Part shown: positions 1-64,000 of the stretch, piece after piece
Position numbering within the stretch: position 1 is the stretch's first letter
Layout of the letters: every line of letters starts with the position of its first letter
Source of the DNA: Escherichia phage ECp13
Sequence record: PP274704.1
Reading direction: 5' to 3' (one strand)
DNA length: 64,000 nucleotides
Made by a program: the position numbers and the translations under genes
The notes under the pieces: generated by a model
The model's input: only the letters and a program-made list of their open reading frames with translations
What the model was told of the DNA's origin: nothing
Databases searched by the model: none

Positions 1-313
1 TAGCAAAAGTTTCAAACTCTTCGGTATAAATCCAATCAGACTGCTCAAAATCTTGTGCAGCTGTAGCCACTCTAATAATGTATGATGTCAATGGGTCAGC
101 ATCGTCAAAAAAGAAGCTGTTATTTGCAGTATATCCTAAGTTAATCCAACGATATTGATCACTCGGGAGATTTTCCCCCGAGTCTGTTTTTGTCTCAGCG
201 ATTTCTACAAAATAGTAGAAATTAGCACCAACGTCATCCCAGCGTACTTGCACCTGATTTGCGGATAACTTGGAAATTCTGAGACTAGTGACTGAAGGTG
301 CTTTTACTGTCAT
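1..313 (-). CDS. 7: baseplate wedge protein gp7, N-terminal part (gene runs off window)
   Basis: Minus-strand ATG at 313 overlaps gene 6 stop; translation MTVKAPSVTSLRISKLSANQVQVRWDD matches recalled T4 gp7 N-terminus. Confidence 0.75.
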   Translation of the reverse strand, partial: MTVKAPSVTSLRISKLSANQVQVRWDDVGANFYYFVEIAETKTDSGENLPSDQYRWINLGYTANNSFFFDDADPLTSYIIRVATAAQDFEQSDWIYTEEFETFA

Positions 314-2292
314 TGTGATATAGGCTCCAAATCGATAGTTAAGTATTGTGGACGTAAGTCATTTTCAAATACAATCAGTGAACCGTCGCGAGTAAAGATA
401 ACATCATCGGTTGGGTCAGAATATAATTCAATAGTCTGAACTTCAAATTTTTCAGATGTTAAATTAATTTTAGCGATATTCCAATAAATCACATCAGCTG
501 GATAATTTATTTCACCGATAACATAGTATTTGTCGCGTCCATCAGAATTTGCTAATTTGTTAAAATCGTTGCCTGTATATGGCTGAATGTTTTCATTTTC
601 TGTAACATCGCCAGAAGCAAATGGACCAATAATAACTTTACCAATTCCTTTAGAATCTCGGTCTGTTGATACTATGCGAACGTCATATAATACATCTTCT
701 TCTAAACCAGTATCAGGATTTACAACCTTTCGTCCAGAATTAAATGAAAACGTATTAGATTCCATAGAACGGTCTTTTATTTGATTATTGTATTTAATAC
801 CTGCTTCAGGCGTTTTATAGAAGTTTTGTACTTCACGAACAATTTGAATTGTCGCTGATGAACCAATGATAGAATGATCTGCATCATCTACATATGTCAA
901 CATCTTAGATTTAGCGAAAGATGAGTTAAAAATTTCTACATCTTCGGTATAATAACGATCAATTTTATCAATTATTTGACCTTCGAGCCACTGCTCAGAT
1001 TCTTGCAGCTTATTTAAAGCATATGTGACTTTTAAATTAGTCTTAATAAAAAGATAATTAGGAGAAATAATTGATGGCGTAATAGGAGCTAAATTATAGT
1101 CTTTGAGATAATTTTTAATATCTTCGCGCTGTACAGTAGTTAAATATAGCCCTGATTTAGGTTTAGCGGCAATAAATGCATAACCAGGTTTAGTAGAATC
1201 AGTGAACGTCTGAACTGCTTGAATAATAGAACCAAATCTCTCTGAAACGAATGTATCATAATCAGTCGCAGTTACGCAGCGTTGCTGGGTTTCGCGTTTA
1301 ATAGTACCCAATTCGCGAATACGTTCAATATCTTCTGGATCGCCACCGCCATCTGCCCCAACAAAATCCGGGTCATCGTTTGGATTTTCATTAATATTGA
1401 TGACAGTTATATTTGTCAATGTATCTGCGTATGAAAATCCGACTGCGCCATTCGCATCTGCACCGTTAGTACTGATGTACTCAATAACAATCGTAGAGTT
1501 CTGGGTAGGTTTAAGACCTCCAATATAATTAGCAGTCAATGCTCCTTCTGCCGCATTAACAGAAATCTCACCTTCACCAAAATAAAACTCAGTATTTCCA
1601 TCAATAGTTTCACGCATGTAGTAAATTGTCGATGTAGAACCAGCATGAACCATTGACTTTCTTGTCCAGTTAATCCATTCTGCTCCATCAACGTATAGTT
1701 TAACTTGATTTCTATCTATATTTTTGTCATAAATGATAATAGGTGTTAATTTATCATAGATGATTTCAGTTCTTACTATACGCCCCTGGGCTAATTTTAA
1801 ACGCGGAAAATATTGGTTATTTTTATCACGAATAGCAATAACATCTTCGGTAGATACAAAGTTGTAAGGATTAACGGAAGTATCCTTTGCATATGCTAAA
1901 AAGCGAGTACCACGAGGAATAGTAATGTAATTTCTATTCAATGCGTCTGTGCAAGTTAGCATAATTTCAGTTTGAGCAGCTGATTTTGAAGTAGGTAAAT
2001 ATCCATTATCTTGTGCAGCTTGAACTACTGAACTACGCAAATTAGCAGTACGCATAAAGCTTTCGTACAAGGCAGCATTACCAAACTGCTGAATGTATAA
2101 TGTATTATAAGCCAAAAGGTCGCACAGAACGTTTAATCTTGAGCCTTCAAAATCATAATCCAAAAATTCATTTTGGCCATTAAGCCATTCAATGAGGTTT
2201 TGTTTTATTTCAGCAAATGTACCCCCGACGAATATCTCGGGAATAGCATTTGCTGTTCTTGTTAATTGATAATTTACAGGGGTATTTGCCAT
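310..2292 (-). CDS. 6: baseplate wedge protein gp6
   Basis: 660-aa ORF, same length as T4 gp6; synteny 53-5-6-7. Confidence 0.88.
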   Translation of the reverse strand: MANTPVNYQLTRTANAIPEIFVGGTFAEIKQNLIEWLNGQNEFLDYDFEGSRLNVLCDLLAYNTLYIQQFGNAALYESFMRTANLRSSVVQAAQDNGYLPTSKSAAQTEIMLTCTDALNRNYITIPRGTRFLAYAKDTSVNPYNFVSTEDVIAIRDKNNQYFPRLKLAQGRIVRTEIIYDKLTPIIIYDKNIDRNQVKLYVDGAEWINWTRKSMVHAGSTSTIYYMRETIDGNTEFYFGEGEISVNAAEGALTANYIGGLKPTQNSTIVIEYISTNGADANGAVGFSYADTLTNITVININENPNDDPDFVGADGGGDPEDIERIRELGTIKRETQQRCVTATDYDTFVSERFGSIIQAVQTFTDSTKPGYAFIAAKPKSGLYLTTVQREDIKNYLKDYNLAPITPSIISPNYLFIKTNLKVTYALNKLQESEQWLEGQIIDKIDRYYTEDVEIFNSSFAKSKMLTYVDDADHSIIGSSATIQIVREVQNFYKTPEAGIKYNNQIKDRSMESNTFSFNSGRKVVNPDTGLEEDVLYDVRIVSTDRDSKGIGKVIIGPFASGDVTENENIQPYTGNDFNKLANSDGRDKYYVIGEINYPADVIYWNIAKINLTSEKFEVQTIELYSDPTDDVIFTRDGSLIVFENDLRPQYLTIDLEPISQ

Positions 2293-2300
2293 TTTAAATC

Positions 2301-2594
2301 CTATTTAATGAATACTTTAGATGATGCCTGAGCCACAGTATCACCGCATGATATTGGATCAGCCATTTGAACAGCTTTCTTTCCAGTGACATATACCTTA
2401 GAAGTTCTAGGTTGTGTCACTCCGCCATGTGTTTCATATGGCTTTTTAATTTCTGTGTGTTCTGTAATTGGATCACCTGCTACGAGAACAGCAATTCCTC
2501 CAGTGAATACTTTACTTTGTGTAGCATTCACAACTGTTGGAGGCCATGCTTCATGGCCGGCAGTAACACACTTATCATAACTTAATCCTGACAT
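2301..2594 (-). CDS. 5.4: PAAR-like spike tip protein gp5.4
   Basis: 97-aa ORF downstream of gene 5; length and position match T4 5.4. Confidence 0.7.
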
Positions 2595-3152
2595 TTATGG
2601 CCTCTCATACACGTAGCTTCTCAATTTATTAGCCCAACGACTCCAATTTCCAACTATAGTTTTTGTGTAATTTTTAACAAGAGTTTTTCTTATTGGAGCT
2701 GGAGGATCAGTTGGTTCAGTGGTATCAGAAGATGACCTAGAATTACTGCCAGAACCTCCAGATTCACTTTGTTCTTGGTAGTCATATATTAATGTTACTT
2801 CGTAAGTGAATGTCTTCTGGAGGTTTTGAGGAGCTTTCCATAAATATAACTGAGTATTAGAATCAGTTGGAAGGCCTTCCCATGAAGCAGCAGTTTTAAA
2901 TTCATCATCTAAACGATATTTCAATGCGTCATTTCCAAATCCAAATACAGATTCATACGTTCCATATAAACGATTTTCTTCTACTAAAACCCCAGGAGTT
3001 TCTTCGTAACTAGTTATATTTATAGATACTAACGTTTCACCTGTTTCTAATTGAGCGGTAAAGGTGACGTCGATAGAAGAACCTTCCATGGATTCTCCTA
3101 AATCAGCGCTCATTGGAAGTATATTAGCCAATGTCAATCCTCGATCCATCAA
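2595..3152 (-). CDS. 5.1: gp5.1-like protein
   Basis: 185-aa ORF between genes 5 and 5.4, synteny with T4. Confidence 0.6.
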
Positions 3153-4851
3153 TTGTGTATTGACCAGATGAAATAGAACTCATAGATGCCATTTTTTCTG
3201 TCCAATCGCCACCAACGTCCCAATCAACTGTCCCAGCAACTTTCCAAGAAAGATTTCCATTTACTGTATTAGTCTGATTTCCTTCAACTAAAGTGGTAGC
3301 ATCTCCTTTAACTGTAATGTCAGCATTACCTTCAACTACAATAGTAACATTACCTTTGACTAGGATAGTTCCATTACCTTCAACCGTCTTAGTTTCATCG
3401 CCACGCACAAATATTGTATTGCTTCCATCTATTTGGTGGAGACGATTATCCATGTTGTAATAAATTTCTGATCCACCGACGTTAGTCTTTTTATCGCCAG
3501 CTACCAAAAAATTACCATCAGCATTTGTTATATCATACAAATTATCAACAGTTTTTCTTGTTCTTCTTCCTGACGGTGATACTTCCTCATATGTTCCAGT
3601 CGGATGAACTAATCTGTATCGTTCTTGCCCAGGGGTATCATCAAACTCCTGAATATGACCGCTTTCAGTTTCCATTGTATGAACATACGGATATTCGCCT
3701 TTATATGAAGAAACAGGTTCTTTAAATAAAATTCTCGAATCATTCGGAATAGGAGGGTCAGCTGGATCAGAAGACTTTGCTACAGTAGCAGCCATTGCTG
3801 ACAAAGACCTAGCCGGTGTTTTCACTTCAATACCGTATGATTCCAAATTACCCGTAAGAATAATCATGGTAACACGGGATGCACGGCCTTTTGTTTGTTG
3901 ATACCACAATGAATCACGACCAGCTTTATATGCTTTTTCCCAATCTCCGGCTAACATAGCAGTTAACATTGTGTTAAATTTAGCTACACCACCAACACCC
4001 ATCTGAAATGCCATATTTTCTAATGCCATTTGACGAGAACGATTAACTGCTTGCCAAACTGGGCCAACTTTAGAATGTGATTTAATGTCACGTTGCATAT
4101 CAGCCAAATCACGTTCAAATAAAGTTACCGCTTCTTCCATTGTAATAGAACCTGGATTTCCGGTAATTTCACGACCAACTTGTTTTGATAAAACTTTATT
4201 AATTTGAGTCATATCACGAACTGGCTGCTTCATGATAAGATGACCAATACCAATTGTCGGATATCCTTCAGTATCCCAATAAACTTTTAGTCTTAATCCT
4301 TCATCACGGCGAAGCATTTCAGCCATTGACATATTTGGATTATCATCAGTTGGAATCTCTGATAGCGGTCTATCATCGGGATTTATCGCAGTGTCTAGAT
4401 TACTGTCTTGGATAATATTAGAAGACGAATCATATCCTACTTCTCCGCCTTGGTTTAATACGTTAGTATCATTTCCTAGACGTCTAGGATACTGTCCAGT
4501 CGGGTCAGAAAATCCTTCAAGTCTATTCGGTTTTTCGCGAACTATTCCACCATACGTGCCAAGGACAATTCCGTTAGTTTTCCATTTGTCTAAAAAATGA
4601 CCATAAACTCTAGTTCCTTCTACCGGACCAGTAACGGAGCCTCCAATTCCAGACATTGCTGCAGAAGTTATAGGTTGAATAACTGACATCCATGGTAATT
4701 TATCAGTTGGAATACCCATTACATCGCCTTGTGCTCTTTGAGGTGGATGCAGACCAACTACACGAACACGAACACGACCTAATTTTAATGGGTCCATTCT
4801 ATCTTCAACAACACCAACAAACCAATTAAGGTTATTACTTATCATTTCCAT
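3124..4851 (-). CDS. 5: baseplate hub and tail lysozyme gp5
   Basis: 575 aa as in T4 gp5; internal lysozyme domain EGLRLKVYWDTEGYPTIGIGH paralogous to gene e. Confidence 0.9.
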   Translation of the reverse strand: MEMISNNLNWFVGVVEDRMDPLKLGRVRVRVVGLHPPQRAQGDVMGIPTDKLPWMSVIQPITSAAMSGIGGSVTGPVEGTRVYGHFLDKWKTNGIVLGTYGGIVREKPNRLEGFSDPTGQYPRRLGNDTNVLNQGGEVGYDSSSNIIQDSNLDTAINPDDRPLSEIPTDDNPNMSMAEMLRRDEGLRLKVYWDTEGYPTIGIGHLIMKQPVRDMTQINKVLSKQVGREITGNPGSITMEEAVTLFERDLADMQRDIKSHSKVGPVWQAVNRSRQMALENMAFQMGVGGVAKFNTMLTAMLAGDWEKAYKAGRDSLWYQQTKGRASRVTMIILTGNLESYGIEVKTPARSLSAMAATVAKSSDPADPPIPNDSRILFKEPVSSYKGEYPYVHTMETESGHIQEFDDTPGQERYRLVHPTGTYEEVSPSGRRTRKTVDNLYDITNADGNFLVAGDKKTNVGGSEIYYNMDNRLHQIDGSNTIFVRGDETKTVEGNGTILVKGNVTIVVEGNADITVKGDATTLVEGNQTNTVNGNLSWKVAGTVDWDVGGDWTEKMASMSSISSGQYTIDGSRIDIG

Positions 4852-5425
4852 AAGATTTCTCCATTATACGTATAAGGTCGTTCATAAATGAATTGATGTC
4901 TGATTTTGCTATTATTTTTATTTGACGAAGTTTTTCATTTTCAAGAACAGCAGCTTCATACGTATCGACCGCAGCAAGTGCTCCTTCATATTGAGGATAT
5001 TTTCTAGCTTTATCGCCTTTGTCATACCAAACATATGGATTATCATCATATGATACTAAATTATAAAATTTTTCACCGTTTTCATTCACATGATATACTA
5101 TTTGGTCTCCACCTACGTTTTTGTATTTTTGTATAGATGCTTGATAAGCAGCTTCTTGCGAAGTAATCCATCCATAATACGGATCATAATTATCATTACA
5201 CATCAATAAAACCCAATACAACTGTGGATTTCCATATATAGCATTTGCTAATTCTTCCGGGCGTGGTGAACCTTTAATATAATAAGTGCGTAAGCGGTAT
5301 CCCGCAAGAGCACGTTTGAAATAGTCTTTATAGTTTCTAAAAATATCTGTCATAGGAATAGTCGGCGCGTTTTTATTCACCGTTTTGGCCGCATATTCAA
5401 TCGGATCAAAAAATGTAAAGAGCAT
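4835..5425 (-). CDS. 53: baseplate wedge protein gp53
   Basis: 196 aa as in T4 gp53; divergent from gene 4 across late promoters. Confidence 0.85.
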   Translation of the reverse strand: MLFTFFDPIEYAAKTVNKNAPTIPMTDIFRNYKDYFKRALAGYRLRTYYIKGSPRPEELANAIYGNPQLYWVLLMCNDNYDPYYGWITSQEAAYQASIQKYKNVGGDQIVYHVNENGEKFYNLVSYDDNPYVWYDKGDKARKYPQYEGALAAVDTYEAAVLENEKLRQIKIIAKSDINSFMNDLIRIMEKSYGNDK

Positions 5426-5438
5426 GGGCCCTCCTGTT

Positions 5439-5446
5439 TATAAATA
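5439..5446 (+). promoter_or_regulatory. late promoter TATAAATA for gene 4
   Basis: Exact TATAAATA about 27 bp upstream of gene 4 ATG. Confidence 0.6.
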
Positions 5447-5453
5447 TATTATC

Positions 5454-5461
5454 TATTTATA
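5454..5461 (-). promoter_or_regulatory. late promoter TATAAATA for gene 53
   Basis: TATTTATA on + strand equals TATAAATA on - strand, 29 bp upstream of gene 53 start. Confidence 0.6.
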
Positions 5462-5472
5462 AGGAGAATCCA

Positions 5473-5925
5473 ATGGCATATTCTGGAAAATGGGTTCCTA
5501 AAAATATATCAAAATATAGAGGTGACCCTAAAAAAATTACGTATAGATCAAATTGGGAAAAATTCTTTTTTGAATGGTTAGATAAAAATCCAGAAATTAT
5601 TGCATGGGGTAGTGAAACAGCAGTAATTCCTTATTTTTGTAATGCAGAAGGGAAAAAACGTAGATACTTCATGGATATTTGGATGAAAGATTCTTCTGGA
5701 CAAGAATTTTTTATTGAAATAAAACCTAAAAAAGAAACACAACCACCAGTTAAACCAGCACATCTAACAACTGCAGCGAAGAAAAGATTTATGAATGAAA
5801 TTTATACATATTCCGTTAATACTGACAAATGGAAAGCAGCACAAGCTTTAGCTGAAAAGCGTGGAATAAAATTTAGAATTCTAACAGAAGATGGATTACG
5901 AGCTCTTGGCTTTAAGGGGGCATAA
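5473..5925 (+). CDS. 4: head completion protein gp4
   Basis: 150 aa; RBS AAGGAGA; synteny and length match T4 gp4. Confidence 0.85.
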
Positions 5926-6749
5926 TGGCTATTTTTCAAATAATTAATGAAAGCACTCCCCAAGTTCCAAAGGTTAAGCAATCATTAAACGAAAAGAAAT
6001 GGATTCAGATAGGTCTTGAATACAGAAAGGCCAAAGCAAAAGGAATGACAGGAAAGCAATTTGCCGAAGAAAGAGGAATCAAATACTCTACGTTTACTTC
6101 AGCAATGTCAAAATATGCTTCAGGAATTAAAACAGCTGAAAAGATTCAAAAGCTTGAATCAAAACCAATGAATAAACTCAATAAGCAAGAAAGACAACTG
6201 CTTATGATAAATTCATTCAGGCAAACATTGCGTGATAAAATTCGTAATGAAGGTGCAGCAATTAATAATAAAACCAGAAAGTGGTTTGCTGAAACTATTA
6301 AGCAAGTAAAAGGACATAAGGTTGTTCGCCCGCAGCCTGGACGAATATATGCTTTTGCTTATGATGCTAAACACAAGGAAACTCTTCCTTACTGGGATAA
6401 ATTTCCTTTGATAATTTACCTTGGTTTAGGTAAACATAATTTAATGTACGGGTTGAACTTGCACTATATTCCACCTAAAGCTCGTCAGCAATTTTTAGAA
6501 GAGCTTTTAAAGCAATATTCAAATACACCTACTATTACTAATAAAACGAAATTAAAAATTGATTGGAGTCAAGTGAAAGGATTTAGGGGTGCAGACCAAA
6601 TGATTAAGGCATATATACCCGGTAATATTATGGGTAGCCTTGTTGAAATCGCCCCGAAAGACTGGGCGAACGTTGTGTTAATGCCACTTCAGCAGTTCGT
6701 TTCAAAAGGAAAACGTTTCTCTGCAAACAAAGTCTGGTCAAATATCTAA
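5925..6749 (+). CDS. 2: DNA end protector protein gp2
   Basis: 274 aa as T4 gp2; start overlaps gene 4 stop (TAATG). Confidence 0.85.
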
Positions 6750-6767
6750 TTCTATTATCTTCCATTC

Positions 6768-6814
6768 TTTTCTATTGTTTGTTCTAATTGGAATTGAATG
6801 GAAGGGACTTAGAC
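6768..6814 (+). repeat. inverted repeat CTTCCATTC / GAATGGAAG upstream of gene 3
   Basis: Perfect 9-bp inverted repeat with about 29-nt spacer in the gene 2 - gene 3 intergenic region. Confidence 0.5.
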
Positions 6815-6855
6815 CCATTATACCACCAACATTTATAAAGCATTATGAGGAATAT

Positions 6856-7386
6856 ATGTCGCAAGCATTGCAACAAATTTTTAACCAAGCAAATACAACT
6901 AACTTTGTAGTATCAATACCACATAGTAATACTACATCTGCTTTTACTTTAAATGCTCAATCAGTTCCTATTCCGGGAATTAGAATACCTGTTACTGATA
7001 CCGTGACTGGGCCGTTTGGACTAGGCAGAGCACAACGTCCAGGAGTTACATTTGAGTACGATCCACTCATCGTGAGATTTATAGTTGACGAAGAGCTTAA
7101 GTCGTGGATAGGAATGTATGAATGGATGCTAGGAACTAGTAACTATCTTACAGGCGAAAATACTGCCCAAAAAACAGGTCCTGAATACATTACGCTTTAC
7201 ATTTTAGATAATAGTAAAACTGAAATCGTGATGTCAATAAATTTTTATAAGCCTTGGGTTTCTGACCTGTCTGAAGTAGAATTTAGCTACACGGAAGATT
7301 CAGACCCAGCTTTAGTATGCACAGCAACGATTCCTTATACGTATTTTCAAGTAGAAAAAGATGGCAAAATTATAGCAGAAGTTTAA
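6856..7386 (+). CDS. 3: tail completion / sheath stabiliser gp3
   Basis: ATG at 6856 after RBS TGAGGA gives 176 aa, the T4 gp3 length; ORF-track start at 6775 is probably too early. Confidence 0.8.
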   Translation: MSQALQQIFNQANTTNFVVSIPHSNTTSAFTLNAQSVPIPGIRIPVTDTVTGPFGLGRAQRPGVTFEYDPLIVRFIVDEELKSWIGMYEWMLGTSNYLTGENTAQKTGPEYITLYILDNSKTEIVMSINFYKPWVSDLSEVEFSYTEDSDPALVCTATIPYTYFQVEKDGKIIAEV

Positions 7387-7410
7387 TGCTTCAGTTTCAT
7401 GTGTTATAAT
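7385..7410 (+). promoter_or_regulatory. middle promoter (MotA box ATGCTTCA plus TATAAT) for gene 1
   Basis: TGCTT box about 12 bp upstream of TATAAT at 7405-7410. Confidence 0.55.
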
Positions 7411-7435
7411 CTTAACTAAATTTGAGGAGAAACAT

Positions 7436-8160
7436 ATGAAACTAATCTTTTTAAGTGGTGTAAAGCGCAGTGGAAAAGATACTACTGCAGATTTTATCAT
7501 GAATAATTATTCTGCAGTTAAATATCAACTTGCTGGTCCTATTAAAGATGCATTGGCTTATGCATGGGGTGTATTTGCAGCAAACAATGATTATCCTTGC
7601 TTAACTCGTAAAGAGTTTGAAGGAATTGATTATGATCGTGAGACTAATTTAAATCTGACTAAATTAGAAGTAATTACGATTATGGAACAAGCATTTTGCT
7701 ATCTTAATAGTAAAAGCCCAATTAAAGGTGTGTTTGTTTTTGATGACGAAGGAAAAGAATCGGTTACTTTCGTAGCATTTAACAAGATTGCTGACGTTAT
7801 AAATAATATTGAAGATCAATGGTCAGTCCGTCGTCTGATGCAAGCCCTAGGTACGGATTTGATTGTTAATAACTTCGACCGCATGTATTGGGTAAAATTA
7901 TTTGCTTTAGATTATCTTGATAAATTTAACTCAGGTTATGATTATTATATCGTTCCTGATACTCGTCAAGATCATGAAATGGATGCGGCTAGGGCGATGG
8001 GTGCTACAGTAATTCATGTAGTTCGTCCTGGTCAAAAATCCAATGATATGCATATTACAGAAGCTGGATTGCCAATTCGTGATGGCGATTTAGTAATTAC
8101 AAACGATGGTTCTCTTGAAGAACTTTTTTCTAAAATTAAAAATACACTAAAGGTACTATA

Positions 8161-8161
<1 letters not shown>
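7436..8161 (+). CDS. 1: deoxynucleoside monophosphate kinase gp1
   Basis: 241 aa; P-loop GVKRSGKDT; matches T4 gp1. Confidence 0.9.
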
Positions 8162-8905
<744 letters not shown>

Positions 8906-8929
8906 ATCAAAATTAATTAGGAAAATAAA

Positions 8930-9187
8930 ATGAAAACTTTCAAAGAGTTTGCTACAAAAACCACTATCACTGAATCTTCTCACGGTATGGAAGTAAAGCT
9001 TGGAATGGCTTTAGCTGAAGCTGAGCGTCTTTTCTCTCGTATTAAAGAACTTGCTGCTGCAGTCGATCCTTCATCTTTTAAAGGAGACCAAACTAAAGTT
9101 AAAGCACTTTTAGCATTATGCTCCGATGCAGGAGAAATTGCTAAAAATGGTTCTAAGATGAAGAAACGATTAGAAGATTTAAAATAA
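8930..9187 (+). CDS. internal protein (IP) with capsid targeting sequence, ipI locus
   Basis: 85 aa; N-terminus MKTFKEFATKTTITE resembles the T4 IP targeting sequence MKTYQEF..; position after 57B. Confidence 0.65.
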   Translation: MKTFKEFATKTTITESSHGMEVKLGMALAEAERLFSRIKELAAAVDPSSFKGDQTKVKALLALCSDAGEIAKNGSKMKKRLEDLK

Positions 9188-9235
9188 TTTCACAAAGTTG
9201 TTTACATAGGGTTTTAGTTGTGATACTATTACCCT
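9176..9235 (+). repeat. direct repeat copy B (early promoter cassette)
   Basis: Near-identical to 8846-8905. Confidence 0.75.
9200..9229 (+). promoter_or_regulatory. early promoter
   Basis: -35 GTTTACA, 17-bp spacer, -10 TACTAT. Confidence 0.65.
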
Positions 9236-9257
9236 ATCAACTACCGAGGAGAATAAA

Positions 9258-9443
9258 ATGAAACGTTGTGAATTAATTCGAAATGTTGCTATTGCAATTT
9301 CTGCTTCCGCTTTTAGTTTTTCAATGTTTGTTGGATTTATATGCGGATTATTGACTACAGCAGAAAATGTGTTTTCACTTGTAGTAGCATTTTTAATTGG
9401 TTTAATTGCTATCGTTATGGATAAAATTTCTAAAGGTGAATAG
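9258..9443 (+). CDS. small hydrophobic membrane protein
   Basis: 61-aa ORF, mostly hydrophobic; RBS GAGGAG upstream. Confidence 0.45.
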   Translation: MKRCELIRNVAIAISASAFSFSMFVGFICGLLTTAENVFSLVVAFLIGLIAIVMDKISKGE

Positions 9444-9444
9444 A

Positions 9445-9825
9445 ATGTACAAAGTGTATGCGGATTATCAGGCTAATCCATCTGAAAAGCCAGGTTGTCA
9501 AATTGGATGGGCTCATGATACTTTGCTTGAAGCAGTAGATGCTGCTCAAAAATTGGGATATAAATATGTAGAGATTGTTCAACCGTCAGGAAAAGTTATT
9601 ACTCTTGAAGAGTTCAATAACATTAAACCAAACTTTTTACTTTTTGCAGGTGATAATTATTATCCTCGTGGTGGATATGCTGATTTAATAGCGAAAGCCG
9701 CTACCGAAGATGAACTCCGTGACATTATCAAAGAAAATGAAAACAAACCGATGTATGGTTCTAATCGCTTTGATTGGTGGCAAATTGTAAATGCCAATAC
9801 GCACACTATTGTTGATGAAGGTTGA
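9445..9825 (+). CDS. hypothetical protein
   Basis: ATG at 9445 two nt after preceding stop; 126 aa. Confidence 0.5.
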   Translation: MYKVYADYQANPSEKPGCQIGWAHDTLLEAVDAAQKLGYKYVEIVQPSGKVITLEEFNNIKPNFLLFAGDNYYPRGGYADLIAKAATEDELRDIIKENENKPMYGSNRFDWWQIVNANTHTIVDEG

Positions 9826-9827
9826 TA

Positions 9828-10118
9828 ATGATTCTTTATGCGAAAGTATCATCCATTGAAAATGGATATAAATATGATCAAGAAGCAGCTAAAGCCTTGA
9901 TTGATGATTATGGCGTTTTAACATATTTTGAAGTTGAAAAGGTTTACATTGGCCGTTCATCTTCTCAAGTTAAATTAGTAAAGGAAGACCGTACATTTAA
10001 TACAGTAAATTTTGATTTCTTTATTGAAACAGAAAAAGGTCCTCTTGAATATGATATTTTCAAGAATCCTTTGGGTCTTGAATGTATTAAATATACTTAC
10101 ATTAATGCAGCGTGGTGA
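9828..10118 (+). CDS. hypothetical protein
   Basis: First in-frame ATG 2 nt after preceding stop; 96 aa. Confidence 0.5.
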   Translation: MILYAKVSSIENGYKYDQEAAKALIDDYGVLTYFEVEKVYIGRSSSQVKLVKEDRTFNTVNFDFFIETEKGPLEYDIFKNPLGLECIKYTYINAAW

Positions 10119-10120
10119 AA

Positions 10121-10636
10121 ATGAATATTTGTTTAGGTACTACAATTCCGCAGGGCTACGTAATTGATGTCACTACCTGGGAAAATGATGGTGACAACTA
10201 TAAAACTAAAACACTGTTTGACGTAGAAGAGCATGAAATCTTACAATTTCAGTATCTTTTAAAGAAGTTTAAAAGCAGATATTCTAGTACTAAAATTGAG
10301 CGCTATTGTGGTAATGGTTTGTTCAGCGAGCAATCTCTTTTTATTTATGAATACTTGGTTGAAGGACTGTTCTCAGACCAGCTTTATCCAGAATTCATTA
10401 AAAAGGTCTTTCGCATAGAAGTTGATCTTGGTAATAAATCTGAAGAAGATGAAGAACGTGTATTTGACTTATTCTTTGTGAATGGTAATAAAGTGCTTGA
10501 AGGACTTATTAATATTTTAGGTAATGCTTCTGAGTATTATGATTATGATTTTTTGCGTGTAGTTGAGAGTGTTAAATACTCTTATATAGAAGAAGAAATT
10601 GTTTTGCCGACAGTTAAAATGTTTAATTTGCTTTAA
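10121..10636 (+). CDS. hypothetical protein
   Basis: 171 aa from ATG at 10121; acidic C-terminal half. Confidence 0.5.
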   Translation: MNICLGTTIPQGYVIDVTTWENDGDNYKTKTLFDVEEHEILQFQYLLKKFKSRYSSTKIERYCGNGLFSEQSLFIYEYLVEGLFSDQLYPEFIKKVFRIEVDLGNKSEEDEERVFDLFFVNGNKVLEGLINILGNASEYYDYDFLRVVESVKYSYIEEEIVLPTVKMFNLL

Positions 10637-10721
10637 GAATTATTTGTTATTATTAACTCATATCGCACTGATTAATACCCTCTATCATCAAGGGTTCTTG
10701 TTTGAGAGCCTTTGTTAATAA

Positions 10722-10781
10722 TTTTGGTAGAGCGCCTGATTTGGGATCAGGAGGTCCAAGGTTCAAATCCTTGTATGGAGA
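10722..10781 (+). tRNA. tRNA-Pro-like fragment (anticodon UGG), 5' part not foldable
   Basis: Perfect anticodon arm CCTGA/TTTGGGA/TCAGG and T-arm CAAGG/TTCAAAT/CCTTG, but no D-stem or acceptor 5' strand upstream. Confidence 0.3.
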
Positions 10782-10783
10782 CT

Positions 10784-10883
10784 GGAGGCGTGGCAGAGTG
10801 GTTTAATGCACCGGTCTTGAAAACCGGCAGTCGCTCCGGCGACTCATACTAGGTCGTAGGTTCGATCCCTACTGCCTCGACCA
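10784..10883 (+). tRNA. tRNA-Ser-like (anticodon UGA) with encoded CCA, atypically long variable region
   Basis: Acceptor GGAGGCG, anticodon arm CCGGT/CTTGAAA/ACCGG, T-arm GTAGG/TTCGATC/CCTAC, 3' ACCA; about 10 extra nt before T-stem. Confidence 0.45.
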
Positions 10884-11195
10884 AACAAGAAACCGGGTCG
10901 CTACCGGTAAGTCGTCGGACTGATGTTCCCTGGAGTATAGTTCCTCCCACAGTTTTACTGTGTTCTGGTTCTTTACTATCACAGCTGAAACGGCGCACCG
11001 AATTATCGATTCGAGGAAATATCTTTGCCGTAAGCCGAGTAGCGTTTTTGACGGAACGTTCGGATATGGTCGAGATATGGCCTTTTAAAAATATTGAGTA
11101 GCGTCAACTGCTTAATAACCGGGTTCGAATCCCGGCGTTTCGTACAAACACTTGCCTTAGCAGGTGGAACCCCGACAAGGTTGCCGCAAGGCTTA
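10884..11195 (+). ncRNA. structured non-coding region of the tRNA cluster (possible small stable RNAs)
   Basis: No ORF; multiple hairpins; tRNA-like T-arm CCGGG/TTCGAAT/CCCGG at 11119-11135 with a pairing acceptor stem; T4 encodes small stable RNAs here. Confidence 0.25.
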
Positions 11196-11222
11196 GCCCC
11201 GACCGAAAGGTTGGGGCTTTTT
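11196..11222 (+). terminator. intrinsic terminator hairpin
   Basis: CCCCGACC-GAAA-GGTTGGGG followed by CTTTTT. Confidence 0.6.
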
Positions 11223-11224
11223 AG

Positions 11225-11232
11225 TATAAATA
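11225..11232 (+). promoter_or_regulatory. late promoter TATAAATA
   Basis: Exact TATAAATA 40 bp upstream of the IP-like gene at 11273. Confidence 0.55.
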
Positions 11233-11272
11233 TAGTAGTATATTAAATCCACGAATTAAAACAGGAAATAAG

Positions 11273-11746
11273 ATGAAATCATATGCTCAATTTTTAAATG
11301 AAGCGGTGTTAAATGAAGCATCTAGCACCGAAATTCAAGCCGTCGCAAAAGCAGCCATTGCAGCGGGTAAATATTCCTATAAAGATGCTTCTGACGAATC
11401 ACGATTCCAATTTGCTCGCGACATGAAAGCAGAAGGATTTACGGGAAATGCGGTTAGTATGGCCTGGAAAAGTCTAGTTGCTACTGGCGCTGCTTTTGCA
11501 AAGGCTTCGGGTAAACCTGCTCCTAAAGCAGATCCTAAAGCTGCACAAGAAAAAAATATCGTTAAAGGAATTATCGCTAAATATGAAGCTATCCTTAAAG
11601 AGCTTTTAGTAATCAAAACCGAAGGCCAAAAGTTAGCCCGTGCTTATAGTTTCAAAGATAATCCACATGTTCACTCTCTTGAGTATGTTGAAGACATTCA
11701 AAAAATTATTAAAGACCGCATTTGGTCTGCTAAACAAATCAAATAA
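11273..11746 (+). CDS. internal-protein-like protein with capsid targeting sequence
   Basis: 157 aa; N-terminus MKSYAQFLNEAVLNE; late promoter upstream; flanked by near-identical hairpins. Confidence 0.65.
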   Translation: MKSYAQFLNEAVLNEASSTEIQAVAKAAIAAGKYSYKDASDESRFQFARDMKAEGFTGNAVSMAWKSLVATGAAFAKASGKPAPKADPKAAQEKNIVKGIIAKYEAILKELLVIKTEGQKLARAYSFKDNPHVHSLEYVEDIQKIIKDRIWSAKQIK

Positions 11747-11754
11747 CATTCTTA

Positions 11755-11782
11755 ACCCCGACCAAAAGGTTGGGGCTTTTTG
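11755..11782 (+). terminator. intrinsic terminator hairpin (near-duplicate of 11196-11222)
   Basis: CCCCGACC-AAAA-GGTTGGGG followed by CTTTTT. Confidence 0.6.
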
Positions 11783-11914
11783 GTATCTAGGCCTTTCTGG
11801 ACCTCTCTAGGCATCATTTAGTTTATACCCTTTATAATATATTATCCTATCTTTTAATTGCCCCTCCCTGCCCTAGAATTCCCTAAAAATTTTTAAAAAT
11901 TTTTTCACAAAACT

Positions 11915-11944
11915 ATTTACATCCCTGTTCTTCCATGGTACTAT
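11915..11944 (+). promoter_or_regulatory. early promoter
   Basis: -35 ATTTACA, 17-bp spacer, -10 TACTAT; AT-rich upstream tract. Confidence 0.6.
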
Positions 11945-11988
11945 ACAACTATCAACTACTGATACAGAAAAACAACTTGGAGAATGAA

Positions 11989-12252
11989 ATGGATAATTAC
12001 GGCGAACTGTTCAACTTCTTTATGAAATGCGTTTCAGAAGATTTCGGTCGTACAGTGAATGATATTAAAGTTATCGGTCCTGACCATCCGATGTTTGAAA
12101 CTTACGCAGTAATGGGTAATGAAGACGGACAGTGGTATACTGTAAAGGTTGTGATTAACATGTTCACAGCAGAAGGTTATGTTAAACTGTCTTCTAAAGT
12201 TTACCACGATAACGACGAAATCGCAGAAGAATATTTCAATAATATGAAATAA
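11989..12252 (+). CDS. hypothetical protein
   Basis: ATG at 11989 after RBS GGAGA; 87 aa; ORF-track start 11935 lies inside the promoter. Confidence 0.55.
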   Translation: MDNYGELFNFFMKCVSEDFGRTVNDIKVIGPDHPMFETYAVMGNEDGQWYTVKVVINMFTAEGYVKLSSKVYHDNDEIAEEYFNNMK

Positions 12253-12282
12253 GTTTACATAGGCTCATGATTGAGATATTAT
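12253..12282 (+). promoter_or_regulatory. early promoter with flanking inverted repeat
   Basis: -35 GTTTACA, -10 TATTAT; 8-bp inverted repeat AGGCTCAT/ATGAGCCT brackets the -10. Confidence 0.55.
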
Positions 12283-12308
12283 GAGCCTACAATTTGAGGA
12301 AAACCGTT

Positions 12309-12839
12309 ATGTCTCTTTATACCGAACTGAATGAAACTTCCGAAAAATCTTTTGATGATATCTTATCAATAATGCAAAAACAGGTATTAGAACAGCTTAG
12401 TGAAGCCGCAAGCAATGGGCACAAGGCTTGTCGAGTCCAAAGCCCACATCGCCGCATGTATGAACGCCCTCTTATTAATTGGCTAGAAAGCGAAGGTCTT
12501 ACAGTTAAGATTTGCCCTGCTAAATTTGATGTCCCACGTATTCTTAATATTTACTGGGATAAACCGGCTGAGAAATCGGTTGAGAAAAGTGACCCTTGGG
12601 TTGTTAATGTAAAAACATGTGACAGTGGATGCTCACTTGAGGTGTCTGCTGTAATTAAAGGCACTCATGGTGAAAAATCATGGGGTTGGCCTAGTAAAGA
12701 TAAAGAAATCGTGTTAAGTGTAAAAGCTACTAGTATTAGTACTCCTATAGCTAAAAGCATTATCGCCGCCGCCGTTGAAGAAGCTGAACGAATTTGTAAA
12801 ATTAAAAATAGTTTACATCTCTTAAATAGTATGATATAA
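12309..12839 (+). CDS. hypothetical protein
   Basis: 176 aa from ATG at 12309. Confidence 0.55.
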   Translation: MSLYTELNETSEKSFDDILSIMQKQVLEQLSEAASNGHKACRVQSPHRRMYERPLINWLESEGLTVKICPAKFDVPRILNIYWDKPAEKSVEKSDPWVVNVKTCDSGCSLEVSAVIKGTHGEKSWGWPSKDKEIVLSVKATSISTPIAKSIIAAAVEEAERICKIKNSLHLLNSMI

Positions 12840-12840
12840 T
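12811..12840 (+). promoter_or_regulatory. early promoter
   Basis: -35 GTTTACA, 17 bp, -10 TATAAT. Confidence 0.6.
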
Positions 12841-12881
12841 TCTTCCACAGATTTTATTTTTAATCAACCTAAGGAAATACT

Positions 12882-13475
12882 ATGAACACACTGAAGAAAA
12901 TTGTTGAATTTATTCGCACTAAACTTGGTTCTGCTATGGCTAAAAATCTATCTGTTGAAGAACAGTATACTGCTGCAGCAGCAAAACTGCTTGATAAAAT
13001 TAAAGATCTAAAAACTGCTTCTGTTAAATCTATTAATGAAGAAAAACGTATTCGTGAACTTATTGTCGAAAAGAATCGACAGGCCGAATCAAAAGAGCGT
13101 GAAATTCGTAAACTTCTTTCCGAAGGTCAAGATGTAACAATGCATGCTAAACTCGGTTTACTATATCGTCGAACAGCTGAGCAGTTGACTACTAAGGCTG
13201 ACGGTTATGCTGAAATGCGAATTGAAATCGCCAAGAAAGTAGTTGAGTTAGATGATGCTCGCCAAGAACTTGCAGTTAAATTGGAATATATCCGTGAAAC
13301 TCGTGCAGCAAATGCCCTTGGAATTAGTACTGCCGATGATGTAGTTGAAATTGCAGCACTGACTAAGGTTGATATTGAAGATACTCTTGCTCGAGTTGAA
13401 ACCTTTAACGGTAATATTTCTGGGGTTGAAACTACCTCTGCCGATGTTCAGGAATACATTAATTCTCTGAAATAA
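12882..13475 (+). CDS. coiled-coil protein
   Basis: 197 aa, heptad-rich K/E/R sequence; RBS AAGGAAA. Confidence 0.55.
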
Positions 13476-13479
13476 TGAT

Positions 13480-13498
13480 AAGGGGCTTCGGCCCCTTA
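13480..13498 (+). terminator. GC hairpin (weak terminator)
   Basis: AAGGGGCTTCGGCCCCTT with no clear T-run. Confidence 0.4.
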
Positions 13499-13516
13499 TA
13501 CTTGGAGTAAATAGGA

Positions 13517-14131
13517 ATGAAAATGAAAATGCAAAGTGATTTCAATTCAATGTTTGAAGAGTTCCAAAGACAGGTTGATGTTCCAGATCAATTACTAAAT
13601 GCTCTTAAGCGTATGGCAGAAGGACGTAATTACTATTGGGGGTCTTCATATGAAACTGATGAAAGCCTTTCCGGAAGATTTTCTAGAGGTAAAAAGTCTT
13701 TAATACGTCCTGGAATACTCATTAACAGTATTGAATCAATTCATTCATTGACATGTGATTTTGATGTTGAATTTACTGATTTCATTTCTCCTGAATGGAC
13801 AGTTTGTTATTTAAATGACGATTATGATTATCTTGGCGTTTATAGTTTAAGTGACGCATGGTTTAAACGTAATTTACAAAAGTCAAATTTGTTCTATATT
13901 GATACTACGGTAAAATTTCAGGGAAAGAAATATTTCTTTACTCTTATAATTGATTCTGAAACAAAGCATGAAAATAAACGTATTCTTAGTAAAAAGAATA
14001 TCTTAACTATTGTTGATGATCTTTTTGATAAATTCGTGGAAAATCCCAATTTTGAAAGCGATTTATTATTAGAAAAATTTGTTAAGGAATGTAGAGAATA
14101 TGTCAAAGCCATCACTATACCTTCCAAGTAA
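13517..14131 (+). CDS. hypothetical protein, first member of a C-terminal ECR-motif paralog array
   Basis: 204 aa; C-terminus EKFVKECREY shared with the next three ORFs. Confidence 0.55.
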   Translation: MKMKMQSDFNSMFEEFQRQVDVPDQLLNALKRMAEGRNYYWGSSYETDESLSGRFSRGKKSLIRPGILINSIESIHSLTCDFDVEFTDFISPEWTVCYLNDDYDYLGVYSLSDAWFKRNLQKSNLFYIDTTVKFQGKKYFFTLIIDSETKHENKRILSKKNILTIVDDLFDKFVENPNFESDLLLEKFVKECREYVKAITIPSK

Positions 14132-14492
14132 ACCTGTGAAGTATGAATTAAAGCGTCAGATAATTTCTACTGATGTGTTAATAGGTCCTGTGGTAGCTGT
14201 ATCATTTGTGATTTTGCTGATTGCTGGAATGGTTATAGACGTTATGACTGATATTGAATCTGGTGTAATATTTGGAGCAACACTAATTCTTCCATTGGTA
14301 GTTCCGTTTTTATTAGTACCTGTAAATTGGGTAGGATACTGGTATCAAGGAAGACACTATCGTAAACGCGTACGCGAATGGAAAGCTCAGTGTAAAAAGA
14401 TTAAAAAGGAACACCAGCTTAAACTTGATATGTATGAATTTAATGAAATTATGAAATTTGTTAAGGAATCACGATGCAAAAGCCAAAACTAA
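14100..14492 (+). CDS. small two-helix membrane protein, paralog array member
   Basis: ATG at 14100; two hydrophobic helices; C-terminus KFVKESRCK. Confidence 0.55.
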   Translation: MSKPSLYLPSKPVKYELKRQIISTDVLIGPVVAVSFVILLIAGMVIDVMTDIESGVIFGATLILPLVVPFLLVPVNWVGYWYQGRHYRKRVREWKAQCKKIKKEHQLKLDMYEFNEIMKFVKESRCKSQN

Positions 14493-14836
14493 ATAAAGTT
14501 AAATATTCGTTTCCTGAGGCACTATTAATTCTTGCCGTATCAGCATTTGTAGCTCTTGCAGGTAGTCTTATTGGATTAATGATTGACTGTATTATTTTAA
14601 ACATCGACGGCCCAGTAATTATAGAAGAGGTTTGGAGTGAACTTCGTTATACTATAGCGATTTCATTATTTTCATTCTTTGGTACCATGTTATATTTTCA
14701 TTATGATAATTTTAAAATAAATTGGCAAAGAAAAAAGGATTACAAAATACAATTAAAGGAATATAATAGCTACATGTCTTATATTGAAAATGAATCAATG
14801 AAAGAGTTTGTGAGTGATTGTAGGAAAATCAAATGA
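14474..14836 (+). CDS. small two-helix membrane protein, paralog array member
   Basis: 120 aa; N-terminus MQKPKLNKVKY resembles MSKPSLYLPSKPVKY of the preceding ORF; C-terminus EFVSDCRKIK. Confidence 0.55.
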   Translation: MQKPKLNKVKYSFPEALLILAVSAFVALAGSLIGLMIDCIILNIDGPVIIEEVWSELRYTIAISLFSFFGTMLYFHYDNFKINWQRKKDYKIQLKEYNSYMSYIENESMKEFVSDCRKIK

Positions 14837-15321
14837 TTTTAAAAACTCGCTGGTATGATTTAGATGATGGGGACGATGGCATTTCATTTGATAGAGTTGA
14901 CTGGAGCGGCTGTTCTGAAGATACAAAGAAACGATTAATTAGGGAGTTTAGAATGGGATATCAAGCAGTTAAGCCATCTACTGTAACAGATGATAAATTC
15001 GTGTGTATTCAAAATGGCCGTGCTAAGTTAACGAATGCTGATTGGTTTACAGGCAAGAATATGCTTTTATGGTATATCATTAGTCTTCCTGTGTCATCAT
15101 TCGTATTTTATTTCTTTGGAAAAAATCCAATGGATAGAATAGGAGATTGGGCTCTTTTTACTCTGCTTGTTAATATTTTTATAACAGCAGTAATATCAGG
15201 AATATGGTGCGTGTTCATTGAAATGCCATGGCGGTTACGTAGGCAGCAAAAGATTTTTGATGAAAAGAAATATACCCAAAATTTAAATAACTTTATCACT
15301 GAATGCAGGAAATTAAAATGA
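14833..15321 (+). CDS. membrane protein, paralog array member
   Basis: 162 aa; soluble N-domain plus two hydrophobic helices; C-terminus NFITECRKLK. Confidence 0.55.
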   Translation: MILKTRWYDLDDGDDGISFDRVDWSGCSEDTKKRLIREFRMGYQAVKPSTVTDDKFVCIQNGRAKLTNADWFTGKNMLLWYIISLPVSSFVFYFFGKNPMDRIGDWALFTLLVNIFITAVISGIWCVFIEMPWRLRRQQKIFDEKKYTQNLNNFITECRKLK

Positions 15322-15758
15322 AAACACTATCAGCTGGTATTATCTTTATGACAGAAGATAAAGATTTATTTATGGGACGAGTTACTGGTTCTCGTAAACC
15401 TGGAATGATGGCACATCGCTGGGATATTCCAAAGGGCCGTGTAGAAAGTTCTGATTTGAATGCACTGGAAGCTGCAAAAAGAGAATGCTCAGAAGAGACT
15501 GGTTTTATCGATTATAATTCAGACCTTCTAGAAGACCTAGGTGTATTTAAATATTCTAGTAATAAAGACTTACAGTTATTTTATTATACGATTCCAGTAG
15601 AGCATGAGATGTTTAGAAATTGCCATTGCGAGTCTTATTTTGAAAATAAAGATGGTGTTATGATTCCAGAGATGGATGCTTTTGCCCTTATTCCTCGTAC
15701 TCAGTGGCAATATGTGATGGGTCCTTCACTTTACCGAATAATGAACAGCCTCTTTTAA
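15303..15758 (+). CDS. nudE: Nudix hydrolase NudE
   Basis: 151 aa; Nudix box GRVESSDLNALEAAKRECSEETGF; position upstream of e as in T4. Confidence 0.8.
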   Translation: MQEIKMKTLSAGIIFMTEDKDLFMGRVTGSRKPGMMAHRWDIPKGRVESSDLNALEAAKRECSEETGFIDYNSDLLEDLGVFKYSSNKDLQLFYYTIPVEHEMFRNCHCESYFENKDGVMIPEMDAFALIPRTQWQYVMGPSLYRIMNSLF

Positions 15759-16289
<531 letters not shown>

Positions 16290-16293
16290 AGTT

Positions 16294-16323
16294 GTTTACT
16301 TTCTCCTAGAATTGTGATAGTAT
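16294..16323 (+). promoter_or_regulatory. early promoter
   Basis: -35 GTTTACT, about 17 bp, -10 TAGTAT. Confidence 0.55.
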
Positions 16324-16348
16324 ATTAACAGTTACTTGGAGGGATAAA

Positions 16349-16765
16349 ATGACTCGTATTAATTTGACTTTAGTATCTGAACTTGCTGATCAACATTTAA
16401 TCGCAGAATACCGTGAACTGCCGCGTGTTTTTGGTATAGTTCGTAAACATGTTGCAAATGGTAAGCGGGTTAAAGATTTTAAAATATCTTCCGAGTTTAT
16501 TTTAGGTTCTGGTCATGTCACGTTCTTTTACGATAAGTTAGAATTTTTGCGAAAGCGTCAATCAGACATTATAACGGAATGCTTAAAACGTGGGTTCAGT
16601 ATAAAAGATACTGAAGTTCCTGACATCAGCGATATTCCAGCAGAATGGAAAAATGATTATAATCCATGCAAATCAGCTATTAAATTGAGCCAACAACGAC
16701 TCGATGAAAAAATTTTAATGAAGCCATACTGGTATAAATACTACGGTAAAACTATTTACATTTAA
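16349..16765 (+). CDS. denV: endonuclease V (pyrimidine dimer DNA glycosylase)
   Basis: 138 aa; [17 protein letters not shown]...YRELPRVFG clearly homologous to T4 endo V but diverged. Confidence 0.92.
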
Positions 16766-16774
16766 AGGAAACAC

Positions 16775-17248
16775 ATGAAAACATATCAAGAATTTATCAC
16801 TGAAGCAGCTATTAATTCTCAAATTATCGCTGAATCTTTTATTGATCTTTTGAAATTTAAAAAAGGTCAAAAAATCACTGCTGTATTGGATGATGGTACA
16901 GAAGTTGAGATGGATGTACAGGGATATAATTATGCAGTAGATGGAAAACTGTATAATAAATCTCATGCTAAATTTGATTCATTTGACGATTTTGTTAATA
17001 CAGTTGAAGATGAAAAAACTCGTAGATCCATTGCAACTGGCGACGCTAAGGTTCTTATGGCACATGGTCATGAACGTATCCGCGCGAAGCAGAATAAAAT
17101 GGGTGAAGATAATTTTGCATTAGTTGGTTATCAATCTGGTAAACAAACTTATGGTTATCAGCGTACTGCTACCATGTATAACAAAAATGGTAAAATCGCT
17201 TTCGTGAATAGCAAAGGTTCTATTCAGTACGTCAAATCATTCAAATAA
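16775..17248 (+). CDS. internal-protein-like protein with capsid targeting sequence
   Basis: 157 aa; N-terminus MKTYQEFITEAAINS matches the recalled T4 IP targeting sequence MKTYQEFIAEA. Confidence 0.65.
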   Translation: MKTYQEFITEAAINSQIIAESFIDLLKFKKGQKITAVLDDGTEVEMDVQGYNYAVDGKLYNKSHAKFDSFDDFVNTVEDEKTRRSIATGDAKVLMAHGHERIRAKQNKMGEDNFALVGYQSGKQTYGYQRTATMYNKNGKIAFVNSKGSIQYVKSFK

Positions 17249-17353
17249 GCAAATAAGAAATATGGGAACAAGCTGGACCTCATGATTCTATGAGGGATTC
17301 CCGCCAACCTGTAATAAGGTCGAGCCCGAGTGCGGTAATGGGTAAATACAGAA

Positions 17354-17941
17354 ATGGACAATTCATGCGCCATGGAATGGCCCAAATTTAGAGAGAATAA
17401 AATGAGAACATTTTTAACTGGTCCTTATCTATCCCTGATGAATGCTTTTACATACCATTCTGATGCTAGAGTAGAAGAAATTTGTAAAAACGATTATATC
17501 CTACCATTTGAAGACTTACTCAAACAGTATTGCACACTTCGACTAGATGGTGGACGTCAATCCGGTAAATCAACTGCTGTGACTAACTTTGCTGCTAATT
17601 GGCTGTATGATGGTGGAACAGTTATTGTTCTTTCTAATACTTCAGCTTACGCTAAAATTTCTGCAGGCCACATTAAAAAAGAATTTTCTCGTTATTCTAG
17701 TGACGATATTCGATTCCGCTTATTTACTGATTCTGTCCGTAGTTTTGTTGGTAATAGAGGCAGCAAGTTCAGAGGTTTATCGCTTTCGCGGATTTTGTAT
17801 ATAATCGATGAGCCGGTTAAATCTCCCGATATGGATAAAATTTACGATATTCATATTGAAACTGTACAATACTGTTGCAATAGTAAATGTTGCACTGGTG
17901 GTATTACTCGTCCGCAGTTTTTCGTAATCGGAATGCAATGA
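17354..17941 (+). CDS. P-loop NTPase-like protein
   Basis: Walker A-like GGRQSGKST; start uncertain (in-frame ATGs at 17354, 17372, 17402). Confidence 0.5.
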   Translation: MDNSCAMEWPKFRENKMRTFLTGPYLSLMNAFTYHSDARVEEICKNDYILPFEDLLKQYCTLRLDGGRQSGKSTAVTNFAANWLYDGGTVIVLSNTSAYAKISAGHIKKEFSRYSSDDIRFRLFTDSVRSFVGNRGSKFRGLSLSRILYIIDEPVKSPDMDKIYDIHIETVQYCCNSKCCTGGITRPQFFVIGMQ

Positions 17942-18267
17942 TGACAGACACACAGCTTTTCGAATATCTTTATTTTTCGCCAAAAACTATTAAAAATAAA
18001 TTGGTGAATCATTTTGAAATTTTGGCAAATAACAACGTCTTGAGCGAATTTTATCCTAAGCAATACAAATTACAAAAAGGTGTATTCAAAGGATGCAGAG
18101 TTTTGTGTACTGCTCCTAATGCAAGATTAATGAATAAAATTCCATATTTTACCATGGAATTTATTGATGGACCTTTTAAAGGACTAATCACCCAAAGTTT
18201 AATGGCATATGATTCTGAGCCATTTTTAATTAAAGAACAGTCTTGGATAAATTTATTTTCTAATTGA
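17938..18267 (+). CDS. hypothetical protein
   Basis: ATG overlapping preceding stop (ATGATGA); 109 aa. Confidence 0.45.
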   Translation: MMTDTQLFEYLYFSPKTIKNKLVNHFEILANNNVLSEFYPKQYKLQKGVFKGCRVLCTAPNARLMNKIPYFTMEFIDGPFKGLITQSLMAYDSEPFLIKEQSWINLFSN

Positions 18268-18273
18268 GGTTAT

Positions 18274-18636
18274 ATGAAAGCATATCAAATTCTTGAAGGC
18301 ACACATAAAGGTACTATTTATTTTGAAGATGGTATTCAAGCACGAATTATTGTTTCTAAAACCTTTAAAGAGGACTCTTTTGTAGACCCAGAAATTTTCT
18401 ACGGTTTGCACACCCGTGAAATTGAAATTGAACCACAGCCTACAGTTAAAATTGAAGGTGGTCAGCACCTGAACGTTAACGTTCTGCGTCGTGAAACTCT
18501 GGAAGATGCAGTTAAGCATCCGGAAAAATATCCGCAGCTGACCATCCGTGTATCCGGTTATGCAGTTCGCTTTAACTCTCTGACTCCGGAACAGCAGCGC
18601 GACGTTATCGCTCGTACCTTTACTGAGAGCTTGTAA
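18274..18636 (+). CDS. autonomous glycyl radical cofactor (GrcA/YfiD-like, T4 Y06I-like)
   Basis: 120 aa; C-terminal glycyl-radical motif [25 protein letters not shown]; GC-rich host-like codons in the 3' half. Confidence 0.75.
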
Positions 18637-18857
18637 TGGCAAAGATAATTATTGAAGGTTCTAAAGATGTGTTAAATGCTTTCGCCGAATGGTTTAGTAA
18701 TTCAGGCGAACAGCAATTTAATGAAGCGTGGACCATGGGTGATATTGATGGAATTTATCCTACGACAGAAATTTCTGTTCAAGGATATGGCATTCATGAA
18801 CCTATTCGTTTAGTTGAATATGATTTATGTACTGGTGAGGAAGTCAAATATGATTGA
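18636..18857 (+). CDS. hypothetical protein
   Basis: 73 aa; start overlaps preceding stop (TAATG). Confidence 0.5.
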   Translation: MAKIIIEGSKDVLNAFAEWFSNSGEQQFNEAWTMGDIDGIYPTTEISVQGYGIHEPIRLVEYDLCTGEEVKYD

Positions 18858-19116
18858 AGATATTAAAGGTTATAAGCCACATACTGAAGAGAAAATTGGT
18901 AAAGTGAATGCTATCAAAGATGCTGAAGTTCGTTTAGGACTTATCTTTGACGCTTTATACGATGAATTCTGGGAAGCACTGGATAATTGTGAAGACTGTG
19001 AATTCGCGAAGAATTATGCTGAAAGCCTCGATCAGTTAACTATTGCTAAAACGAAACTCAAAGAAGCCAGTATGTGGGCTTGTCGTGCTGTGTTCCAACC
19101 AGAGGAAAAATATTAA
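18850..19116 (+). CDS. hypothetical protein
   Basis: 88 aa from ATG at 18850, overlapping preceding stop. Confidence 0.5.
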
Positions 19117-19394
19117 TGGCTCAATTAAGCGCAGGGTTTGGTTATGAGTATTATACTGCCCCTCGTCGTGTATCTGTTGCTCCTAAGAAAATTCAAAGTC
19201 TTGATGACTTCCAGGAAGTAGTCCGTAAAGCTTTCCAGGACTATGCGCGTTATCTTAAAGAAGATTCACAGGACTGTCTAGAAGAAGATGAAATTGCTTA
19301 CTATGAGCAGCGTCTTGAACAGCTTAAAAACCTACATGAGGTTCGTGCAGAAGTTACAAAGTCTATGAATAAATTGATTAGATTTAAAGAATAA
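19116..19394 (+). CDS. hypothetical protein
   Basis: 92 aa from ATG at 19116, overlapping preceding stop. Confidence 0.5.
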
Positions 19395-19396
19395 CT

Positions 19397-19426
19397 GTTT
19401 ACTTTTCCTCTTGACTGTGGTATAAT
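19397..19426 (+). promoter_or_regulatory. early promoter
   Basis: -35 GTTTACT, 17 bp, -10 TATAAT. Confidence 0.6.
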
Positions 19427-19453
19427 TTTTCTATCAGTTAAGAGGAGAATAAC

Positions 19454-19915
19454 ATGACTATCAATACAGAAGTTTTTATCCGTCGAAATAAGCTTCGTCG
19501 TCACTTTGAGTCGGAGTTTCGTCAAATTAACAATGAGATTCGTGAGGCATCAAAAGCAGCAGGAGTCTCATCGTTTCATCTAAAATATTCTCAGCATCTT
19601 CTTGATCGTGCAATTCAACGGGAGATTGATGAGACATATGTTTTTGAATTATTCCACAAAATAAAAGACCATGTTTTAGAAGTTAATGAATTCCTGAGTA
19701 TGCCTCCGCGTCCTGATATTGACGAGGATTTTATTGATGGGGTTGAATATCGTCCTGGACGTTTAGAAATCACAGATGGAAATCTTTGGCTTGGATTTAC
19801 GGTTTGTAAACCTAATGCGAAGTTCAAAGACCCGTCGCTTCAATGTAGGATGGCAATTATCAACAGTCGTCGTTTACCAGGAAAGGCTTCTAAAGCAGTA
19901 ATTAAAACTCAATGA
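19454..19915 (+). CDS. regB: site-specific endoribonuclease RegB
   Basis: 153 aa; sequence and length match recalled T4 RegB. Confidence 0.88.
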   Translation: MTINTEVFIRRNKLRRHFESEFRQINNEIREASKAAGVSSFHLKYSQHLLDRAIQREIDETYVFELFHKIKDHVLEVNEFLSMPPRPDIDEDFIDGVEYRPGRLEITDGNLWLGFTVCKPNAKFKDPSLQCRMAIINSRRLPGKASKAVIKTQ

Positions 19916-19922
19916 GGTAAGC

Positions 19923-20468
19923 ATGAGAAAAGCACTACTCGCTGGTCTATTGGCCATTTCTATGATGGCACATAGCTCCGAGCATACTTTCAGTAATGTC
20001 CAACTCGATAACATGCGTTACGCATATCAATTCGGGGAACAATTTTCTAAGGATGGAAAATATAAAACACACAAAAATATCCACAAGAGCGGATTAGGTC
20101 ATATAATGGCTGCTATTTTATGGCAAGAAAGCTCTGCCGGAGTTAATTTAAAATCTAAACCAAAGCATCATGCCTACGGAATGTTCCAAAATTATTTGCC
20201 GACCATGCGAGCAAGAGTTAAGGAACTTGGTTATAATATGACCGATGCTGAAATAAAAAGAATGTTGAATAAACGGTCCAATTCAGCTTCCTGGGCGTAC
20301 ATTGAACTTTCTTATTGGTTAAATATACATAAGGGAGATATAAGAAAGGCGATATCCTCTTATAATTCGGGATGGAACGTTAAAGCAGGTTCTAAATATG
20401 CTTCTGAAGTCCTAGAAAAGGCTAATTACCTTAAAAATAATAAACTTTTGGAAATAGTAAATGACTAA
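19923..20468 (+). CDS. secreted lytic-transglycosylase-like (SLT-domain) protein
   Basis: N-terminal signal peptide; motif ESSAG...YGMFQ resembles the SLT catalytic ES...GLMQ. Confidence 0.55.
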   Translation: MRKALLAGLLAISMMAHSSEHTFSNVQLDNMRYAYQFGEQFSKDGKYKTHKNIHKSGLGHIMAAILWQESSAGVNLKSKPKHHAYGMFQNYLPTMRARVKELGYNMTDAEIKRMLNKRSNSASWAYIELSYWLNIHKGDIRKAISSYNSGWNVKAGSKYASEVLEKANYLKNNKLLEIVND

Positions 20469-20802
20469 AATTTTGGTTTTATGTATAGGATTAATTTCAT
20501 TTTCTGCGTTAGCAGATACATCATATACTGAAATTAGAGAGTATGTAAATCGTACTGCCGCGGATTATTGCGGGAAAAATAAAGCATGCCAAGCTGAATT
20601 TGCACAGAAATTAATATATGCATATAAAGACGGAGAAAGAGATAAATCAAGCAGATATAAAAATGATACATTGTTAAAACGATATGCTAAAAAATGGAAT
20701 ACCTTAGAATGTTCAGTTGCGGAGGAGAAAGATAAAGCCGCTTGTCATTCAATGGTTGACCGTTTGGTAGATTCTTATAATCGAGGATTGAGTACTAGAT
20801 GA
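20461..20802 (+). CDS. small secreted protein
   Basis: 113 aa; signal peptide MTKILVLCIGLISFSALA; several Cys. Confidence 0.5.
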   Translation: MTKILVLCIGLISFSALADTSYTEIREYVNRTAADYCGKNKACQAEFAQKLIYAYKDGERDKSSRYKNDTLLKRYAKKWNTLECSVAEEKDKAACHSMVDRLVDSYNRGLSTR

Positions 20803-21278
20803 TTGTAAAATATATCAAGGGCGATATTGTCGCCCTATTTCTTCAAGGTAATATTATTGCGCACGGGTGTAATTGCTTCCACACAATGGGCTCTGGCGTA
20901 GCGGGTCAATTAGCAAGAGCCTATCCCAAAATTTTAGAAATAGATAAAACTACTACCGAGTACGGTTCTCGCGATAAATTAGGCGATATGTCTGTTGTTT
21001 TTAAACATAGTCCTACGGGATTTGGTATATGCTATAATTTGTATACGCAATACGAACCGGGTCCTAATCTTGATTATGGTGCTTTAGTAAACTGCATGAT
21101 AGAATTAAATCTACAGGCAGAAACCCTTTTGTTTAAACCAGTAATTTACATTCCACGCATAGGTTGCGGTATTGCTGGTGGTGATTGGGACAAGGTTTCT
21201 AAATTAATCGACATGTTTACTCCTGATATTGATTTAATAGTGGTGGATTATGAAAGTACATTACCCGCATCCGTTTGA
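20799..21278 (+). CDS. macro domain protein (ADP-ribose binding / ADP-ribosyl hydrolase-like)
   Basis: 159 aa; KGDI...AHGCNC...MGSGVAG and later IGCGIAGG resemble macro-domain motifs. Confidence 0.65.
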   Translation: MIVKYIKGDIVALFLQGNIIAHGCNCFHTMGSGVAGQLARAYPKILEIDKTTTEYGSRDKLGDMSVVFKHSPTGFGICYNLYTQYEPGPNLDYGALVNCMIELNLQAETLLFKPVIYIPRIGCGIAGGDWDKVSKLIDMFTPDIDLIVVDYESTLPASV

Positions 21279-21462
21279 TCCTAAAAACAGAGTGGAAATT
21301 ATTCGTCAATGGGAACGCATTTGCCGTACTAAATGCCCAATTAATAGTCCACATGATGTAAATAAAGACTATATTGGAACATTCGTTGAATATACCTTTA
21401 TTGATAAGAAAGGTCGTAAACAGCACGTAGAAGAATATTGCTTAAAGGTTACATGGTTATGA
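21250..21462 (+). CDS. hypothetical small protein
   Basis: 70 aa; overlaps 3' end of macro gene in another frame. Confidence 0.4.
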   Translation: MKVHYPHPFDPKNRVEIIRQWERICRTKCPINSPHDVNKDYIGTFVEYTFIDKKGRKQHVEEYCLKVTWL

Positions 21463-21665
21463 GCCAAACTAGTATTCTTAAAAATGCACACTGCGAAAAG
21501 TGTGAATGGCCAGTTGTTTTTGCTTTATGTAATGATGAAATGGCTTGTGATTTCGATTATTGGTGCTATTGTTCTAATAAAGGATGCATCAATCATAAAG
21601 GTGAAGGATTTTATTCGGGATTTTATCCTTATCCTGATTTCGTTAAAGAAGGTAAACCGAAATGA
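21459..21665 (+). CDS. Cys-rich small protein (putative metal-binding)
   Basis: CEKCEWP...CNDEMACDFDYWCYCSNKGC. Confidence 0.45.
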   Translation: MSQTSILKNAHCEKCEWPVVFALCNDEMACDFDYWCYCSNKGCINHKGEGFYSGFYPYPDFVKEGKPK

Positions 21666-21835
21666 ATAGTTTTGAGTTACAATATGAAGTGTTACGTGAA
21701 CTTGATAATTTAATTGAACTCGCTGTTAATAAAGGTTTTGCCATTGGAATCGGTCAAAAAGATACTGATCATTTAACTATGGAAATATTTAAGCAAAAGC
21801 GAATTATTTTAAAACTCCTGGAAATTAATATATGA
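21662..21835 (+). CDS. hypothetical small protein
   Basis: 57-aa ORF, ATGA overlap with preceding and following ORFs (hand-translated). Confidence 0.35.
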   Translation: MNSFELQYEVLRELDNLIELAVNKGFAIGIGQKDTDHLTMEIFKQKRIILKLLEINI

Positions 21836-22017
21836 GTCTGAGTAAAGAACAAAAAGATAAATTGTTTGAGCTTATCCATGAACTTCTAGATGAGCATACA
21901 GAAGCAAACACCTTTTATGATGAATACGGTCCGCTATCTCCCGAACAGCAAGAAGAATTTGCTGATCGGTTTGATAAGAAAGAAAATGAATTAATAGCTT
22001 ATGTGAATACGCTTTAA
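21832..22017 (+). CDS. hypothetical small acidic protein
   Basis: 61 aa; translationally coupled. Confidence 0.45.
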   Translation: MSLSKEQKDKLFELIHELLDEHTEANTFYDEYGPLSPEQQEEFADRFDKKENELIAYVNTL

Positions 22018-22026
22018 GAAGGTGAT

Positions 22027-22608
22027 ATGGCGAGTTTAATTTTTACTTATGCAGCAATGAATGCTGGAAAATCTGCTTCTCTTTTGACTGCTGCGCATAA
22101 TTATAAAGAACGCGGAATGGGTGTATTAGTTCTTAAGCCTGCTATTGATACTCGCGATTCTGTCTGTGAAGTCGTTTCTCGCATTGGAATTAAACAGGAA
22201 GCGAATATTATTACGGATGATATGGATATTTTTGAGTTCTATAAATGGGCTGAAGCACAAAAAGATATTCATTGCGTATTTGTAGATGAAGCTCAGTTTT
22301 TAAAAACTGAACAGGTGCATCAATTAAGCCGAATTGTTGATACATATAATGTTCCTGTTATGGCTTATGGGCTAAGGACCGATTTCGCTGGAAAATTATT
22401 TGAAGGTTCTAAAGAACTTTTGGCGATTGCAGATAAACTTATTGAACTAAAAGCAGTTTGTCATTGCGGTAAAAAAGCGATTATGACAGCTCGATTAATG
22501 GAAGATGGAACACCAGTTAAAGAAGGCAATCAAATCTGTATTGGTGATGAAATTTATGTTTCTTTGTGTAGAAAACATTGGAATGAATTAACTAAAAAGC
22601 TCGGTTAG
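22027..22608 (+). CDS. tk: thymidine kinase
   Basis: 193 aa; P-loop AAMNAGKSASL; matches T4 Tk. Confidence 0.9.
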   Translation: MASLIFTYAAMNAGKSASLLTAAHNYKERGMGVLVLKPAIDTRDSVCEVVSRIGIKQEANIITDDMDIFEFYKWAEAQKDIHCVFVDEAQFLKTEQVHQLSRIVDTYNVPVMAYGLRTDFAGKLFEGSKELLAIADKLIELKAVCHCGKKAIMTARLMEDGTPVKEGNQICIGDEIYVSLCRKHWNELTKKLG

Positions 22609-22617
22609 TGCAAAAGT

Positions 22618-22625
22618 TATAAATA
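22618..22625 (+). promoter_or_regulatory. late promoter TATAAATA
   Basis: Exact TATAAATA upstream of 22651 and rI. Confidence 0.5.
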
Positions 22626-22650
22626 GGTTTATCTAACTAAAGGGGTATAT

Positions 22651-22863
22651 ATGCTACAATTAACTGAAAAGCAACTTCGCAATCTTACTGTTCTTCAATT
22701 AGATGAAATTCGTAGGGAAGTTGGAAATATCATTTCAGCTTTGCGTCGAGAAGTATCACTCAACCAATCTCCGGCAGACTATACTAGATTGCGAAATTTT
22801 GAAAAATACCTTGATAAAGTTAAGGCCGTGCATCGGCATAAAGTAAATACAGGACAAAAATGA
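22651..22863 (+). CDS. hypothetical protein (rI.1-like)
   Basis: 70 aa; RBS AAAGGGG. Confidence 0.5.
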
Positions 22864-22875
22864 TAGGAGGCCTTT

Positions 22876-23169
22876 ATGGCCTTAAAAGCAACGGCACTAT
22901 TTGCCATGCTAGGATTAGCGTTTGCTTTATCTCCACCAATTGAAGCGAATGTCGATCCTCATTTTGATAAATTTATGGAATCTGGTATTAGACACGTTTA
23001 TATGCTTTTTGAAAATAAAAGCGTAGAATCATCTGAACAGTTCTATAGTTTTATGCGAACGACTTATAAAAATGACCCGTGTTCTTCCGATTTTGAATGT
23101 ATAGAGCGAGGCGCGGAGATGGCACAATCATACGCTAGAATTATGAACATTAAATTGGAGACTGAATGA
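22876..23169 (+). CDS. rI: lysis inhibition regulator RI (antiholin)
   Basis: 97 aa; N-terminal signal-anchor; matches recalled T4 RI. Confidence 0.82.
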   Translation: MALKATALFAMLGLAFALSPPIEANVDPHFDKFMESGIRHVYMLFENKSVESSEQFYSFMRTTYKNDPCSSDFECIERGAEMAQSYARIMNIKLETE

Positions 23170-23552
23170 AATTCAGCGACTTTTCACAAAGTGGAAAACC
23201 TTCAAAGGCAGATGAATACTTAGGTTTATTAATGGCTGCACAAGCTTATTTTCATTCTGCACATTTTGAAACTAAAAGTTATGCTAGACACAAAGCATAC
23301 GATTTTATTTTCTCTGAGTTGCCAGATTTGATTGATAAATTTGGTGAGCAATATTTGGGGTATTCTGGTAGAAAATACACGCCTTCTATTCCAGATGCCA
23401 GTAAACTTCCTACCGACACAATTAAAATGATTGATCGCATACTAGACCAATCTAACAGCATTTATAAAGAAATGCCTCCAGCCATTCAAAGCACGATAGA
23501 TGATATTACTGGGATGTTTTACCAGAGTAAATATCTTCTTTCCCTCGAATAA
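23166..23552 (+). CDS. hypothetical protein (rI.-1-like)
   Basis: 128 aa; ATGA overlap with rI. Confidence 0.55.
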
Positions 23553-23556
23553 CATT

Positions 23557-23581
23557 AGTCTCCTTCGGGAGACTTTTTTCA
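23557..23581 (+). terminator. intrinsic terminator
   Basis: AGTCTCC-TTCG-GGAGACT followed by TTTTTT. Confidence 0.7.
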
Positions 23582-23589
23582 TTTTACCG

Positions 23590-23619
23590 GTTTACTTTCC
23601 ATTTGAGCTGTGATACTAT
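23590..23619 (+). promoter_or_regulatory. early promoter
   Basis: -35 GTTTACT, 17 bp, -10 TACTAT; cassette near-identical to 62747-62810. Confidence 0.6.
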
Positions 23620-23647
23620 ACAACCATCGGATAAAGAGGAGAACATC

Positions 23648-23836
23648 ATGAAAATTGAAGCACTCAATCAAGAAGGAAATATCTACGTCATCATTAATGG
23701 TGATTTTTTCGTCAACATGGATGAAGTTACTAGTGAAGAACTTGTAGAACTTCTTAAGAAACGCTATAGTATGTGTGATGAAGCTGCGACTCATATGGCG
23801 TGTGCAATATTTTCTCTTTCATATGTGGTGGAATAA
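23648..23836 (+). CDS. hypothetical small protein
   Basis: ATG at 23648 after RBS AAGAGGAG; 62 aa. Confidence 0.45.
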
Positions 23837-24018
23837 TGATTAGTATTGAACAAGCAGATAAAATTAAAGAATTGGTAGCTTTAATTCGCAAAGCAGATGA
23901 GGAACGCATTAACTTTGCCTTATCAGGTATTGAAGAATTTGAAGCTAAAGTTGATAATGCTTTAGAAGCGTTAGATATGTTTCTTGATGAAATTATCGAT
24001 CATAATACGAGAGTTTAA
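23836..24018 (+). CDS. small helical protein, tandem paralog family member
   Basis: 60 aa; N-terminus [17 protein letters not shown] shares pattern with next three ORFs. Confidence 0.45.
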   Translation: MISIEQADKIKELVALIRKADEERINFALSGIEEFEAKVDNALEALDMFLDEIIDHNTRV

Positions 24019-24020
24019 GT

Positions 24021-24215
24021 ATGCTAACACGTGAACAGTTTGAAAAAATCATTAAATTAGCACGTGATGTTGAAATAGATTCATACCAATTGGCAGTTGA
24101 GCATTGTGAAGGATACTCATACGATGGTATAGAAGCAGCTAAAAAGGATTTGGATAAATCCAAAGCTAAGTTAGTTCAATATCTTGAAATGATTAGGTGG
24201 AATAATGAAAACTGA
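24021..24215 (+). CDS. small helical protein, tandem paralog family member
   Basis: 64 aa; MLTREQFEKIIKLARDV. Confidence 0.45.
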   Translation: MLTREQFEKIIKLARDVEIDSYQLAVEHCEGYSYDGIEAAKKDLDKSKAKLVQYLEMIRWNNEN

Positions 24216-24378
24216 AAAGCAGATGTTTTTAATGAAGCTAATTGAAGAATATGCTAATGCAGTTTCTGACTATGAGTATTCTGCTAGGGAAAGAGGTACA
24301 GCTTTCGCAAAGGAAGAAATGAAAATCATGGTTGATGCTCACACAAAGCTTCAGAATTTTATTGAAAACGTCATTTAA
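24205..24378 (+). CDS. small helical protein, tandem paralog family member
   Basis: 57 aa hand-translated; MKTEKQMFLMKLIEEYANAV. Confidence 0.4.
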   Translation: MKTEKQMFLMKLIEEYANAVSDYEYSARERGTAFAKEEMKIMVDAHTKLQNFIENVI

Positions 24379-24380
24379 TT

Positions 24381-24410
24381 GTTTACAAGTTGGCAAGGTT
24401 ATGGTATAGT
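24381..24410 (+). promoter_or_regulatory. early promoter
   Basis: -35 GTTTACA, 17 bp, -10 TATAGT; imperfect inverted repeat around the -10. Confidence 0.55.
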
Positions 24411-24542
24411 AATCTTGTCAACTGCCAAGGAGAAGAGAATGAAAGTTTTGTTTGTTGTGTATGTGATGATTCAATATAATTATCCAATGTTTACTTATAA
24501 TCTGGTGAACAACATTATTGATATTATTCAAAGGAGTATGTA

Positions 24543-24728
24543 ATGACAAGTGAGCAGGCTTTTAAATTAAGAGAATTAATTGAGATGTATAGTAAAGCTG
24601 TTCATACATCAACAGTTATTGATGAATCAGCTTTCTCTGGATATGCTAACAAGATTAAATATAAAACTCTTATGGAAGAAGCTAAAGTAAATCTTGATTC
24701 TTATATTGAAACTTTAATTGGTGAATAA
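24543..24728 (+). CDS. small helical protein, tandem paralog family member
   Basis: 61 aa; MTSEQAFKLRELIEMYSKAV. Confidence 0.45.
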   Translation: MTSEQAFKLRELIEMYSKAVHTSTVIDESAFSGYANKIKYKTLMEEAKVNLDSYIETLIGE

Positions 24729-24996
24729 TGTGAGCTTTCCGAAATTAGAAGTAGGTGATTTAGTCTTAACAAAATTGTGGAATGATGCTCAATCAGTAGA
24801 AATCTGCCAATATCGTGGAGCAACAGGTAATTTGATGTACACGATTTATAATCCAGAAATTTTGTTAGAGTGTCATTTGGAACGCTTTATAAAAGACACT
24901 GATAGTATGCCTTATAGTGTATCGATTGTGCGTAAATCTGATACAAAGGAATACTCTAAAATTTTAGAACAAATTTATGTCAGTAAAAAGGATTAA
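24718..24996 (+). CDS. hypothetical protein (start codon uncertain)
   Basis: ORF-track start is TTG; in-frame GTG at 24721 and 24730; about 90 aa. Confidence 0.4.
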   Translation: MVNNVSFPKLEVGDLVLTKLWNDAQSVEICQYRGATGNLMYTIYNPEILLECHLERFIKDTDSMPYSVSIVRKSDTKEYSKILEQIYVSKKD

Positions 24997-24997
24997 T

Positions 24998-25531
24998 ATG
25001 AAACGATTAGTATTAGAAGTTAGTCCACTTTTTGGCGAATTGGCTATAGAAAAAGTAAATAATATGTATCGTTTGACGCAAGAAGACGATATGCTATATT
25101 TTACGCCCAGTGAAATCATTCATTTAACCCAAATTGAATATCCTTATACTGATAAAATAGTAAGCATTAATGATGAGCACAAAATTCATTTTTATTCTTC
25201 ATGCCCAGGATTTAATATTAAAAGTGAGTCAATGTGTTTATCAGTTATCCATTGGGATAGTTTTATAGATAAGATTAAATATTTTTATTATTCTAATGAA
25301 AGAAAACATAGTTTAAAATGGTTTAAAAATTGCAATGCTATTATTACTAACGCTTGCAATCAGAATGATGAAACTGTTTTAAATGTGTCAAAATGCTATG
25401 AAGATGGAGATGTCTTAACTATTCGTCAAATTGACGATTTTCGATCGCATATTGTCACATTTACCAAAGACGAAGCTATTGCGCTAAAGACTTATCTTGA
25501 TTCTGTCATTCCAACTATGATTTCAAAGTGA
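24998..25531 (+). CDS. hypothetical protein, paralog of 25538-26059
   Basis: 177 aa; C-terminus AIALKTYLDSVIPTMISK resembles AMIKYLTTVTPSMKG of the next ORF. Confidence 0.55.
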   Translation: MKRLVLEVSPLFGELAIEKVNNMYRLTQEDDMLYFTPSEIIHLTQIEYPYTDKIVSINDEHKIHFYSSCPGFNIKSESMCLSVIHWDSFIDKIKYFYYSNERKHSLKWFKNCNAIITNACNQNDETVLNVSKCYEDGDVLTIRQIDDFRSHIVTFTKDEAIALKTYLDSVIPTMISK

Positions 25532-25537
25532 GGAAAT

Positions 25538-26059
25538 ATGTTTATTTCAAGTGGAAGTGGTTTAATTCGCGTTGAATTTAAAAATGACATCTTCTTTATT
25601 CAAGGAGATGATATTATTAAAATGAGTTATGATGAAATTAAGAAAATTTGTAATGCTCTTGAAAATCATGGAAAGGTGAATGCTGTCATTGATATTGGCG
25701 ATTTATGGGTGACACTTTATGAAGTATCCGAAGGATTTAACATTGAAGATGAAAATAACATTTTAGCTATTGATAAAAGAAGTGATTTGTTTGATGTGTT
25801 AAAAGTTTATGAACAGTCAAACGGTGGAAGAAAAGCTGCATTGATTTATCAAAAACCACATTCATGTGGAACTGCTTCAATCATTTCAGATATTGAAGAT
25901 GAAACTGATACTTATATGTGTGTTTTAAAAGCTGGTGGTGACCGTCATCCGGATTTTATTTCTATTCGTCAAAACAATGGAGAAATTTCATTATCAAAAT
26001 CAGAAGCTGAAGCTATGATTAAGTATTTAACAACTGTTACACCTTCAATGAAAGGATGA
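25538..26059 (+). CDS. hypothetical protein, paralog of 24998-25531
   Basis: 173 aa; shared C-terminal motif. Confidence 0.55.
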   Translation: MFISSGSGLIRVEFKNDIFFIQGDDIIKMSYDEIKKICNALENHGKVNAVIDIGDLWVTLYEVSEGFNIEDENNILAIDKRSDLFDVLKVYEQSNGGRKAALIYQKPHSCGTASIISDIEDETDTYMCVLKAGGDRHPDFISIRQNNGEISLSKSEAEAMIKYLTTVTPSMKG

Positions 26060-26541
26060 TTATAACTATGGTTATTAATGAAAACTCTTGGCACTTTAAA
26101 ATTTACTCGGCATTTAATAGCACATGGAATCGTCCAAAAACGTTATGTGCTTATTTTTGGAAAACGTTTCTCCCGGTATTAGCGGTTTCAATTGTTGGAT
26201 TTGCAACTTTAACAGGTGCTGCAATCATTGGCCAAGAAATTTTAATTAAATTCTTTGTCTTTAGTAGTCTATGGACATTAGTTCCGGCTTCAATTGGTAT
26301 AGGTATTTTAGCATTATCGGTCATGGTTCTTATTGCTGTCGGGGCGGTAATTGGTCCTTCTTGGTTGTTAGACAAATATAACGACCGAAAGCTCAATAAA
26401 GAAATTGAGCTCATTGTACAAAACGAAGAACGAATCAAAAATGGACTTGAGCCTATTCAACCCAAGAAATCTATTATCGTCGAATTTTTAAAAGCGCGTA
26501 AAGCTAAAGTATGTCCTGTTATTGAATATAAGGCTGAATGA
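26056..26541 (+). CDS. multi-pass membrane protein
   Basis: 161 aa with about four hydrophobic helices. Confidence 0.55.
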   Translation: MIITMVINENSWHFKIYSAFNSTWNRPKTLCAYFWKTFLPVLAVSIVGFATLTGAAIIGQEILIKFFVFSSLWTLVPASIGIGILALSVMVLIAVGAVIGPSWLLDKYNDRKLNKEIELIVQNEERIKNGLEPIQPKKSIIVEFLKARKAKVCPVIEYKAE

Positions 26542-27551
26542 TGAAAACAGTAATGAAAAGCTATTTTGGTAGTCATCTTTATGGAACTTCTACTCCAGAA
26601 TCTGATGTAGATTTTAAAGAAATCTTTGTTCCTCCTGCTCGCGATATTCTTATCGGAAATGTTAAAGAGCATATGAGTAAAAACACTAACAACACATCAT
26701 CTAAAAACACTAAAGATGATATTGACCATGAACTATACAGTCTTAAATATTTCTTTAAATTAGCTGCAGATGGTGAAACTGTAGCATTGGATATGCTCCA
26801 TACTCCACCTGAACTAGTGGTTAAATCAGATTTGCCTGATGTATGGAAGTTTATTCAAGACAATCGTTCTCGTTTTTATACGACTAACATGAAATCCTAT
26901 TTAGGATATGTCCGCAAGCAAGCTTCTAAATACGGTGTTAAGGGTTCTCGTTTGGCCGCATTGCGTGATGTATTGAAAGTAGTTAATCAAATCCCCGATC
27001 AGTGGGTTGATTATCAAGAAGGAATCCCTGATAGACTTCGTCGTACTAAGGTAGAAGATATCAAACACAGACTCCCTGAAAATGAGTTCTGTGAATGGGT
27101 ATTCCATAATCATGAGAAAACAGGCCCACAAACGTTCTACACTGTGTTGGGTCGTAAATATCAGACAACACTTTCTCTTATTGAACTTAAGCAGTCACTG
27201 AACAAATTAGATGCTGAATACGGCGAACGCGCTCGTAAGGCTGAAGCGAATGAGGGCATTGACTGGAAAGCTCTGAGTCATGCTTGTCGTGGTGGACTCC
27301 AACTATTGGAAATTTACAAAACAGGTGACTTAGTTTATCCACTTCAAGACGCTCCATTTATTCTCGACGTGAAGCTGGGTAAACACCCATTTAAAACTGT
27401 TCAAGAGTTTTTGGAAGATGTGGTCGATCAAGTAGAAGCAGCATCCATTGAAGCTTCTAAGAACGGTATGCAGCAAAAAGTAGACATGGGTTTCTGGGAT
27501 GACTTCCTTGAGAGGGTTTATCTTGAAAACCATCGAAGTTATTATAAATGA
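26538..27551 (+). CDS. nucleotidyltransferase-fold protein (Pol-beta superfamily-like)
   Basis: 337 aa; N-terminal G-S-x9-D-x-D signature FGSHLYGTSTPESDVDF. Confidence 0.6.
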   Translation: MMKTVMKSYFGSHLYGTSTPESDVDFKEIFVPPARDILIGNVKEHMSKNTNNTSSKNTKDDIDHELYSLKYFFKLAADGETVALDMLHTPPELVVKSDLPDVWKFIQDNRSRFYTTNMKSYLGYVRKQASKYGVKGSRLAALRDVLKVVNQIPDQWVDYQEGIPDRLRRTKVEDIKHRLPENEFCEWVFHNHEKTGPQTFYTVLGRKYQTTLSLIELKQSLNKLDAEYGERARKAEANEGIDWKALSHACRGGLQLLEIYKTGDLVYPLQDAPFILDVKLGKHPFKTVQEFLEDVVDQVEAASIEASKNGMQQKVDMGFWDDFLERVYLENHRSYYK

Positions 27552-27553
27552 TA

Positions 27554-27580
27554 GGGAGCCTTCGGGCTCCCTTTTTATTT
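27554..27580 (+). terminator. intrinsic terminator
   Basis: GGGAGCC-TTCG-GGCTCCC followed by TTTTTATTT. Confidence 0.7.
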
Positions 27581-27600
27581 CAAAATTTTTTCACAAAACG

Positions 27601-27630
27601 GTTTACAAGCATAAAGCTTTATGGTACTAT
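27601..27630 (+). promoter_or_regulatory. early promoter
   Basis: -35 GTTTACA, 17 bp, -10 TACTAT; shares leader with the 11.9k, 29.0k and 53.7k promoters. Confidence 0.6.
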
Positions 27631-27664
27631 ACAACTATCAACTGATACGGATTTGGAGAATAAA

Positions 27665-28633
27665 ATGAAAACTGTAACTATCAATAAGGGTATCTACTTC
27701 GGTAAAGAAATCTCTGGAACTTTTGAGCTCTTAGGCGAATGGTTCCCAGATAATGCTCCGGTAGATGCACAAGGAGATGGTAAAGTTTTTGTTGAAATTG
27801 ACGGTAAACGTCGCGGTGTTTGGGTTTACAAATCAGATATTTCATATGATGGTGTAAAGGTTGAAGAAGTTAAAGAATCGTATGAAGATATGAAAACCCG
27901 CATTAATAAAAGATTTAATGTTATGGGAATGATGACGAATGGTATTATTAATGGAAATATTCGTTCATTGATTATCTCTGGTGCAGCAGGTATTGGTAAA
28001 ACGTATTCTTTAGATAAAGCTTTAAATAAAGCAAATGATATTGGATACATTGAATATAAAAGTATTAATGGTAAAATCTCTGGTATTGGTCTTTATGAGC
28101 AGCTTTGGAATAATCGTGAAGAGAATTCTGTCCTTTTGATTGATGATGTGGATGTTTTCTCTGATATGGACATTCTTAATCTTCTAAAAGCCGCTCTGGA
28201 CACCGGAGAGACCCGTAAAGTCTGCTGGAGCACTGCGTCTTCTTACTTAGAAGAAAAAGGCATTGAGCGTGAGTTTGAATTTAAAGGAACGATTGTTTTT
28301 ATCACAAACGTTGACATTGACCGCGAATTAGACCGTGGTACTAAACTTGCTCCACATTTACAAGCATTAGTGTCCCGCTCGGTTTATTTGGATTTGGGTG
28401 TTCACACTAATGAAGAAATTATGGTCAGGGTTGAAGATGTTATTCTTTCAACTGACATGATGCAAAAGCGCGGTCTTTCTGATGAAGAAACTTATAAAGC
28501 ATTATCATGGATGAAAGTTAATGTTAATCGTTTACGCAATGTTTCACTGCGTACTGCTCTTTATCTTGCTGACTTTATTATGACCGACAAAAACGGTTGG
28601 GAAGAAATCGCTGAGGTTACTCTTCTGAAATAA
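27665..28633 (+). CDS. P-loop ATPase (AAA-like)
   Basis: 322 aa from ATG at 27665; Walker A GAAGIGKTYS, Walker B VLLIDDVD. Confidence 0.65.
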   Translation: MKTVTINKGIYFGKEISGTFELLGEWFPDNAPVDAQGDGKVFVEIDGKRRGVWVYKSDISYDGVKVEEVKESYEDMKTRINKRFNVMGMMTNGIINGNIRSLIISGAAGIGKTYSLDKALNKANDIGYIEYKSINGKISGIGLYEQLWNNREENSVLLIDDVDVFSDMDILNLLKAALDTGETRKVCWSTASSYLEEKGIEREFEFKGTIVFITNVDIDRELDRGTKLAPHLQALVSRSVYLDLGVHTNEEIMVRVEDVILSTDMMQKRGLSDEETYKALSWMKVNVNRLRNVSLRTALYLADFIMTDKNGWEEIAEVTLLK

Positions 28634-28734
28634 TTCATAAGAGGACTTCTATGACAAAAAGGCAGTTCAGAAATAGATTATATGGACTGCCATTAAAAAG
28701 ATGACTAGAATTAAACTGGTGAATGGAGGTAGTG

Positions 28735-29037
28735 ATGTTATACTCAAAGGCTCGTGAAATTTACGAAACTAAAATTAAAGAAGCAGTATTTCAGTTCGCA
28801 ACAACGATGCGATGGACAAATGATTGGGAGTATTCAAAAAATCATAAGAAGCCCATGGTGGCAAGAAAGGCTCATATGTTAGTGTTAATAGACCGTGAGC
28901 AGATTAAAGCCCGAGAAGCCCTCCAGAATCACAAAAAGGCTGCCTTTGAATGGTTTATGGATAACACTGCTCCTGAGACCAAGAAAGCAGTGAGCGCCTG
29001 GTTCAGTGGAAAAAATTGTGAAAGAAGTTTCTTTTAG
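28735..29037 (+). CDS. hypothetical protein
   Basis: ATG at 28735 after RBS GGAGGT; 100 aa. Confidence 0.5.
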   Translation: MLYSKAREIYETKIKEAVFQFATTMRWTNDWEYSKNHKKPMVARKAHMLVLIDREQIKAREALQNHKKAAFEWFMDNTAPETKKAVSAWFSGKNCERSFF

Positions 29038-29039
29038 TG

Positions 29040-29069
29040 GTTTACAAGACTATTCCTCTGTGGTACTAT
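29040..29069 (+). promoter_or_regulatory. early promoter
   Basis: -35 GTTTACA, 17 bp, -10 TACTAT. Confidence 0.6.
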
Positions 29070-29097
29070 ACAACTATCAACTACGGAGGAACAGAAA

Positions 29098-29625
29098 ATG
29101 AACGCTAAAGATATTTTCAACTTGGTAAATTATAACGATGGTAAATTTAAATCTGAAGCACAAAGCAAGTTCTTTAATGACATCTCAATCGGAGGTGAAA
29201 TCACTGTTGATGGAGGACAAATTTACAAATCCCGTTGGAATTGGATCGTTATTATCGATGAGATCGGTATTGTAGAAATTTACAAGAATACGAATAAAAA
29301 TCGTACATTACACTGGTCTCGTGATACTAACGAACAGCACAAAAAGGATAAAGCATCTAAATTATCTCGTGTAACTCAAGAAGATATTGAGTTCATCAAG
29401 AAAGATATTTTAATGTATGATAACTTAATTGCTGAAGAGCAAGCTGTTATTGATAAATTTGACGAGATTAAAGCTTCTCGTGAAATTCCTGATTTTATGA
29501 AAGAATCAGTAAATGAACGATACTCTCTCATTTCAGAGCGTATTGAAACTTACAAAAAGCAAAGAGCTGAACGCCAAAATACTCTTCGGAAGTTTGAAGA
29601 ACGGTTAAAGACGGTACTCGCATAA
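29098..29625 (+). CDS. protein with C-terminal coiled coil
   Basis: 175 aa; RBS GGAGGA; C-terminal heptad-rich segment. Confidence 0.55.
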   Translation: MNAKDIFNLVNYNDGKFKSEAQSKFFNDISIGGEITVDGGQIYKSRWNWIVIIDEIGIVEIYKNTNKNRTLHWSRDTNEQHKKDKASKLSRVTQEDIEFIKKDILMYDNLIAEEQAVIDKFDEIKASREIPDFMKESVNERYSLISERIETYKKQRAERQNTLRKFEERLKTVLA

Positions 29626-29680
29626 CCGCTTTATACCAAGGATGGTATAATGGTTCTAAGCCCTTATAATTGAGATTATT

Positions 29681-30082
29681 ATGAAACAGTTGATAATTAA
29701 AAGATTGAATTTATTGATATGTTGTTTATGTGTAGTAGTTGCATATGGTTATTACGCAATTAATGATTATATGCACTATAAAGATTATGATGTTACTGTA
29801 GTTAATACCATTACAGGAATACAAGGAAAAGGGTCTAGTTTATCGTTTATTGCCGTATATGAACTTAAAGACGGCTATAGATTTAGTGAATATATTTCCC
29901 CAGAGATGTATTCTTCAATAGAAAAAGGTGATAATATTACTGTAAGTTTACGTCCTTTCGACGTAAAACAGACGTGGTTTGATAATATTGTTTGGTTCTT
30001 TGGAATGGCATTAGTTCAGTCTATATGCGGTACTTATATAGTCTGTTCAATCTTATTTAGTGTAATTAGTAAAATTGAGTGA
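29681..30082 (+). CDS. membrane protein
   Basis: 133 aa with N- and C-terminal hydrophobic helices. Confidence 0.5.
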   Translation: MKQLIIKRLNLLICCLCVVVAYGYYAINDYMHYKDYDVTVVNTITGIQGKGSSLSFIAVYELKDGYRFSEYISPEMYSSIEKGDNITVSLRPFDVKQTWFDNIVWFFGMALVQSICGTYIVCSILFSVISKIE

Positions 30083-30089
30083 GGAAAAT

Positions 30090-30980
30090 ATGTCAGTAGT
30101 AATTAATAATGTCAATGCAGTAATTAAATCTTTAGTTAATAAAAAAATGATGAATGAATGGACTGTATTTCGCAGTGCAGAGCCAGATAAATTTTTTCAT
30201 AGATTTAACCCAACTTTGGATTTGAATGTTATCGACAGAGATGTTCATGCTGAAATTTTAGATAAGTTTAAAGTTGATATTGGATTTGGATTAGAAAAAC
30301 ATTTACAGCGAACAAATGGATCTGGAATGAGTTTATCTAATCGCATTATGAAAGCCCTTAATAAAATTGGAGCATTGTCTCGTATTAATGCAAGTGAAAT
30401 CCTTCGTAATTATAATAAAGGATATGACCTTTATGGTCGACTGATGCCAAAATTATCATTCGATCAAATGATTACGGATTTGTGGGAAAATCAAAGACGA
30501 TTATTAGCATTAGGCGCTCGATTAGCTAAAGGTCTAGATAAACAAATGATTTTTAAGACCAATAATACAGAAGACCTTAAATGCTTTAAATTTAGTACTC
30601 GTGGCATTGATTATTATATCAGAGCTCACTCTACAGATTATGTCAATATGGGGCATCATCTCTGTTTAGCTTTTGAAGTTTTAAAAGAAGCTGGAACATT
30701 AGAATATTCATCTGGGGCAAAATGTCCTATTGGTTCAAGTTGTATTTTAATTTATCGCCCGGATGAATCCAGTTCAACTACATTGCCTACGAAACCTGTA
30801 CCAGTTCGTAGTAACGAAAAACATTCTGAACAAATTGATTATTTTAATAAACAGATTGAAGAGCTGAATATTTCTATTCAACAATATGATGATGAAATTT
30901 TCAGACTATCTGGACTGAGTAGTAAAGCTAAATCTGAGCGTGAAAAGTTAATTAAAATTGTCGATTTACTTAAATCTTAA
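30090..30980 (+). CDS. hypothetical protein, member of C-terminal coiled-coil paralog family
   Basis: 296 aa from ATG at 30090 after RBS GAGG; coiled-coil C-terminus. Confidence 0.55.
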   Translation: MSVVINNVNAVIKSLVNKKMMNEWTVFRSAEPDKFFHRFNPTLDLNVIDRDVHAEILDKFKVDIGFGLEKHLQRTNGSGMSLSNRIMKALNKIGALSRINASEILRNYNKGYDLYGRLMPKLSFDQMITDLWENQRRLLALGARLAKGLDKQMIFKTNNTEDLKCFKFSTRGIDYYIRAHSTDYVNMGHHLCLAFEVLKEAGTLEYSSGAKCPIGSSCILIYRPDESSSTTLPTKPVPVRSNEKHSEQIDYFNKQIEELNISIQQYDDEIFRLSGLSSKAKSEREKLIKIVDLLKS

Positions 30981-30988
30981 GGAATACC

Positions 30989-32011
30989 ATGAAAACTCGT
31001 TCTCAAATTGAAGATATGGTTCGTACTGCCAGCGATACTCGTAATGTTATGACATTTTTGTGCGAAAATAATTTAGACCCTGATAAAGTTAATCGTGCTA
31101 TTCATCACTTTAAATATCTAAATAGCAGTGAATGGGTGAGTAATTTTAGTAAAGCGGGGTATATTACACAAATGACGGCTCGTGAGCAGCTCACAGATTT
31201 TTGTAAAACTATTGATTATAAAAATCCTCTATTTGTTCAAGGCGTTGGTCAAAGTAAGGTCGATTTATCGTCTGGATTTTTTAATCCAAATCATTATCGT
31301 ATTGAATGGAGATTTATTGCTCTATTCCGTAAACAATTAAAGCAAATTTTATCAACTGCGAGTCGATTAAAAGGTTCTGATATTAACTTAAAGAACCTGA
31401 AATTTGATGGTTATACTCTTCAGATGGAAGTAAGACCATTAAAAGAAAATAACAGAACTGCGCGAATTAGCTTTAAACCTAATACAAAAAATTCTCTTTC
31501 AATTTGCGAATGCCTTAAATCACAGTTGACAGAAGCATTTAAGTATATGGATGTTGTTGCCGCTGTTCAGTCTAAGATTTTACCTCGTTTTGAGCGATTT
31601 AAATTAGACACAACAACGTATGAACTTGATATGTTCGTTTCATTTAAATACGATTTTTTGAGAAAGGACGAAATCCCGCAAGAGAAAAAGCAGGAAGTGC
31701 AAGATATCTTAAATTTATCCAATTACTCATCAAACGATCCTAAATTTTGGATGTATAGCTCAGGTAATAAGGATGCATGGAAATTCAATAAAGCGAATTT
31801 TCTTCCTATTGAAAATCCGAGTCTTAAACCTGTTGAAAAATGGCACGCCGATGCGATTGAGAATTCTCTTAAAGCAGTAGATGATGAACTCGTTAAAGCA
31901 ACTAATGAAGTGTTAGAAGCTGAAAAGATGCTAGAACAAGCTCAGTCAAGGGTTCAAAATCTGACAAAGCAACGTTCTAAACTGAACAATGCACTAAATG
32001 CACTGAACTAG
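30989..32011 (+). CDS. hypothetical protein, member of C-terminal coiled-coil paralog family
   Basis: 340 aa; N-terminus MKTRSQIEDM; coiled-coil C-terminus. Confidence 0.55.
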   Translation: MKTRSQIEDMVRTASDTRNVMTFLCENNLDPDKVNRAIHHFKYLNSSEWVSNFSKAGYITQMTAREQLTDFCKTIDYKNPLFVQGVGQSKVDLSSGFFNPNHYRIEWRFIALFRKQLKQILSTASRLKGSDINLKNLKFDGYTLQMEVRPLKENNRTARISFKPNTKNSLSICECLKSQLTEAFKYMDVVAAVQSKILPRFERFKLDTTTYELDMFVSFKYDFLRKDEIPQEKKQEVQDILNLSNYSSNDPKFWMYSSGNKDAWKFNKANFLPIENPSLKPVEKWHADAIENSLKAVDDELVKATNEVLEAEKMLEQAQSRVQNLTKQRSKLNNALNALN

Positions 32012-32040
32012 TTTACTTTGCCACAAGGATGTGGTATAAT
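32011..32040 (+). promoter_or_regulatory. early promoter
   Basis: -35 GTTTACT, 17 bp, -10 TATAAT. Confidence 0.6.
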
Positions 32041-32068
32041 GTTCTTACTTTCTACTGAGGAGATTAAT

Positions 32069-33070
32069 ATGACTCGTAACGAATATATCAAATCGTTCAA
32101 TAGCGTTATTGATGATAAAGTTAAACCTATGTCTAGTCAGAATAGTGTGATTTCTATTATCAATCAATGGATCAATAATACTAGTGCAAGTATTGTTTCT
32201 TCCGACAAATTTATTTATGAAGTTTGTGAAATTTCTAGTCGTACATATAAAGATGACATTAAGGAAACCTTTAAAGGTTCTCGTCTTCTTTCATACTTAG
32301 TCAACAGAGATATTCTTAGTAAATTTGGGAAAGAAATTAAACGAACTAAAGATGTAGTAGGATATAATTGGTTCGGTGATGTTAATTCTTATCATCTTAA
32401 TAATAAAGAAGACCCTGAGAATATTTTTACTCGTCGTTGGATTAGTAATTTCAGACTTTTCAAAGGACAAATTCTAAAATCAGCTTCTAAATTATGTTAT
32501 GGCGATTATCGTCAAATTCATCCTTTGGCTTCTGATATGATTATCGTAAAAGAAAATGAGCTTGATAAAAATAAAGTAGCTATTTTTGTGAATTATGGAT
32601 TTTTTACACCAAACGCTAACCAAAAGAATATTAATAAATTTTTCTCAATTGCTAGCACTATAACTTATCAATTAGAGGCGGCTTTGGGCTGTATGGAAAC
32701 TGTAAAAAGTATTCATACATATCCTTTCAAAAATATGTGTGGTTGGGAAGGATATAAAATTATAATTAGCCTTCGTGAAGTGAAATGTGCGTACTCACCG
32801 ACTGATAAAGAAATTTACCAACAAAAATGTGAAGAAATTGTGAATACTCCTAAAGAAGAAACTACCCTTGAGGAACTAATGGATAATCTTGATGATTCAC
32901 CTGAACCGGTAGAAATTCGTCCAGAAGTTATTGCATTAGAAAAAGCTTATAAGGAAGTTCTAGAAATTTCTAATAAAGCGCAGAAAGAATATGAGCAGGC
33001 TAAAAGGATTTGGGAAGAATCTGTTAATCGCCTGGATCGTCTTGAACAAGCTTTACAATTAATTAAGTAA
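32069..33070 (+). CDS. hypothetical protein, member of C-terminal coiled-coil paralog family
   Basis: 333 aa from ATG at 32069 after RBS GAGGAG; coiled-coil C-terminus. Confidence 0.55.
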   Translation: MTRNEYIKSFNSVIDDKVKPMSSQNSVISIINQWINNTSASIVSSDKFIYEVCEISSRTYKDDIKETFKGSRLLSYLVNRDILSKFGKEIKRTKDVVGYNWFGDVNSYHLNNKEDPENIFTRRWISNFRLFKGQILKSASKLCYGDYRQIHPLASDMIIVKENELDKNKVAIFVNYGFFTPNANQKNINKFFSIASTITYQLEAALGCMETVKSIHTYPFKNMCGWEGYKIIISLREVKCAYSPTDKEIYQQKCEEIVNTPKEETTLEELMDNLDDSPEPVEIRPEVIALEKAYKEVLEISNKAQKEYEQAKRIWEESVNRLDRLEQALQLIK

Positions 33071-33122
33071 TTTAAAGCCAAGGATGGCTCGGAGTATAAA
33101 TCATTAACCAAGTGAGAAGAAC

Positions 33123-34052
33123 ATGAAAACTCGTAAACATTATATTGATTATTTTGACAGTCTTATTACTAAACACCGTAATTATCAGATCGGACACAGA
33201 GCAGTAATCAATAATATTCTTCGTGATTTCCTTCAATATGTTGGCCAGGAAAATCATATCTGTAAAGATACTCAAAACGCTTATTCTCATTCGTTAGGCA
33301 ATTTGCTTGAATGGTTTAAACGTTCTCGTATGTTATCTTCTACTGTAGCTCGCGATAACATTAAAAACTTTATGAAGCCGAGCTTCATTAAATCTGCAAC
33401 ATCTATAACCGATTTGGTTGAATTTACTATTGTTAACGATGTTAAAAAGACCCACTTGGCTGATTGGTTATCTACCATTCCTGAAACTAAATTTGCTGAT
33501 AAATTTGCTTGTCAATTCAATGACCAAGTGAATATGCTTTTTAAGCATGCTCGCAAACTATTTACCGCTGGTGATGACCGTACAAATACAGTTCATGTTA
33601 AGGACTGGGTTATTGCTGATGAAGTAACACATAAGCCAGGTGGTTCATCAGTGTTAATTAATATCCAGGTTCCTTATTATTACTCACGTAATCTCGGCAC
33701 CATGAACTCTAGAGAAATTAATAAGCACAACAAAACTATTCGTTCGTTGTCTTATAAACTCCGCATGATGTTAAAAATCATGGACGTAGTAGAAATGTAT
33801 GACGAAACCGAAGATAATGGTTCAATGTTATACAGTTCACGCATTCTAATTAAACTGAAGAACCCTAATACATATAAGACAGTTTTAAAAGAGCCTAAAG
33901 TAGAAAAGGTTGATAACCTGAGCGAAGAACGTGAATATCTCAATGCTCGTTTAATTGAAGTTGAAGCTCAGATTGCCGAACACACCAAATCGTTAAAAGT
34001 TCTTAATGCAAAAGCAAATGGTTTACGTAATGCTATTGAGGTGCTGAAATGA
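33123..34052 (+). CDS. hypothetical protein, member of C-terminal coiled-coil paralog family
   Basis: 309 aa; N-terminus MKTRKHYIDY; coiled-coil C-terminus. Confidence 0.55.
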   Translation: MKTRKHYIDYFDSLITKHRNYQIGHRAVINNILRDFLQYVGQENHICKDTQNAYSHSLGNLLEWFKRSRMLSSTVARDNIKNFMKPSFIKSATSITDLVEFTIVNDVKKTHLADWLSTIPETKFADKFACQFNDQVNMLFKHARKLFTAGDDRTNTVHVKDWVIADEVTHKPGGSSVLINIQVPYYYSRNLGTMNSREINKHNKTIRSLSYKLRMMLKIMDVVEMYDETEDNGSMLYSSRILIKLKNPNTYKTVLKEPKVEKVDNLSEEREYLNARLIEVEAQIAEHTKSLKVLNAKANGLRNAIEVLK

Positions 34053-34366
34053 AAAAGCGTCTATTAGAAGATATTGCGGCTTCAAGTAATTCCAGTCTAA
34101 TTAAAATTATTATGGATGGTGAAGAAGACGATCTGGAAATGCGTGGAAAGATTCATGGTTGTGACGATTTAGATTTTAAACCTCCAGCCTGGGATGCTAT
34201 TATGGCTATGGTTGAACGTCGCGAAAGGGCTTCTAAAAACGTTCCTAATTGTCCTGAATGTGGTACTGAACAGGTTCAATTAATTCATTGGCAGACTAGT
34301 ATTCTTCGTTATAAATGCCGTCATTGCAAACACCGATTTAACCGAGAAGAAAATGACAAAGCGTAA
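34049..34366 (+). CDS. zinc-ribbon protein
   Basis: 105 aa; CPECGTEQ...CRHCKHRF two CxxC pairs. Confidence 0.5.
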
Positions 34367-34595
34367 AGAATATATGGAGACTGCTGAAAAGGCAGTCCGT
34401 GAATTAGCAATAGCGTATTATAATGAACATGGTAAATTTCCTGATAGATACAGCGTGCTTAAATCTGCTTTAACTCGTTCATATAAAAATATGCTATCAG
34501 AAGTAAGTGATATTATATACAAACATAAAGAACAAACGGGCCAAAGTCTTGATTACGACGAGACTTTTAAACAAGTACTAGGAATTAAGGAATAA
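34353..34595 (+). CDS. hypothetical protein
   Basis: 80 aa; translationally coupled upstream of nrdC. Confidence 0.5.
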
Positions 34596-34596
34596 T

Positions 34597-34860
34597 ATGT
34601 TTAAAGTATATGGTTATGATAGCAACATCCATAAATGCGTGTATTGCGATAATGCAAAACGTCTTTTGACTGTAAAGAAACAGCCATTTGAATTTATCAA
34701 CATTATGCCGGAAAAAGGTGTTTTTGATGATGAGAAAATCGCTGAGCTTCTGACGAAACTAGGTCGTGATACTCAAATTGGTTTGACGATGCCACAAGTA
34801 TTTGCTCCTGATGGAAGTCATATTGGCGGATTTGACCAATTGCGGGAATACTTTAAATGA
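34597..34860 (+). CDS. nrdC: thioredoxin/glutaredoxin NrdC
   Basis: 87 aa; MFKVYGYDSNIHKCVYCDNAKRLL... matches recalled T4 thioredoxin. Confidence 0.92.
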   Translation: MFKVYGYDSNIHKCVYCDNAKRLLTVKKQPFEFINIMPEKGVFDDEKIAELLTKLGRDTQIGLTMPQVFAPDGSHIGGFDQLREYFK

Positions 34861-35072
34861 TGCTCGAAGGAACTGATTATATCCATGACTACCGCGGAAG
34901 CGCGGTATATGTAGGTGATGAAGTTGCAGTTTACTATGGGTATGGAACTTTGATGACAGCCAAGGTTATTCAAATTAAAAATAACCGTGCTAAACTTGAA
35001 GTTTATTATTCTAATGGTGAAAAGTCTATTTCTAAATGGAAATATGGCGATTGTATGGTCAAATTGGGGTAA
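34857..35072 (+). CDS. hypothetical small protein
   Basis: 71 aa; ATGA overlap with nrdC. Confidence 0.5.
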   Translation: MMLEGTDYIHDYRGSAVYVGDEVAVYYGYGTLMTAKVIQIKNNRAKLEVYYSNGEKSISKWKYGDCMVKLG

Positions 35073-35074
35073 AT

Positions 35075-35245
35075 ATGATTTACGATATTAGTGCATCAAG
35101 AACTCCGTCAATGGTTACTATTCCTGCTGAAGAATTAGATCGTCTTCAGAAAATTGAAGAACTTCTTTGGGAAATTGAATCTGATTTGCCATCAGGACTA
35201 GAATCCTGGATTGATTATGAAGAACTTAATAAATTGCGAAATTAA
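35075..35245 (+). CDS. hypothetical small acidic protein
   Basis: 56 aa from ATG at 35075. Confidence 0.4.
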   Translation: MIYDISASRTPSMVTIPAEELDRLQKIEELLWEIESDLPSGLESWIDYEELNKLRN

Positions 35246-35255
35246 TTGGTGAAAA

Positions 35256-35576
35256 ATGACTATTGAAAATAAATTAGATGTTGATGCAGTTCTGAGTGAA
35301 ATCATCGAAGACCATGATGCATTTTCAGAAAATTATGATTTCGATTTTTCGGATTATCTTAAACCTATCGAAATAGAAGACTGGGTGCAAGATGGTAAAT
35401 GCCAATATCGTCAGTGCATTTATTTTAGTCCAAAACATAACGTTCATGTGTCTGTAAATGAAACTCGCTCAGGTTCTTACCATTCTGACTGGTATTATGC
35501 AGTTCCGACTGTTGAACTAGTCGAGCCCCGTGAACGTGTAGTAACTCAGACAGTACGAGAATGGATTACGCTATAA
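35256..35576 (+). CDS. hypothetical protein
   Basis: 106 aa. Confidence 0.5.
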   Translation: MTIENKLDVDAVLSEIIEDHDAFSENYDFDFSDYLKPIEIEDWVQDGKCQYRQCIYFSPKHNVHVSVNETRSGSYHSDWYYAVPTVELVEPRERVVTQTVREWITL

Positions 35577-35716
35577 AACCTTGGTGGGCGGCTAGATGGG
35601 AAACAGTAGAGCCAGAGCCGGAAGAACCGGTTTACACTGATGAAGAAACAGTATATAATGAACCAACGATAAATGACTTAATTGATATGGAGATGGGACA
35701 TGATTACAGTAGATAA
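35561..35716 (+). CDS. possible small overlapping ORF
   Basis: 51-aa acidic ORF in alternate frame bridging two genes (hand-translated). Confidence 0.25.
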   Translation: MDYAIKPWWAARWETVEPEPEEPVYTDEETVYNEPTINDLIDMEMGHDYSR

Positions 35717-36146
35717 GTGGTTTAGAATTAATCGTGCTGATAAAGGGCTGTGTAATTATTGGCCGGAACTTAGTGCAGGTACTGTCTTTAAAGTTCGTGA
35801 ACTTGCAAAAGAATGCGAAGATGATATAGAACCTGATACTGGAATTATTGAAATTGAACTTTCTGATGGAAAGATTATTAACATCTATGATAAGCCAATT
35901 ACGTATTGGTGCTTGTGGAATACTGAATCAGTAGAAAATGGCGAAATTGAAGAGGTCGTAGAACGAGTTGATCAAGTTATTCATAAACCTGAAGCCGCTT
36001 TTCAAGGTGAACGCATTTCATATGCATTAGCTAAATTAGCTGCACAAGAAAATAACGATGGTTATGAAGGAAATTTAATGCAAGCTGCGGCAGAATATAT
36101 TGAATGGCTTGAAACTCAAAATTCTTTTTCTGACCGAGCGTTTTAA
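35700..36146 (+). CDS. hypothetical protein
   Basis: 148 aa from ATG at 35700; ORF-track start at 35682 is TTG. Confidence 0.5.
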   Translation: MITVDKWFRINRADKGLCNYWPELSAGTVFKVRELAKECEDDIEPDTGIIEIELSDGKIINIYDKPITYWCLWNTESVENGEIEEVVERVDQVIHKPEAAFQGERISYALAKLAAQENNDGYEGNLMQAAAEYIEWLETQNSFSDRAF

Positions 36147-36166
36147 TACTTGAAAATAATAAATAC

Positions 36167-36196
36167 CCTTATCTATTCAAGGTAAGGGTTTTATTA
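36167..36196 (+). promoter_or_regulatory. hairpin over the gene 49 translation initiation region
   Basis: CCCTTA / TAAGGG 6-bp stem overlapping the RBS just before the ATG at 36196. Confidence 0.4.
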
Positions 36197-36669
36197 TGTT
36201 ATTGACTGGCAAATTATACAAAGAAGAAAAACAAAAATTTTATAATGCACAAAATGGTAAATGCTTAATTTGCCAACGAGAACTAAATCCTGATGTTCAA
36301 GCTAATCACCTTGACCATGACCATGAATTAAATGGACCAAAAGCAGGAAAGGTACGTGGATTGCTCTGTAATCTTTGCAATGCAGCGGAAGGTCAAATGA
36401 AGCATAAATTTAATCGTTCTGGCTTAAAGGGACAAGGTGTTGATTATCTTGAATGGTTAGAAAATTTACTTACTTATTTAAAATCCGATTACACCCAAAA
36501 TAATATTCACCCTAACTTCGTTGGAGATAAATCAAAGGAATTTTCTCGTTTAGGAAAAGAGGAAATGATGGCTGAGATGCTTCAAAGAGGATTTGAATAT
36601 AATGAATCTGACACCAAAACACAATTAATAGCTTCATTTAAGAAGCAGCTTAGAAAGAGTTTAAAATGA
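36196..36669 (+). CDS. 49: endonuclease VII (Holliday junction resolvase)
   Basis: 157 aa; MLLTGKLYKEEKQKFYNAQNGKCLICQREL... matches recalled T4 gp49. Confidence 0.92.
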   Translation: MLLTGKLYKEEKQKFYNAQNGKCLICQRELNPDVQANHLDHDHELNGPKAGKVRGLLCNLCNAAEGQMKHKFNRSGLKGQGVDYLEWLENLLTYLKSDYTQNNIHPNFVGDKSKEFSRLGKEEMMAEMLQRGFEYNESDTKTQLIASFKKQLRKSLK

Positions 36670-38483
36670 CAATTGAAAAAGAAATTGAAGGATTGATTCA
36701 TAAAACTAATAAAGACCTTTTAAACGAGAATGCTAATAAAGATTCTCGTGTTTTTCCAACTCAACGGGACCTTATGGCTGGTATTGTGTCTAAACACATT
36801 GCCAAAAATATGGTCCCGTCTTTTATTATGAAAGCGCATGAAAGCGGAATTATTCATTTCCATGATATTGATTATTCCCCTGCTCTTCCATTTACTAATT
36901 GCTGTTTAGTAGATTTAAAAGGAATGCTTGAGAACGGATTTAAGCTCGGTAATGCGCAGATTGAAACTCCTAAATCAATCGGCGTTGCTACTGCAATTAT
37001 GGCACAAATTACTGCGCAGGTTGCTTCTCATCAATATGGCGGAACGACTTTTGCGAATGTAGATAAAGTACTTTCTCCTTATGTTAAACGCACCTATGCA
37101 AAACATATTGAGGATGCAGAAAAATGGCAAATCGCTGATGCGTTGAATTACGCCCAGTCTAAAACAGAAAAAGACGTATACGATGCATTCCAAGCTTATG
37201 AATATGAAGTAAATACTCTCTTTAGTTCAAACGGACAAACACCTTTTGTAACAATTACGTTTGGTACGGGAACTGACTGGACTGAACGAATGATTCAGAA
37301 AGCAATTCTGAAAAATCGTATTAAAGGCCTTGGTCGCGATGGGATAACTCCTATTTTCCCTAAGCTTGTTATGTTCGTTGAAGAGGGCGTCAATCTTTAT
37401 AAAGATGATCCGAACTATGATATTAAGCAGCTTGCTCTAGAGTGTGCAAGCAAAAGAATGTATCCTGATATTATTTCAGCTAAGAATAATAAAGCTATCA
37501 CCGGTTCATCTGTTCCTGTTTCTCCAATGGGTTGCCGCAGTTTCTTGAGTGTATGGAAAGATTCGACTGGTAATGAAATTCTTGATGGACGTAATAATCT
37601 TGGCGTTGTAACACTGAATCTTCCTCGCATTGCACTAGATTCTTATATTGGAACACAGTTCAATGAACAGAAATTTGCCGAATTGTTCAATGAACGAATG
37701 GATTTGTGTTTTGAAGCTTTGATGTGTAGAATTAGTTCCTTAAAAGGAGTTAAAGCGACTGTTGCTCCTATTCTTTACCAAGAAGGTGCATTCGGGGTTC
37801 GTCTTAAACCTGATGATGACATAATTGAGTTATTTAAAAACGGTAGAAGTTCAGTGTCTTTAGGATACATTGGTATTCACGAATTGAATATTCTTGTCGG
37901 TCGTGATATTGGACAGGAAATTTTAACTAAAATGAATGCTCGTCTTAAGCAGTGGACTGAAAGAACCGGTTTTGCTTTTAGCTTGTATTCTACTCCTGCT
38001 GAAAACCTTTGCTATCGCTTCTGTAAACTTGATACTGAAAAATATGGAAGTGTAAAAGATGTTACTGATAAAGGCTGGTACACTAATAGTTTCCATGTTT
38101 CAGTAGAAGAAAATATTACTCCATTTGAAAAGATTTCCCGCGAAGCTCCATATCATTTCATTGCGACAGGTGGTCACATTTCTTATGTTGAACTTCCTGA
38201 TATGAAAAATAACCTAAAAGGTCTTGAGGCTGTATGGGATTATGCTGCACAGCATTTAGATTATTTTGGCGTTAATATGCCAGTAGATAAGTGTTTTACA
38301 TGCGGAAGTACACATGAAATGACTCCTACTGAAAACGGATTTGTTTGTTCTATTTGTGGAGAAACTGATCCTAAAAAGATGAACACAATAAGAAGAACTT
38401 GTGGTTATTTGGGAAATCCGAATGAACGCGGATTTAATCTCGGCAAAAATAAAGAAATCATGCATAGGGTTAAACACCAATGA
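36666..38483 (+). CDS. nrdD: anaerobic ribonucleotide reductase NrdD (intronless)
   Basis: Continuous 605-aa ORF; length matches spliced T4 NrdD. Confidence 0.92.
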   Translation: MTIEKEIEGLIHKTNKDLLNENANKDSRVFPTQRDLMAGIVSKHIAKNMVPSFIMKAHESGIIHFHDIDYSPALPFTNCCLVDLKGMLENGFKLGNAQIETPKSIGVATAIMAQITAQVASHQYGGTTFANVDKVLSPYVKRTYAKHIEDAEKWQIADALNYAQSKTEKDVYDAFQAYEYEVNTLFSSNGQTPFVTITFGTGTDWTERMIQKAILKNRIKGLGRDGITPIFPKLVMFVEEGVNLYKDDPNYDIKQLALECASKRMYPDIISAKNNKAITGSSVPVSPMGCRSFLSVWKDSTGNEILDGRNNLGVVTLNLPRIALDSYIGTQFNEQKFAELFNERMDLCFEALMCRISSLKGVKATVAPILYQEGAFGVRLKPDDDIIELFKNGRSSVSLGYIGIHELNILVGRDIGQEILTKMNARLKQWTERTGFAFSLYSTPAENLCYRFCKLDTEKYGSVKDVTDKGWYTNSFHVSVEENITPFEKISREAPYHFIATGGHISYVELPDMKNNLKGLEAVWDYAAQHLDYFGVNMPVDKCFTCGSTHEMTPTENGFVCSICGETDPKKMNTIRRTCGYLGNPNERGFNLGKNKEIMHRVKHQ

Positions 38484-38950
38484 ATTATGATAGATTTTAT
38501 CCTTGCGATTTTGTGAATGGCCCTGGATGCAGGGTCGTTCTTTTCGTTACGGGGTGTTTGCATAAATGCGAAGGGTGTTATAATAAATCAACATGGAATG
38601 CTAGAAATGGCGTTCCATTCACTGGTGAAACACTAGAACAATTAATTGAATGTTTGAATAATGATTATATAGAAGGATTAACTATAACTGGAGGAGACCC
38701 TCTCTATCCTGATAACCGAGATGCTGTTCATTGCATTGTTCAAACAGTAAAAAATCTTTATCCAAATAAAAGCATTTGGTTGTGGACAGGATATAAGTTT
38801 GAAGATATTAAACAACTAGAAATGCTTAAATATGTTGATGTTATTATTGATGGGAAGTATGAGAAAAATCTTCCGACCAAAAAGCTGTGGCGAGGATCAG
38901 ATAATCAGCGACTTTGGTCAAATACCGATGGGGTGTGGAAACATGATTAA
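38480..38950 (+). CDS. nrdG: anaerobic RNR activating protein NrdG
   Basis: 156 aa; radical-SAM-like Cys cluster CLHKCEGC; ATGA overlap with nrdD. Confidence 0.9.
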   Translation: MNYDRFYPCDFVNGPGCRVVLFVTGCLHKCEGCYNKSTWNARNGVPFTGETLEQLIECLNNDYIEGLTITGGDPLYPDNRDAVHCIVQTVKNLYPNKSIWLWTGYKFEDIKQLEMLKYVDVIIDGKYEKNLPTKKLWRGSDNQRLWSNTDGVWKHD

Positions 38951-39056
38951 ATTGAATTATATTATGGACACTATAAATGATATGATTTTTCATTTTGGTC
39001 CAGAATTTTATTCGCAATATAGTTTAGTGCTTATCAATGCTTGGTTAATCAATTAA
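38943..39056 (+). CDS. possible small ORF
   Basis: 37 aa from ATG overlapping nrdG stop. Confidence 0.25.
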   Translation: MIKLNYIMDTINDMIFHFGPEFYSQYSLVLINAWLIN

Positions 39057-39065
39057 GGGTAAAAT

Positions 39066-39278
39066 ATGTATAAATTTCGCAAAGGTTTAGCTGATTTTCT
39101 TACAACTGTAACATTCTTTCTGTTTATGGCAGTTGGAGCTATTTTCCTTATTCCTTTTATTGCTATATTTTTCGTGATTAGTTTGATTTCTCCAGAAAAA
39201 GGACTGTCTTCTAGCGAGTTCAATGAGCGTCTGGATAAAATTACTAATAAGCTGAATTCTGCTCTTAGTAAGGAATAG
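39066..39278 (+). CDS. small membrane protein
   Basis: 70 aa; hydrophobic core FLFMAVGAIFLIPFIAIFFVISLI. Confidence 0.45.
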   Translation: MYKFRKGLADFLTTVTFFLFMAVGAIFLIPFIAIFFVISLISPEKGLSSSEFNERLDKITNKLNSALSKE

Positions 39279-39280
39279 TT

Positions 39281-39589
39281 GTGAAACAGAACAAGATTGA
39301 AGTCTATGGAATTCCAGATGAAGTAGGTCGTTGTCCTGGATGTCAATCAGTTACAAAACTTCTAAAGGAGCTCAATGCTCCTTTTACTTTCTATAAAGTT
39401 CTTACAAATAATGGTAAGATTGAGTATGATCGTCCACTGATTGTATCTCTTGCTAAACGCGCTGGATTCACATCTCTTAACATTCGTTATCCAGTCATTT
39501 TCATCAATGATTCTAGACAAAAGAATATTAAACACTTCAAAGAAACTCTCATTTCACTTGGATATGATAGAGATATCATAGAAGATTAA
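39281..39589 (+). CDS. nrdH: glutaredoxin-like NrdH
   Basis: 102 aa; CPGC redox motif; GTG start after RBS AAGGAA. Confidence 0.75.
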   Translation: MKQNKIEVYGIPDEVGRCPGCQSVTKLLKELNAPFTFYKVLTNNGKIEYDRPLIVSLAKRAGFTSLNIRYPVIFINDSRQKNIKHFKETLISLGYDRDIIED

Positions 39590-39592
39590 GAC

Positions 39593-39615
39593 GGGCCCTC
39601 TGGGCCTTTCTTTCT
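39593..39615 (+). terminator. terminator-like hairpin
   Basis: GGCCC-TCT-GGGCC followed by TTTCTTTCTC. Confidence 0.5.
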
Positions 39616-39642
39616 CACATTCTGTATATTACCATTCTAAGC

Positions 39643-39680
39643 TATCGTTCCCTTCTTATCGTTCCCTTCTTATCGTTCCC
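39643..39680 (+). repeat. 14-bp tandem repeat TATCGTTCCCTTCT, about 2.7 copies
   Basis: Two perfect 14-bp units plus a 10-bp partial unit, between the nrdH terminator and an early promoter. Confidence 0.85.
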
Positions 39681-39701
39681 TAAAATAATTTTCACAAAGT
39701 T

Positions 39702-39731
39702 GTTTACAACAAGTTCAAACTGTGGTATTAT
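39702..39731 (+). promoter_or_regulatory. early promoter
   Basis: -35 GTTTACA, 17 bp, -10 TATTAT; upstream TTTCACAAAG box. Confidence 0.6.
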
Positions 39732-39761
39732 TAACATATGAATTGCCTTTGAGGATTTGAT

Positions 39762-39938
39762 ATGGTTGATAAAGAGATTAAAAGAGATCAGTATTATCGT
39801 GTTAACGGACATATTGTTATTGTTACAGCAGTAGATGATCTAGATGTTCATTATACTGTACTTAAATGGAATAAACAGATGATTTGCGATCGTGCTGTAT
39901 TTAGTTCAGTTGCTAAGGAAATTAAACTCCATGGGTAA
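39762..39938 (+). CDS. hypothetical small protein
   Basis: 58 aa hand-translated; RBS GAGGA. Confidence 0.35.
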   Translation: MVDKEIKRDQYYRVNGHIVIVTAVDDLDVHYTVLKWNKQMICDRAVFSSVAKEIKLHG

Positions 39939-40224
39939 AACGTATCGTCGTAAAGATTTAAAAGTACGTGATTATGACTATTTCGGAAAGCGTAAAGCTC
40001 CTGATGGTGTAAGTCATAAAGATATGGTTGAAAACATTTTTCGCTCTGATAAATGGCGTAGAATGAAAGGCATTGATTCAGAAGTTAAAGATGAGCTAAA
40101 TCGCCAATTACGTGGTGAAGTAAGAAAGTTGAAAAAATCAGTTTACATTGATGATGATTTTGATTATAATACTTCTCAACGAGTTGCTAAGCGCAAATCA
40201 AACGAGTGCTATCGTTACAGCTGA
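39931..40224 (+). CDS. small basic protein
   Basis: 97 aa, Lys/Arg-rich; ATG overlaps preceding stop. Confidence 0.45.
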   Translation: MGKTYRRKDLKVRDYDYFGKRKAPDGVSHKDMVENIFRSDKWRRMKGIDSEVKDELNRQLRGEVRKLKKSVYIDDDFDYNTSQRVAKRKSNECYRYS

Positions 40225-40231
40225 GGAAAAT

Positions 40232-40363
40232 ATGAATATCAAACGCATGCTTTTTAAACAAGGATTATACACTTTAAATGTTGCTCCAAAAGGCGATACG
40301 ACCAAGTGGTCAGTAAATGATTGGATTAAATTTATTGATGAAAATGGTAACTGGAAAATTTAA
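40232..40363 (+). CDS. possible small ORF
   Basis: 43 aa; RBS GAGGAA. Confidence 0.3.
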   Translation: MNIKRMLFKQGLYTLNVAPKGDTTKWSVNDWIKFIDENGNWKI

Positions 40364-40564
40364 ATGAATCCTGAATCTAAATTATCGCAACGAATTGCTG
40401 AAGCTCGTCGTCAGTTCTTTGAAAATATGATAGCCCAAGGTATTGATGACGAAGTTTTTCTAAATTGGTTTTGGAATCACAAATATTCAAGTTGCTCAGG
40501 AGCAATATTAATATCAGCTGCAATGATGTACGAAGGCTGGAAGGGTGCCAAACAGTTTAGCTAA
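40364..40564 (+). CDS. hypothetical small protein
   Basis: 66 aa. Confidence 0.4.
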   Translation: MNPESKLSQRIAEARRQFFENMIAQGIDDEVFLNWFWNHKYSSCSGAILISAAMMYEGWKGAKQFS

Positions 40565-40582
40565 GGGCTTCGGCCCTTTTTG
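40564..40582 (+). terminator. intrinsic terminator
   Basis: AGGGC-TTCG-GCCCT followed by TTTTT. Confidence 0.65.
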
Positions 40583-40616
40583 GATAATAAAATTTTAATG
40601 AAATTGAGGATAATGT

Positions 40617-40943
40617 ATGACTATTCAAATTAAAAACGCCATCAATTCTTACGCATATGATAAAGTAGTTTCTTTGCTAGAAAAAGGCAATATTGTAACT
40701 CCTCAAATTTTGGATAAATGGGAAAAAGAGCTTCATCAGACGATGAAACAGAATGATCAGAAAATTGGTCGCAATACTGTCCGTGAATTGTTGGTTCAAT
40801 ATATCTTGTCAGAATTTGATGTTAAAGCTTTTGGCGTAGAATCTAAAGCTTATCAAAAGCATGAAATTTCTGATAAAACTATTCGTCGTATGAAAAATCA
40901 ACGCAAGAAAAAATTTGCTGATCTGAAAATTGCTAAGGTATGA
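40617..40943 (+). CDS. hypothetical protein
   Basis: 108 aa; RBS GAGGA. Confidence 0.5.
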   Translation: MTIQIKNAINSYAYDKVVSLLEKGNIVTPQILDKWEKELHQTMKQNDQKIGRNTVRELLVQYILSEFDVKAFGVESKAYQKHEISDKTIRRMKNQRKKKFADLKIAKV

Positions 40944-41161
40944 ATATGAACGAAGCTCTTATTAACGATTTACGTCTTGCCGGATATGAAGTAAATACAA
41001 ATGGCATTGGTTTAACTCAAATTGAAGGAAATGGATTCATCCTTGAGTATGAATTTAGCCAATGGTGGTTATATGCTAATTATGGCGAATTGATTGAATA
41101 CGTTGACCAGTTTGATTCACTAGATGCAGCTCTTGAAGCGGCTAAGTTGATGAATGTATGA
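40940..41161 (+). CDS. hypothetical small protein
   Basis: 73 aa; ATGA overlap. Confidence 0.45.
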   Translation: MNMNEALINDLRLAGYEVNTNGIGLTQIEGNGFILEYEFSQWWLYANYGELIEYVDQFDSLDAALEAAKLMNV

Positions 41162-41427
41162 AATTTATTAATATTTCTATTACTATTGAAAATTATGGCA
41201 TTTTCTATGTTGATCAATATATGAAAATTTCATTTTTCCCAAATAAGACTGGGGTTGGATATTGGGAAAGCCATGTTTCTGAATTAAATGAAAGTGAATA
41301 TGTTAGCACGCATGAAAAGTTTTTAGACTTTTTATATCACGCTGATTTAACTAGTCATTATATAGATATTCATGAATTTAAAAAGATGATGGAGAAAGTG
41401 TTCCAAGCATACTGCTTACTTAGATAA
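41158..41427 (+). CDS. hypothetical small protein
   Basis: 89 aa; ATGA overlap. Confidence 0.45.
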   Translation: MKFINISITIENYGIFYVDQYMKISFFPNKTGVGYWESHVSELNESEYVSTHEKFLDFLYHADLTSHYIDIHEFKKMMEKVFQAYCLLR

Positions 41428-41505
41428 TTGATATCCTCTATGCTTTAAGATAGATCTTCAAATATTATGATATAATAGATCTATGAATTGAGCTAAGAGG
41501 TGAAA

Positions 41506-42063
41506 ATGTCAGAAACTAAGCCTAAATATAATTACGTAAACAATAAAGAGCTTTTACAAGCTATTATTGATTGGAAAACAGAATTAGCAAATAATAAAGA
41601 CCCAAATAAAGTAGTTCGTCAGAATGATACTATCGGATTAGCCATTATGCTTATTGCAGAAGGCTTATCTAAACGTTTCAACTTTTCAGGATACACCCAA
41701 TCCTGGAAACAAGAAATGATTGCAGATGGTATAGAAGCTTCTATTAAGGGGCTTCATAATTTTGATGAAACGAAATATAAAAACCCACATGCATATATAA
41801 CTCAAGCTTGTTTTAATGCATTCGTCCAACGTATTAAAAAAGAACGTAAGGAAGTTGCAAAGAAATACAGTTACTTCGTTCACAATGTCTATGACAGTCG
41901 TGACGACGATATGGTTGCGTTAGTGGATGAAACTTTTATTCAAGACATCTACGATAAAATGACGCATTACGAAGAATCAACCTATAGAACACCGGGGGCT
42001 GAAAAGAAAAGTGTTGTAGACGATTCTCCTAGTTTGGATTTTTTATATGAGGCTAACGATTAA
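41506..42063 (+). CDS. 55: late transcription sigma factor gp55
   Basis: 185 aa from ATG at 41506 ([20 protein letters not shown]...); matches recalled T4 gp55. Confidence 0.88.
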
Positions 42064-42265
42064 CCTCTCCGGATTCTTGGAAGAAATACCTGAAGTTGAA
42101 GCTATTCCCTATTTACTTAAAATGTATCTCAGGGAAGTTTTAGCTCTTGACATTGATATTGATCCAGAAAATCCGTATGATACCGCTTTTAAATCTAATG
42201 GTGTAGAATTAAACTATCGGTATCATTTAACAGATGATGATTTTTATTTTATATTAGAGAAATAA
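42047..42265 (+). CDS. hypothetical small protein
   Basis: 72 aa; overlaps 3' end of gene 55. Confidence 0.4.
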
Positions 42266-42266
42266 T

Positions 42267-42584
42267 ATGACTGATAAACCCGAAATTAATGATGAAGTGG
42301 AAAAGCTTATTTCTTCTATTGAAGAAAAGAACCGTCTTGAAGCAGAAAGAAAAGCAAATAAGTTATTGTCTAAAAACAAACGCGAACTGAACCGTCTTTA
42401 TAAGCACGCTCAGATTGCAGCTGAAAACAATAATTTTGCTCAATACGAATATGCTATCAAGAAAAGTCGGGATATTCTAAAACAGCCATATAACGATGAA
42501 CTCATTAGTATTCTTTGGAAGACTACTAGATCGCAGATTGAGGATATGATTGATGCTTACACACGTAAAATTCAAGCGTCTTAA
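42267..42584 (+). CDS. hypothetical protein
   Basis: 105 aa. Confidence 0.45.
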   Translation: MTDKPEINDEVEKLISSIEEKNRLEAERKANKLLSKNKRELNRLYKHAQIAAENNNFAQYEYAIKKSRDILKQPYNDELISILWKTTRSQIEDMIDAYTRKIQAS

Positions 42585-42756
42585 AATTAATGCAGGATTT
42601 ACTGAATCTTTGAATGGTCATCTTTGCGTGAAAATTTCTGAAAAAGAATACCATGATAGTTCAATTAAAGAAGTTAATCCTCCTATTGTAAGAGCAGACC
42701 CTAATATGAAAGTGTGGGTTGATTCCTATCAAGTCAAAAAATGGTGGCAACTGTGA
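42550..42756 (+). CDS. hypothetical small protein
   Basis: 68 aa. Confidence 0.4.
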   Translation: MMLTHVKFKRLKINAGFTESLNGHLCVKISEKEYHDSSIKEVNPPIVRADPNMKVWVDSYQVKKWWQL

Positions 42757-42759
42757 AAG

Positions 42760-42933
42760 ATGAACACCCAGACTTCTGAAATAGATTATAATAAAATTCG
42801 TTCCTCTAAAGTAGAAATGATGAGACGCTTTAAAGAGTCTCATGATAAAGCTAAAGCAGAAGGAACTATAACATATAAGCGTATAAAATTTAGAAGCTCT
42901 AATGAGCCTCTGTATGGTGTATTATGCGGATAG
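42760..42933 (+). CDS. possible small basic protein
   Basis: 57 aa hand-translated. Confidence 0.3.
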   Translation: MNTQTSEIDYNKIRSSKVEMMRRFKESHDKAKAEGTITYKRIKFRSSNEPLYGVLCG

Positions 42934-42948
42934 GAGCTTCGGCTCCTA
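42931..42948 (+). terminator. GC hairpin
   Basis: TAGGAGC-TTCG-GCTCCTA. Confidence 0.45.
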
Positions 42949-42949
42949 T

Positions 42950-42975
42950 ATTGCTTTATAAATTTTTGGTAAAAT
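42950..42975 (+). promoter_or_regulatory. middle promoter (MotA box TTGCTTTA) for a-gt
   Basis: TGCTTTA box about 11 bp upstream of TAAAAT. Confidence 0.5.
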
Positions 42976-42999
42976 AAACCAAAACAATGAGGATATTAA

Positions 43000-44202
43000 A
43001 TGAAAGTATGCATTTTTATGGCTCGAGGTCTTGAAGGTTGCGGCGTAACTAAATTTTCTCTCGAGCAGCGTGATTGGTTTATTAAAAATGGTCATGAAGT
43101 AACTTTGGTTTATGCTAAAGATAAATCATTTACCCGTAATTGCGCGCATGATTATAAATCATTTTCAATTCCGGTTTTATTGGCAAAAGAATACGATAAA
43201 ACACTTAAGCTGGTAAATGATTGTGATATTCTAATTATCAATTCAGTTCCTGCTACTTCAGTCGAAGAAGACACTATTAATAACTATAAAAAAATTATTG
43301 ATAACATTAAACCTTCAGTTCGTGTTGTAGTTTATCAACATGACCATTCTTCTCTTTCTTTGCGCCGAAATTTGGGATTAGAAGAAACTGTTCGTCGAGC
43401 TGATGTTATTTTTAGTCATTCTGATAATGGCGATTTTAATAAAGTTTTGATGAAAGAATGGTATCCAGAAACAGTTTCTCTGTTTGATGATATTGAAGAA
43501 GCACCGACTGTATACAACTTTCAGCCTCCTATGGATATTGCGAAGGTTCGATCAACCTACTGGAAAGATGTTTCTGAAATTAATATGAATGTCAACCGTT
43601 GGATCGGTCGTACGACTACATGGAAAGGTTTTTATCAGATGTTTGATTTTCACGAAAAACATCTTAAACCTGCGGGATTAAGTACTATTATGGAAGGTCT
43701 GGAACGTTCTCCTGCGTTCATTCCTATTAAAGAAAAAGGAATTCCATACGAATATTATCGTCTTCATCAAGTAGACCAAATTAAAATTGCTCCTAATTTG
43801 CCGACGCAAATTCTCGACCGTTATGTAAATAGCGAAATGCTTGAACGCATGAGTAAATCCGGATTTGGTTATCAGCTGAGTAAGTTGGATAAAAAATATC
43901 TACAACGTTCTTTAGAATATACTCATCTCGAGCTTGGTGCGTGTGGAACAATTCCAGTATTTTGGAAATCTACTGGCGAAAATTTAAAATTCCGTGTTGA
44001 TAATACTCCGTTAATTTCTCATGATAGCGGTATCGTTTGGTTTGATGAAAATGACATGGAATCAACATTTGAGCGTATTAAAGAACTGTCATCTGACCGA
44101 AATCTTTATGACCGTGAACGCGAAAAAGCTTATGAATTTTTGTATCAGCATCAAGATTCAAGCTTCTGCTTTAAAGAACAGTTTGACATTATTACAAAAT
44201 AA
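43000..44202 (+). CDS. a-gt: DNA alpha-glucosyltransferase
   Basis: 400 aa; ...CIFMARGLEGCGVTKFSLEQRDWFIKNGHEVTLVYAKDKSF... matches recalled T4 alpha-gt. Confidence 0.92.
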   Translation: MKVCIFMARGLEGCGVTKFSLEQRDWFIKNGHEVTLVYAKDKSFTRNCAHDYKSFSIPVLLAKEYDKTLKLVNDCDILIINSVPATSVEEDTINNYKKIIDNIKPSVRVVVYQHDHSSLSLRRNLGLEETVRRADVIFSHSDNGDFNKVLMKEWYPETVSLFDDIEEAPTVYNFQPPMDIAKVRSTYWKDVSEINMNVNRWIGRTTTWKGFYQMFDFHEKHLKPAGLSTIMEGLERSPAFIPIKEKGIPYEYYRLHQVDQIKIAPNLPTQILDRYVNSEMLERMSKSGFGYQLSKLDKKYLQRSLEYTHLELGACGTIPVFWKSTGENLKFRVDNTPLISHDSGIVWFDENDMESTFERIKELSSDRNLYDREREKAYEFLYQHQDSSFCFKEQFDIITK

Positions 44203-44219
44203 AGGGCTTCGGCCCTTTA
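44202..44219 (+). terminator. GC hairpin terminator
   Basis: AAGGGC-TTCG-GCCCTT. Confidence 0.5.
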
Positions 44220-44241
44220 GCTTTATACGGAGTTTGATATA

Positions 44242-44382
44242 ATGATATTTCTTGGATATGTGATACTTTTTCTCGCGTTTTATCTATTCACTAGAGCATG
44301 TTGGATTGGGTTCTTTAGCACTCCAGATGGATTTATTTCAATAATTTTATTTTGCATTTCAATGACGGTTCTTGATATATGA
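44242..44382 (+). CDS. possible small membrane peptide
   Basis: 46 aa, very hydrophobic; stop overlaps gene 47 start. Confidence 0.35.
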   Translation: MIFLGYVILFLAFYLFTRACWIGFFSTPDGFISIILFCISMTVLDI

Positions 44383-45398
44383 AAATTTTAAATTTAGGTG
44401 ATTGGCATTTAGGTGTTAAAGCCGACGACGAGTGGGTTCAATCCATTCAGTTGGATGGAATTAAACAAGCAATAGAATATTCTAAGAAAAACGGAATTAC
44501 TACATGGATTCAATACGGCGATATTTTTGATGTGCGAAAAGCAATCACGCATAAAACTATGGAGTTCGCTCGTGAAATAGTTCAAATGCTTGATGATGCT
44601 GGTATTATCCTACATACTGTTGTAGGAAACCATGATATGCACTTTAAAAATACTTTAACTCCAAATGCTTCTACTGAGCTTTTGGCTAAATATCCTAATG
44701 TTAAAGTATATGATAAGCCTACTACAGTAGATTTTGACGGATGTTTGATTGATTTAATTCCTTGGATGTGTGAAGAAAATACTGGTGAAATTCTTGAACA
44801 CATCAAAACTTCATCTGCTTCTTTTTGTGTTGGTCACTGGGAGCTGAATGGATTTTATTTTTATAAAGGAATGAAATCTCACGGTCTTGAACCTGATTTC
44901 CTTAAGACTTATAAAGAAGTGTGGTCTGGTCACTTCCATACTATCTCTGAGGCTGCTAACGTCAGATATATTGGGACACCATGGACACTAACTGCGGGTG
45001 ACGAGAATGACCCTCGCGGGTTCTGGATGTTTGATACAGAAACAGAACGAATGGAATTTATTCCAAACAACACTACCTGGCATCGTCGAATTCAATATCC
45101 ATTTAAGGGAAAAATTGACTATAAAGATTTTACAAATCTATCAGTGCGTGTTATAGTAACTGAAGTAGACAAAAATCTAACGAAGTTCGAATCTGAACTA
45201 GAAAAAGTTGTGCATTCATTACGAGTTGTGTCAAAGATTGATAACTCTGTTGAGTCAGATGATAGTGAAGAAGTTGAAGTTCAATCTCTTCAGACGTTAA
45301 TGGAAGAATACATTAATGCAATTCCAGACATCACTGATTCTGATCGCGAAGCACTTATTCAATATGCAAACCAGTTATATGTAGAGGCAACACAATGA
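44379..45398 (+). CDS. 47: recombination nuclease subunit gp47 (Mre11-like)
   Basis: 339 aa; phosphoesterase motifs GDWH / GNHD. Confidence 0.9.
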   Translation: MKILNLGDWHLGVKADDEWVQSIQLDGIKQAIEYSKKNGITTWIQYGDIFDVRKAITHKTMEFAREIVQMLDDAGIILHTVVGNHDMHFKNTLTPNASTELLAKYPNVKVYDKPTTVDFDGCLIDLIPWMCEENTGEILEHIKTSSASFCVGHWELNGFYFYKGMKSHGLEPDFLKTYKEVWSGHFHTISEAANVRYIGTPWTLTAGDENDPRGFWMFDTETERMEFIPNNTTWHRRIQYPFKGKIDYKDFTNLSVRVIVTEVDKNLTKFESELEKVVHSLRVVSKIDNSVESDDSEEVEVQSLQTLMEEYINAIPDITDSDREALIQYANQLYVEATQ

Positions 45399-45658
45399 CT
45401 TTTGATGAATTTAAAAATGTTATGATGAGTCAGCATTTTGAATGCGAAGTAAAAGATGATATTGGGCATAAAGAAATTATTGAATATTGGTTTGAACCGC
45501 TAGAGGTTGAAGATAATTGTATTAAAAAGGTTACGGTCTGCACTGACTGGGCTGTATCTTTTAACTTCAACATTTTAGATAATGACACACCTAAATCATT
45601 ACAAGATATGGCTGTATCTTGTATTAAGGATGCATATTGTGAAGTTTTCGACATTTGA
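45395..45658 (+). CDS. hypothetical protein
   Basis: 87 aa; ATGA overlap with gene 47. Confidence 0.5.
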   Translation: MTFDEFKNVMMSQHFECEVKDDIGHKEIIEYWFEPLEVEDNCIKKVTVCTDWAVSFNFNILDNDTPKSLQDMAVSCIKDAYCEVFDI

Positions 45659-45845
45659 CATTAACGATGAATTCATAGCAAATATTGATTACACCGAAGA
45701 AGATTCTAGATATGTTGGAATAATTTATATCACATCAAAAGCAGCGCAAGGTGTTGTTTGCATGGCTGAATTTGATGAATACTTTTTAGATTATGATGAT
45801 ATGATAGAATGGTCTAAAAGATACATTAAAAGGAATCTTTTGTGA
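45630..45845 (+). CDS. hypothetical small protein (start uncertain)
   Basis: In-frame ATG at 45630; overlaps preceding ORF by about 29 nt; ends overlapping gene 46 start. Confidence 0.35.
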   Translation: MHIVKFSTFDINDEFIANIDYTEEDSRYVGIIYITSKAAQGVVCMAEFDEYFLDYDDMIEWSKRYIKRNLL

Positions 45846-47524
45846 AGAATTTTAAACTAAACCGAGTTAGGTATCAAAATATAATGTCAGTAGGTGGAAA
45901 TCCTATTGACATTCAACTAGATAAGGTTCAAAAAACTCTTATTACTGGACGAAATGGCGGTGGTAAGTCTACTATGTTAGAAGCCATCACATTTGGGCTT
46001 TTTGGCAAGCCATTCCGTGATGTAAAGAAAGGCCAATTAATAAACAGCACAAATAAGAAAGAACTTTTAGTTGAACTGTGGATGGAATATGATGAGAAAA
46101 AGTACTATATCAAAAGAGGACAAAAACCAAATGTTTTCGAAATCACCGTTAACGGTACACGTCTTAATGAATCTGCCAGCAGTAAAGATTTCCAAGCAGA
46201 ATTTGAACAGCTTATCGGAATGTCATATGCCAGTTTCAAGCAGATTGTTGTCCTTGGTACAGCAGGGTATACCCCTTTCATGGGTTTGTCGACCCCTGCA
46301 CGAAGAAAGCTTGTGGAAGACCTGCTCGAGGTAGGAACATTAGCTGAAATGGATAAGCTTAATAAAGCACTAATACGTGAATTAAATTCACAAAACCAAG
46401 TGCTTGATGTTAAAAAAGATAGTATTATCCAACAAATTAAAATATATAATGATAACGTTGAACGCCAGAAAAAATTAACTGGTGATAACCTTACTCGTCT
46501 ACAGAATATGTATGATGATTTGGCAAAAGAAGCCAGAACGTTAAAATCGGAAATAGAAGAAGCTAATGAAAGATTAGTTAATATTGTTTTGGATGAAGAC
46601 CCGACTGATGCATTTAATAAAATCGGTCAAGAAGCATTTTTAATTAAATCAAAAATTGACTCGTATAATAAAGTCATTAATATGTATCACGAAGGTGGAT
46701 TATGTCCAACCTGTTTGTCACAATTAAGTTCCGGTGATAAAGTTGTTTCTAAAATTAAAGATAAAGTTTCTGAATGCACGCATTCGTTTGAACAGCTTTC
46801 AACACATCGTGATAATTTAAAAGTTCTCGTTGATGAATACCGAGATAATATTAAAACCCAACAGACGTTGGCAAATGATATTCGCAATAAAAAGCAATCT
46901 CTAATCACGACTGTAGATAAAGCTAAAAAAGTTAAAGCAGCTATAGAAAAAGCATCATCTGAGTTTATTGACCATGCTGATGAAATAGCACTGCTTCAAG
47001 AAGAACTTGATAAAATTGTTAAGACAAAAACTAATTTAGTAATGGAAAAATACCACAGAGGAATTTTGACTGATATGCTCAAAGATTCTGGTATTAAAGG
47101 TGCTATTATTAAAAAGTACATTCCATTATTTAATAAGCAGATTAACCATTATCTTAAAATAATGGAAGCGGATTATGTGTTTACATTAGATGAAGAATTT
47201 AATGAGACAATTAAATCCCGCGGTCGTGAAGATTTTAGTTATGCTTCATTTAGTCAAGGCGAAAAAGCACGAATTGATATTGCTCTTTTATTTACTTGGC
47301 GTGATATTGCTGAAAAAGTTTCAGGTGTTAAAATAAACACATTAATTCTTGACGAAGTTTTTGATTCAGCAACTGATGTTGAAGGTGTAAAAGCTATTTC
47401 AACTATTTTAGATAGTTTAAAAAATACTAATGTTTTTGTTATTTCGCATAGAGACCATGATCCACAAGCATACGGTCAGCATCTTCAAATGAAGAAAGTT
47501 GGTCGATTTACTGTAATGGTTTAA
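45842..47524 (+). CDS. 46: recombination ATPase subunit gp46 (Rad50-like)
   Basis: 560 aa; Walker A GRNGGGKST. Confidence 0.92.
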   Translation: MKNFKLNRVRYQNIMSVGGNPIDIQLDKVQKTLITGRNGGGKSTMLEAITFGLFGKPFRDVKKGQLINSTNKKELLVELWMEYDEKKYYIKRGQKPNVFEITVNGTRLNESASSKDFQAEFEQLIGMSYASFKQIVVLGTAGYTPFMGLSTPARRKLVEDLLEVGTLAEMDKLNKALIRELNSQNQVLDVKKDSIIQQIKIYNDNVERQKKLTGDNLTRLQNMYDDLAKEARTLKSEIEEANERLVNIVLDEDPTDAFNKIGQEAFLIKSKIDSYNKVINMYHEGGLCPTCLSQLSSGDKVVSKIKDKVSECTHSFEQLSTHRDNLKVLVDEYRDNIKTQQTLANDIRNKKQSLITTVDKAKKVKAAIEKASSEFIDHADEIALLQEELDKIVKTKTNLVMEKYHRGILTDMLKDSGIKGAIIKKYIPLFNKQINHYLKIMEADYVFTLDEEFNETIKSRGREDFSYASFSQGEKARIDIALLFTWRDIAEKVSGVKINTLILDEVFDSATDVEGVKAISTILDSLKNTNVFVISHRDHDPQAYGQHLQMKKVGRFTVMV

Positions 47525-47535
47525 TTTATAAGAGA

Positions 47536-47562
47536 TTATGCTTTAATTTATTAGAGTATAAT
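47536..47562 (+). promoter_or_regulatory. middle promoter (MotA box ATGCTTTA plus TATAAT)
   Basis: TGCTTTA box 11 bp upstream of TATAAT. Confidence 0.5.
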
Positions 47563-47579
47563 CTCTATGGAGGAAAAAC

Positions 47580-47768
47580 ATGGAATATTCAACTGGACAG
47601 CATCTATTAACTATTCCTGAAATAAAACGATATATTCTGAGAAATAATTTTTCTAATGAAGAGCATATAGTTACTGAATCTATGCTTAAGAATGCATTTA
47701 AAGCAGAATATACGAAAATAATGTCCAACAGAAATGAAGCTTGGACTGTTACTGATTATTATGACTAA
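47580..47768 (+). CDS. hypothetical small protein
   Basis: 62 aa; RBS GGAGGA. Confidence 0.5.
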   Translation: MEYSTGQHLLTIPEIKRYILRNNFSNEEHIVTESMLKNAFKAEYTKIMSNRNEAWTVTDYYD

Positions 47769-47777
47769 AGGTGTATT

Positions 47778-48167
47778 ATGACTAAAATTACTGTGAATTA
47801 TACTGTTGATGTAAAAGATATTCAGCCAAAACACGTGCGTTCTGAATCAAATCCACAAAACCAAAATAAAATTCGTCGAGCATGGGTTTTGTCTCTTTCT
47901 GATAACGCGATGGAAGTTATTCAGAGCAAAATTAAATCTGCACCTGCTCGTCATGCGTATTATGAAGCTATCGATCGTGAAGTAAGCAATAAATGGATTG
48001 AACTAATGCGCAAACATACGGCAGAATCTCTAAATGCTGGTGCTAAATTTATTATGACTTCATGTGGTGAACGCCTTGAAGACGATTATTGTGGTAATGC
48101 AGATGAACGTCTAATTGTTGCTGCTCAAATTGTTGCAGAAACAATTGCTGCCGATTTTAATCGTTAA
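47778..48167 (+). CDS. rpbA: RNA polymerase binding protein RpbA
   Basis: 129 aa as T4 RpbA; position between 46 and 45. Confidence 0.78.
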
Positions 48168-48193
48168 TTGCTTTATTAAATTAGTTATAAAAT
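48166..48193 (+). promoter_or_regulatory. middle promoter (MotA box TTGCTTTA) for gene 45
   Basis: TGCTTTA box upstream of TATAAA/TAAAAT. Confidence 0.5.
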
Positions 48194-48222
48194 TAAATCT
48201 CATTTGAATTGAAGGAAATTAC

Positions 48223-48909
48223 ATGAAACTGTCTAAAGATACTACTGCTCTGCTTAAAAATTTCGCTACTATTAACTCTGGTATTATGCTTAAATCTGGT
48301 CAATTTATTATGACTCGCGCAGTTAATGGTACAACTTATGCGGAAGCAAATATTTCTGACACTATTGATTTTGATGTAGCGATTTACGATTTGAACGGTT
48401 TTCTCGGTATTCTGTCTCTAGTTAATGATGATGCAGAAATTTCCCAGTCAGAAGATGGTAATATTAAAATTGCTGATGCCCGTTCAACAATTTTTTGGCC
48501 AGCAGCCGATCCGAGTACAGTAGTTGCTCCTAATAAACCAATTCCATTCCCGGTAGCATCTGTTGTTACCGAAATTAAAGCTGAAGACCTTCAACAGCTG
48601 TTGCGTGTATCTCGCGGTCTGCAGATTGATACAATTGCTATCACAGTAAAAGAAGGTAAAATCGTAATTAACGGTTTTAATAAAGTAGAAGATTCTGCTT
48701 TGACTCGTGTTAAATATTCTTTGACTCTTGGTGATTATGATGGTGAAAATACATTTAATTTCATTATCAATATGGCAAATATGAAAATGCAACCAGGAAA
48801 TTATAAACTTCTGCTCTGGGCAAAAGGTAAACAGGGTGCTGCTAAATTTGAAGGTGAACACGCGAATTATGTAGTAGCTCTTGAAGCTGATTCTACCCAC
48901 GACTTTTAA
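48223..48909 (+). CDS. 45: sliding clamp gp45
   Basis: 228 aa; MKLSKDTTALLKNFATINSGIMLKSGQFIMTRAVNGTTYAEANISD... matches recalled T4 gp45. Confidence 0.93.
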   Translation: MKLSKDTTALLKNFATINSGIMLKSGQFIMTRAVNGTTYAEANISDTIDFDVAIYDLNGFLGILSLVNDDAEISQSEDGNIKIADARSTIFWPAADPSTVVAPNKPIPFPVASVVTEIKAEDLQQLLRVSRGLQIDTIAITVKEGKIVINGFNKVEDSALTRVKYSLTLGDYDGENTFNFIINMANMKMQPGNYKLLLWAKGKQGAAKFEGEHANYVVALEADSTHDF

Positions 48910-48911
48910 TA

Positions 48912-48928
48912 AAGGGCTTCGGCCCTTA
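48912..48928 (+). terminator. GC hairpin terminator
   Basis: AAGGGC-TTCG-GCCCTT. Confidence 0.55.
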
Positions 48929-48958
48929 AATTTACACTAAAACTTGAATGAGGAAATT

Positions 48959-49918
48959 ATGATTACTGTAAATGAAAAAGAACACATTCTTGAACAGAAA
49001 TATCGTCCATCTACTATCGATGAATGTATTCTTCCCGCCTTTGATAAAGAAACCTTTAAATCTATTACAAGTAAAGGTAAAATTCCACATATTATTCTTC
49101 ATTCTCCTTCTCCAGGAACAGGTAAAACAACTGTAGCAAAAGCATTGTGTCATGATGTAAATGCTGATATGATGTTTGTGAATGGATCAGATTGTAAAAT
49201 TGATTTCGTTCGTGGTCCTTTGACTAATTTTGCTAGTGCAGCTTCATTTGATGGTCGTCAAAAAGTAATCGTTATTGATGAATTTGACCGTTCAGGGTTA
49301 GCAGAGTCTCAGCGACATCTTCGTTCCTTTATGGAAGCTTATAGTTCAAACTGTAGTATTATTATTACTGCTAACAATATTGATGGTATTATTAAACCGC
49401 TTCAGTCACGCTGCCGAGTTATTACATTCGGTCAACCGACCGATGAAGATAAAATTGAAATGATGAAGCAGATGATTCGTCGATTGACTGAAATCTGCAA
49501 GCATGAAGGAATTGCTATAGCTGATATGAAAGTTGTAGCAGCTTTGGTTAAAAAGAATTTTCCTGATTTTCGTAAAACTATTGGTGAGCTCGATAGTTAT
49601 TCATCTAAAGGTGTTTTGGATGCTGGTATTTTATCACTGGTTACTAACGATCGTGGTGCTATTGATGATGTTCTTGAGTCTCTCAAAAATAAAGATGTTA
49701 AACAGCTCAGAGCTTTAGCACCAAAATATGCAGCTGATTATTCGTGGTTCGTAGGTAAACTTGCCGAAGAAATCTATACACGTGTAACTCCGCAAAGTAT
49801 TATTCGTATGTATGAAATTGTTGGTGAAAATAACCAGTATCATGGAATTGCGGCTAATACGGAATTACATTTAGCATATCTTTTCATTCAATTAGCATGC
49901 GAAATGCAGTGGAAGTGA
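48959..49918 (+). CDS. 44: clamp loader large subunit gp44
   Basis: 319 aa from ATG at 48959; Walker A SPGTGKTT. Confidence 0.92.
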
Positions 49919-49919
49919 T

Positions 49920-50483
49920 ATGAGCTTATTTGAAGATGATATTCAATTAAACGAGCATCAAGTTGCTTGGTATTCAAAAGATTGGACAGCTGTCCAATCT
50001 GCTGCTGATTCTTTTAAGGAAAAAGCTGAAAATGAATTTTTTGAAATAATTGGAGCTATTAATAATAAAACTAAATGCTCTATTGCTCAAAAAGATTATT
50101 CAAAATACATGGTTGAGAATGCATTATCACAATTTCCTGAATGCATGCCAGCTGTATATGCTATGAATTTAATTGGATCAGGTTTAAGCGATGAAGCCCA
50201 TTTTAATTATCTGATGGCTGCTGTTCCTCGTGGTAAAAGATATAGTAAATGGGCAAAACTGGTTGAAGATTCTACCGAAGTATTGATTATTAAGTTACTT
50301 GCTAAGCGGTATCAAGTTAATACAAATGATGCAATTAACTATAAATCAATTCTTACTAAAAATGGAAAACTACCTTTAGTATTAAAAGAACTAAAAGGTT
50401 TAGTCACGGATGATTTTTTGAAAGAAGTGACTAAGAACGTAAAAGAACAGAAACAACTCAAAAAACTAGCATTGGAATGGTAA
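49920..50483 (+). CDS. 62: clamp loader small subunit gp62
   Basis: 187 aa as T4 gp62. Confidence 0.9.
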
Positions 50484-50484
50484 A

Positions 50485-50853
50485 ATGATTGAAATTACTC
50501 TTAAAAAACCTGAAGATTTTCTGAAAGTAAAAGAAACTTTGACTCGTATGGGAATTGCTAATAATAAAGATAAAGTTCTGTATCAGTCCTGCCACATTCT
50601 TCAGAAAAAAGGACTATACTATATCGTCCATTTTAAAGAAATGCTTCGTATGGATGGTCGCCAGGTTGAAATGACAGAAGAAGATGAAGTTCGCCGTGAT
50701 TCGATTGCGTGGCTGTTAGAAGATTGGGGGCTGATTGAAATCGTTCCTGGTCAAAGAACTTTTATGAAAGATTTAACTAATAACTTCCGAGTTATTTCTT
50801 TTAAACAAAAACACGAATGGAAACTCGTTCCTAAATATACGATTGGTAATTAA
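50485..50853 (+). CDS. regA: translational repressor RegA
   Basis: 122 aa; matches recalled T4 RegA. Confidence 0.9.
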   Translation: MIEITLKKPEDFLKVKETLTRMGIANNKDKVLYQSCHILQKKGLYYIVHFKEMLRMDGRQVEMTEEDEVRRDSIAWLLEDWGLIEIVPGQRTFMKDLTNNFRVISFKQKHEWKLVPKYTIGN

Positions 50854-50855
50854 GC

Positions 50856-50876
50856 AAGGGGCTTCGGCCCCTTATT
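50856..50876 (+). terminator. GC hairpin terminator
   Basis: AAGGGGC-TTCG-GCCCCTT. Confidence 0.55.
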
Positions 50877-50931
50877 TGGAGTATAATATATCAAGAGCCT
50901 AATAACTCGGGCTATAAACTAAGGAATATCT

Positions 50932-53628
50932 ATGAAAGAATTTTATATCTCTATCGAAACAGTCGGAAATAACATTGTTGAGCGTTATATTGATGAAAAT
51001 GGAAAGGAACGTACTCGTGAAGTAGAATATCTTCCGACTATGTTTAGGCATTGTAAGGAAGAGTCAAAATACAAAGACATTTATGGTAAAAATTGTGCTC
51101 CTCAAAAATTTCCATCAATGAAAGATGCACGAGACTGGATGAAGCGAATGGAAGACATCGGTCTCGAAGCTCTTGGTATGAACGATTTTAAACTCGCTTA
51201 TATCAGTGATACATATGGTTCAGAAATTGTTTATGACCGAAAATTTGTTCGTGTAGCTAACTGTGACATTGAGGTTACTGGCGATAAATTTCCTGACCCA
51301 ATGAAAGCAGAATATGAAATTGATGCTATCACTCATTACGATTCAATTGACGACCGTTTTTACGTCTTTGATTTGTTGAATTCAATGTACGGTTCAGTAT
51401 CAAAATGGGATGCAAAGTTAGCTGCTAAGCTTGACTGTGAAGGTGGTGATGAAGTTCCTCAAGAAATTCTTGACCGAGTAATTTATATGCCATTCGATAA
51501 TGAGCGTGATATGCTCATGGAATATATTAATCTCTGGGAACAGAAACGACCTGCTATTTTTACCGGTTGGAATATTGAGGGATTTGACGTTCCGTATATT
51601 ATGAATCGCGTTAAAATGGTTCTCGGTGAACGCAGTATGAAACGCTTCTCTCCAATCGGTCGAGTAAAATCTAAACTAATTCAAAATATGTACGGTAGCA
51701 AAGAAATTTATTCTATTGATGGCGTATCTATTCTTGATTATTTAGATTTGTACAAGAAATTCGCATTTACTAATTTGCCATCGTTCTCTTTGGAATCAGT
51801 TGCTCAACATGAAACCAAAAAAGGTAAATTGCCGTACGATGGTCCTATTAATAAACTTCGTGAAACTAATCATCAACGATACATTAGTTATAACATCATT
51901 GACGTAGAATCAGTTCAAGCAATTGATAAAATTCGTGGGTTTATCGATCTAGTTTTAAGTATGTCTTATTACGCTAAAATGCCTTTTTCTGGTGTAATGA
52001 GTCCTATTAAAACTTGGGATGCTATTATTTTTAACTCACTGAAAGGTGAACATAAGGTTATTCCTCAACAAGGTTCGCACGTTAAACAGAGTTTTCCAGG
52101 TGCATTTGTGTTTGAACCTAAACCGATTGCTCGTCGATACATTATGAGTTTTGACTTGACGTCTCTGTATCCTAGCATTATTCGTCAGGTTAACATTAGT
52201 CCTGAGACTATTCGCGGGCAGTTTAAAGTTCATCCAATTCATGAATATATCGCAGGAACAGCTCCTAAGCCAAGTGATGAATATTCTTGCTCTCCGAATG
52301 GATGGATGTATGATAAGCACCAAGAAGGTATCATTCCAAAGGAAATCGCTAAAGTATTTTTCCAGCGTAAAGATTGGAAAAAGAAAATGTTCGCGGAAGA
52401 AATGAATGCCGAAGCTATTAAAAAGATTATTATGAAAGGTGCAGGGTCTTGCTCAACTAAACCAGAAGTTGAACGATATGTTAAGTTCAGTGATGATTTC
52501 TTAAACGAATTATCGAATTACACCGAATCTGTTCTTAATAGTCTGATCGAAGAATGTGAAAAAGCAGCTACACTTGCTAACACAAATCAGCTGAACCGTA
52601 AAATTCTTATTAACAGTCTTTATGGTGCTCTTGGTAATATTCATTTCCGTTACTATGATTTGCGAAATGCTACTGCTATCACAATTTTCGGTCAAGTCGG
52701 TATTCAGTGGATTGCTCGCAAAATTAATGAATATCTGAATAAAGTATGTGGAACTAATGGTGAAGATTTCATCGCAGCAGGTGATACTGATTCGGTATAT
52801 GTTTGTGTAGATAAAGTTATTGAAAAAGTAGGTCTTGATCGCTTTAAAGAACAAAATGATTTAGTTGAATTCATGAATCAGTTTGGTAAGAAAAAGATGG
52901 AACCTATGATTGATGTTGCATATCGTGAGTTATGTGATTATATGAATAACCGCGAGCATCTGATGCATATGGACCGTGAAGCTATTTCTTGCCCTCCGCT
53001 TGGTTCAAAGGGTGTTGGTGGATTTTGGAAAGCGAAAAAACGTTATGCTCTGAACGTTTATGATATGGAAGATAAGCGATTTGCCGAACCGCATCTAAAA
53101 ATCATGGGTATGGAAACTCAGCAGAGCTCAACACCAAAAGCAGTACAAGAAGCTCTCGAAGAAAGTATTCGTCGTATTCTTCAGGAAGGCGAAGAGTCTG
53201 TCCAAGAATACTACAAGAACTTTGAGAAAGAATATCGTCAACTTGACTATAAAGTTATTGCTGAAGTAAAAACTGCGAACGATATAGCGAAATATGATGA
53301 TAAAGGTTGGCCAGGATTTAAATGCCCGTTCCATATTCGTGGCGTACTAACTTATCGTCGAGCTGTTAGCGGTTTAGGTGTAGCTCCAATTTTGGATGGA
53401 AATAAGGTAATGGTTCTTCCATTACGTGAAGGAAATCCATTTGGTGATAAGTGCATTGCTTGGCCATCAGGCACAGAACTTCCAAAAGAAATTCGTTCTG
53501 ACGTACTGTCTTGGATTGACTACTCAACTTTGTTCCAAAAATCGTTTGTTAAACCGCTTGCGGGTATGTGTGAATCGGCAGGTATGGACTATGAGGAAAA
53601 AGCTTCGTTAGACTTCCTGTTTGGCTGA
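50932..53628 (+). CDS. 43: DNA polymerase gp43
   Basis: 898 aa as T4 gp43; family B polymerase and exonuclease motifs. Confidence 0.95.
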   Translation: MKEFYISIETVGNNIVERYIDENGKERTREVEYLPTMFRHCKEESKYKDIYGKNCAPQKFPSMKDARDWMKRMEDIGLEALGMNDFKLAYISDTYGSEIVYDRKFVRVANCDIEVTGDKFPDPMKAEYEIDAITHYDSIDDRFYVFDLLNSMYGSVSKWDAKLAAKLDCEGGDEVPQEILDRVIYMPFDNERDMLMEYINLWEQKRPAIFTGWNIEGFDVPYIMNRVKMVLGERSMKRFSPIGRVKSKLIQNMYGSKEIYSIDGVSILDYLDLYKKFAFTNLPSFSLESVAQHETKKGKLPYDGPINKLRETNHQRYISYNIIDVESVQAIDKIRGFIDLVLSMSYYAKMPFSGVMSPIKTWDAIIFNSLKGEHKVIPQQGSHVKQSFPGAFVFEPKPIARRYIMSFDLTSLYPSIIRQVNISPETIRGQFKVHPIHEYIAGTAPKPSDEYSCSPNGWMYDKHQEGIIPKEIAKVFFQRKDWKKKMFAEEMNAEAIKKIIMKGAGSCSTKPEVERYVKFSDDFLNELSNYTESVLNSLIEECEKAATLANTNQLNRKILINSLYGALGNIHFRYYDLRNATAITIFGQVGIQWIARKINEYLNKVCGTNGEDFIAAGDTDSVYVCVDKVIEKVGLDRFKEQNDLVEFMNQFGKKKMEPMIDVAYRELCDYMNNREHLMHMDREAISCPPLGSKGVGGFWKAKKRYALNVYDMEDKRFAEPHLKIMGMETQQSSTPKAVQEALEESIRRILQEGEESVQEYYKNFEKEYRQLDYKVIAEVKTANDIAKYDDKGWPGFKCPFHIRGVLTYRRAVSGLGVAPILDGNKVMVLPLREGNPFGDKCIAWPSGTELPKEIRSDVLSWIDYSTLFQKSFVKPLAGMCESAGMDYEEKASLDFLFG

Positions 53629-53640
53629 TAGAAAAAATCT

Positions 53641-53662
53641 AGGGACCTCCGGGTCCCTTTTT
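53641..53662 (+). terminator. intrinsic terminator
   Basis: AGGGACC-TCCG-GGTCCCT followed by TTTTT. Confidence 0.7.
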
Positions 53663-53745
53663 CATACAAGTAATATAAATCTATACTTAGGAAAAATAGA
53701 TGATTCTAGGTCCTGTAAATTCATTAAAAATTTTTTCACAAAACT

Positions 53746-53775
53746 GTTTACAAGACTGTTCCTCTGTGGTACTAT
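53746..53775 (+). promoter_or_regulatory. early promoter
   Basis: -35 GTTTACA, 17 bp, -10 TACTAT; near-identical to the 29040 cassette. Confidence 0.6.
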
Positions 53776-53809
53776 TACTCTATCAACCAATACAAATTTG
53801 GAGAATGAA

Positions 53810-54190
53810 ATGAAAATTGCTATTTTGGTTATTGCATTGGGTCTTACTGGTTGTGTAGCTCAAGGACCAGTAGTAAATCAGTCTGATGCAGGAAAAATTG
53901 TAAACTGTTCAAGCAAATTTTATAATCCTAACGTCAAGTGTTATAAAGAAGCTCCAAAACAGACAGTAGAACAAATGCAGGCGAATTTTGACGAAGCTAT
54001 TCGTCCAGATGAATCTGCTCAAGCATATCGTAATTCAGATGTAATTACACGCGAAGAAAAAATTGAAAACTACTGCGCCGAACTTTGGGCTAATTGGGCT
54101 AATAATTACCAATGGCGAACTGGTAAAAATGCTCCAATGGAGTATGTAGTGAATTCTTATAATTCATGTGTAAAAAATTTGACTAAGTGA
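53810..54190 (+). CDS. putative lipoprotein
   Basis: 126 aa from ATG at 53810; lipobox LTGC after hydrophobic signal. Confidence 0.55.
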   Translation: MKIAILVIALGLTGCVAQGPVVNQSDAGKIVNCSSKFYNPNVKCYKEAPKQTVEQMQANFDEAIRPDESAQAYRNSDVITREEKIENYCAELWANWANNYQWRTGKNAPMEYVVNSYNSCVKNLTK

Positions 54191-54197
54191 GGAAAAG

Positions 54198-54449
54198 ATG
54201 GAAACTTTAGTAGCAGGTTCAATTTTTATGGTTTTAGTTTCATGCGTGTTGGCTATTATTATATACATGCTTCCATGGTTCATCGCCTTGATGCGCGGGT
54301 CAAAATCGACAGTAGGAATCTTTTTCACATCTTTACTGTTTAACTGGTCAATTATTGGTTGGTTTATTACATTTATTTGGTCAATTGCGGGTGAAACTAA
54401 AAAATCTGTGCAGCAAAATCAAGTAATTATCATCAGAGAGAAGGAATGA
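54198..54449 (+). CDS. imm: superinfection immunity protein Imm
   Basis: 83 aa, two hydrophobic helices; length and position match T4 Imm. Confidence 0.75.
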   Translation: METLVAGSIFMVLVSCVLAIIIYMLPWFIALMRGSKSTVGIFFTSLLFNWSIIGWFITFIWSIAGETKKSVQQNQVIIIREKE

Positions 54450-54577
54450 AAAGCAAAATTTTAACAGTATTGCTTTTAATCTTGATGATTATAATAAGTA
54501 TATACTATAGCGTAACGGTTCCTTGTATGATTCCAACGCTTATTATAGGGTGGAGTTTATTACTGTTACAAGTTAAA
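54446..54577 (+). CDS. possible small membrane peptide
   Basis: 43 aa hand-translated, hydrophobic; ATGA overlap with imm. Confidence 0.3.
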
Positions 54578-54602
54578 TATGAATGTATCAATTGAGGTTT
54601 AA

Positions 54603-55343
54603 ATGATTAATGACTCTTTGACAGTTGAAGAAACTCGTCTTCATTTGGGAATTGCGTTAAAGGAAAAAGATTTCGTAATTGATAAAACTGGCGTTAAAAC
54701 TATTGAAATTATTGGCGCATCATTTGTAGCAGATGAACCGTTTATTTTTGGCGCTCTTAATGATGAATACATTCAGCGTGAACTTGAATGGTATAAATCT
54801 AAAAGTTTGTTTGTTAAAGATATTCCGGGTGAAACACCGAAGATTTGGCAACAGGTAGCATCTTCTAAAGGCGAAATTAACTCGAATTATGGTTGGGCCA
54901 TCTGGTCAGAAGATAACTATGCCCAGTATGATATGTGTTTAGCTGAACTTGGTCAAAATCCTGATTCTCGACGTGGTATCATGATTTATACTCGTCCATC
55001 CATGCAGTTTGACTACAATAAAGATGGTATGTCAGATTTCATGTGTACGAATACAGTACAGTACCTGATTCGTGATAAGAAAGTCAATGCAGTAGTAAGC
55101 ATGCGTTCAAATGACGTGGTCTTCGGATTCCGTAATGATTATGCATGGCAAAAATACGTACTAGATAAATTAGTATCTGATTTGAATGCAGGTGATTCAA
55201 CTCGTCAGTATAAAGCAGGTTCCATTATATGGAATGTCGGGAGCCTTCATGTGTATTCCCGTCATTTTTATTTGGTTGACCATTGGTGGAAAACTGGCGA
55301 AACTCATATTGCGAAAAAAGATTATAACGGTGAGTGGAAATGA
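54603..55343 (+). CDS. 42: dCMP hydroxymethylase gp42
   Basis: 246 aa as T4 gp42. Confidence 0.92.
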   Translation: MINDSLTVEETRLHLGIALKEKDFVIDKTGVKTIEIIGASFVADEPFIFGALNDEYIQRELEWYKSKSLFVKDIPGETPKIWQQVASSKGEINSNYGWAIWSEDNYAQYDMCLAELGQNPDSRRGIMIYTRPSMQFDYNKDGMSDFMCTNTVQYLIRDKKVNAVVSMRSNDVVFGFRNDYAWQKYVLDKLVSDLNAGDSTRQYKAGSIIWNVGSLHVYSRHFYLVDHWWKTGETHIAKKDYNGEWK

Positions 55344-56182
55344 TTCAATTCGTAATTCCAAGCTATCAACGCGTAGGGGCAGTTTCTGCCCTTGATATGT
55401 TTCCGACTGATTATGAACCTCATATTGTAGTACGTGAACACGAAGAAAAAGCTTATTATGACGCTTACGGGTCTAGAGCTAAAATTATAACTATTCCTGA
55501 TGATGTTAATGGAATTGCTGGTACTCGTAAAGCAATTACTGATATGTATGCAGGTCAACGAATTTGGATGATTGATGATGATACTACTATTCGTATGAGT
55601 TCAATGCGAAAGAAAGATGATCGTCGCTGCGTAGATAAAATTAATCAGTTAACTCGTGAACAGTTCTATGAATTGATTCAATACGTTGAAGATGCCATGG
55701 ATTGCGGGTATTATCACGGTCATGCTCGTCTACCTATTTTTAAAATTACTTCATCTTGGGGTAATTATCGTGAAAATTCATATGGATTCACGAATACTTG
55801 GTATGACCTCGGGAAACTTACAACAGAACAAATTGGGTATGGAAAAATTGATTTATGCGAAGATATGTATGCATTTCTCAATTTAATTAATCAAGGTTAT
55901 CCGCATTTGGCCTTGTTCAAATATCTGGTTGTGTCTGGAAAAGCACAGGCTCCTGGCGGATGTAGTTCAATTCGTAGTAATTCAAAACATAATAGAGCTC
56001 TTGAGCAAATCAATAGAGAGTTTCCAGAGCAAGCTCGTTGGAAAACATCGAATATCGAAAAGAGAAAATCGTTGGGTGAAGAAGACGAGCCATTAAAAGT
56101 TCTTCGCATGTGTGTTTCGCGCAAAGAAAAATCAGAAGCATTTCATAAGTTTAATGCTATTCATCCAATAGCAGTTGATTAA
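55340..56182 (+). CDS. DNA glycosyltransferase with DXD motif at the beta-gt locus (not T4-type beta-gt)
   Basis: 280 aa from ATG at 55340; DXD-like RIWMIDDDTTIR; unrelated to the recalled 351-aa T4 beta-gt. Confidence 0.7.
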   Translation: MIQFVIPSYQRVGAVSALDMFPTDYEPHIVVREHEEKAYYDAYGSRAKIITIPDDVNGIAGTRKAITDMYAGQRIWMIDDDTTIRMSSMRKKDDRRCVDKINQLTREQFYELIQYVEDAMDCGYYHGHARLPIFKITSSWGNYRENSYGFTNTWYDLGKLTTEQIGYGKIDLCEDMYAFLNLINQGYPHLALFKYLVVSGKAQAPGGCSSIRSNSKHNRALEQINREFPEQARWKTSNIEKRKSLGEEDEPLKVLRMCVSRKEKSEAFHKFNAIHPIAVD

Positions 56183-56259
56183 TGCCTAAATTTATTGTGT
56201 TATAATTACTCTATCTTTAACCAGTGAGGAAAATATAATGTTGCCTATGGAAAAAATGA

Positions 56260-57441
56260 ATGTCTATTGCAGATTTAAAATCCCGTTTGATTAAAGCTTC
56301 CACTTCTAAAATGACTGCTGAACTGACTACATCTAAATTCTTTAATGAAAAGGATGTAATCCGTACAAAAATTCCAATGCTTAATATCGCTATTTCTGGT
56401 GCGATTGATGGTGGTATGCAGTCTGGTTTAACCATTTTTGCAGGTCCTTCTAAACACTTTAAATCAAATATGTCTTTGACTATGGTTGCGGCGTATTTGA
56501 ACAAATATCCTGACGCGGTATGTCTATTCTATGATAGCGAATTTGGTATTACTCCAGCTTATTTGCGATCCATGGGAGTTGACCCGGAACGAGTAATTCA
56601 TACACCAATCCAGTCAGTTGAACAGCTGAAAATTGATATGGTGAATCAGCTTGAAGCTATTGAGCGTGGTGAAAAAGTTATTGTATTCATCGACTCAATT
56701 GGTAATATGGCTTCTAAGAAAGAAACGGAAGATGCCTTGAATGAAAAATCTGTGGCAGATATGACTCGTGCTAAATCACTGAAGTCATTATTCCGTATTG
56801 TTACTCCTTATTTTAGTATTAAAAACATTCCATGCGTTGCGGTTAACCATACAATTGAAACAATTGAAATGTTTAGTAAAACCGTGATGACAGGTGGTAC
56901 AGGCGTAATGTATTCGGCTGATACCGTATTCATTATCGGTAAGCGCCAGATTAAAGATGGTTCTGATCTTCAGGGGTATCAATTTGTTCTAAATGTAGAA
57001 AAATCTCGTACCGTTAAAGAAAAAAGTAAATTCTTTATTGATGTTAAATTTGACGGTGGTATCGATCCTTATTCTGGATTGTTAGATATGGCTCTTGAAT
57101 TAGGATTTGTGGTAAAACCTAAAAATGGCTGGTATGCTCGTGAATTTCTTGACGAAGAAACCGGCGAGATGATTCGCGAAGAAAAATCTTGGCGTGCAAA
57201 AGATACCAACTGCACTACATTCTGGGGTCCTTTATTTAAGCATCAGCCATTCCGAGACGCTATTAAACGTGCTTATCAGTTAGGTGCTATTGATAGTAAT
57301 GAAATTGTTGAAGCTGAAGTTGATGAATTGATTAACTCAAAGGTTGAAAAATTTAAATCTCCAGAAAGTAAAAGTAAATCAGCAGCTGATTTAGAAACTG
57401 ACCTAGATCAGTTAAGTGATATGGAAGAATTTAATGAATAA
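56260..57441 (+). CDS. uvsX: RecA-like recombinase UvsX
   Basis: 393 aa; Walker A GPSKHFKS; matches recalled T4 UvsX. Confidence 0.93.
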   Translation: MSIADLKSRLIKASTSKMTAELTTSKFFNEKDVIRTKIPMLNIAISGAIDGGMQSGLTIFAGPSKHFKSNMSLTMVAAYLNKYPDAVCLFYDSEFGITPAYLRSMGVDPERVIHTPIQSVEQLKIDMVNQLEAIERGEKVIVFIDSIGNMASKKETEDALNEKSVADMTRAKSLKSLFRIVTPYFSIKNIPCVAVNHTIETIEMFSKTVMTGGTGVMYSADTVFIIGKRQIKDGSDLQGYQFVLNVEKSRTVKEKSKFFIDVKFDGGIDPYSGLLDMALELGFVVKPKNGWYAREFLDEETGEMIREEKSWRAKDTNCTTFWGPLFKHQPFRDAIKRAYQLGAIDSNEIVEAEVDELINSKVEKFKSPESKSKSAADLETDLDQLSDMEEFNE

Positions 57442-57778
57442 AGATGATTTAGATTTAGATCTAGAAATTATCGATGAATCCCCCTCTTCGGAGGGGGAAG
57501 AAGAAAGAAAAGAACGTCTTTTTAATGAATCTCTTAAGATAATTAAATCTGCCATGGAAAATGTTATCCAGGAGATTGTTATTAAACTAGAAGACGGTTC
57601 TACACACATTGTGTATGTGACAAAATTAGATTGGGTTGATGGAAAAGTCGTAATGGACTTTGCTGTTCTTGACCAAGAAAGAAAAGCTGAGTTAGCTCCT
57701 CATGTAGAAAAATGTATTACAATGCAACTACAAGATGCATTTAATAAAAGGTCAAAGAAAAAATTTAAATTCTTTTAA
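57434..57778 (+). CDS. 40: head vertex assembly chaperone gp40
   Basis: First in-frame ATG at 57434 overlapping uvsX stop; about 114 aa. Confidence 0.7.
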   Translation: MNKDDLDLDLEIIDESPSSEGEEERKERLFNESLKIIKSAMENVIQEIVIKLEDGSTHIVYVTKLDWVDGKVVMDFAVLDQERKAELAPHVEKCITMQLQDAFNKRSKKKFKFF

Positions 57779-57787
57779 GGAGTAAGT

Positions 57788-59215
57788 GTGGTAGAAATTA
57801 TTCTTTCTCATCTCATATTTGATCAAGCTTATTTTTCAAAAGTTTGGCCATATATGGATTCAGAATATTTTGAAAGTGGTCCAGCTAAAAATACATTCAA
57901 ATTAATTAAATCTCATGTTAATGAGTACCATAGCGTTCCATCTATTAATGCGTTAAATGTTGCATTAGAAAATAGTTCATTTACTGAAACAGAATATTCT
58001 GGTGTAAAAACACTTATTTCGAAACTAGCCGATTCTCCAGAAGACCACAGCTGGTTAGTAAAAGAAACAGAAAAATATGTTCAGCAAAGGGCGATGTTTA
58101 ATGCTACGTCTAAAATAATTGAAATTCAAACCAATGCTGAGCTTCCTCCGGAAAAACGAAATAAGAAAATGCCGGATGTTGGTGCTATTCCTGACATTAT
58201 GCGCCAAGCATTATCAATTTCATTTGATAGCTACGTTGGTCATGATTGGATGGATGACTACGAAGCACGTTGGCTATCTTATATGAATAAAGCTCGTAAG
58301 GTTCCATTTAAACTCAAAATTCTAAATAAAATTACTAAAGGCGGAGCTGAAACTGGAACACTAAACGTTTTAATGGCTGGTGTTAACGTTGGTAAGTCAT
58401 TAGGTCTGTGTTCATTGGCAGCAGATTATTTACAGCTCGGTCATAATGTTCTTTACATTTCAATGGAAATGGCAGAAGAAGTCTGTGCTAAGCGTATTGA
58501 CGCTAATATGCTTGATGTTTCTCTTGATGACATTGATGACGGGCATATTTCTTACGCTGAGTATAAAGGAAAAATGGAAAAATGGCGTGAGAAATCTACT
58601 CTCGGCCGTTTAATCGTTAAGCAATATCCTACTGGTGGAGCAGACGCTAACACATTTCGATCGCTTTTAAACGAATTGAAGCTCAAGAAGAATTTTGTTC
58701 CAACAATCATTATTGTTGACTATCTGGGTATTTGTAAATCTTGCCGCATTAGAGTTTATTCAGAAAATAGTTACACAACTGTTAAAGCTATCGCAGAGGA
58801 ATTGCGTGCTCTGGCTGTTGAAACTGAAACTGTTCTTTGGACTGCAGCACAGGTTGGTAAACAAGCTTGGGATTCTTCTGATGTTAACATGAGCGATATC
58901 GCAGAATCTGCCGGTCTTCCAGCAACAGCCGATTTTATGCTTGCGGTCATTGAAACCGAGGAGTTAGCAGCTGCTGAACAACAACTCATTAAGCAAATCA
59001 AATCACGATATGGTGATAAGAATAAATGGAATAAGTTTTTGATGGGTGTTCAAAAAGGAAATCAGAAATGGGTAGAAATTGAACAAGATTCTACTCCAAC
59101 TGAAGTGAACGAAGTAGCAGGTTCACAGCAGATTCAGGCTGAACAGAATCGCTATCAAAGAAACGAATCTGCTCGAGCTCAGTTAGATGCTTTGGCAAAT
59201 GAATTAAAATTTTAG
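57788..59215 (+). CDS. 41: replicative DNA helicase gp41
   Basis: 475 aa; GTG start as recalled for T4 gene 41; Walker A GVNVGKS. Confidence 0.93.
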   Translation: MVEIILSHLIFDQAYFSKVWPYMDSEYFESGPAKNTFKLIKSHVNEYHSVPSINALNVALENSSFTETEYSGVKTLISKLADSPEDHSWLVKETEKYVQQRAMFNATSKIIEIQTNAELPPEKRNKKMPDVGAIPDIMRQALSISFDSYVGHDWMDDYEARWLSYMNKARKVPFKLKILNKITKGGAETGTLNVLMAGVNVGKSLGLCSLAADYLQLGHNVLYISMEMAEEVCAKRIDANMLDVSLDDIDDGHISYAEYKGKMEKWREKSTLGRLIVKQYPTGGADANTFRSLLNELKLKKNFVPTIIIVDYLGICKSCRIRVYSENSYTTVKAIAEELRALAVETETVLWTAAQVGKQAWDSSDVNMSDIAESAGLPATADFMLAVIETEELAAAEQQLIKQIKSRYGDKNKWNKFLMGVQKGNQKWVEIEQDSTPTEVNEVAGSQQIQAEQNRYQRNESARAQLDALANELKF

Positions 59216-59244
59216 TTTACAAGCTGACAAGACTATGGTATAGT
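59215..59244 (+). promoter_or_regulatory. early promoter with inverted repeat around -10
   Basis: -35 GTTTACA overlapping gene 41 stop; 9-bp inverted repeat ACAAGACTA/TAGTCTTGT brackets the -10. Confidence 0.55.
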
Positions 59245-59273
59245 AGTCTTGTTGGTTAAATGAGGAGATTGTT

Positions 59274-59456
59274 ATGGAATTGGTAAAGGTAGTTTTTATG
59301 GGGTGGTTTAAGAACGAAAGCATATTTGCTAAAGAAATCACAATGATGAAAGATGACGTTCAATGGGCTACTACTCAATATGCTGAAGTTAATAAAGCGC
59401 TAGTTAAAGCTTTCATTGATGACAAGAAAGTATGTGAAGTGGATTGCCGAGGATAA
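59274..59456 (+). CDS. dmd: antitoxin Dmd (inhibitor of RnlA/LsoA toxins)
   Basis: 60 aa; MELVKVVFMGWFKNES... matches recalled T4 Dmd. Confidence 0.8.
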   Translation: MELVKVVFMGWFKNESIFAKEITMMKDDVQWATTQYAEVNKALVKAFIDDKKVCEVDCRG

Positions 59457-59457
59457 T

Positions 59458-59715
59458 ATGCATATTGTTTTATTTAAACCTACTCCGTATAATGTCAGGA
59501 AAAATACTCAATTCAAAGCACTTATTGCAGATACGTGGGAATTAGTATTAGATATTCCAGCAGAAGAAAGTCCTCCATTTGGTCGAGTGGAATTTATTAA
59601 GTTTGCTGTGCGCCCTACGAAGCGACAGATTCGTCAATGCAAAAGATACTTTCGTAAAATCGTCAAGTTAGAGAAACAGTTTGTAACATGTGATTATACA
59701 GAAGTTTTAAAATAA
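59458..59715 (+). CDS. hypothetical protein (61.4-like)
   Basis: 85 aa from ATG at 59458 after RBS GAGGA. Confidence 0.5.
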   Translation: MHIVLFKPTPYNVRKNTQFKALIADTWELVLDIPAEESPPFGRVEFIKFAVRPTKRQIRQCKRYFRKIVKLEKQFVTCDYTEVLK

Positions 59716-59717
59716 TT

Positions 59718-59747
59718 GTTTACTTTTATTGGAAATTGAGATACTAT
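59718..59747 (+). promoter_or_regulatory. early promoter
   Basis: -35 GTTTACT, 17 bp, -10 TACTAT. Confidence 0.6.
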
Positions 59748-59773
59748 AAACATAAACTACTGAGGAGATTATC

Positions 59774-60067
59774 ATGAAAAAATTTATCTTTGCTGCAATT
59801 TTTGCTTTATCTTCTTGCGCTGCTCAGCCTGCTATGGCGGGTTATGACAAAGATTTGTGTGAATGGTCTATGACTGCAGATCAGACTGAAGTTGAAACTC
59901 AAATTGAAGCGGATATTATGAATATCGTTGAGCGTGATCATCCTGAAATGAAAGCTGAAGTGCAAAAACAACTTAAGTCTGGTGGTGTAATGCAGTATAA
60001 TTACGTTCTGTATTGCGATAAAAACTTTAATAATAAAAATATCATCGCTGAAGTGGTAGGTGAGTAA
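59774..60067 (+). CDS. sp: periplasmic spackle protein Sp
   Basis: 97 aa with signal peptide; matches recalled T4 Sp. Confidence 0.75.
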   Translation: MKKFIFAAIFALSSCAAQPAMAGYDKDLCEWSMTADQTEVETQIEADIMNIVERDHPEMKAEVQKQLKSGGVMQYNYVLYCDKNFNNKNIIAEVVGE

Positions 60068-60079
60068 TTAGAGGTTAGT

Positions 60080-60436
60080 ATGTACAGTTCTGAATTTTCA
60101 TATTTAAAAATGGAAAAAATTTCATACGATTTCATAGATGAAAAGATTTATTACAGCTTCCATGAACCGCGTTTTAATAGTGAGGTTGGGTTTATTGTAG
60201 TAAAAGACAATTTCATTTTAAAGATATATTCGGCATTAAAGGATTTTCATTACGAAAATATTAACCTAAAATTTGATAAAGAAAACGTTCGTAATTGTGC
60301 AGTAACAATTACAGGAAATAAAGGTACATGTGTTATGCTATCTGATGAAATTAATGATTTGTTAAATGATGTAGAAAAGGTTGCTATTCCATCTATTGAT
60401 GACCAAATTTTTAATGCTTTTATGAATAGAGGTTAA
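60080..60436 (+). CDS. hypothetical protein (61.2-like)
   Basis: 118 aa; RBS GAGG. Confidence 0.5.
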   Translation: MYSSEFSYLKMEKISYDFIDEKIYYSFHEPRFNSEVGFIVVKDNFILKIYSALKDFHYENINLKFDKENVRNCAVTITGNKGTCVMLSDEINDLLNDVEKVAIPSIDDQIFNAFMNRG

Positions 60437-60437
60437 T

Positions 60438-60602
60438 ATGAAAACATATAAAGAATTTATTAAAGAAGATATGGTAGCTGGAGATTCAGGTGGTAATCCT
60501 GAAAATATCTCCACTGGAACAACGTCAGGTGCTGTAGTAAATAAAGGTCCTGAACAGATTCCTAAAAAGAAAAAAGAGGAATCTAAAGAAAAAGAAGAGT
60601 AA
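60438..60602 (+). CDS. small peptide with capsid-targeting-like N-terminus
   Basis: 54 aa hand-translated; MKTYKEFIKEDMVAG... then Gly/Ser-rich and KKKKEESKEKEE tail. Confidence 0.45.
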   Translation: MKTYKEFIKEDMVAGDSGGNPENISTGTTSGAVVNKGPEQIPKKKKEESKEKEE

Positions 60603-60604
60603 AA

Positions 60605-61633
60605 ATGTCATCAATACCTTGGATTGATAATGAGTTTGCATACCGTGCATTAGCTCATTTACCTAAATTCACACAAGTAAATAATAGTTCAACTTTTAAA
60701 TTGCGGTTTAGATGCCCTGTTTGTGGAGATTCAAAAACCGACCAAAATAAAGCCCGTGGATGGTATTATGGTGATAATAATGAAGGAAATATTCATTGTT
60801 ATAACTGCAACTATCATGCACCAATCGGAATATATTTAAAGGAGTTTGAACCTGATTTATATCGTGAGTATATCTTTGAAATAAGAAAAGAAAAAGGTAA
60901 AAGTCGTCCAGTAGAAAAACCTAAAGAACTTCCTAAACAACCTGAGAAGAAAATAATTAAATCTCTTCCGTCATGCATTAGATTAGATAAACTGGCGGAA
61001 GACCATCCAATTATAAAATATGTAAAAGCTCGTTGTATTCCAAAGAATAAATGGAAATATCTTTGGTTTACAACCGAATGGCCTAAATTAGTTAATAGTA
61101 TAGCGCCAGGAACATATAAAAAGGAAATACCTGAGCCTCGTCTTGTTATTCCAATTTATAATGCTAACGGAAAAGCTGAGTCTTTTCAAGGACGTGCATT
61201 AAAGAAAGATGCTCCTCAAAAATATATCACCATCAAAGCTTATCCTGAGGCAACAAAAATTTATGGAGTTGAACGGGTTAAAGATGGTGATGTATATGTT
61301 CTAGAAGGACCTATAGATTCACTTTTTATTGAAAATGGTATAGCTATTACGGGCGGTCAATTAGACCTAGAAATTGTTCCATTTAAAGATAGACGTGTAT
61401 GGGTTTTAGATAATGAACCTCGTCATCCTGACACTATTAAACGAATGACTAAATTGGTCGATGCAGGAGAAAGGGTTATGTTTTGGGACAAATCTCCCTG
61501 GAAATCAAAAGATGTTAATGATATGATTAGAAAGGAAGGTGCAACCCCTAAACAAATTATGGAATATATGAAAAATAATATTGCCCAAGGGTTGATGGCT
61601 AAAATGCGGCTATCTAAATATGCTAAGATTTAA
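60605..61633 (+). CDS. 61: DNA primase gp61
   Basis: 342 aa; zinc ribbon CPVCGDS...CYNCNYH; matches T4 gp61. Confidence 0.92.
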   Translation: MSSIPWIDNEFAYRALAHLPKFTQVNNSSTFKLRFRCPVCGDSKTDQNKARGWYYGDNNEGNIHCYNCNYHAPIGIYLKEFEPDLYREYIFEIRKEKGKSRPVEKPKELPKQPEKKIIKSLPSCIRLDKLAEDHPIIKYVKARCIPKNKWKYLWFTTEWPKLVNSIAPGTYKKEIPEPRLVIPIYNANGKAESFQGRALKKDAPQKYITIKAYPEATKIYGVERVKDGDVYVLEGPIDSLFIENGIAITGGQLDLEIVPFKDRRVWVLDNEPRHPDTIKRMTKLVDAGERVMFWDKSPWKSKDVNDMIRKEGATPKQIMEYMKNNIAQGLMAKMRLSKYAKI

Positions 61634-61830
61634 ATTAACCCAACTAAAGCAAATGCTAAATCTACGAATGTATCAAGAGTAATTACTGGAATATTAACGC
61701 CATGAGCAATAGCAATTGGCGATAAAACAAAATTCCAGAGTAAAATTCCTACCATAGCAGAAATAGTAAAAGCTATACGTTTTTTATTACCTTTTATGGC
61801 ATTAACAAGTGCCATTAATTTTTGTACCAT
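61630..61830 (-). CDS. small membrane protein encoded antisense between 61 and 56
   Basis: 66 aa, two hydrophobic helices; strong SD AAGGAGG just upstream of the ATG on the minus strand. Confidence 0.4.
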   Translation of the reverse strand: MVQKLMALVNAIKGNKKRIAFTISAMVGILLWNFVLSPIAIAHGVNIPVITLDTFVDLAFALVGLI

Positions 61831-61901
61831 ATGTCCTCCTTATTGCTTTATATATTTATTGTATAATTAATCTACTAACCCATGAATTGAAAGGAAAAAT
61901 A

Positions 61902-62419
61902 ATGGCTTACTTTAATGAATGTAGTCAACTGATTGAAGGCGCTGATAAAGCTCAAAATGAATACTGGGATATTCTCGGCGATGAAAAAGACCCGCTGCAG
62001 GTTATGCTTGATATGCAGAAATCTCTGCAGGTTCGTTTAGCTAAAGATAAACCTGAATATAACCGTCATCCTGATGATTTGGCTACTGCAGGTGAAGTTG
62101 TTGATTGGCTGCGTAATCAGAAAGATTATATTGATGATGAATTCCGCGAACTTCTGACTTCTCTTGGTGGTATGAGCAATGGCGAAAAAGATGCATCTGC
62201 TGTATGGAAGCTTGGAAGTCGCAACACGGTGAACGTCGTGAAACTCTGATTACTGACTTATCTCCACAAGACCAGTTGGAAATTAAATTCGAAATGATTG
62301 ATATTCTTCATTTCGTTCTGAACATGTTCCAAGGTCTCGGTCTTACGGCTGAAGAAATCTTTAAACTTTATTATCTGAAAAATGCTGAAAACTTCGCTCG
62401 TCAAGACCGAGGTTATTAA
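61902..62419 (+). pseudogene. 56: dCTPase gene 56 disrupted by a frameshift (two overlapping ORFs)
   Basis: N-part from ATG 61902 stops at 62249; C-part (..SPQDQLEIKFEMIDILHF..RQDRGY) is in another frame to 62419; removing 8 bp at 62211-62218 gives about 169 aa. Confidence 0.7.
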
Positions 62420-62453
62420 TATAAACGACGGCTTAAAAGCTGTGAGAATTTAT

Positions 62454-62461
62454 TATAAATA
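62454..62461 (+). promoter_or_regulatory. late promoter TATAAATA for soc
   Basis: Exact TATAAATA about 30 bp upstream of soc. Confidence 0.6.
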
Positions 62462-62491
62462 GTCATGTAATTTAAATAAAAGGAGAATTAC

Positions 62492-62737
62492 ATGGCTAGT
62501 ACTCGCGGTTATGTTAATATTAAAACATTTGAGCAGAAATTAGATGGAAATAAGAAAATTGAAGGAAAGGAAATTTCTGTAGCTTTCCCTCTTTATTCTG
62601 ACGTTCACAAAATTTCTGGTGCTCATTACCAGACATTCCCTTCAGAAAAAGCAGCATATACTACTGTATACGAAGAAAATCAACGTGATGCATGGATTGC
62701 TGCAAACGAAGATCTGTGGAAAGTAACTGGTGGTTAA
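62492..62737 (+). CDS. soc: small outer capsid protein Soc
   Basis: 81 aa; MASTRGYVNIKTFEQKLDGNKKIEGKEISVAFPLY... matches recalled T4 Soc. Confidence 0.9.
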   Translation: MASTRGYVNIKTFEQKLDGNKKIEGKEISVAFPLYSDVHKISGAHYQTFPSEKAAYTTVYEENQRDAWIAANEDLWKVTGG

Positions 62738-62746
62738 TAAATTCAA

Positions 62747-62771
62747 GGACTCCTTCGGGAGTCCTTTTTTC
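62747..62771 (+). terminator. intrinsic terminator
   Basis: GGACTCC-TTCG-GGAGTCC followed by TTTTTT. Confidence 0.7.
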
Positions 62772-62780
62772 ATTTTACCG

Positions 62781-62810
62781 GTTTACTTTCCAAAACAAGT
62801 ATGGTATAAT
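62781..62810 (+). promoter_or_regulatory. early promoter
   Basis: -35 GTTTACT, 17 bp, -10 TATAAT. Confidence 0.6.
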
Positions 62811-62836
62811 AAAATTATCTTATAGAGGAGAGCACT

Positions 62837-63049
62837 ATGTTAAATCGTTGGATTAAACCAAATGAAGACCTCCAGAAGGTTCTTGATAAAGCTATCTCTG
62901 ATAAATGGGGTATGAAAAGCTGGGATTGTGATATCGTCACGCATTCATTCATGATGCATGCAGATGGTTCAGTCGAGTTCAATGCTGAAATGCGATACAC
63001 TGACTGGGGTGGATTTCAAAGAGTCGAATTTCAAAGAGGCTTTTTGTAA
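62837..63049 (+). CDS. hypothetical protein
   Basis: 70 aa; RBS GAGGAGAG. Confidence 0.5.
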   Translation: MLNRWIKPNEDLQKVLDKAISDKWGMKSWDCDIVTHSFMMHADGSVEFNAEMRYTDWGGFQRVEFQRGFL

Positions 63050-63169
63050 TGTTTATCTTTAATTGGTTTAAAAGTTTCTTTACGGATTTTTTTCTCTACA
63101 ACTCCCGGAGAAGGTGTAGTTCCTATTTCAAATGACTACCTTCCTTTAACTGTAGTTGAATATGTTTAT

Positions 63170-63388
63170 ATGGGAGATGGAACAGTAGAAGCGGTTACTA
63201 TGACTTATGAAGAAGCCCAGGAATATTATAAAAATCCTTGGCGCTGGTCAACACCTACATCATCTAATGCGCAGAATACACAGTCTAGTTCTGATTCATA
63301 TGACACTAATGTTCCTGTTCATGTATGGACGGGCGATTCATGTGGAAGTTCTTGTGATTCTAGTTGTTCATCTACATCTTGTGATTGA
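63170..63388 (+). CDS. hypothetical Ser/Cys-rich small protein
   Basis: 72 aa; C-terminal [15 protein letters not shown]. Confidence 0.45.
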
Positions 63389-63396
63389 GGAAAATT

Positions 63397-63882
63397 ATGG
63401 AAGCGATTTTGTTTGAAATGTATATTAGCAGTAATAGTTTGTCGTTTGCTAAAGACGTTCCAATTACCGTAGCAGTAATGATTGATAAGGGTTATTGTGA
63501 CCCAATGTATCTTGTAGAAAATTTCGTTTCAATGCCAGTTCCAGAAGATGCTGAAATAAAACTTAAAAAGATTGGTATTATTGAAACTGTACCAAATATT
63601 CCATTTAGAGCAATTGAAGCATTTACTAAATCAGAATACATTAATGTTAGCGCAGAACAATATAATGATAATCCTTTATCTTTCTATTCGTATGATTCAG
63701 TATATAGTTGGAAAATAGATAAAGGAAATAAATTTATAATTGCGAGTGAAGATGCTTTATCATACTTTATTTCTTCTGTATGGAATAGTTTACATCCAAA
63801 TTTGCTAAAAATTCATGAATTTGATGATGCTCCTACTGTTATTTTAGGTAAAACAAATGAAAGTTCTGAAGAAGATGCTTGA
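63397..63882 (+). CDS. mrh: Mrh-like protein
   Basis: 161 aa from ATG at 63397; position downstream of soc as in T4. Confidence 0.6.
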
Positions 63883-64000
63883 ATGGTTCAATAGACCAAA
63901 CTCAATGTATATTGACGATGGTTGGGTTGAACAAGCAAATAAAGAAATGCAGAACGAATCGGAAGAATGGATGAAATCAATGATTAGTGCTGAGAAAGAA
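63875..64000 (+). CDS. hypothetical protein, N-terminal part (runs off window)
   Basis: ATG at 63875 overlapping mrh stop; open to the window end. Confidence 0.35.

Follow-up and report, generated by a model that had tools for sequence, protein, structure and literature searches.

A C-terminal peptide motif common to small early proteins of T4-like phages encoded downstream of gene e.6

Introduction

Four consecutive open reading frames (ORFs) of Escherichia phage ECp13 end in closely similar peptides at the points where each gene runs into the next, which raises the question of what is being conserved: a feature of the proteins, a signal in the RNA or the trace of a duplication history. The window (the whole 64-kb stretch of DNA analyzed here, from PP274704.1) is Tequatrovirus DNA, and the four ORFs correspond to the phage T4 genes e.5, e.4, e.3 and e.2, located in this order upstream of nudE and e, in a region that is 91-97% identical at the DNA level to many Tequatrovirus genomes. 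The sequence of the T4 e.2-e.8 block is more than 30 years old, and no function has been assigned to it. The same genes of T4 appear in Swiss-Prot under names such as 'Uncharacterized 23.8 / 15.1 / 14.2 kDa protein in e-segB intergenic region' and in the T4 record GenBank L13089 as msp4-msp7; for T4 e.4, e.3 and e.2, the existing annotation already predicts membrane proteins. Annotations and the searchable literature, queried with e.2-e.6, with motif strings and with PF26876 (the precomputed Pfam entry listed for e.5 homologues), yielded no function, no common motif and no link to e.6.

Methods

Motif matches in the T4 genome were counted in open frames with a minimum length of 45 codons, and a motif was counted as C-terminal when it was located within about 22 residues of the ORF end. 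The FIxxCR-motif protein class is defined here by the pattern [FW][IVL]xx[CVMI][RK], located at most about 22 residues from the C-terminus, with a hydrophobic residue at position -3. The alignments used for structure prediction were shallow; the search with a concatenated e.6+e.5 profile gave at least three e.6 proteins.

Layout of the array and membrane topology

A sequence-only reading of the window had described the four ORFs, and all of them are present (Table 1). The C-terminal peptides that it quoted are also there, namely KFVKECREYVKAITIPSK in e.5, KFVKESRCKSQN in e.4, EFVSDCRKIK in e.3 and NFITECRKLK in e.2, except that the motif of e.5 is not at the very end of the protein, being followed by 11 residues before the stop. 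Two hydrophobic segments had been claimed for three of the ORFs, and indeed e.4, e.3 and e.2 possess two each and e.5 has none; the N-terminus MxKPxL..(V)KY said to be common to two ORFs is that of e.4 and e.3. The overlap of the conserved C-termini with the next gene likewise holds, over 32 nt for e.5/e.4, 19 nt for e.4/e.3 and the tetranucleotide ATGA for e.3/e.2, as does the position of the last array gene, e.2, in front of nudE, with an overlap of ATGA or, if the first ATG of nudE is used, of 19 nt. The e.2 gene is intact in ECp13 (162 aa) and frameshifted in T4 (102 aa). The promoter-like site upstream of e.6, identified purely as a consensus match (11 of the 12 positions), is a candidate start of an early transcription unit running from e.6 to nudE, and the hairpin between e.6 and e.5 is a putative stem-loop in the annotation of the T4 record L13089.

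Table 1. Features of the e.6-nudE region (positions in the window)
Feature	Position	Strand	Description
Sigma-70-type promoter-like site	12812..12840	+	TTTACA-17-TATAAT with TG; upstream of e.6
e.6	12882..13475	+	197 aa; predicted PspA/Vipp1 (IM30)/ESCRT-III-like
GC hairpin, UUCG loop	13478..13499	+	between e.6 and e.5; stable; no plus-strand T run after it
e.5	13517..14131	+	204 aa; soluble alpha/beta, no TM segment; PHROG 2607
16-nt exact direct repeat	14075-14090 and 14454-14469		includes AAGGAA 14084..14089
Motif FVKECR of e.5	14078..14095	+	pattern match
AAGGAA	14084..14089	+	Shine-Dalgarno-like for e.4; from K-E codons of e.5 motif
e.4	14100..14492	+	130 aa; predicted two-TM hairpin, 51-residue basic cytoplasmic tail; PHROG 2604
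Motif variant FVKESR of e.4	14457..14474	+	Cys shifted two residues downstream (ESRC)
AAGGAA	14463..14468	+	Shine-Dalgarno-like for e.3; inside e.4 motif codons
e.3	14474..14836	+	120 aa; predicted two-TM hairpin, 44-residue cytoplasmic tail; e.4 paralogue
Motif FVSDCR of e.3	14807..14824	+	pattern match
AGGAAA	14822..14827	+	Shine-Dalgarno-like for e.2; from R-K codons of e.3 tail
e.3/e.2 stop-start overlap ATGA	14833-14836	+	
e.2	14833..15321	+	162 aa; N-terminal cytoplasmic part of 76 residues; two TM (predicted); PHROG 2203
Motif FITECR of e.2	15292..15309	+	pattern match
nudE (Nudix hydrolase)	15303..15758	+	follows the array; start at 15303 or 15318
AGGAAA	15307..15312	+	Shine-Dalgarno-like for nudE start 15318; from R-K codons of e.2 tail

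The proteins e.4, e.3 and e.2 are predicted to be small inner-membrane hairpin proteins with both termini inside, their N- and C-terminal parts being rich in Lys and Arg and their loops acidic; the predicted periplasmic loops comprise only 8-16 residues, and the tail of e.2 that follows its two TM segments is basic and 32 residues long. Given this N-in/C-in arrangement, the tails would face the cytoplasm, which is where the positive-inside rule places the motif. In the predicted model of e.5, the motif is located inside the C-terminal helix (residues 183-198); because the confidence of this model is low (pLDDT 62.5), a free motif helix cannot be told from one packed against the domain.

A C-terminal motif in otherwise dissimilar small proteins

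The pattern F[VI]x[ED][CS]R is found in all four ORFs, 3-11 residues before the stop. When the 64-kb window was translated in all six frames, six matches to F[IV]x[ED][CSI][RK] were detected, four of which are the four C-termini, and the stricter pattern [FW][IV]xxC[RK] matched only three times in the whole T4 genome, at the ends of e.5, e.3 and e.2. These three proteins show the strict form of the class, and e.4 has Ser for Cys (FVKESRC). Across 37 related loci, the strict motif is located near the end of 118 of the 1061 plus-strand ORFs, with no internal matches in 110,808 positions and a single occurrence among the 534 opposite-strand control ORFs.

The motif is a signature of heterogeneous small early proteins in T4-like phages: BLAST finds no link between the bodies of the about 29 protein clusters that have it at the C-terminus, among which are membrane as well as soluble proteins, and each locus has 2 to 7 motif-bearing genes. 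When the e.5 proteins of 10 divergent phages are compared, no residue is invariant except the F, C and R of the motif and a single Asn. The consensus, E-Φ-E-N-[FW]-[IV]-K-E-C-[RK]-K, has hydrophobic residues at -3, 0, +1 and +4 and a basic one at +5, a spacing that would form one face of a short amphipathic helix; the bias extends to flanking positions outside the motif definition (-3 hydrophobic in 64%, +2 basic in 54% and +6 basic in 43%). A search of IMG/VR for the exact string FIKECRK gave no evidence of the motif beyond T4-like phages: the sole true C-terminal case among the 44 matches is e.3 of Mosigvirus, and the others are due to chance or come from a 176-aa family that is unrelated and has its match at an internal position. 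The motif also resembles the N-terminus of the internal proteins, MKTYQEFI(A/T)E, and we considered a capsid-targeting or gp21 cleavage signal; this reading was rejected because Glu is present at +3 in only about 33% of the clusters and the carriers are membrane or early proteins.

Peptide and ribosome-binding site on the same codons

Whether the conservation concerns the protein, an RNA element at the translation initiation regions or both had been left undecided by the sequence-only reading, and the answer is mainly the protein: all synonymous codons are used, the register is variable and the junction RNAs are unstructured. Of the RNA side of that alternative, the structural part did not survive, whereas the placement of the next gene's ribosome-binding site within the motif codons did. 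The motif codons would thus double as translation signals, K-E being written AAGGAA and R-K AGGAAA (Table 1), and the array clearly illustrates how one set of codons can encode a peptide motif and also supply a ribosome-binding site.

The dual use of these codons favors regarding the conserved sequence as the region in which translation of the next gene is initiated, that is, an RNA or coupling element with the amino acid motif as its by-product. Overlap with the next start codon is found for 119 of the 157 motif genes, compared with 147 of the 391 other ORFs with a neighboring start. With a tail of one residue after the motif, 10 of 15 cases have a Shine-Dalgarno-like tetramer that begins in codon +2 (K-E); with a tail of three residues, 12 of 14 have it beginning in codon +5 (R-K). 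Furthermore, in six Tequatrovirus sequences the junction codons are almost invariant, third positions included, and the e.5/e.4 and e.4/e.3 junctions have the 16-nt exact repeat in common. However, the F, I/V, C and R positions are retained through every synonymous codon: among the clusters, the Phe is encoded by TTT in 19 and TTC in 14, the Cys by TGT in 18 and TGC in 13, and the Arg by all six codons. The stop/start register varies as well, with tails of 0-15 residues across the clusters, and the motif persists where genes do not overlap (for example, L010:5160-5468) and where the downstream Shine-Dalgarno sequence falls outside it (tails of at least 9 residues). Compared with shuffled sequences, the junction RNAs show no excess of folding (z of +1.15, +1.09, -0.72 and +0.07), and an Rfam search of the junctions produced one match only, with an E-value of 0.92 and below the gathering score. 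Collectively, these observations demonstrate conservation of the motif at the protein level and largely refute RNA structure or translation coupling as its primary cause.

Association with e.6, a predicted PspA-like gene

The array genes e.5-e.2 are located downstream of e.6, on the same strand. By structure prediction, e.6 has a PspA/IM30 (Vipp1)/ESCRT-III-like fold, with an N-terminal amphipathic helix alpha0, a long alpha1/alpha2-3 hairpin and shorter C-terminal helices. Comparison of e.6 with Pfam gave no match at E≤1, and the hhalign comparison with Escherichia coli PspA was not significant; a 12-sequence profile of e.6 aligned with Vipp1 collinearly from residue 1, with sub-threshold E-values of 0.08-0.68. 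The PspA-like assignment thus combines the predicted structure with these sub-threshold collinear matches. The protein ends in V-x-x-Y-[IL]-x-S-L-K, with Y192, S195 and L196 invariant, in a helix that is modeled with confidence (pLDDT of about 91), and this C-terminus matches the pattern of the motif, for which we estimate a chance probability of about 0.3-0.7% from what is a single observation.

Of 44 loci, 41 have the motif in the gene that follows e.6 at a distance of 6-64 nt, and motif genes stand directly after e.6 in every Straboviridae lineage examined, the Aeromonas phages included. The gene after e.6 encodes LFVDYCRR in Biquartavirus 44RR, Ishigurovirus ZPAH1 has three motif genes in a row, variant forms of the motif are found in Ceceduovirus CC2, and FIHSCKK is found in the Pseudotevenvirus EBPL/RB43. 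Such conserved adjacency shows linkage, not binding.

A proposed common docking helix

Taking the peptide and its genomic context together, we propose, with an about even chance of being right, that the array proteins have in common a helix for docking or assembly, formed by the motif at the cytoplasmic face of the membrane, that links them to one partner, for which e.6 is the best candidate. That the helix serves in docking, that e.6 is what it binds and that the array has any given biological role is what we infer from the comparisons above. The soluble e.5 and the membrane-anchored e.4, e.3 and e.2 would all be held to the same protein by this helix, and the partner candidate e.6 itself ends in a peptide of the same pattern, V-x-x-Y-I-x-S-L-K. 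The tails are under constraint: they stay fixed while the bodies of the membrane proteins evolve fast, the ratios of non-synonymous to synonymous variable codons being 23/17, 23/13 and 28/22 in these proteins versus 5/29 in e.5. The two-TM proteins might then play the part that membrane partners such as LiaI or PspB/PspC play for PspA homologues. In ESCRT-III and PspA proteins, short C-terminal amphipathic helices (alpha5) pack on the alpha1/alpha2 hairpin; the invariant C-terminal helix of e.6 is comparable to alpha5, the difference being that here the motif-matching helix is on other proteins, and we hypothesize that it mimics alpha5.

Small membrane proteins encoded beside PspA homologues are known to recruit them, as LiaI, the membrane anchor, recruits LiaH, and as in the case of PspB/PspC (PMC9239133). 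The gene order is similar, with a PspA/Vipp1-like gene (e.6 in the phage) followed by genes in the same orientation for small cytoplasm-facing membrane proteins. Unlike the PspA and LiaH systems, however, the array is phage-encoded, e.6 is below the Pfam threshold and its partnership with the membrane proteins is putative; the C-terminal FIxxCR helix and the soluble e.5 are without a described counterpart. Pfam and NCBIfam searches (E≤1) of e.4, e.3 and e.2 detected no PspB, PspC or LiaI-LiaF-TM domain.

A separate observation concerns e.4, in which Ser occupies the position of the Cys of the other three proteins; this counts against the docking-helix model.

Alternative explanations

A possible, if somewhat unlikely, alternative is that the motif is a relic of common descent by repeated duplication, the slowest-evolving piece of the proteins, kept for self-association and with no separate partner; its role could be, for example, homo- or hetero-oligomerization as a helix bundle with a Cys core. 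The four ORFs had indeed been taken for paralogues, which is borne out for e.3 and e.4 only. With the motif removed, the profiles of these two proteins align over 109 columns (hhalign probability 95%, E-value 3.5e-8; 97% and 2.5e-11 for the full-length profiles), so that e.3 and e.4 are true paralogues (PHROG 2330 / 2604 family). The body of e.2 is not significantly similar to either of them in profile-profile comparison with the motif removed (4% with e.3 and 1.4% with e.4); full-length e.2 and e.3 profiles align over the last 19 columns only, although the layout is also common to them. The body of e.5 is unrelated to e.4, e.3 and e.2, the profiles aligning over 8-9 motif columns only. Beyond e.3/e.4, common descent is favored by transitive links between clusters (e5-e5far 92%, e5far-e5dhaka 88%, C7-c14 83% and c8-c13 78%), by the hydrophobic face at -3/0/+1/+4, which is suited to helix-helix packing, and by phage UFV05, in which the array has collapsed to one natural e.4/e.2 hybrid gene, joined within TM1, that is maintained. 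However, profiles of the soluble alpha/beta proteins of the e.5 type (154-273 aa), the soluble proteins of 92-116 aa and the one- and two-TM bodies are mutually dissimilar, so that common descent of all motif proteins is not demonstrable, and this explanation does not account for the strict position downstream of e.6.

The array itself arose by more than one route. In other genera, the e.2 orthologue is located 3-4 kb from e.3, which implies that the contiguity of the T4-type array is in part due to loss of intervening genes; tandem duplication accounts for the e.4/e.3 pair, and the array continues to change by deletion, hybrid formation and frameshift. The frameshift in T4 e.2 and the phage with a single hybrid gene imply that any function of these genes is dispensable in laboratory hosts, which also counts against the docking-helix model.

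The array could also consist of diversifying small membrane proteins that serve in superinfection exclusion or against host defense, independently of e.6, which we consider distinctly unlikely. The region is early, dispensable, fast-evolving and variable in copy number. Members of the e.3/e.4 family were found in T-even-type phages only: among 1.84 billion representative proteins, the profile matched eight, all of them T-even-type fragments or variants and none distant or bacterial. Furthermore, T4 Imm resembles the membrane proteins of the array in being small and having two TM segments, and both Imm and Sp are small early T4 envelope proteins, non-essential in the laboratory. However, Imm and Sp have no sequence relationship to the array (Pfam, PHROG), and searches of PADLOC, Pfam, PHROG and NCBIfam revealed no similarity to known exclusion or defense families. 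The periplasmic loops are short, the conserved element of e.2-e.4 is cytoplasmic by prediction, and the motif is common to soluble proteins and tied to e.6. Nothing that we found specifically supports an exclusion or anti-defense role.

Very doubtful, in our opinion, is that the motif sequence is a coding recombination linker, in which homologies at the gene ends allow in-register duplication, deletion and swapping, as a coding counterpart of the non-coding PeSL cassettes. Such cassettes, too, are short sequences conserved at the borders between genes of hyperplastic regions (Arbiol et al. 2010, PMC2839356; Comeau et al. 2014, PMC4122927); they accompany the gain and loss of small ORFs in T4-type phages, where PeSL-mediated shuffling is documented. 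Several features of the array fit this picture: the copies of the 16-nt repeat at the e.5/e.4 and e.4/e.3 junctions are one gene length apart, the DNA of the e.3/e.2 and e.2/nudE junctions aligns with a score of 61 against 22 +/- 7 for shuffles, this similarity runs on into the next gene in a different frame, and the number of motif genes varies among loci. However, PeSLs are non-coding units of promoter and stem-loop, whereas the array element is coding and conserved as a peptide, and the junctions are unstructured. Codons differ between genera while the peptide is kept, so that the DNA does not retain the identity that recombination requires; the sole clear recombinant, UFV05, crossed over in TM1, away from the motif, and recombination may be a consequence rather than a cause of motif conservation.

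Finally, a by-product of the next gene's translation initiation region is, given the codon usage and variable register described above, a highly improbable origin for the motif.

Implications

If the docking helix is real, a tentative and rather unlikely extension is that T4-like phages encode their own Psp-like membrane-maintenance module, in which e.6 would form the polymer, of the PspA/Vipp1 type, and the FIxxCR helices of the soluble e.5 and of the hairpin proteins e.4, e.3 and e.2 would dock on the hairpin of e.6 by imitating its C-terminal helix. In this way, diversifying anchors or sensors in the membrane would nucleate e.6 at the inner membrane of the infected cell, set its position there or regulate it. 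Such a module might be of use for keeping the membrane energized in lysis inhibition, after injection damage or against abortive-infection effectors that attack the membrane.

A portable peptide shared by about 29 otherwise unrelated clusters, combined with the strict synteny with e.6, provides a concrete and cheaply testable hypothesis for the e.2-e.8 block. If true, the docking helix would represent a new type of interaction motif for the PspA/Vipp1 superfamily; should the link to e.6 fail, the motif would still be a marker by which the fast-evolving orphan genes of the Straboviridae can be recognized and grouped.

Locus identity and annotation

By sequence, the window belongs to a Tequatrovirus (T4-like phage), running in the opposite orientation to the T4 map, and more than 500 phage genomes are 91-97% identical to bases 13300-15900. 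The ORFs e.2-e.6, named here after annotated relatives, have themselves long been known, and every one has a Swiss-Prot entry as 'Uncharacterized ... protein in e-segB intergenic region'. None of them matched Pfam, NCBIfam or PADLOC, and e.5, e.4, e.3 and e.2 fall into four separate PHROGs families of unknown function. For e.5, the local Pfam-A copy gave no match, though its homologues in the protein database (P0046-P0059) come with a precomputed Pfam assignment, PF26876. GenBank product names in relatives are inconsistent and probably represent propagated errors: 'sulfurtransferase', 'DNA primase' or 'major capsid protein' for e.3/e.4, 'site-specific RNA endonuclease' or 'phosphoserine phosphatase' for e.5, and hypothetical or, wrongly, 'host specificity protein' for e.6.

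Features of the e.6-e region in the window
Feature	Position	Source
e.6	12882-13475	annotated relatives
e.5	13517-14131	annotated relatives
e.4	14100-14492	annotated relatives
e.3	14474-14836	annotated relatives
e.2	14833-15321	annotated relatives
nudE, then e (lysozyme)	after e.2	annotated relatives
Shine-Dalgarno-like sequences within motif/tail codons	14084, 14463, 14822, 15307	

A C-terminal motif on unrelated proteins

The ORFs e.5, e.4, e.3 and e.2 carry at their C-termini, as the sequence-only reading had it, FIxxCR-type peptides (KFVKECREY, KFVKESRCK, EFVSDCRKIK and NFITECRKLK), and the two hydrophobic segments that it saw in three of them are present in e.4, e.3 and e.2, with none in e.5. 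Under the positive-inside rule, these three proteins are predicted to be N-in/C-in hairpins with periplasmic loops of 8-16 residues and basic cytoplasmic tails of 32-51 residues that carry the motif at the end. The clustering of the motif is not due to chance because four of the six matches to a loose pattern, F[IV]x[ED][CSI][RK], in the six-frame translation of the window, and all matches to the strict pattern, [FW][IV]xxC[RK], in the complete T4 genome (e.5, e.3 and e.2), are gene ends. No motif genes were found elsewhere in the T4 genome or the 64-kb window; a loose match near the C-terminus of the helicase loader gp59 (...KNVFIETVKSCKY; T4 genome ~148587, minus strand) is probably fortuitous. 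A second, degenerate motif-like stretch precedes the terminal motif in the tails of e.4 (REWKAQCKKIK, residues 91-102, window 14370-14405) and e.3 (MSYIENES, residues 101-108, window 14774-14797), a hint of an internal repeat.

The distribution of the motif, judged from sequence, is far wider than these four ORFs. Among 37 loci, which were anchored on e.6 and are phylogenetically non-independent, a near-C-terminal motif was found in 157 (loose) and 118 (strict) of 1061 plus-strand ORFs, compared to 6 and 1, respectively, of 534 opposite-strand control ORFs; internal matches in 110,808 positions numbered 17 loose and 0 strict. The carriers, two to seven per locus, form approximately 29 clusters, the bodies of which have no BLAST links. 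Among them are membrane proteins with one or two TM segments, soluble proteins of the e.5 type (154-273 aa) and other soluble proteins (92-116 aa). When the e.5 family was aligned across ten divergent phages, nothing stayed fully invariant apart from the motif F, C and R and a single Asn. Some other genera possess a second tandem array immediately after e.3 (VR7, L007:3351-4610; SSE1, L008:3357-4151; also loci L018, L027, L031, L036 and L044), made up of 3-5 small, soluble proteins, paralogous to one another and with a common G(A)WVSSSxxC (or WxxSSC) ending; neither the window nor T4 has such an array.

Paralogy and variation of the array

The motif-bearing proteins from 34 loci around e.6 homologues in IMG/VR, plus GenBank loci, were clustered by their bodies, and the cluster profiles were compared after removal of the motif. 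Of the four paralogues originally proposed, only e.3 and e.4 held up as such (Prob 95%, E 3.5e-8, 109 columns; 97% with full-length profiles). The body of e.2 shows no significant similarity, its alignment to e.3 being limited to the last 19 columns, and that of e.5 to the other three is confined to 8-9 motif columns. The first clustering had put e.2 and e.4 in one cluster, an artefact that arose because phage UFV05 encodes a natural e.4/e.2 hybrid. The leading rival explanation for the shared ends is that they are a relic of shared ancestry and that the tails also self-associate; another is a coding recombination linker analogous to the PeSL cassettes (PMC2839356, PMC4122927).

The e.2 orthologue lies just before nudE, 3-4 kb from e.3, in loci of the Dhaka-/Gaprivervirus type, the Karamvirus type and others, so the unbroken run of four genes in T4-type phages is the product of a single tandem duplication (e.4/e.3) together with loss of genes in between. 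A 16-nt exact direct repeat, AAATTTGTTAAGGAAT, is found at the e.5/e.4 (14075-14090) and e.4/e.3 (14454-14469) junctions; the copies are 379 nt, that is, one gene length, apart and are a possible substrate for precise e.4 loss or gain. The 5' ends of e.2 (14849-14867) and nudE (15333-15351) share GCTGGTAT.AT.T..ATGA, 16-17 nt after the ATG in both genes but out of frame with each other (local alignment z 3.9, reached by 0 of 300 shuffles); thus, at the DNA level, the likeness of the e.3/e.2 and e.2/nudE junctions carries on beyond the start codon.

The membrane proteins evolve fast, with 23/17, 23/13 and 28/22 non-synonymous/synonymous variable codons, compared to 5/29 for e.5, and the e.3/e.4 family is restricted to T-even-type phages (8 matches among 1.84 billion representative proteins). 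Several natural variants were observed. In Escherichia phage UFV05 (L011:3501-3821), a single 106-aa ORF replaces e.4, e.3 and e.2; it starts with the e.4 N-terminus, switches in register within TM1 and ends as the C-terminal portion of e.2, with the two-TM layout and the motif retained. Shigella phage vB_SsoM_113 (L001:2718-3692) encodes an e.5-e.4 fusion of 324 aa caused by a 1-nt change (frameshift) immediately before the e.5 motif (LLLENLLRNVENMSKPS...), which may be genuine or may stem from a sequencing error in a homopolymer. The e.2 gene, intact (162 aa) in the window and most relatives, is frameshifted in T4 (~67480, minus strand; GT7 L006:3001-3488) and annotated as 102 aa, its C-terminal part with NFITECRKLK surviving in another frame. 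Protein P0068 (69 aa, public assembly) is an e.4 variant lacking both transmembrane segments, with 29 N-terminal residues fused straight to the cytoplasmic tail. Given these hybrid, fusion, frameshifted and TM-less variants, the genes of the array are accessory and dispensable under laboratory conditions.

Protein-level conservation and embedded ribosome-binding sites

Whether the conservation resides in the protein, the RNA or both had been left undecided; the findings point mainly to the protein. Across clusters, the motif Phe is encoded by TTT (19 clusters) or TTC (14), the Ile/Val position by seven codons, Cys by TGT (18) or TGC (13), and Arg by all six codons, and the distance from the motif to the stop codon is 0-15 residues. 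Counting from the motif Phe/Trp as position 0, non-defining positions are biased as well (-3 hydrophobic, 64%; +2 basic, 54%; +6 basic, 43%), and the hydrophobic face comprises i, i+3, i+4 and i+7. The motif is an amphipathic C-terminal element, cytoplasmic by predicted topology, that is conserved at the protein level on unrelated bodies.

The RNA part of the proposal survives in part for translation initiation and fails for structure. Ribosome-binding sites are embedded in motif codons: where one residue follows the motif, the next gene takes its Shine-Dalgarno-like sequence from K-E codons (AAGGAR) in 10 of 15 cases, and where three follow, from R-K codons (AGGAAA) in 12 of 14. Junction codons are nearly invariant, third positions included, in six Tequatrovirus sequences, too small a sample for firmness. 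A pure translation-initiation constraint is largely excluded: the motif is retained even where a long tail places the Shine-Dalgarno sequence beyond it. At the four junctions, the RNA shows no more folding than its shuffled versions, and Rfam gave no match.

Association with e.6, a predicted PspA-like protein

The motif genes show strict synteny with e.6, which is conserved across Straboviridae (1106 phage records; identity from 99% in Tequatrovirus to 32% in Pseudotevenvirus). In 41 of 44 loci, the motif is present in the first ORF, 6-64 nt past e.6; of the other three, one has a frameshift fusion, and in two a simple ORF caller found no ORF. More distant Straboviridae repeat this layout: the gene following e.6 ends with ...LFVDYCRRTASKK in Biquartavirus 44RR; Ishigurovirus ZPAH1 has three soluble proteins in a row (...RFIKKCRGMVK, ...NFVRKCRDIMK... 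and ...SFIKECRKIVS); Ceceduovirus CC2 has the variants FVNYCI and FVDYCV; and Pseudotevenvirus EBPL and RB43 have FIHSCKK ~25 residues before the end. A strong promoter-like site upstream of e.6 and a UUCG hairpin without a T run between e.6 and e.5 make the region compatible with a single early transcription unit.

In the AlphaFold2 model of e.6 (pLDDT 78.6, hairpin >90, from a 4-sequence alignment), a long helical hairpin (25-80 and 86-145) is preceded by a helix at the N-terminus and followed by short helices at the C-terminus. In a Foldseek search of the PDB, the best eight hits were all full-length matches to Vipp1/IM30 (E 7.7e-4 to 1.7e-2, TM 0.53-0.59), followed by archaeal ESCRT-III (CdvB2). 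A 12-sequence e.6 profile is collinear with Vipp1 from residue 1 (1-142 vs 1-144), with weak E-values of 0.08-0.68, and comparisons with Pfam and, by hhalign, with E. coli PspA were negative. Because of this mixed outcome, and with shallow alignments underlying both structure models, we assign e.6 a PspA/Vipp1 (IM30)/ESCRT-III-like predicted fold with moderate confidence. The invariant V-x-x-Y-[IL]-x-S-L-K at the e.6 C-terminus matches the motif in pattern.

We found no record of the motif, its wide distribution or a PspA-like e.6 in annotations or searchable literature. Phage-encoded members are mentioned neither in a survey of Psp systems (PMC9239133) nor in a 2025 review of ESCRT-III-like systems in bacteria and archaea (PMC7619361), and no mention of a phage-encoded PspA homologue was found in the literature searched.

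The superinfection-exclusion or anti-defence function originally suggested for the array, if independent of e.6, is a further rival explanation. In the reading that we favor, the motif would be a common docking or assembly helix, with e.6 as its possible partner, and the tails might imitate the helix with which e.6 ends. LiaI and PspB/PspC are membrane partners of PspA homologues (PMC9239133). If e.6 is indeed the partner, the two-TM proteins may play a LiaI or PspB/PspC role toward it.

Follow-up and report, generated by a model that had tools for sequence, protein, structure and literature searches.

Escherichia phage ECp13 carries an ortholog of the T4 early gene vs.8, which encodes a probable terminase-related P-loop NTPase and is preceded by a candidate structured RNA

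The open reading frame (ORF) at positions 17354..17941 of the window, i.e. the stretch of 64,000 nucleotides from Escherichia phage ECp13 (PP274704.1) that was analysed, is identified from its sequence as the ortholog of the early gene vs.8 of phage T4 (NP_049732, UniProt P13318). The best overall explanation, which is held with good confidence, is that this ortholog encodes an ATPase related to terminase, and more precisely a stand-alone, single-domain P-loop NTPase of the ASCE type. The finding concerning the ORF itself is real but ordinary, in that it concerns a known, conserved T-even early gene. The more novel result lies immediately upstream, where the segment 17258..17392, contained within the 96 nt before the ORF and its first 48 nt, appears on balance to be an undescribed RNA of approximately 100–135 nt, folded into a nested double pseudoknot and bearing a 30-nt arm that is invariant. 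The features of the locus are as follows.

16775..17248, plus strand: internal-virion-protein-like gene (phrog_3155, E 3e-101; Pfam DUF7412)
17258..17392, plus strand: conserved, predicted structured RNA element filling the intergenic region between the internal-protein-like gene and vs.8 (covariance model)
17354..17941, plus strand: mechanical ORF of 195 aa, the first 16 codons of which are unconserved as protein
17391..17395, plus strand: Shine–Dalgarno (SD)-like, purine-rich GAGAG, 6 nt 5' of the ATG at 17402, as read from the sequence
17402..17941, plus strand: vs.8 coding sequence from the best-supported start (179 aa plus stop), predicted single-domain P-loop NTPase
17549..17575, plus strand: Walker A motif (P-loop) GGRQSGKST, residues 50–58 of the 179-aa Vs.8, including the terminase-type Arg52
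17792..17815, plus strand: Walker B motif ILYIIDEP, residues 131–138 of the 179-aa Vs.8, with the catalytic-type acidic pair D136–E137
17873..17902, plus strand: Cys-rich stretch CCNSKCCTGG, a lineage-specific variable loop
17938..18267, plus strand: vs.7, 109 aa, phrog_2049 (function unassigned in PHROGs)
18274..18636, plus strand: vs.6, GrcA-like glycyl-radical protein (Pfam Gly_radical, E 2.6e-18)

The 2-kb stretch around the ORF shares 99.7% identity with Shigella phage Sfk20 (Tequatrovirus pss1), and matches to it occur in 841 phage records; judged by its sequence, the window is a Tequatrovirus, T4-like genome. The original prediction had not recognised the gene from T4 at this position, and here it has to be revised, as the protein shares 91.6% identity over 179 residues with T4 Vs.8 (tblastn) and matches phrog_1488, a family of unassigned function, with an E-value of 4.7e-78, residues 3–179 of 179 aligning to profile positions 2–177 of 177. 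Membership in phrog_1488 is borne out both by this full-length match and by the orthologous position of the gene, with denV and the internal-protein gene upstream and an overlapping vs.7 downstream; the T4 map likewise places vs.8 between denV and vs.7, and in the record of phage NR1 the gene is named Vs.8 via BLAST to NP_049732. By tblastn, Vs.8 is present in 1010 of 50,697 phage records, all of which are T4-like phages of enterobacteria. In GenBank the protein goes under three competing names, “large terminase subunit”, “RegB domain endoribonuclease” and “hypothetical”, all of which denote one protein, T4 Vs.8. An identity as RegB was rejected, since scans of Vs.8 against Pfam, PHROG and NCBIfam found no RegB family; the ORF at 19454..19915 has the position of the gene that related records call RegB. 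The NCBIfam scan returned no match for either Vs.8 or Vs.7, and a PADLOC scan returned generic AAA noise alone for Vs.8 and nothing for Vs.7.

The gene order denV–(ip)–vs.8–vs.7–vs.6 is conserved with T4, with the difference that denV adjoins vs.8 in T4, whereas in the window the internal-protein-like gene stands between the two. The T4 gene further resembles that of the window in its motifs, in the RNA element upstream and in having denV upstream and vs.7, vs.6 and regB downstream; it differs in that its annotation carries 40 extra N-terminal residues that are unsupported by conservation, the Met of MRTFLT (17402 in the window) falling at ~64792 in T4, 120 nt past the annotated start at 64912. 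The placement of the ORF between an internal-protein-like and a GrcA-like gene, as originally described, holds for the nature of both flanks (the counterparts of vs.6 in related phages are annotated GrcA), but not for direct adjacency, as vs.7 intervenes before the GrcA-like gene. It has to be noted that vs.6 is missing or placed elsewhere in several vs.8-bearing loci.

The start of the gene had been described as ambiguous, with three in-frame ATGs, and that proved accurate: the codons lie at 17354, 17372 and 17402, and each has been chosen by some annotator of near-identical phages, the first in the Kelasse record (as “endoribonuclease RegB domain-containing protein”), the second in the Sfk20 record (as “large terminase subunit”) and the third in the NR1 record (as “Vs.8 conserved hypothetical protein”). 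The best-supported start is the third ATG, giving a predicted protein of 179 aa. In an alignment of 21 homologs with 41–94% identity, Met17 of the ORF, encoded at 17402 and invariant in 21/21, is exactly where conservation sets in, the residues upstream of it being absent or unrelated. The 5' boundary at 17354 is thus wrong, as homologs align from Met17 and the SD-like GAGAG precedes 17402; AGGA, GGA or GAGA stretches also precede the conserved ATG in T4, E33, CC31, Roth79 and WSPA.

That translation should instead begin at 17354 or 17372, with the additional 10–16 residues (MDNSCAMEWPKF or MEWPKFRENK) forming a real N-terminal extension, is very improbable, even though the frame is open without interruption from 17354, the longer starts are used in the Kelasse and Sfk20 records, the homolog clusters P0001, P0003, P0008 and P0010 are called at 194–196 aa and T4 vs.8 is annotated at 219 aa. 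Apart from the extension being missing or unrelated in most homologs, the ATG at 17372 is replaced by CCAAGG or CCACGG in other phages and that at 17354 by AGG or AAG in some, and neither is preceded by an SD-like sequence. The extension of the T4 protein, moreover, is in frame only through a lost stop codon and a 9-nt duplication: the DNA of this 219-aa version's extension lies in the vs.8 frame in T4 and in a separate 33-aa frame (17290..17391) in the window, so that its conservation is not conservation of a protein. What is conserved there, at the level of both nucleotides and structure, is the RNA element, and the first 48 nt of the ORF are part of this conserved non-coding element. The presence of a conserved RNA upstream of the true start also explains why gene callers have repeatedly extended vs.8.

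The ORF contains the Walker A-like GGRQSGKST, the hydrophobic TVIVLSNTS that follows it and CCNSKCCTGG, all as originally described, and the designation as a P-loop protein stands. The motif is not a chance occurrence, as DGGRQSGK is invariant in the 21 close homologs, and in a wider alignment including distant members (n = 32) the P-loop arginine is kept in 31/32, GK[ST] in 27/32 and [DE]E in 26/32. The Walker B segment ILYIIDEP is nearly invariant among the 21 close homologs. Both sequence hallmarks of the ASCE class are found in Vs.8, namely a Walker A of the form GxxxxGK[ST] and a Walker B of the form hhhhD followed by the catalytic Glu. In four distant members of the family, GH[ST][ST] replaces GK[ST] and the acidic pair is missing, and catalysis is thus not universal in the family. 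Further conserved in the family is a C-terminal strand ending in G-x-Q. As a side observation, the conserved Walker B segment had gone unmentioned in the original prediction.

When 1.84 billion representative proteins were searched exhaustively with a profile, just 50 clusters were recovered, nearly all of 100–190 aa and a few reaching up to 259 aa, which is consistent with a family of stand-alone proteins. The AlphaFold 2 (AF2) model of Vs.8 (pLDDT 76, pTM 0.76) contains five β-strands alternating with helices and is consistent with an α/β NTPase fold. The Foldseek comparison that had been proposed as a check returned two sets of domains as the best neighbours in the PDB, the RecA-like domain 1 from SF1/SF2 helicases and the ATPase domain of both phi29 gp16 and P74-26 TerL, but the TM-scores are weak, only 0.35–0.45. 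A sequence-profile search of the PDB with Vs.8 gave marginal matches to SRP-receptor and TraB-like proteins (E ~0.05) and none to a terminase. In the BFVD, the model resembles further small proteins from T4-like and jumbo phages that are themselves uncharacterised: proteins of ~150–175 aa from Proteus phiP4-3, Aeromonas Aes012, Pseudomonas 201phi2-1, PhiPA3 and EL, and Vibrio JSF10 superpose on it with a Foldseek probability of 1.0 and TM-scores of 0.5–0.75 between predicted structures of similar size, although at 11–24% identity only, so that the likeness is one of structural prediction and not an established homology. A homology search that turned up a known conserved T-even protein devoid of an NTPase fold would have told against the original reading; what emerged is a known T-even protein with a predicted NTPase fold.

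The relationship to terminase is indicated at several levels. In PHROGs, the terminase large subunit family phrog_2 is a secondary match (E 5.3e-6), and hhalign of the Vs.8 family against T4 gp17 gives a probability of 90.8% and an E-value of 1.2e-6 over Vs.8 residues 32–144 and gp17 residues 142–263, pairing GRQSGK[ST] with SRQLGKT, FRG with VRG and LYIIDE with MIYIDE. A P-loop arginine is characteristic of the Walker A motif in terminases, as is known from gp17. Vs.8 thereby resembles N-subdomain I of gp17 in its Walker A of the form xRQxGK[ST], in an RG motif ahead of the Walker B, in the hhhhDE of the latter and probably in a RecA-like α/β fold; it differs from gp17 in that the nuclease domain, ATPase subdomain II and a conserved Q motif for adenine binding are all missing, and in being a protein of 179 aa made early, as opposed to one of 610 aa made late. 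Vs.8 ends at residue 179, just past the strand that follows the Walker B, and in the alignment the family members measure ~160–185 aa. The Pfam model Terminase_6N scores 14.6 bits against Vs.8, below its gathering cut-off of 22, and Vs.8 is therefore not a member of that family. Taken together, the sequence comparisons argue for homology between the Walker A-to-Walker B core of Vs.8 and N-subdomain I of gp17, Vs.8 nevertheless not being a terminase; the terminase link is a modest one.

[quoted passage not shown] Accordingly, the label “uncharacterised” in the original prediction still fits the biological function of the protein, but no longer its terminase-ATPase-like nature or its toxicity with EcAvs2, both of which are in print.

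A much stronger version of the terminase link would make Vs.8 a true packaging enzyme, serving as a second or auxiliary large terminase subunit, as implied by the annotation “large terminase subunit” in Sfk20 and Roth79, by a weak resemblance to the TerL ATPase in sequence and profile comparisons and by the structural similarity with the ATPase domains of phi29 gp16 and P74-26 TerL. This is regarded as highly unlikely. A protein of this size, without nuclease domain, subdomain II or conserved Q motif and with a Pfam terminase score under the cut-off, is confined to ~50 clusters of small stand-alone proteins, is expressed early whereas packaging genes are expressed late, and occurs in T4 alongside gp17, with which that phage is already equipped.

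The original prediction had also drawn attention to the Cys-rich C-terminus. The stretch CCNSKCCTGG is indeed present, but it does not qualify as a defining feature, being variable and modelled at a pLDDT below 50 (AF2, ORF residues 173–184). Even within Tequatrovirus the Cys columns vary (CCRSYNAETGE, CCRVDCYKNN), and they are absent in other genera. A reading in which this segment is a function-defining metal-binding or redox module, perhaps tied to the neighbouring glycyl-radical gene, could draw on its four cysteines, on a sub-cut-off, conotoxin-like Pfam match (E 0.006) and on the GrcA-like gene two genes downstream; it is, however, hardly credible given that the cysteines are unconserved within Tequatrovirus and missing in other genera, that the segment is predicted to be disordered and that vs.6 is absent or relocated in several loci that keep vs.8.

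The expression of vs.8 appears to be bound to that of its downstream neighbour. In T4, both vs.8 and vs.7 are classed as early-RNA and early-protein genes (PMC9697503 supplements). In the window the stop codon of vs.8 overlaps the ATG of vs.7 as ATGA, and an ATGA or TAATG junction follows vs.8 in 32/35 related loci from IMG/VR; a Vs.7-like gene is found downstream in 29/35 of the loci by tblastn, and two more show a DGPF-type N-terminus by eye. The overlapping arrangement likewise occurs in Karamvirus, Dhakavirus and one T4-like phage of Klebsiella; in Serratia phage WSPA, the gene after vs.8 is separate and without an assigned identity. This overlap implies translational coupling, and the sequence evidence points to vs.8–vs.7 as a module of two proteins that would be made in fixed proportion. 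Vs.7 has no Pfam match and falls only into a PHROG of unassigned function; the search for its homologs returned mostly frameshifted fragments and few usable sequences, and its AF2 model, built from 3 sequences, reached a pLDDT of 43 and was discarded, such that the partner gives no functional clue. A scan for sigma-70 promoters and terminators found nothing above shuffle expectation and no site upstream of vs.8.

With respect to function, the Walker A Lys, the P-loop Arg and the Walker B Asp–Glu pair are under selection, on which grounds binding and hydrolysis of ATP by Vs.8 are most likely. Going by the example of other single RecA-like domains, Vs.8 would probably do this as an oligomer or together with Vs.7. 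In the proposed mechanism, Vs.8 would be an early accessory NTPase built on the core of the terminase ATPase, unlike the late terminase itself, and its ATP-bound surface would resemble terminase sufficiently for a terminase sensor to bind it; such an ATP-loaded look-alike could then engage factors that recognise the terminase ATPase. For Vs.8 we thus infer both a catalytic activity and a role in phage–host conflict, and within the best explanation a decoy or counter-defence role is put forward only tentatively.

[quoted passage not shown] In the Thoeris study, among the Part I genes expressed individually, only vs.3 impaired type IV Thoeris, and Vs.8 showed no inhibition. A more direct link to immunity comes from an AlphaFold 3 (AF3) screen of T4 proteins against EcAvs2, in which vs.8 was found (PMC13601566). 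Co-expression of vs.8 with EcAvs2 was toxic (PMC13601566), a result that was obtained by co-expression and not in infection and that represents an activation of immunity, not its evasion. The authors left the role in infection open and suggested a possible anti-defence origin (PMC13601566). Vs.8 is in this respect comparable to Ksap1 and Ksap2, non-terminase activators of Avs2 described in the same work (PMC13601566), which are small, lineage-restricted phage proteins with a terminase-ATPase-like β-sheet core; unlike what is reported for these two, Vs.8 keeps recognisable Walker A and B motifs, the comparison being one of descriptions only.

These results bring up an alternative to an ATP-hydrolysing Vs.8, namely that it is mainly a mimic or decoy of the terminase ATPase, which would have to bind ATP but not to turn it over and would occupy or blunt terminase-recognising host sensors (Avs1–3, Upx), some of which, e.g. 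EcAvs2, would later have adapted to use Vs.8 as a trigger. Such a reading would accommodate the AF3 model, which puts Vs.8 in the terminase pocket of EcAvs2, as well as the toxicity of the pair (PMC13601566), the anti-defence origin raised by the authors themselves (PMC13601566), the expression of vs.8 ahead of terminase, its location among counter-defence genes and the distant members that have lost catalytic residues and kept the fold. It is considered possible but doubtful, given that the catalytic Glu and the Walker B are conserved in most members and a pure binder would need neither, that the sole effect observed is activation, with no inhibition of a defence system, and that Vs.8 does not engage the full Avs2 interface (PMC13601566). 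The preferred reading of Vs.8 remains that of a probable ATPase.

The structured RNA upstream of vs.8 became apparent in the comparison of T4, CC31, E33 and others, in which the stretch ACCUGUAAnAAGGUCGAGCCCAAGUGCGGUAA is shared without a change by genera whose Vs.8 proteins have an identity of only ~40%. A covariance model was built from 15 copies, the copies having been gathered by pattern and protein-anchored scans. It places the copy of the window at 17258..17392 (135 nt, 140.8 bits) and finds the element on the vs.8 strand in 34/35 vs.8-carrying loci, where it mostly fills the gap before vs.8 and in some cases is set back by one small gene or present in tandem copies. The T4 copy lies at ~64810..64944, within the annotated N-terminus of vs.8. 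The structural parts predicted in the window are as follows.

17264–17268 with 17298–17302, plus strand: RNA helix P1
17278–17283 with 17290–17295, plus strand: RNA hairpin
17304–17309 with 17334–17341, plus strand: RNA helix P2, enclosing an invariant arm of ~30 nt
17273–17275 with 17349–17351, plus strand: RNA pseudoknot, CUG with CAG
17369–17371 with 17379–17381, plus strand: RNA 3' hairpin

In the model-fitted alignment, 94.8% of the cells can pair as against 80.7% in shuffled alignments, with double changes in 14/20 pairs; in an independently made MAFFT alignment, for which the structure was defined by hand, the corresponding values are 90.3% as against 81.8% for shuffles and 24–41% for slid controls. 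Most of the covariation falls in P1 and in the outer portion of P2. The pseudoknot crosses P1: a triplet placed at a constant distance ahead of the invariant CCUC is matched by a perfectly complementary one, at a nearly constant distance past P2, in 24/26 distinct sequence combinations. Six classes of triplet occur (CAC/GUG, CCG/CGG, CUG/CAG, CCA/UGG, CGC/GCG and UCG/CGA), and the cross-class control gives 10%. The G–U pairs assign the RNA structure to the plus strand. Single-sequence folding of the intergenic region yields a z-score near 0 on both strands, which means that the structure is visible by comparison only. As a further observation, a helix formed by ACAU and AUGU (P5) fits the type B and C copies but not those of type A.

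The 3' module of the element, AUGGAC ... GCC-AAGGAAU-GGC, stays directly before vs.8 even where the remaining element is displaced. In its T4-type form it holds the false ATGs 17354 and 17372 together with two GGA motifs resembling CsrA sites, and it may through these control the translation of vs.8, which is offered as an idea only. The core of the element also occurs outside the T4-like phages, at 53.9 bits in the Vequintavirus phage nomo, where it lies in a gap without annotation ~550 nt upstream of the tRNA cluster, and at 42.3 bits in a Kagunavirus-like siphophage, where it follows the endolysin gene. One metagenomic copy is followed by an intrinsic terminator, suggesting a free-standing RNA.

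Several identities of the element were considered and set aside. Rfam returned no match for any of four sequence variants at E-values up to 10 or up to 1. A leader peptide (the PVIRSSPSAV frame) was rejected, as at least 11 of 38 copies are without a start codon in frame and the ORF lengths vary from 15 to 80 aa; that the 3' motif is read in different frames also speaks against it. An early promoter inside the element (GTTTAC, type B) was likewise rejected, no conserved −10 following it. The closest known architecture is that of the HDV-like ribozymes, which the element resembles in the order of its strands (P1, the 5' strand of P2, the hairpin, the 3' strand of P1, a long P4-like arm and the 3' strand of P2), in its nested double pseudoknot and in beginning right after the upstream stop codon. 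HDV ribozymes, however, have an invariant C in J4/2, whereas the corresponding junction of the element is without a C, reading GUAAAUA in the window and T4-type copies and GUAUA in Vequintavirus, and the most conserved part of the element is the apex of the P4-like arm, while the P4 arm is dispensable in HDV ribozymes. The Rfam models of the HDV type do not match the element, and membership in this class was rejected on account of the missing conserved junction C. The RNA could act as a ribozyme-like processing element, as a protector of mRNA ends or as a ligand for a conserved host factor.

If this reading of the upstream segment is true, it would represent a new class of widely shared phage RNA, absent from Rfam and present in unrelated coliphage groups, and, once confirmed, it would carry more weight than the result for the ORF, which is itself mostly housekeeping. 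As for Vs.8, clean biochemical and genetic tests become possible with the N-terminus proposed here, the conserved catalytic residues and the coupling to vs.7, and the protein would represent a look-alike of the packaging ATPase, made early where the latter is late, that an immune sensor can recognise.

The gap between the internal-protein-like gene and vs.8 is filled by an RNA element, which on comparison of its copies is conserved, covarying and pseudoknotted, contains an invariant arm of ~30 nt and has no match in Rfam. It is present upstream of vs.8 in 34 of 35 T4-like loci, and the false N-terminus of Vs.8 is a part of this element, as translated by gene callers. The Rfam scan of the whole 64-kb window returned only two tRNA genes (10710..10880, + strand), fewer than the eight of T4.

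Window 17258..17392, + strand: RNA element
NC_000866 about 64810..64944, complement: T4 copy of the element
Window 17354..17383, + strand: GGA motifs of the 3' module, the T4-type module of the element
Window 17938..17941: overlap of the vs.8 stop with the start of the next gene

Two GGA motifs are conserved in the 3' module, AUGGAC and AAGGAA/AUGGAA, the latter within the loop of a GCC/GGC hairpin; their spacing is about 18 nt, and they are found 20-45 nt upstream of the vs.8 start. As judged from sequence, the pair resembles a CsrA binding-site pair and is a candidate for one. In four of the compared phage loci (L008, L050, L051 and L058), the 3' module still directly precedes vs.8, with the remaining element further upstream.

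At the other end of the gene, the vs.8 stop overlaps the following start as ATGA or TAATG in 32 of the 35 vs.8-bearing loci counted (L033-L067). In the Vs.7-like proteins the conserved portion is a C-terminal 'DGPF' domain, the N-terminal halves varying from genus to genus. Vs.8 itself carries conflicting product names in GenBank (MW341595, MW749001, PQ657823, KP869105), namely 'large terminase subunit', 'endoribonuclease RegB domain-containing protein' and 'endoribonuclease', all of which are without backing from profile searches. In a distant subgroup of the family (clusters P0056, P0058, P0060 and P0065 of alignment A2), the Walker A motif reads GH[ST][ST] rather than GK[ST] and Walker B no longer has its Asp-Glu pair, while the P-loop Arg is retained; judged from these residues, the branch seems to be either altered in catalysis or inactive.

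Some phages carry the element as tandem pairs, in which the arm of the second copy is altered to GGCC-AGUCCGCG-ACGG.

L041 2722-2989: tandem RNA elements
L054 2771-3038: tandem RNA elements
L082 304-571: tandem RNA elements

Since, in addition, an internal-protein-like gene instead of vs.8 is preceded by the element in L021/L058, the element may travel with gene cassettes in this hyperplastic region.

The core of the element also occurs in unrelated coliphages, within unannotated gaps.

L085 1606-1703: core copy, Escherichia phage nomo, Vequintavirus
L086 1534-1639: core copy, Escherichia phage EcoPhCCP1
L083 1852-1964 (-): core copy
L069 1255-1355: core copy

In rV5-like phages about 550 nt separate it from the tRNA cluster downstream, and in Kagunavirus-like phages it lies 3' of the endolysin gene. 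An intrinsic terminator comes after the L083 copy, and a stem-loop together with a perfect TTGACA-17-TAAAAT promoter after the L069 copy, which suggests that the core is, in these unrelated coliphages, a free-standing small RNA gene.

Follow-up and report, generated by a model that had tools for sequence, protein, structure and literature searches.

Two spare-part proteins have been validated, and only two: YfiD (GrcA) in Escherichia coli and, in bacteriophage T4, Y06I (PMC8683613), the latter name being the one used in the older literature for the product of T4 gene vs.6. According to the account that PMC8683613 gives of Wagner et al. (2001; PMID 11444864), both proteins are activated by the activase of pyruvate formate-lyase (PFL), and both restore PFL that has been cleaved by oxygen at Gly734. 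A precedent of a different kind comes from marine cyanophages, in which intragenic recombination between host and phage was described for psbA (Sullivan et al. 2006, PMC1484495). Here we analysed the vs.6 gene of Escherichia phage ECp13 in a stretch of 64,000 nucleotides of its sequence record (PP274704.1), hereafter called the window. The gene and its role in PFL rescue are already known, but the recurrent, host-specific conversion of its 3' half, for which we argue below, is apparently undescribed. The searchable literature contained no account of a conversion of the vs.6/grcA mosaic, although the mosaic may be mentioned at the nucleotide level by Wagner et al. (2001), by Miller et al. (2003; PMC150520) or by Bowman et al. 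(2019; PMC6754787).

The coding sequence of vs.6, which encodes a GrcA-type autonomous glycyl radical cofactor, occupied positions 18274..18636 on the plus strand (120 amino acids and a stop codon). A Shine-Dalgarno sequence, GAGG, was read at 18266..18269 (plus strand), 4 nt 5' of the ATG, where it overlapped the TGA stop codon of the upstream gene vs.7 (18265-18267). At the other end, the TAA stop codon of vs.6 and the ATG of vs.5 overlapped in the sequence TAATG at 18634-18638, so that vs.5 started at 18636. The encoded protein was identical to T4 Vs.6/Y06I (NP_049730) at 118 of 120 residues. The T4 gene lies at 63557-63919 of NC_000866, and its RefSeq name is "autonomous glycyl radical cofactor GrcA". 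At the nucleotide level, vs.6 was 100% identical to Shigella phage Sfk20 and 97-98% identical to T4-like phages in which the gene is annotated as vs.6/GrcA. A megablast search with positions 17800-19200 retrieved 809 phage records, the best of which were Sfk20 (99.9%), KNP1/KNP5 and pSs-1, all Tequatrovirus. In the open reading frame list, denV (16349-16765), regB (19454-19915) and a vs.1-like gene (19923-20468) were found as neighbours, which identifies a T4-like genome. The original prediction had described a GrcA/YfiD-like protein resembling T4 Y06I in a phage that also encodes NrdD and NrdG. This description was borne out: the reading frame at 18274..18636 is almost certainly the vs.6/GrcA ortholog, it ends in the C-terminal sequence that had been given for it, and nrdD and nrdG were located in the window at 36666-38483 and 38480-38950, respectively. 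An antisense reading frame at 18253-18642 (129 amino acids) was rejected as a mechanical by-product for which no support was obtained. In a scan for promoters and terminators, the number of sites was no higher than in shuffled sequences.

The product of vs.6 is a small standalone protein of approximately 14 kDa with a Gly_radical domain at its C-terminus (Pfam PF01228; 66.9 bits, cutoff 22.2 bits; residues 61-101). The closest solved structure was that of E. coli YfiD/GrcA (PDB 6OWR; E = 8e-42, residues 22-120). The next match was pyruvate formate-lyase, with residues 58-120 aligned to residues 697-759 of PflB (E = 5e-26). The PFL-type radical motif RVSGYAV was present at residues 92-98. Within it, the alignment with YfiD (6OWR) and PflB indicates Gly95, encoded by a GGT codon at 18556..18558 (plus strand), as the predicted site of the glycyl radical, equivalent to GrcA Gly102 and PflB Gly734 in the PFL/YfiD literature (PMC8683613). 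Residues 60-120 were identical to E. coli GrcA residues 67-127 at 60 of 61 positions. The N-terminal half was identical to GrcA residues 28-66 at 13 of 39 positions (33%; BLASTP with GrcA residues 1-66, E = 2e-5 in a single comparison). This similarity was weak but specific, comprising the motif ARxIVxK...ED...RE, and it ruled out the fusion of a host domain to an unrelated N-terminus. Residues 20-120 could be aligned with the GrcA equivalog model TIGR04365 (IPR011140). The score of 153.4 bits remained below the 170-bit cutoff because the N-terminal half has diverged; E. coli GrcA scored 234. On these alignments, vs.6 is a full-length but old grcA homolog.

In a pairwise alignment with E. coli grcA, the gene was sharply divided. 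The AT-rich, phage-type 5' half (18274..18451, plus strand; codons 1-59 and the first base of codon 60) was identical at 81 of 178 nt (45.5%). Identity was complete, at 175 of 175 nt, over 18452..18626 (plus strand), the part coding for the PFL-type glycyl radical domain (residues 61-117 with flanking bases). In the phage-specific 3' end (18627..18636, plus strand), two codons departed from the E. coli sequence, with GAG in place of GAA at 18627 and TTG in place of CTG at 18631; both changes are synonymous. Variants in these terminal codons were genus-specific among the phages, so that they lie outside the converted tract. Downstream of the 3' end, the similarity to grcA vanished. The maximum chi-square breakpoint was at 18452 (chi2 = 131.5); a break had been predicted, although near 18440, and its existence but not its position was thus upheld. 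With blastn, positions 18452-18636 matched grcA at 98.9% over 185 nt in each of the 5,426 complete genomes of E. coli. The nucleotide identity of vs.6 to pflB was only about 80-83%. The rest of the 64-kb window had no megablast match to E. coli genomes except for 51 nt in one strain, a terminator/promoter stretch.

The composition of the gene changed at the same junction. The GC content was 0.337 in 18274-18451 and 0.492 in 18452-18636, and GC3 increased from 0.20 in codons 1-59 to 0.46 in codons 60-120. Among the 185-nt windows of the 64-kb stretch (mean GC 0.350, SD 0.042), 18452-18636 was in the top 0.34%. In the 3' half, CTG was used for five of six leucines (8% in the long reading frames of the phage), CCG for all three prolines (15% in phage reading frames) and CAG for all four glutamines (35%). 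The log-likelihood of the 3' half under the synonymous codon usage of the phage corresponded to z = -2.4, which places it among the 1.3% of 61-codon windows with the smallest values. The composition was not uniform, as anticipated from inspection of the letters: the 3' half was richer in GC and host-like in its codon choice. ARAGORN, applied to the window in view of its other GC-rich spots, found no tRNA, and Rfam gave two tRNA-like hits (10710-10880), which are unrelated to vs.6.

Differences from E. coli grcA were counted over 171 nt, from EGGQH to RTFT. The ECp13 window had 0 differences, RB14 and ESh27 had 1 each, T4 had 2 and O157 typing phage 3 had 5. The bacterial grcA set comprised 80 species of Enterobacterales and Pasteurellales, none of them K. 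pneumoniae or K. oxytoca; another Escherichia species (Escherichia sp.) differed from E. coli at 3 positions, Citrobacter at 12 and other bacteria at more than 15. The C-terminal domain of GrcA is almost invariant as a protein in bacteria, and its nucleotide sequence differs from that of E. coli at 7-16% of positions. Since identical proteins are encoded by differing nucleotides, synonymous sites are free to vary, and identity to E. coli specifically at these free sites indicates a recent exchange with E. coli. In E. coli, grcA is part of a conserved ung-grcA locus, has host composition and follows the relationships of bacterial species. The direction was therefore from host to phage, and a transfer from phage to host was ruled out by the synteny of grcA (ung-grcA) and its agreement with the species tree. 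It is very likely that the 3' half of vs.6 is recent host DNA. Nucleotide similarity to host grcA was thus found (175 of 175 nt over 18452-18626), and of the predicted recent capture of a host glycyl radical domain, the host origin of the 3' half stands. The notion of a one-off gain of a domain does not, as the 5' half itself represents a GrcA N-terminus that has diverged and the 3' half has apparently been overwritten repeatedly.

The same mosaic occurs in many phages. Matches to E. coli grcA at 95-99% were found in 629 phage records, always restricted to grcA nt 200-384. Matches to K. pneumoniae grcA at 95-99% were found in 106 records of Klebsiella phages, with a best phage match of 97% to the sampled allele. 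Cross-matches were at 85-88%, which is the divergence between the hosts. In the Klebsiella phages of the genus Jiaodavirus, the 3' half had a GC content of 0.56 versus 0.36 in the 5' half and bore the Klebsiella-type signature TLLDAVEH. It differed from K. pneumoniae grcA at 5-11 nt and from E. coli grcA at 21-24 nt; the count for Nispero, whose host is K. aerogenes, was 5 nt from K. pneumoniae. Klebsiella donors were thinly sampled: K. pneumoniae was represented by a single grcA allele, from a chromosome that is wrongly labelled a plasmid in PLSDB. The K. aerogenes grcA, from a PLSDB chromosome with the same mislabelling, has an indel and was left out of the counts. Before K. pneumoniae grcA was added, the Jiaodavirus tracts had seemed nearest to Pseudocitrobacter or Raoultella. 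Between the tracts of E. coli phages and those of Klebsiella phages, dS was about 0.58, as much as the hosts differ. Among closely related Jiaodaviruses, it was the 3' half that had diverged more: KpV477 and Roth04 differed there at 8/171 positions, against 0/177 in the 5' half. The Jiaodavirus tracts were mosaics of variants from different Klebsiella-clade bacteria. The copies in Karamvirus, Krischvirus, T5-like and other phages had no GC step and were 31-53 nt from every bacterium sampled. The Karamvirus, Krischvirus and T5-like copies behave as ordinary old phage genes.

We consider recurrent host-to-phage gene conversion, from different hosts, a likely and the best explanation for the mosaic, as far as it can be read from sequence comparison. 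Both signs of a conversion were present: an intragenic break with one segment matching the host (18452, chi2 = 131.5; GC 0.34 versus 0.49), and discordant histories of the two segments with a host clade as the donor (dS 0.40-0.50 in the 5' half versus 0-0.12 in the 3' half). T4-type phages replicate via recombination and recombine with short homologous DNA in the cell, as is known from marker rescue and from insertion/substitution vectors in T4. The phage would have possessed an old grcA homolog, the 5' half of which drifted to phage composition, while the 175 nt at the 3' side would have been overwritten repeatedly by homologous recombination with the grcA of the infected cell. A host-identical tract would offer perfect homology to a single-copy host gene in each infection. 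If conversion per infection exceeded the mutation rate over the tract, the tract would stay tied to the host allele even if selection played no part. Its ends would be fixed, as homology runs out at codon 60 towards the 5' side and, towards the 3' side, at the last three codons and vs.5. Selection for a fit with host PflA and PflB may contribute, but would not be required, as the domain hardly varies among hosts. With somewhat less assurance, we favour the wider view that the catalytic half of vs.6 is a running copy of the local host grcA, maintained by ongoing conversion in a lytic T4-type phage that degrades host DNA.

The strongest competitor of recurrent conversion, although an unlikely one, is that a few captures, one from E. 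coli and one from Klebsiella, were followed by spread of the tract through phage-phage recombination during co-infection. T4-like phages do recombine freely, and among E. coli phages alone such a spread would look the same as repeated host-to-phage events. The tracts of RB14, a Tequatrovirus, and of the Mosigviruses ESh27 and IMG103 were identical, which is readily explained by exchange between phages, and the differences in the interior of the tract were mostly private singletons. The compared phages had no genus-specific substitutions within the tract, and the private singletons were placed around the E. coli sequence in a star-like pattern, with the window at 0 differences in its centre; a centre on host sequence argues against a spread from phage to phage. 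So do the two E. coli alleles, each of which was matched perfectly. CAG/CAA at Gln63 is a polymorphism that segregates in E. coli, and it is the sole site behind this allele argument. The window carries one of the alleles, and RB14, ESh27 and others carry the other. When the match ranking was sampled at even spacing, 39 E. coli grcA rows were listed, of which 18 equalled the RB14-type tract at all 175 nt, and the window tract was 100% identical over 175 nt to E. coli genomes with the other Gln63 allele. The Jiaodavirus tracts, as mosaics that match several bacterial alleles, are likewise difficult to obtain from a single Klebsiella capture. Some phages carry 3-7 private substitutions in the tract, and IME537 has 7 differences. 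O157 typing phage 3 was at best 98.3% identical to any E. coli; at most two of its five substitutions are E. coli polymorphisms and three are private to the phage, from which it follows that not all differences stem from host alleles. The E. coli tract is still present in Tequatroviruses whose isolation host was Yersinia or Salmonella. The tracking of the host by the tract is not immediate.

Far less probable is a single ancient capture in the ancestor of Tequatrovirus, Mosigvirus and Jiaodavirus, kept ever since by strong constraint. The 5'/3' junction was at the same codon in all three genera, as one ancestral event would leave it, and the encoded domain is almost invariant in bacteria. However, constraint on the protein does not extend to synonymous sites, given that bacterial genes for the identical protein differ at 7-16% of nucleotides, and the tracts of E. 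coli phages equal E. coli alleles while those of Klebsiella phages are Klebsiella-like. The comparison of the window with Mosigvirus also contradicts a common age of the two halves. The flanking genes vs.7 and vs.5 were about 70% identical, the 5' half of vs.6 was about 88% identical and the 3' half was 97-99.4% identical at the nucleotide level. For the 5' half, Nei-Gojobori dS was 0.40-0.50, as against 0.02-0.12 for the 3' half (Fisher p = 0.0003-0.008). Between RB14 and a Mosigvirus contig, the corresponding dS values of the 5' and 3' halves were 0.39 and 0.0. The 5'-half distances of IMG/VR contig L124 were left out because of a frameshift in that half. Between genera, the dS of the 3' half was lower than that of the 5' half by more than 5-fold, and on these sequence data a single ancient capture is already largely refuted. 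The nucleotide identity of the 5' half to Jiaodavirus was 72-73%. The 5' half is old phage sequence, vertically inherited in the Tevenvirinae and distantly homologous to the GrcA N-terminus.

With regard to function, the original prediction had proposed a spare part for either host PFL or oxygen-damaged NrdD. The first of these clients has been demonstrated for T4 Y06I, and from orthology (98% identity to T4 Y06I) we infer that ECp13 vs.6 would rescue PFL as well. The host activase PflA would set the radical on Gly95 of vs.6. Activated vs.6 would then dock on host PFL cleaved by oxygen at Gly734 and replace the lost C-terminal radical domain, and the rescued PFL would restore the fermentative production of acetyl-CoA and formate. 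Presumably, this would sustain energy metabolism once host gene expression has been shut down in micro-aerobic infections of the gut. That vs.6 serves as a spare part for the phage's own NrdD and not for host PFL is highly improbable. The presence of nrdD and nrdG in the same window would fit such a client, and an early genome paper assigned a role in nucleotide metabolism based on the shared Pfam domain (PMC1524935). Nevertheless, the C-terminal domain was identical to that of host GrcA and aligned with PflB 697-759, and vs.6 had RVSGYAVRF where the phage NrdD has the radical motif RRTCGYLGNPN; the NrdD-type signature RRTCGYLG was absent from vs.6. NrdD is moreover served by another activase, NrdG, and it is PFL that T4 Y06I complements (Wagner et al. 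2001, as cited in PMC8683613).

Host-perfect DNA in a phage contig is a classic signature of contamination, but an artefact, whether from host reads that contaminated or polished the assemblies or from chimeric assembly, has next to no probability and is already refuted by recurrence in independent genomes: over 600 phage genomes that were sequenced independently, the T4 reference among them, show the mosaic with the same in-frame junction, vs.6 has an intact reading frame and intact translational coupling to vs.5, and the T4 protein has been expressed and characterised. The mosaic therefore calls for caution with tools that treat host-identical DNA in phage contigs as contamination. It also indicates that a phage gene with host-like codon usage can owe it to continuing conversion and not to a dated transfer. 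As an annotation, our result adds nothing new, since for T4 both the gene and what it does biochemically are textbook knowledge. Its value is in the evolutionary pattern, in which host chromosomal DNA would enter virulent T4-like phages repeatedly at a defined site of 175 nt, with allele-level resolution and specificity for the host genus. If recurrent conversion is true, the 175-nt tract would be a natural recorder of recent host use and could mark the recent natural host of a phage. It would also be a ready natural system for rates of host-to-phage recombination, and would provide a natural assay of how degraded host DNA recombines with that of the phage.

Compared with the systems described so far, the ECp13 locus is closest in its gene content to T4 Vs.6/Y06I. 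Both genes have the same position (denV - vs.8 - vs.7 - vs.6 - vs.5 - ... - regB) and share the mosaic, with a 3' half of the E. coli type. The proteins differ at two residues, T47A and residue 72, which is Arg in ECp13, in all other phages and in all bacteria sampled, and His in T4 alone. Over 171 nt of the tract, ECp13 has 0 differences from E. coli and T4 has 2. E. coli GrcA (YfiD, 6OWR) is of the same size class as vs.6, shares the RVSGYAV motif and is identical to it over 175 nt. In contrast, the N-terminal half of vs.6 is only about 33% identical over 39 residues, the phage protein is 7 residues shorter and it is devoid of the conserved start of GrcA (23 residues). Expression also differs, as vs.6 is transcribed from the phage early region and E. 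coli GrcA from the host ung-grcA locus. The C-terminal domain of PflB (697-759; PDB 1CM5/2PFL) resembles vs.6 in being the piece that is lost on cleavage by O2 and replaced by the spare part. It forms the end of an 85-kDa enzyme, whereas vs.6 is a standalone protein of 14 kDa.

For the evolutionary process, host-phage recombination in cyanophage psbA is the closest described analogue. In both cases, a host-derived metabolic gene resides in a lytic T4-like phage, mosaic segments are exchanged with the host, and the exchange is seen as breaks in composition and identity (PMC1484495). Unlike psbA, the vs.6 tract is short (175 nt), has fixed ends and is letter-perfect to the current host species, and its exchange is limited to the gene half coding for the catalytic domain, in an enterobacterial system.

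In the T4 reference genome (NC_000866), codon 72 of vs.6 encodes His (CAT). The residue is Arg (CGT) in ECp13, in all other sampled phages and in all sampled bacteria, and T4 His72 sits within the glycyl radical domain, which is elsewhere invariant. Y06I, the protein characterised biochemically, may therefore carry a lineage-specific substitution. An antisense ORF of 129 aa (18253-18642, minus strand) covers the entire vs.6 gene. It was without support as a gene; the codon composition of the sense strand probably generates it as a by-product.

GrcA-like genes were also present on other viral contigs. In a Jiaodavirus-like contig (IMGVR_UViG_2974754850_000001, 701-1059), the 5' half of vs.6 contained a frameshift that reduced the ORF to 80 aa. 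Its 3' half was the nearest of all to K. pneumoniae grcA, with a single mismatch over the first ~155 nt. Either the frameshift is a sequencing error, or the gene is decaying while conversion of its 3' half continues. A second contig of 19 kb (IMGVR_UViG_2706794630_000006) encoded a GrcA-like ORF of 150 aa, the 3' half of which was only 15 nt from Yersinia artesiana grcA, a much smaller distance than for most non-Tevenvirinae phage copies. This gene may be a further case of host tracking, the proposed repeated conversion of the 3' half by the grcA of the infected host.

Two sources of Klebsiella grcA were records listed as plasmids in PLSDB, one from K. pneumoniae (CP125156.1, 5.37 Mb) and one from K. 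aerogenes (LR134122.1, 0.57 Mb). Both carry the chromosomal grcA and are therefore chromosomes or chromosome fragments wrongly labelled as plasmids. The annotated grcA CDS of the K. aerogenes record was shortened by an indel.

Besides vs.6, the megablast search against E. coli genomes matched the window only in a stretch of 51 nt (27569-27619, 94%), limited to one strain, BE104. In this stretch, a GC-rich hairpin with a T-run (GGGAGCCTTCGGGCTCCCTTTTT) precedes a promoter-like sequence, and the match is probably to an engineered or phage-derived part in BE104.

The highest GC content of the window (up to 0.55) was found around two side-by-side matches to the Rfam tRNA model, at 10710-10781 (30.3 bits) and 10784-10880 (97 nt, 49.4 bits), and in the zone 10749-11523. 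ARAGORN detected no tRNA in the whole window. This stretch may contain tRNA or small-RNA genes of the T4 tRNA region in a degenerate or unusual form. Some of the GC-rich zone was explained by an Ala/Lys-rich ORF of 157 aa (11273-11746, plus strand) beginning with MKSYAQFLNEAVLNEASSTEIQAV. The start of a second ORF (16775-17248), MKTYQEFITEAAINSQ, resembles it, and this similarity suggests that the two may be paralogous internal-protein-like genes.

The anaerobic ribonucleotide reductase genes lie next to gene 49, which encodes an endonuclease VII-like protein (36196-36669). They comprise nrdD (36666-38483; 605 aa), with the radical motif RRTCGYLGNPN, and nrdG (38480-38950), with the motif CX3CX2C. 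The nrdD gene of T4 contains a group I intron, whereas that of ECp13 is a single, uninterrupted ORF.

Follow-up and report, generated by a model that had tools for sequence, protein, structure and literature searches.

What does a stand-alone macrodomain protein do for a T4-like phage, and does its position behind two genes for apparently exported proteins bear on that role? The question is raised by a locus in Escherichia phage ECp13 (PP274704.1), of which a stretch of 64,000 nt was analysed (hereafter, the window); by its sequence, the phage is a Tequatrovirus (T4-like). The ORF concerned is the positional and sequence ortholog of T4 tk.4, now also called adfM, and we consider it probable that its product undoes DarT2 thymidine ADP-ribosylation by means of a Gln-type active site.

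Nucleotide comparison of positions 19400-22650 revealed 98% identity, over the full length, with many T4-like phages of Escherichia, Shigella and Yersinia. T4-style gene names for the plus strand were transferred from annotated relatives, giving the order regB, vs.1, vs, tk.4, tk.3, two small ORFs, tk.2, tk, rI.1, rI, and rI.-1 (Table 1). The arrangement regB-vs.1-vs-tk.4-tk.3 is the same as in T4, and it is also kept in Dhakavirus JS10 and Klebsiella phage EI. The frames of vs.1 and vs overlap by 8 nt, vs and tk.4 share an ATGA, and tk.4 and tk.3 overlap by 29 nt.

Table 1. Features of the regB-tk region of the ECp13 window and the evidence for each.
Feature	Coordinates	Strand	Evidence
Early-promoter-like site (TTTACT, 17 nt, TG-TATAAT), upstream of regB	19398-19426	+	Consensus scan, 10/12 matches, extended -10 TG
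regB, site-specific endoribonuclease	19454-19915	+	Pfam REGB_T4 E=1.4e-68; 99.3% identity to T4 RegB
vs.1, 181 aa, signal-peptide-like N-terminus and SLT-type lytic-transglycosylase-like domain	19923-20468	+	Pfam SLT; 99.4% identity to T4 Vs.1
vs, 113 aa, annotated valyl-tRNA synthetase modifier; hydrophobic leader, four invariant cysteines	20461-20802	+	PHROG 1256 E=5e-40
tk.4/adfM, 159-aa stand-alone macrodomain, TARG1/DarG/SCO6735 class, second allele type	20799-21278	+	
GC-rich hairpin followed by T-run, terminator-like, inside tk.4 codons 7-13	20818-20836	+	Scan
Divergent mosaic block over most of tk.4	20860-21280	+	Sliding-window nucleotide identity to T4
tk.3 (DUF7202), downstream neighbour of tk.4	21250-21462	+	Pfam DUF7202 E=4e-37; 90% identity to T4 Tk.3
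Small ORF with Pfam Phage_zn_bind, 75 aa, absent from T4	21438-21665	+	
Small ORF, 57 aa, absent from T4	21662-21835	+	
tk	22027-22608	+	

The initial annotation had recognized macrodomain-like glycine-rich motifs in Tk.4, and these are present as described (AHGCNC at residues 21-26, MGSGVAG at 30-36, and IGCGIAGG at 121-128). The protein also exceeded the gathering threshold of the Pfam Macro family PF01661 (32 bits against 22, E=1.3e-7), with 116 of the 118 profile positions aligned. A different predicted fold, or loss of the glycine-rich loops among homologs, had been named as grounds for abandoning this assignment. The AlphaFold2 model, obtained from an alignment of 89 homologs (mean pLDDT 94), returned the macro fold, a three-layer alpha/beta/alpha arrangement around a central mixed sheet. 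The Gly-rich ADP-ribose/phosphate-binding loops were identified as G31-S-G33 and G122-C-G124-I-A-G-G128, in which G33, G122 and G124 are invariant in the 89 homologs and A126, G127 and G128 are conserved in at least 90% of them.

Structure and sequence comparisons placed Tk.4 nearer to the ALC1-like class (TARG1/DarG/Poa1p/SCO6735) than to the MacroD, viral, PARG, or macroH2A types. The comparison with DarG and MacroD that the initial annotation had proposed was thereby settled in favor of the DarG/TARG1/SCO6735 class. DarG was the best PADLOC match of both the window protein (3.7e-7) and T4 Tk.4 (1.3e-9), as well as the best NCBIfam match of the former (8.4e-7). The NCBIfam DarG model NF048014, however, gave 28.6 bits against a cut-off of 250 bits, and only positions 2-142 of its 338 were matched. 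A family-profile search of the PDB retrieved BT1257 (7.7e-19), TARG1 (3.8e-16), SCO6735 (3.6e-15), and DarG (2e-11). No darT gene lies beside tk.4, whose neighbours are vs and tk.3. Since only the macrodomain part of DarG was matched and no darT is nearby, Tk.4 is best described, from its sequence, as an orphan antitoxin-like domain and not as a DarG. In line with this, Tk.4 differs from the macrodomains of DarG2 (Thermus aquaticus, Mycobacterium tuberculosis) in lacking the C-terminal DarT-binding domain and in carrying Gln in place of Lys80.

A search of 50,697 phage records found homologs of the Tk.4 family in about 2,850, belonging to many genera. Descent of the family from an intact DarTG operon was considered and set aside: neither the chromosomal homolog of Pelagimonas, beside which no DarT neighbour was found, nor a homolog on a metagenomic phage contig (L009) gave evidence for it. 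On that contig, from a large uncultured phage, about 4 kb separate the gene for a family macrodomain with 42% identity from one with an Acb5 Pfam match (1541-1888 and 6001-6447). The proximity of Acb5 (anti-CBASS) suggests that anti-defence genes are grouped there.

The active site was assigned from HMMER profile alignments, in which Gln84 of Tk.4 aligns with K84 of TARG1 and with a Gln of BT1257 that corresponds, in a BT1257-SCO6735 alignment, to Q85 of SCO6735. By this transitive alignment via BT1257, H22, N25, Q84, G122 and G124 of Tk.4 are equivalent to H24, N27, Q85, G126 and G128 of SCO6735, and all five are invariant in the 89 homologs. Equivalence of Gln84 to DarG K80 was deduced by transitivity together with a published structure-based superposition (PMC9411070). 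HMMER profiles were relied on instead of other alignments, of which a small MAFFT one puts the 'NMIGQ' of BT1257 and SCO6735 in an insertion, and MAFFT and hhalign ones set K78 of PhiKZ two residues off Gln84. The sequence of Tk.4 does not conform to the catalytic-Lys type of TARG1 and DarG (K84/K80); it conforms to the Gln type of SCO6735 (Streptomyces coelicolor) and BT1257 (Bacteroides), which are likewise orphan ALC1-like macrodomains and share about 25% identity with Tk.4. The Lys84/Asp125 dyad of TARG1 is represented by Gln84/Ala126. Conversely, the position of SCO6735 Lys34 is occupied by Ser32, no Lys is found at that of Lys89, and the loop following the Gln shows a 6-residue gap relative to BT1257, the extended mobile loop being missing. 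Since both Lys residues, which are DNA contacts in SCO6735, and the longer loop are missing while the equivalents of the catalytic residues are kept, Tk.4 combines a short loop with an active site of the Gln type.

The function of the T4 ortholog has been approached genetically. In a HIDEN-SEQ preprint of November 2025, a T4 transposon library on a DarTG2 host gave tk.4 as the sole significant hit, a clean tk.4 knockout rendered T4 sensitive to DarTG2, and the gene was renamed adfM (anti-DarT factor Macrodomain); the structural similarity of T4 Tk.4 to M. tuberculosis DarG was also pointed out, and removal of ADP-ribose by the T4 protein as an enzyme was said only to 'seem likely' (bioRxiv 10.1101/2025.11.20.689424). 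Previously, T4 without adfA and adfN had been found to remain DarTG2-resistant, and further factors were suggested by the authors (PMC11825919). Published ADP-ribosylhydrolase panels include the T4 NADAR protein; Tk.4 is absent from them.

Biochemical information comes from related proteins: cleavage of ADP-ribose from thymidine in ssDNA has been demonstrated for SCO6735, DarG, TARG1 and the chimallivirus AdfM. SCO6735 efficiently removes thymidine-linked ADP-ribose made by DarT, in cells as well as in vitro, and its presence saves cells from DarT toxicity; its Q85A and Q85E substitutions abolish activity, its Lys34 and longer mobile loop have been linked to its high activity on DNA, and thymidine de-ADP-ribosylation was named by the authors as the unifying function of the DarG/TARG1/SCO6735 macrodomain class (PMC9411070). 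Independent biochemical work on nucleus-forming phages demonstrated that one of their macrodomains, which resembles DarG2 and likewise bears the name AdfM (PhiKZ gp104), takes DarT2 modifications off DNA (PMC13309987). This chimallivirus protein is, like Tk.4, a phage-encoded stand-alone macrodomain countering DarTG2, and hhalign related the two with 96% probability. It belongs, however, to a separate lineage, has a Lys of the DarG type (Lys78) and enters the phage nucleus by import; orthology was rejected, as the BLASTP match spans 23 residues only and the Lys is retained in PhiKZ gp104.

Based on these data, we propose the following role for Tk.4. Host DarT2 would attach ADP-ribose to thymidines of phage ssDNA, thereby blocking replication. 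Tk.4, predicted to be expressed early (in contrast to SCO6735, which is induced by DNA damage), would act as an 'orphan antitoxin' related to the DarG2 macrodomain: it would bind ADP-ribose in its Gly-rich cleft and hydrolyse the ribose-thymine bond, restoring replicable DNA. Gln84 would stand in for K84 of TARG1 and K80 of DarG, with His22 and Asn25 retained as in the SCO6735 type; the enzymatic step and its substrate are those suggested by the homologs. The window and T4 proteins agree in position, size class, fold, glycine loops and the invariant H22/N25/Q84, and by analogy the window allele would do the same job as the T4 allele. The initial annotation had suggested that a phage macrodomain could reverse defensive ADP-ribosylation. 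The T4 genetics on DarTG2 and the placement in the DarG class support this suggestion, and the genetics, together with the chimallivirus AdfM biochemistry, mean that it was right in kind and already published. The anti-DarT role is on record for the T4 ortholog, and annotations have carried its macro (A1pp) domain for years: the domain, together with the SLT similarity of vs.1, was described in 2006 in a paper that cites older T4 studies (PMC1524935). The importance of tk.4 lies in showing how T-even phages withstand the ADP-ribosylation of DNA by DarTG2, and this has been pointed out before for T4. What goes beyond the published account is the 59%-identical allele cassette, the invariant Gln84 and a divergent adfA locus; the remaining interest lies in the specificity of the second common allele, in hydrolysis of the Gln type (SCO6735-like), and in the mosaic behaviour of anti-DarT loci.

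Some observations weigh against this proposal. The allele tested in T4 differs from that of the window at 41% of residues, and the Tk.4 family lacks the catalytic Lys of DarG/TARG1 and Asp125 of TARG1 as well as Lys34 and the longer loop of SCO6735. The first of these differences was mapped by comparison with T4. The two Tk.4 proteins share 59% identity over 155 aa (E=6e-71), although their flanks are 97-100% identical; T2 Tk.4 is 100% identical to that of T4. Protein identities to T4 for the other genes were 99% for regB, vs.1 and tk, 97% for vs and rI, and 90% for tk.3. In sliding windows, nucleotide identity to T4 was 95-100% up to the start of tk.4, fell to 47-80% at about 20860-21280, and was again 95-97% inside tk.3. 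The window tk.4 is thus a discrete mosaic cassette carrying a second allele type. Both types are common: among GenBank phage records, 312 carry the window type and 224 the T4 type at 90% identity or more. The divergence reaches the second phosphate-binding loop, which reads IGCGIAGGDW in the window protein and IGAGIGKGNW in T4 and T2.

A second, indel-rich divergent block extends over 21460-22060 in the same comparison. T2, RB32-like phages, and PhiZZ30 also have both of the small ORFs located there between tk.3 and tk.2; tk.2 has only 54% identity to T4, and T4 tk.1 is missing from the window. The small ORFs together with tk.2 can be read as a second hyperplastic block adjoining tk.4.

The 61.2/adfA locus was inspected as well. 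The ORF at 60080-60436, between sp (59774-60067) and gene 61 (60605-61633), encodes 118 aa, as against 208 aa in T4, with only 32% identity by tblastn; the flanking products are 96% (sp) and 98% (gp61) identical to those of T4. This other known anti-DarT locus of T-even phages is thus a divergent cassette in ECp13 too, so that tk.4/adfM and 61.2/adfA are both recombination cassettes in phages otherwise 97-100% identical. A possible reading, though in our opinion an unlikely one, is that the two tk.4 alleles are not interchangeable and that each is tuned to different DarT2-like or other ADP-ribosylating toxins. If so, tuning might operate through direct toxin binding or through the substrate range of the Gln site, as for the AdfA alleles, and the co-divergence of tk.4 and adfA in ECp13 would fit a coordinated anti-DarT repertoire.

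The same divergence bears on the possibility that Tk.4 protects mainly by binding and blocking DarT2, as an antitoxin mimic comparable to AdfA and AdfB whose alleles track DarT2 variants. A sharply bounded cassette, 59% identical within 97-100% identical flanks, is what a protein-protein arms race would be expected to produce, and neutralisation by AdfA is indeed allele-specific (PMC11825919). Moreover, catalytically dead SCO6735, DarG and TARG1 inhibit DarT in vitro, SCO6735 being the strongest (PMC9411070). On the other hand, the SCO6735-type catalytic residues are invariant in the 89 homologs, the most distant of which are about 40% identical, and this points to a conserved enzymatic function, and the 159 aa of Tk.4 do not include the DarT-binding C-terminal domain of DarG. 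Binding as the main mode of protection is consequently improbable. Since SCO6735 inhibits DarT through direct binding too (PMC9411070), protection by a hydrolytic Tk.4 may nevertheless not be purely enzymatic.

It is very improbable that Tk.4 is instead, as most GenBank records name it, a Poa1p-like ADP-ribose-1''-phosphate phosphatase that clears the by-product of Tpt1/KptA 2'-phosphotransferases and has no direct role in anti-defence. Many macrodomains hydrolyse Appr-1''-p weakly as a side reaction, and the RNA repair of T4 itself (Pnkp/Rnl1) is not known to produce 2'-phosphate junctions. The similarity to yeast Poa1p is real, this protein being the closest in sequence to the N-terminal half of Tk.4. 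Among the residues probed in Poa1p, H23 corresponds to H22 and S30 approximately to T29 (a conservative change), but F152 is replaced by Ala126; the F152A mutant of Poa1p is represented by structure 6lfu. The physiological substrates of Poa1p and human TARG1 differ from the one proposed here. This reading is kept as a minor rival only, because the sole phenotype found for T4 tk.4 is DarTG2 sensitivity (bioRxiv 10.1101/2025.11.20.689424). The 'phosphatase' label itself derives from transfer of a domain name rather than from an assay. T4 annotations have listed tk.4 as "A1pp phosphatase" since the 2000s, the RefSeq T4 entry reads 'phosphatase; contains A1pp phosphatase motif', and hundreds of GenBank records carry the label 'phosphatase' for this gene, which is probably misleading. 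Names across GenBank are inconsistent ('phosphatase', 'Poa1p-like', 'macro domain protein', 'hypothetical'); some records call vs.1 an 'endoribonuclease RegB domain-containing protein', and the T2 record AP018813 contains many plainly wrong product names.

Action on other conjugates is most improbable, whether Glu/Asp-linked protein ADP-ribose, phosphate-linked nucleic-acid ends, marks of the phage's own Alt/ModA/ModB enzymes, or ADP-ribose-derived immune signals such as Thoeris gcADPR: the products of Alt, ModA and ModB are linked through arginine, a bond that macrodomains of the TARG1 type are not known to cleave, SCO6735 is inactive on 2'-OH RNA-ADPr and has given conflicting results on phosphate-linked ends, the phenotype in the DarTG2 screen was specific, and we found no genetic or biochemical support for these substrates, including the degradation of ADP-ribose-derived signals that the initial annotation had also envisaged.

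Hydrolysis of DarT2-made adducts thus being the preferred role of Tk.4, the two genes that precede it were considered. The initial annotation had described both as encoding signal-peptide proteins, one with a lytic-transglycosylase-like ES...GMFQ motif, and both descriptions agree with our analyses. Vs.1 passed the Pfam SLT cut-off (23.4 bits against 21.3), and E69-S70, G86-M-F-Q89 and Y147-N-S-G150 are invariant in homologs with 69% identity; a PDB sequence search with Vs.1 returned no solved homolog. The N-termini of Vs.1 and Vs are basic and continue into a hydrophobic leader, so both proteins are probably exported. The leader of Vs ends in ALA, followed by D. Since its sequence drifts among homologs yet stays hydrophobic, and since C37, C43, C84 and C95 of the mature part are invariant in homologs with only 45% identity, the pattern is that expected for an exported disulfide-bonded protein. 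Searches for relatives of Vs in Pfam, NCBIfam and the PDB found none. T4 vs is conditionally required in minimal medium. The export signals of Vs seem to conflict with its annotation as a modifier of the cytoplasmic valyl-tRNA synthetase.

The adjacency of tk.4 to these two genes, which had been singled out, is real and conserved across the Tevenvirinae. As tk.4 was the only one of these genes to score in the screen on DarTG2, no functional significance of the arrangement is known; conserved order and overlapping frames were the only connections found among the three.

The sequence scan also picked up regulatory-type signals. The promoter-like site upstream of regB is the probable start of a regB-vs.1-vs-tk.4 transcription unit. 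The hairpin near the start of tk.4 has a perfect 8-bp stem (AGGGCGAT-ATT-GTCGCCCT) and is kept in T4, PhiZZ30 and JS10, in the last with a changed loop and an intact stem; it is lost in Klebsiella phage EI. In one GenBank record, a terminator is annotated under this region, and the hairpin could attenuate expression of tk.4 and of the genes downstream.
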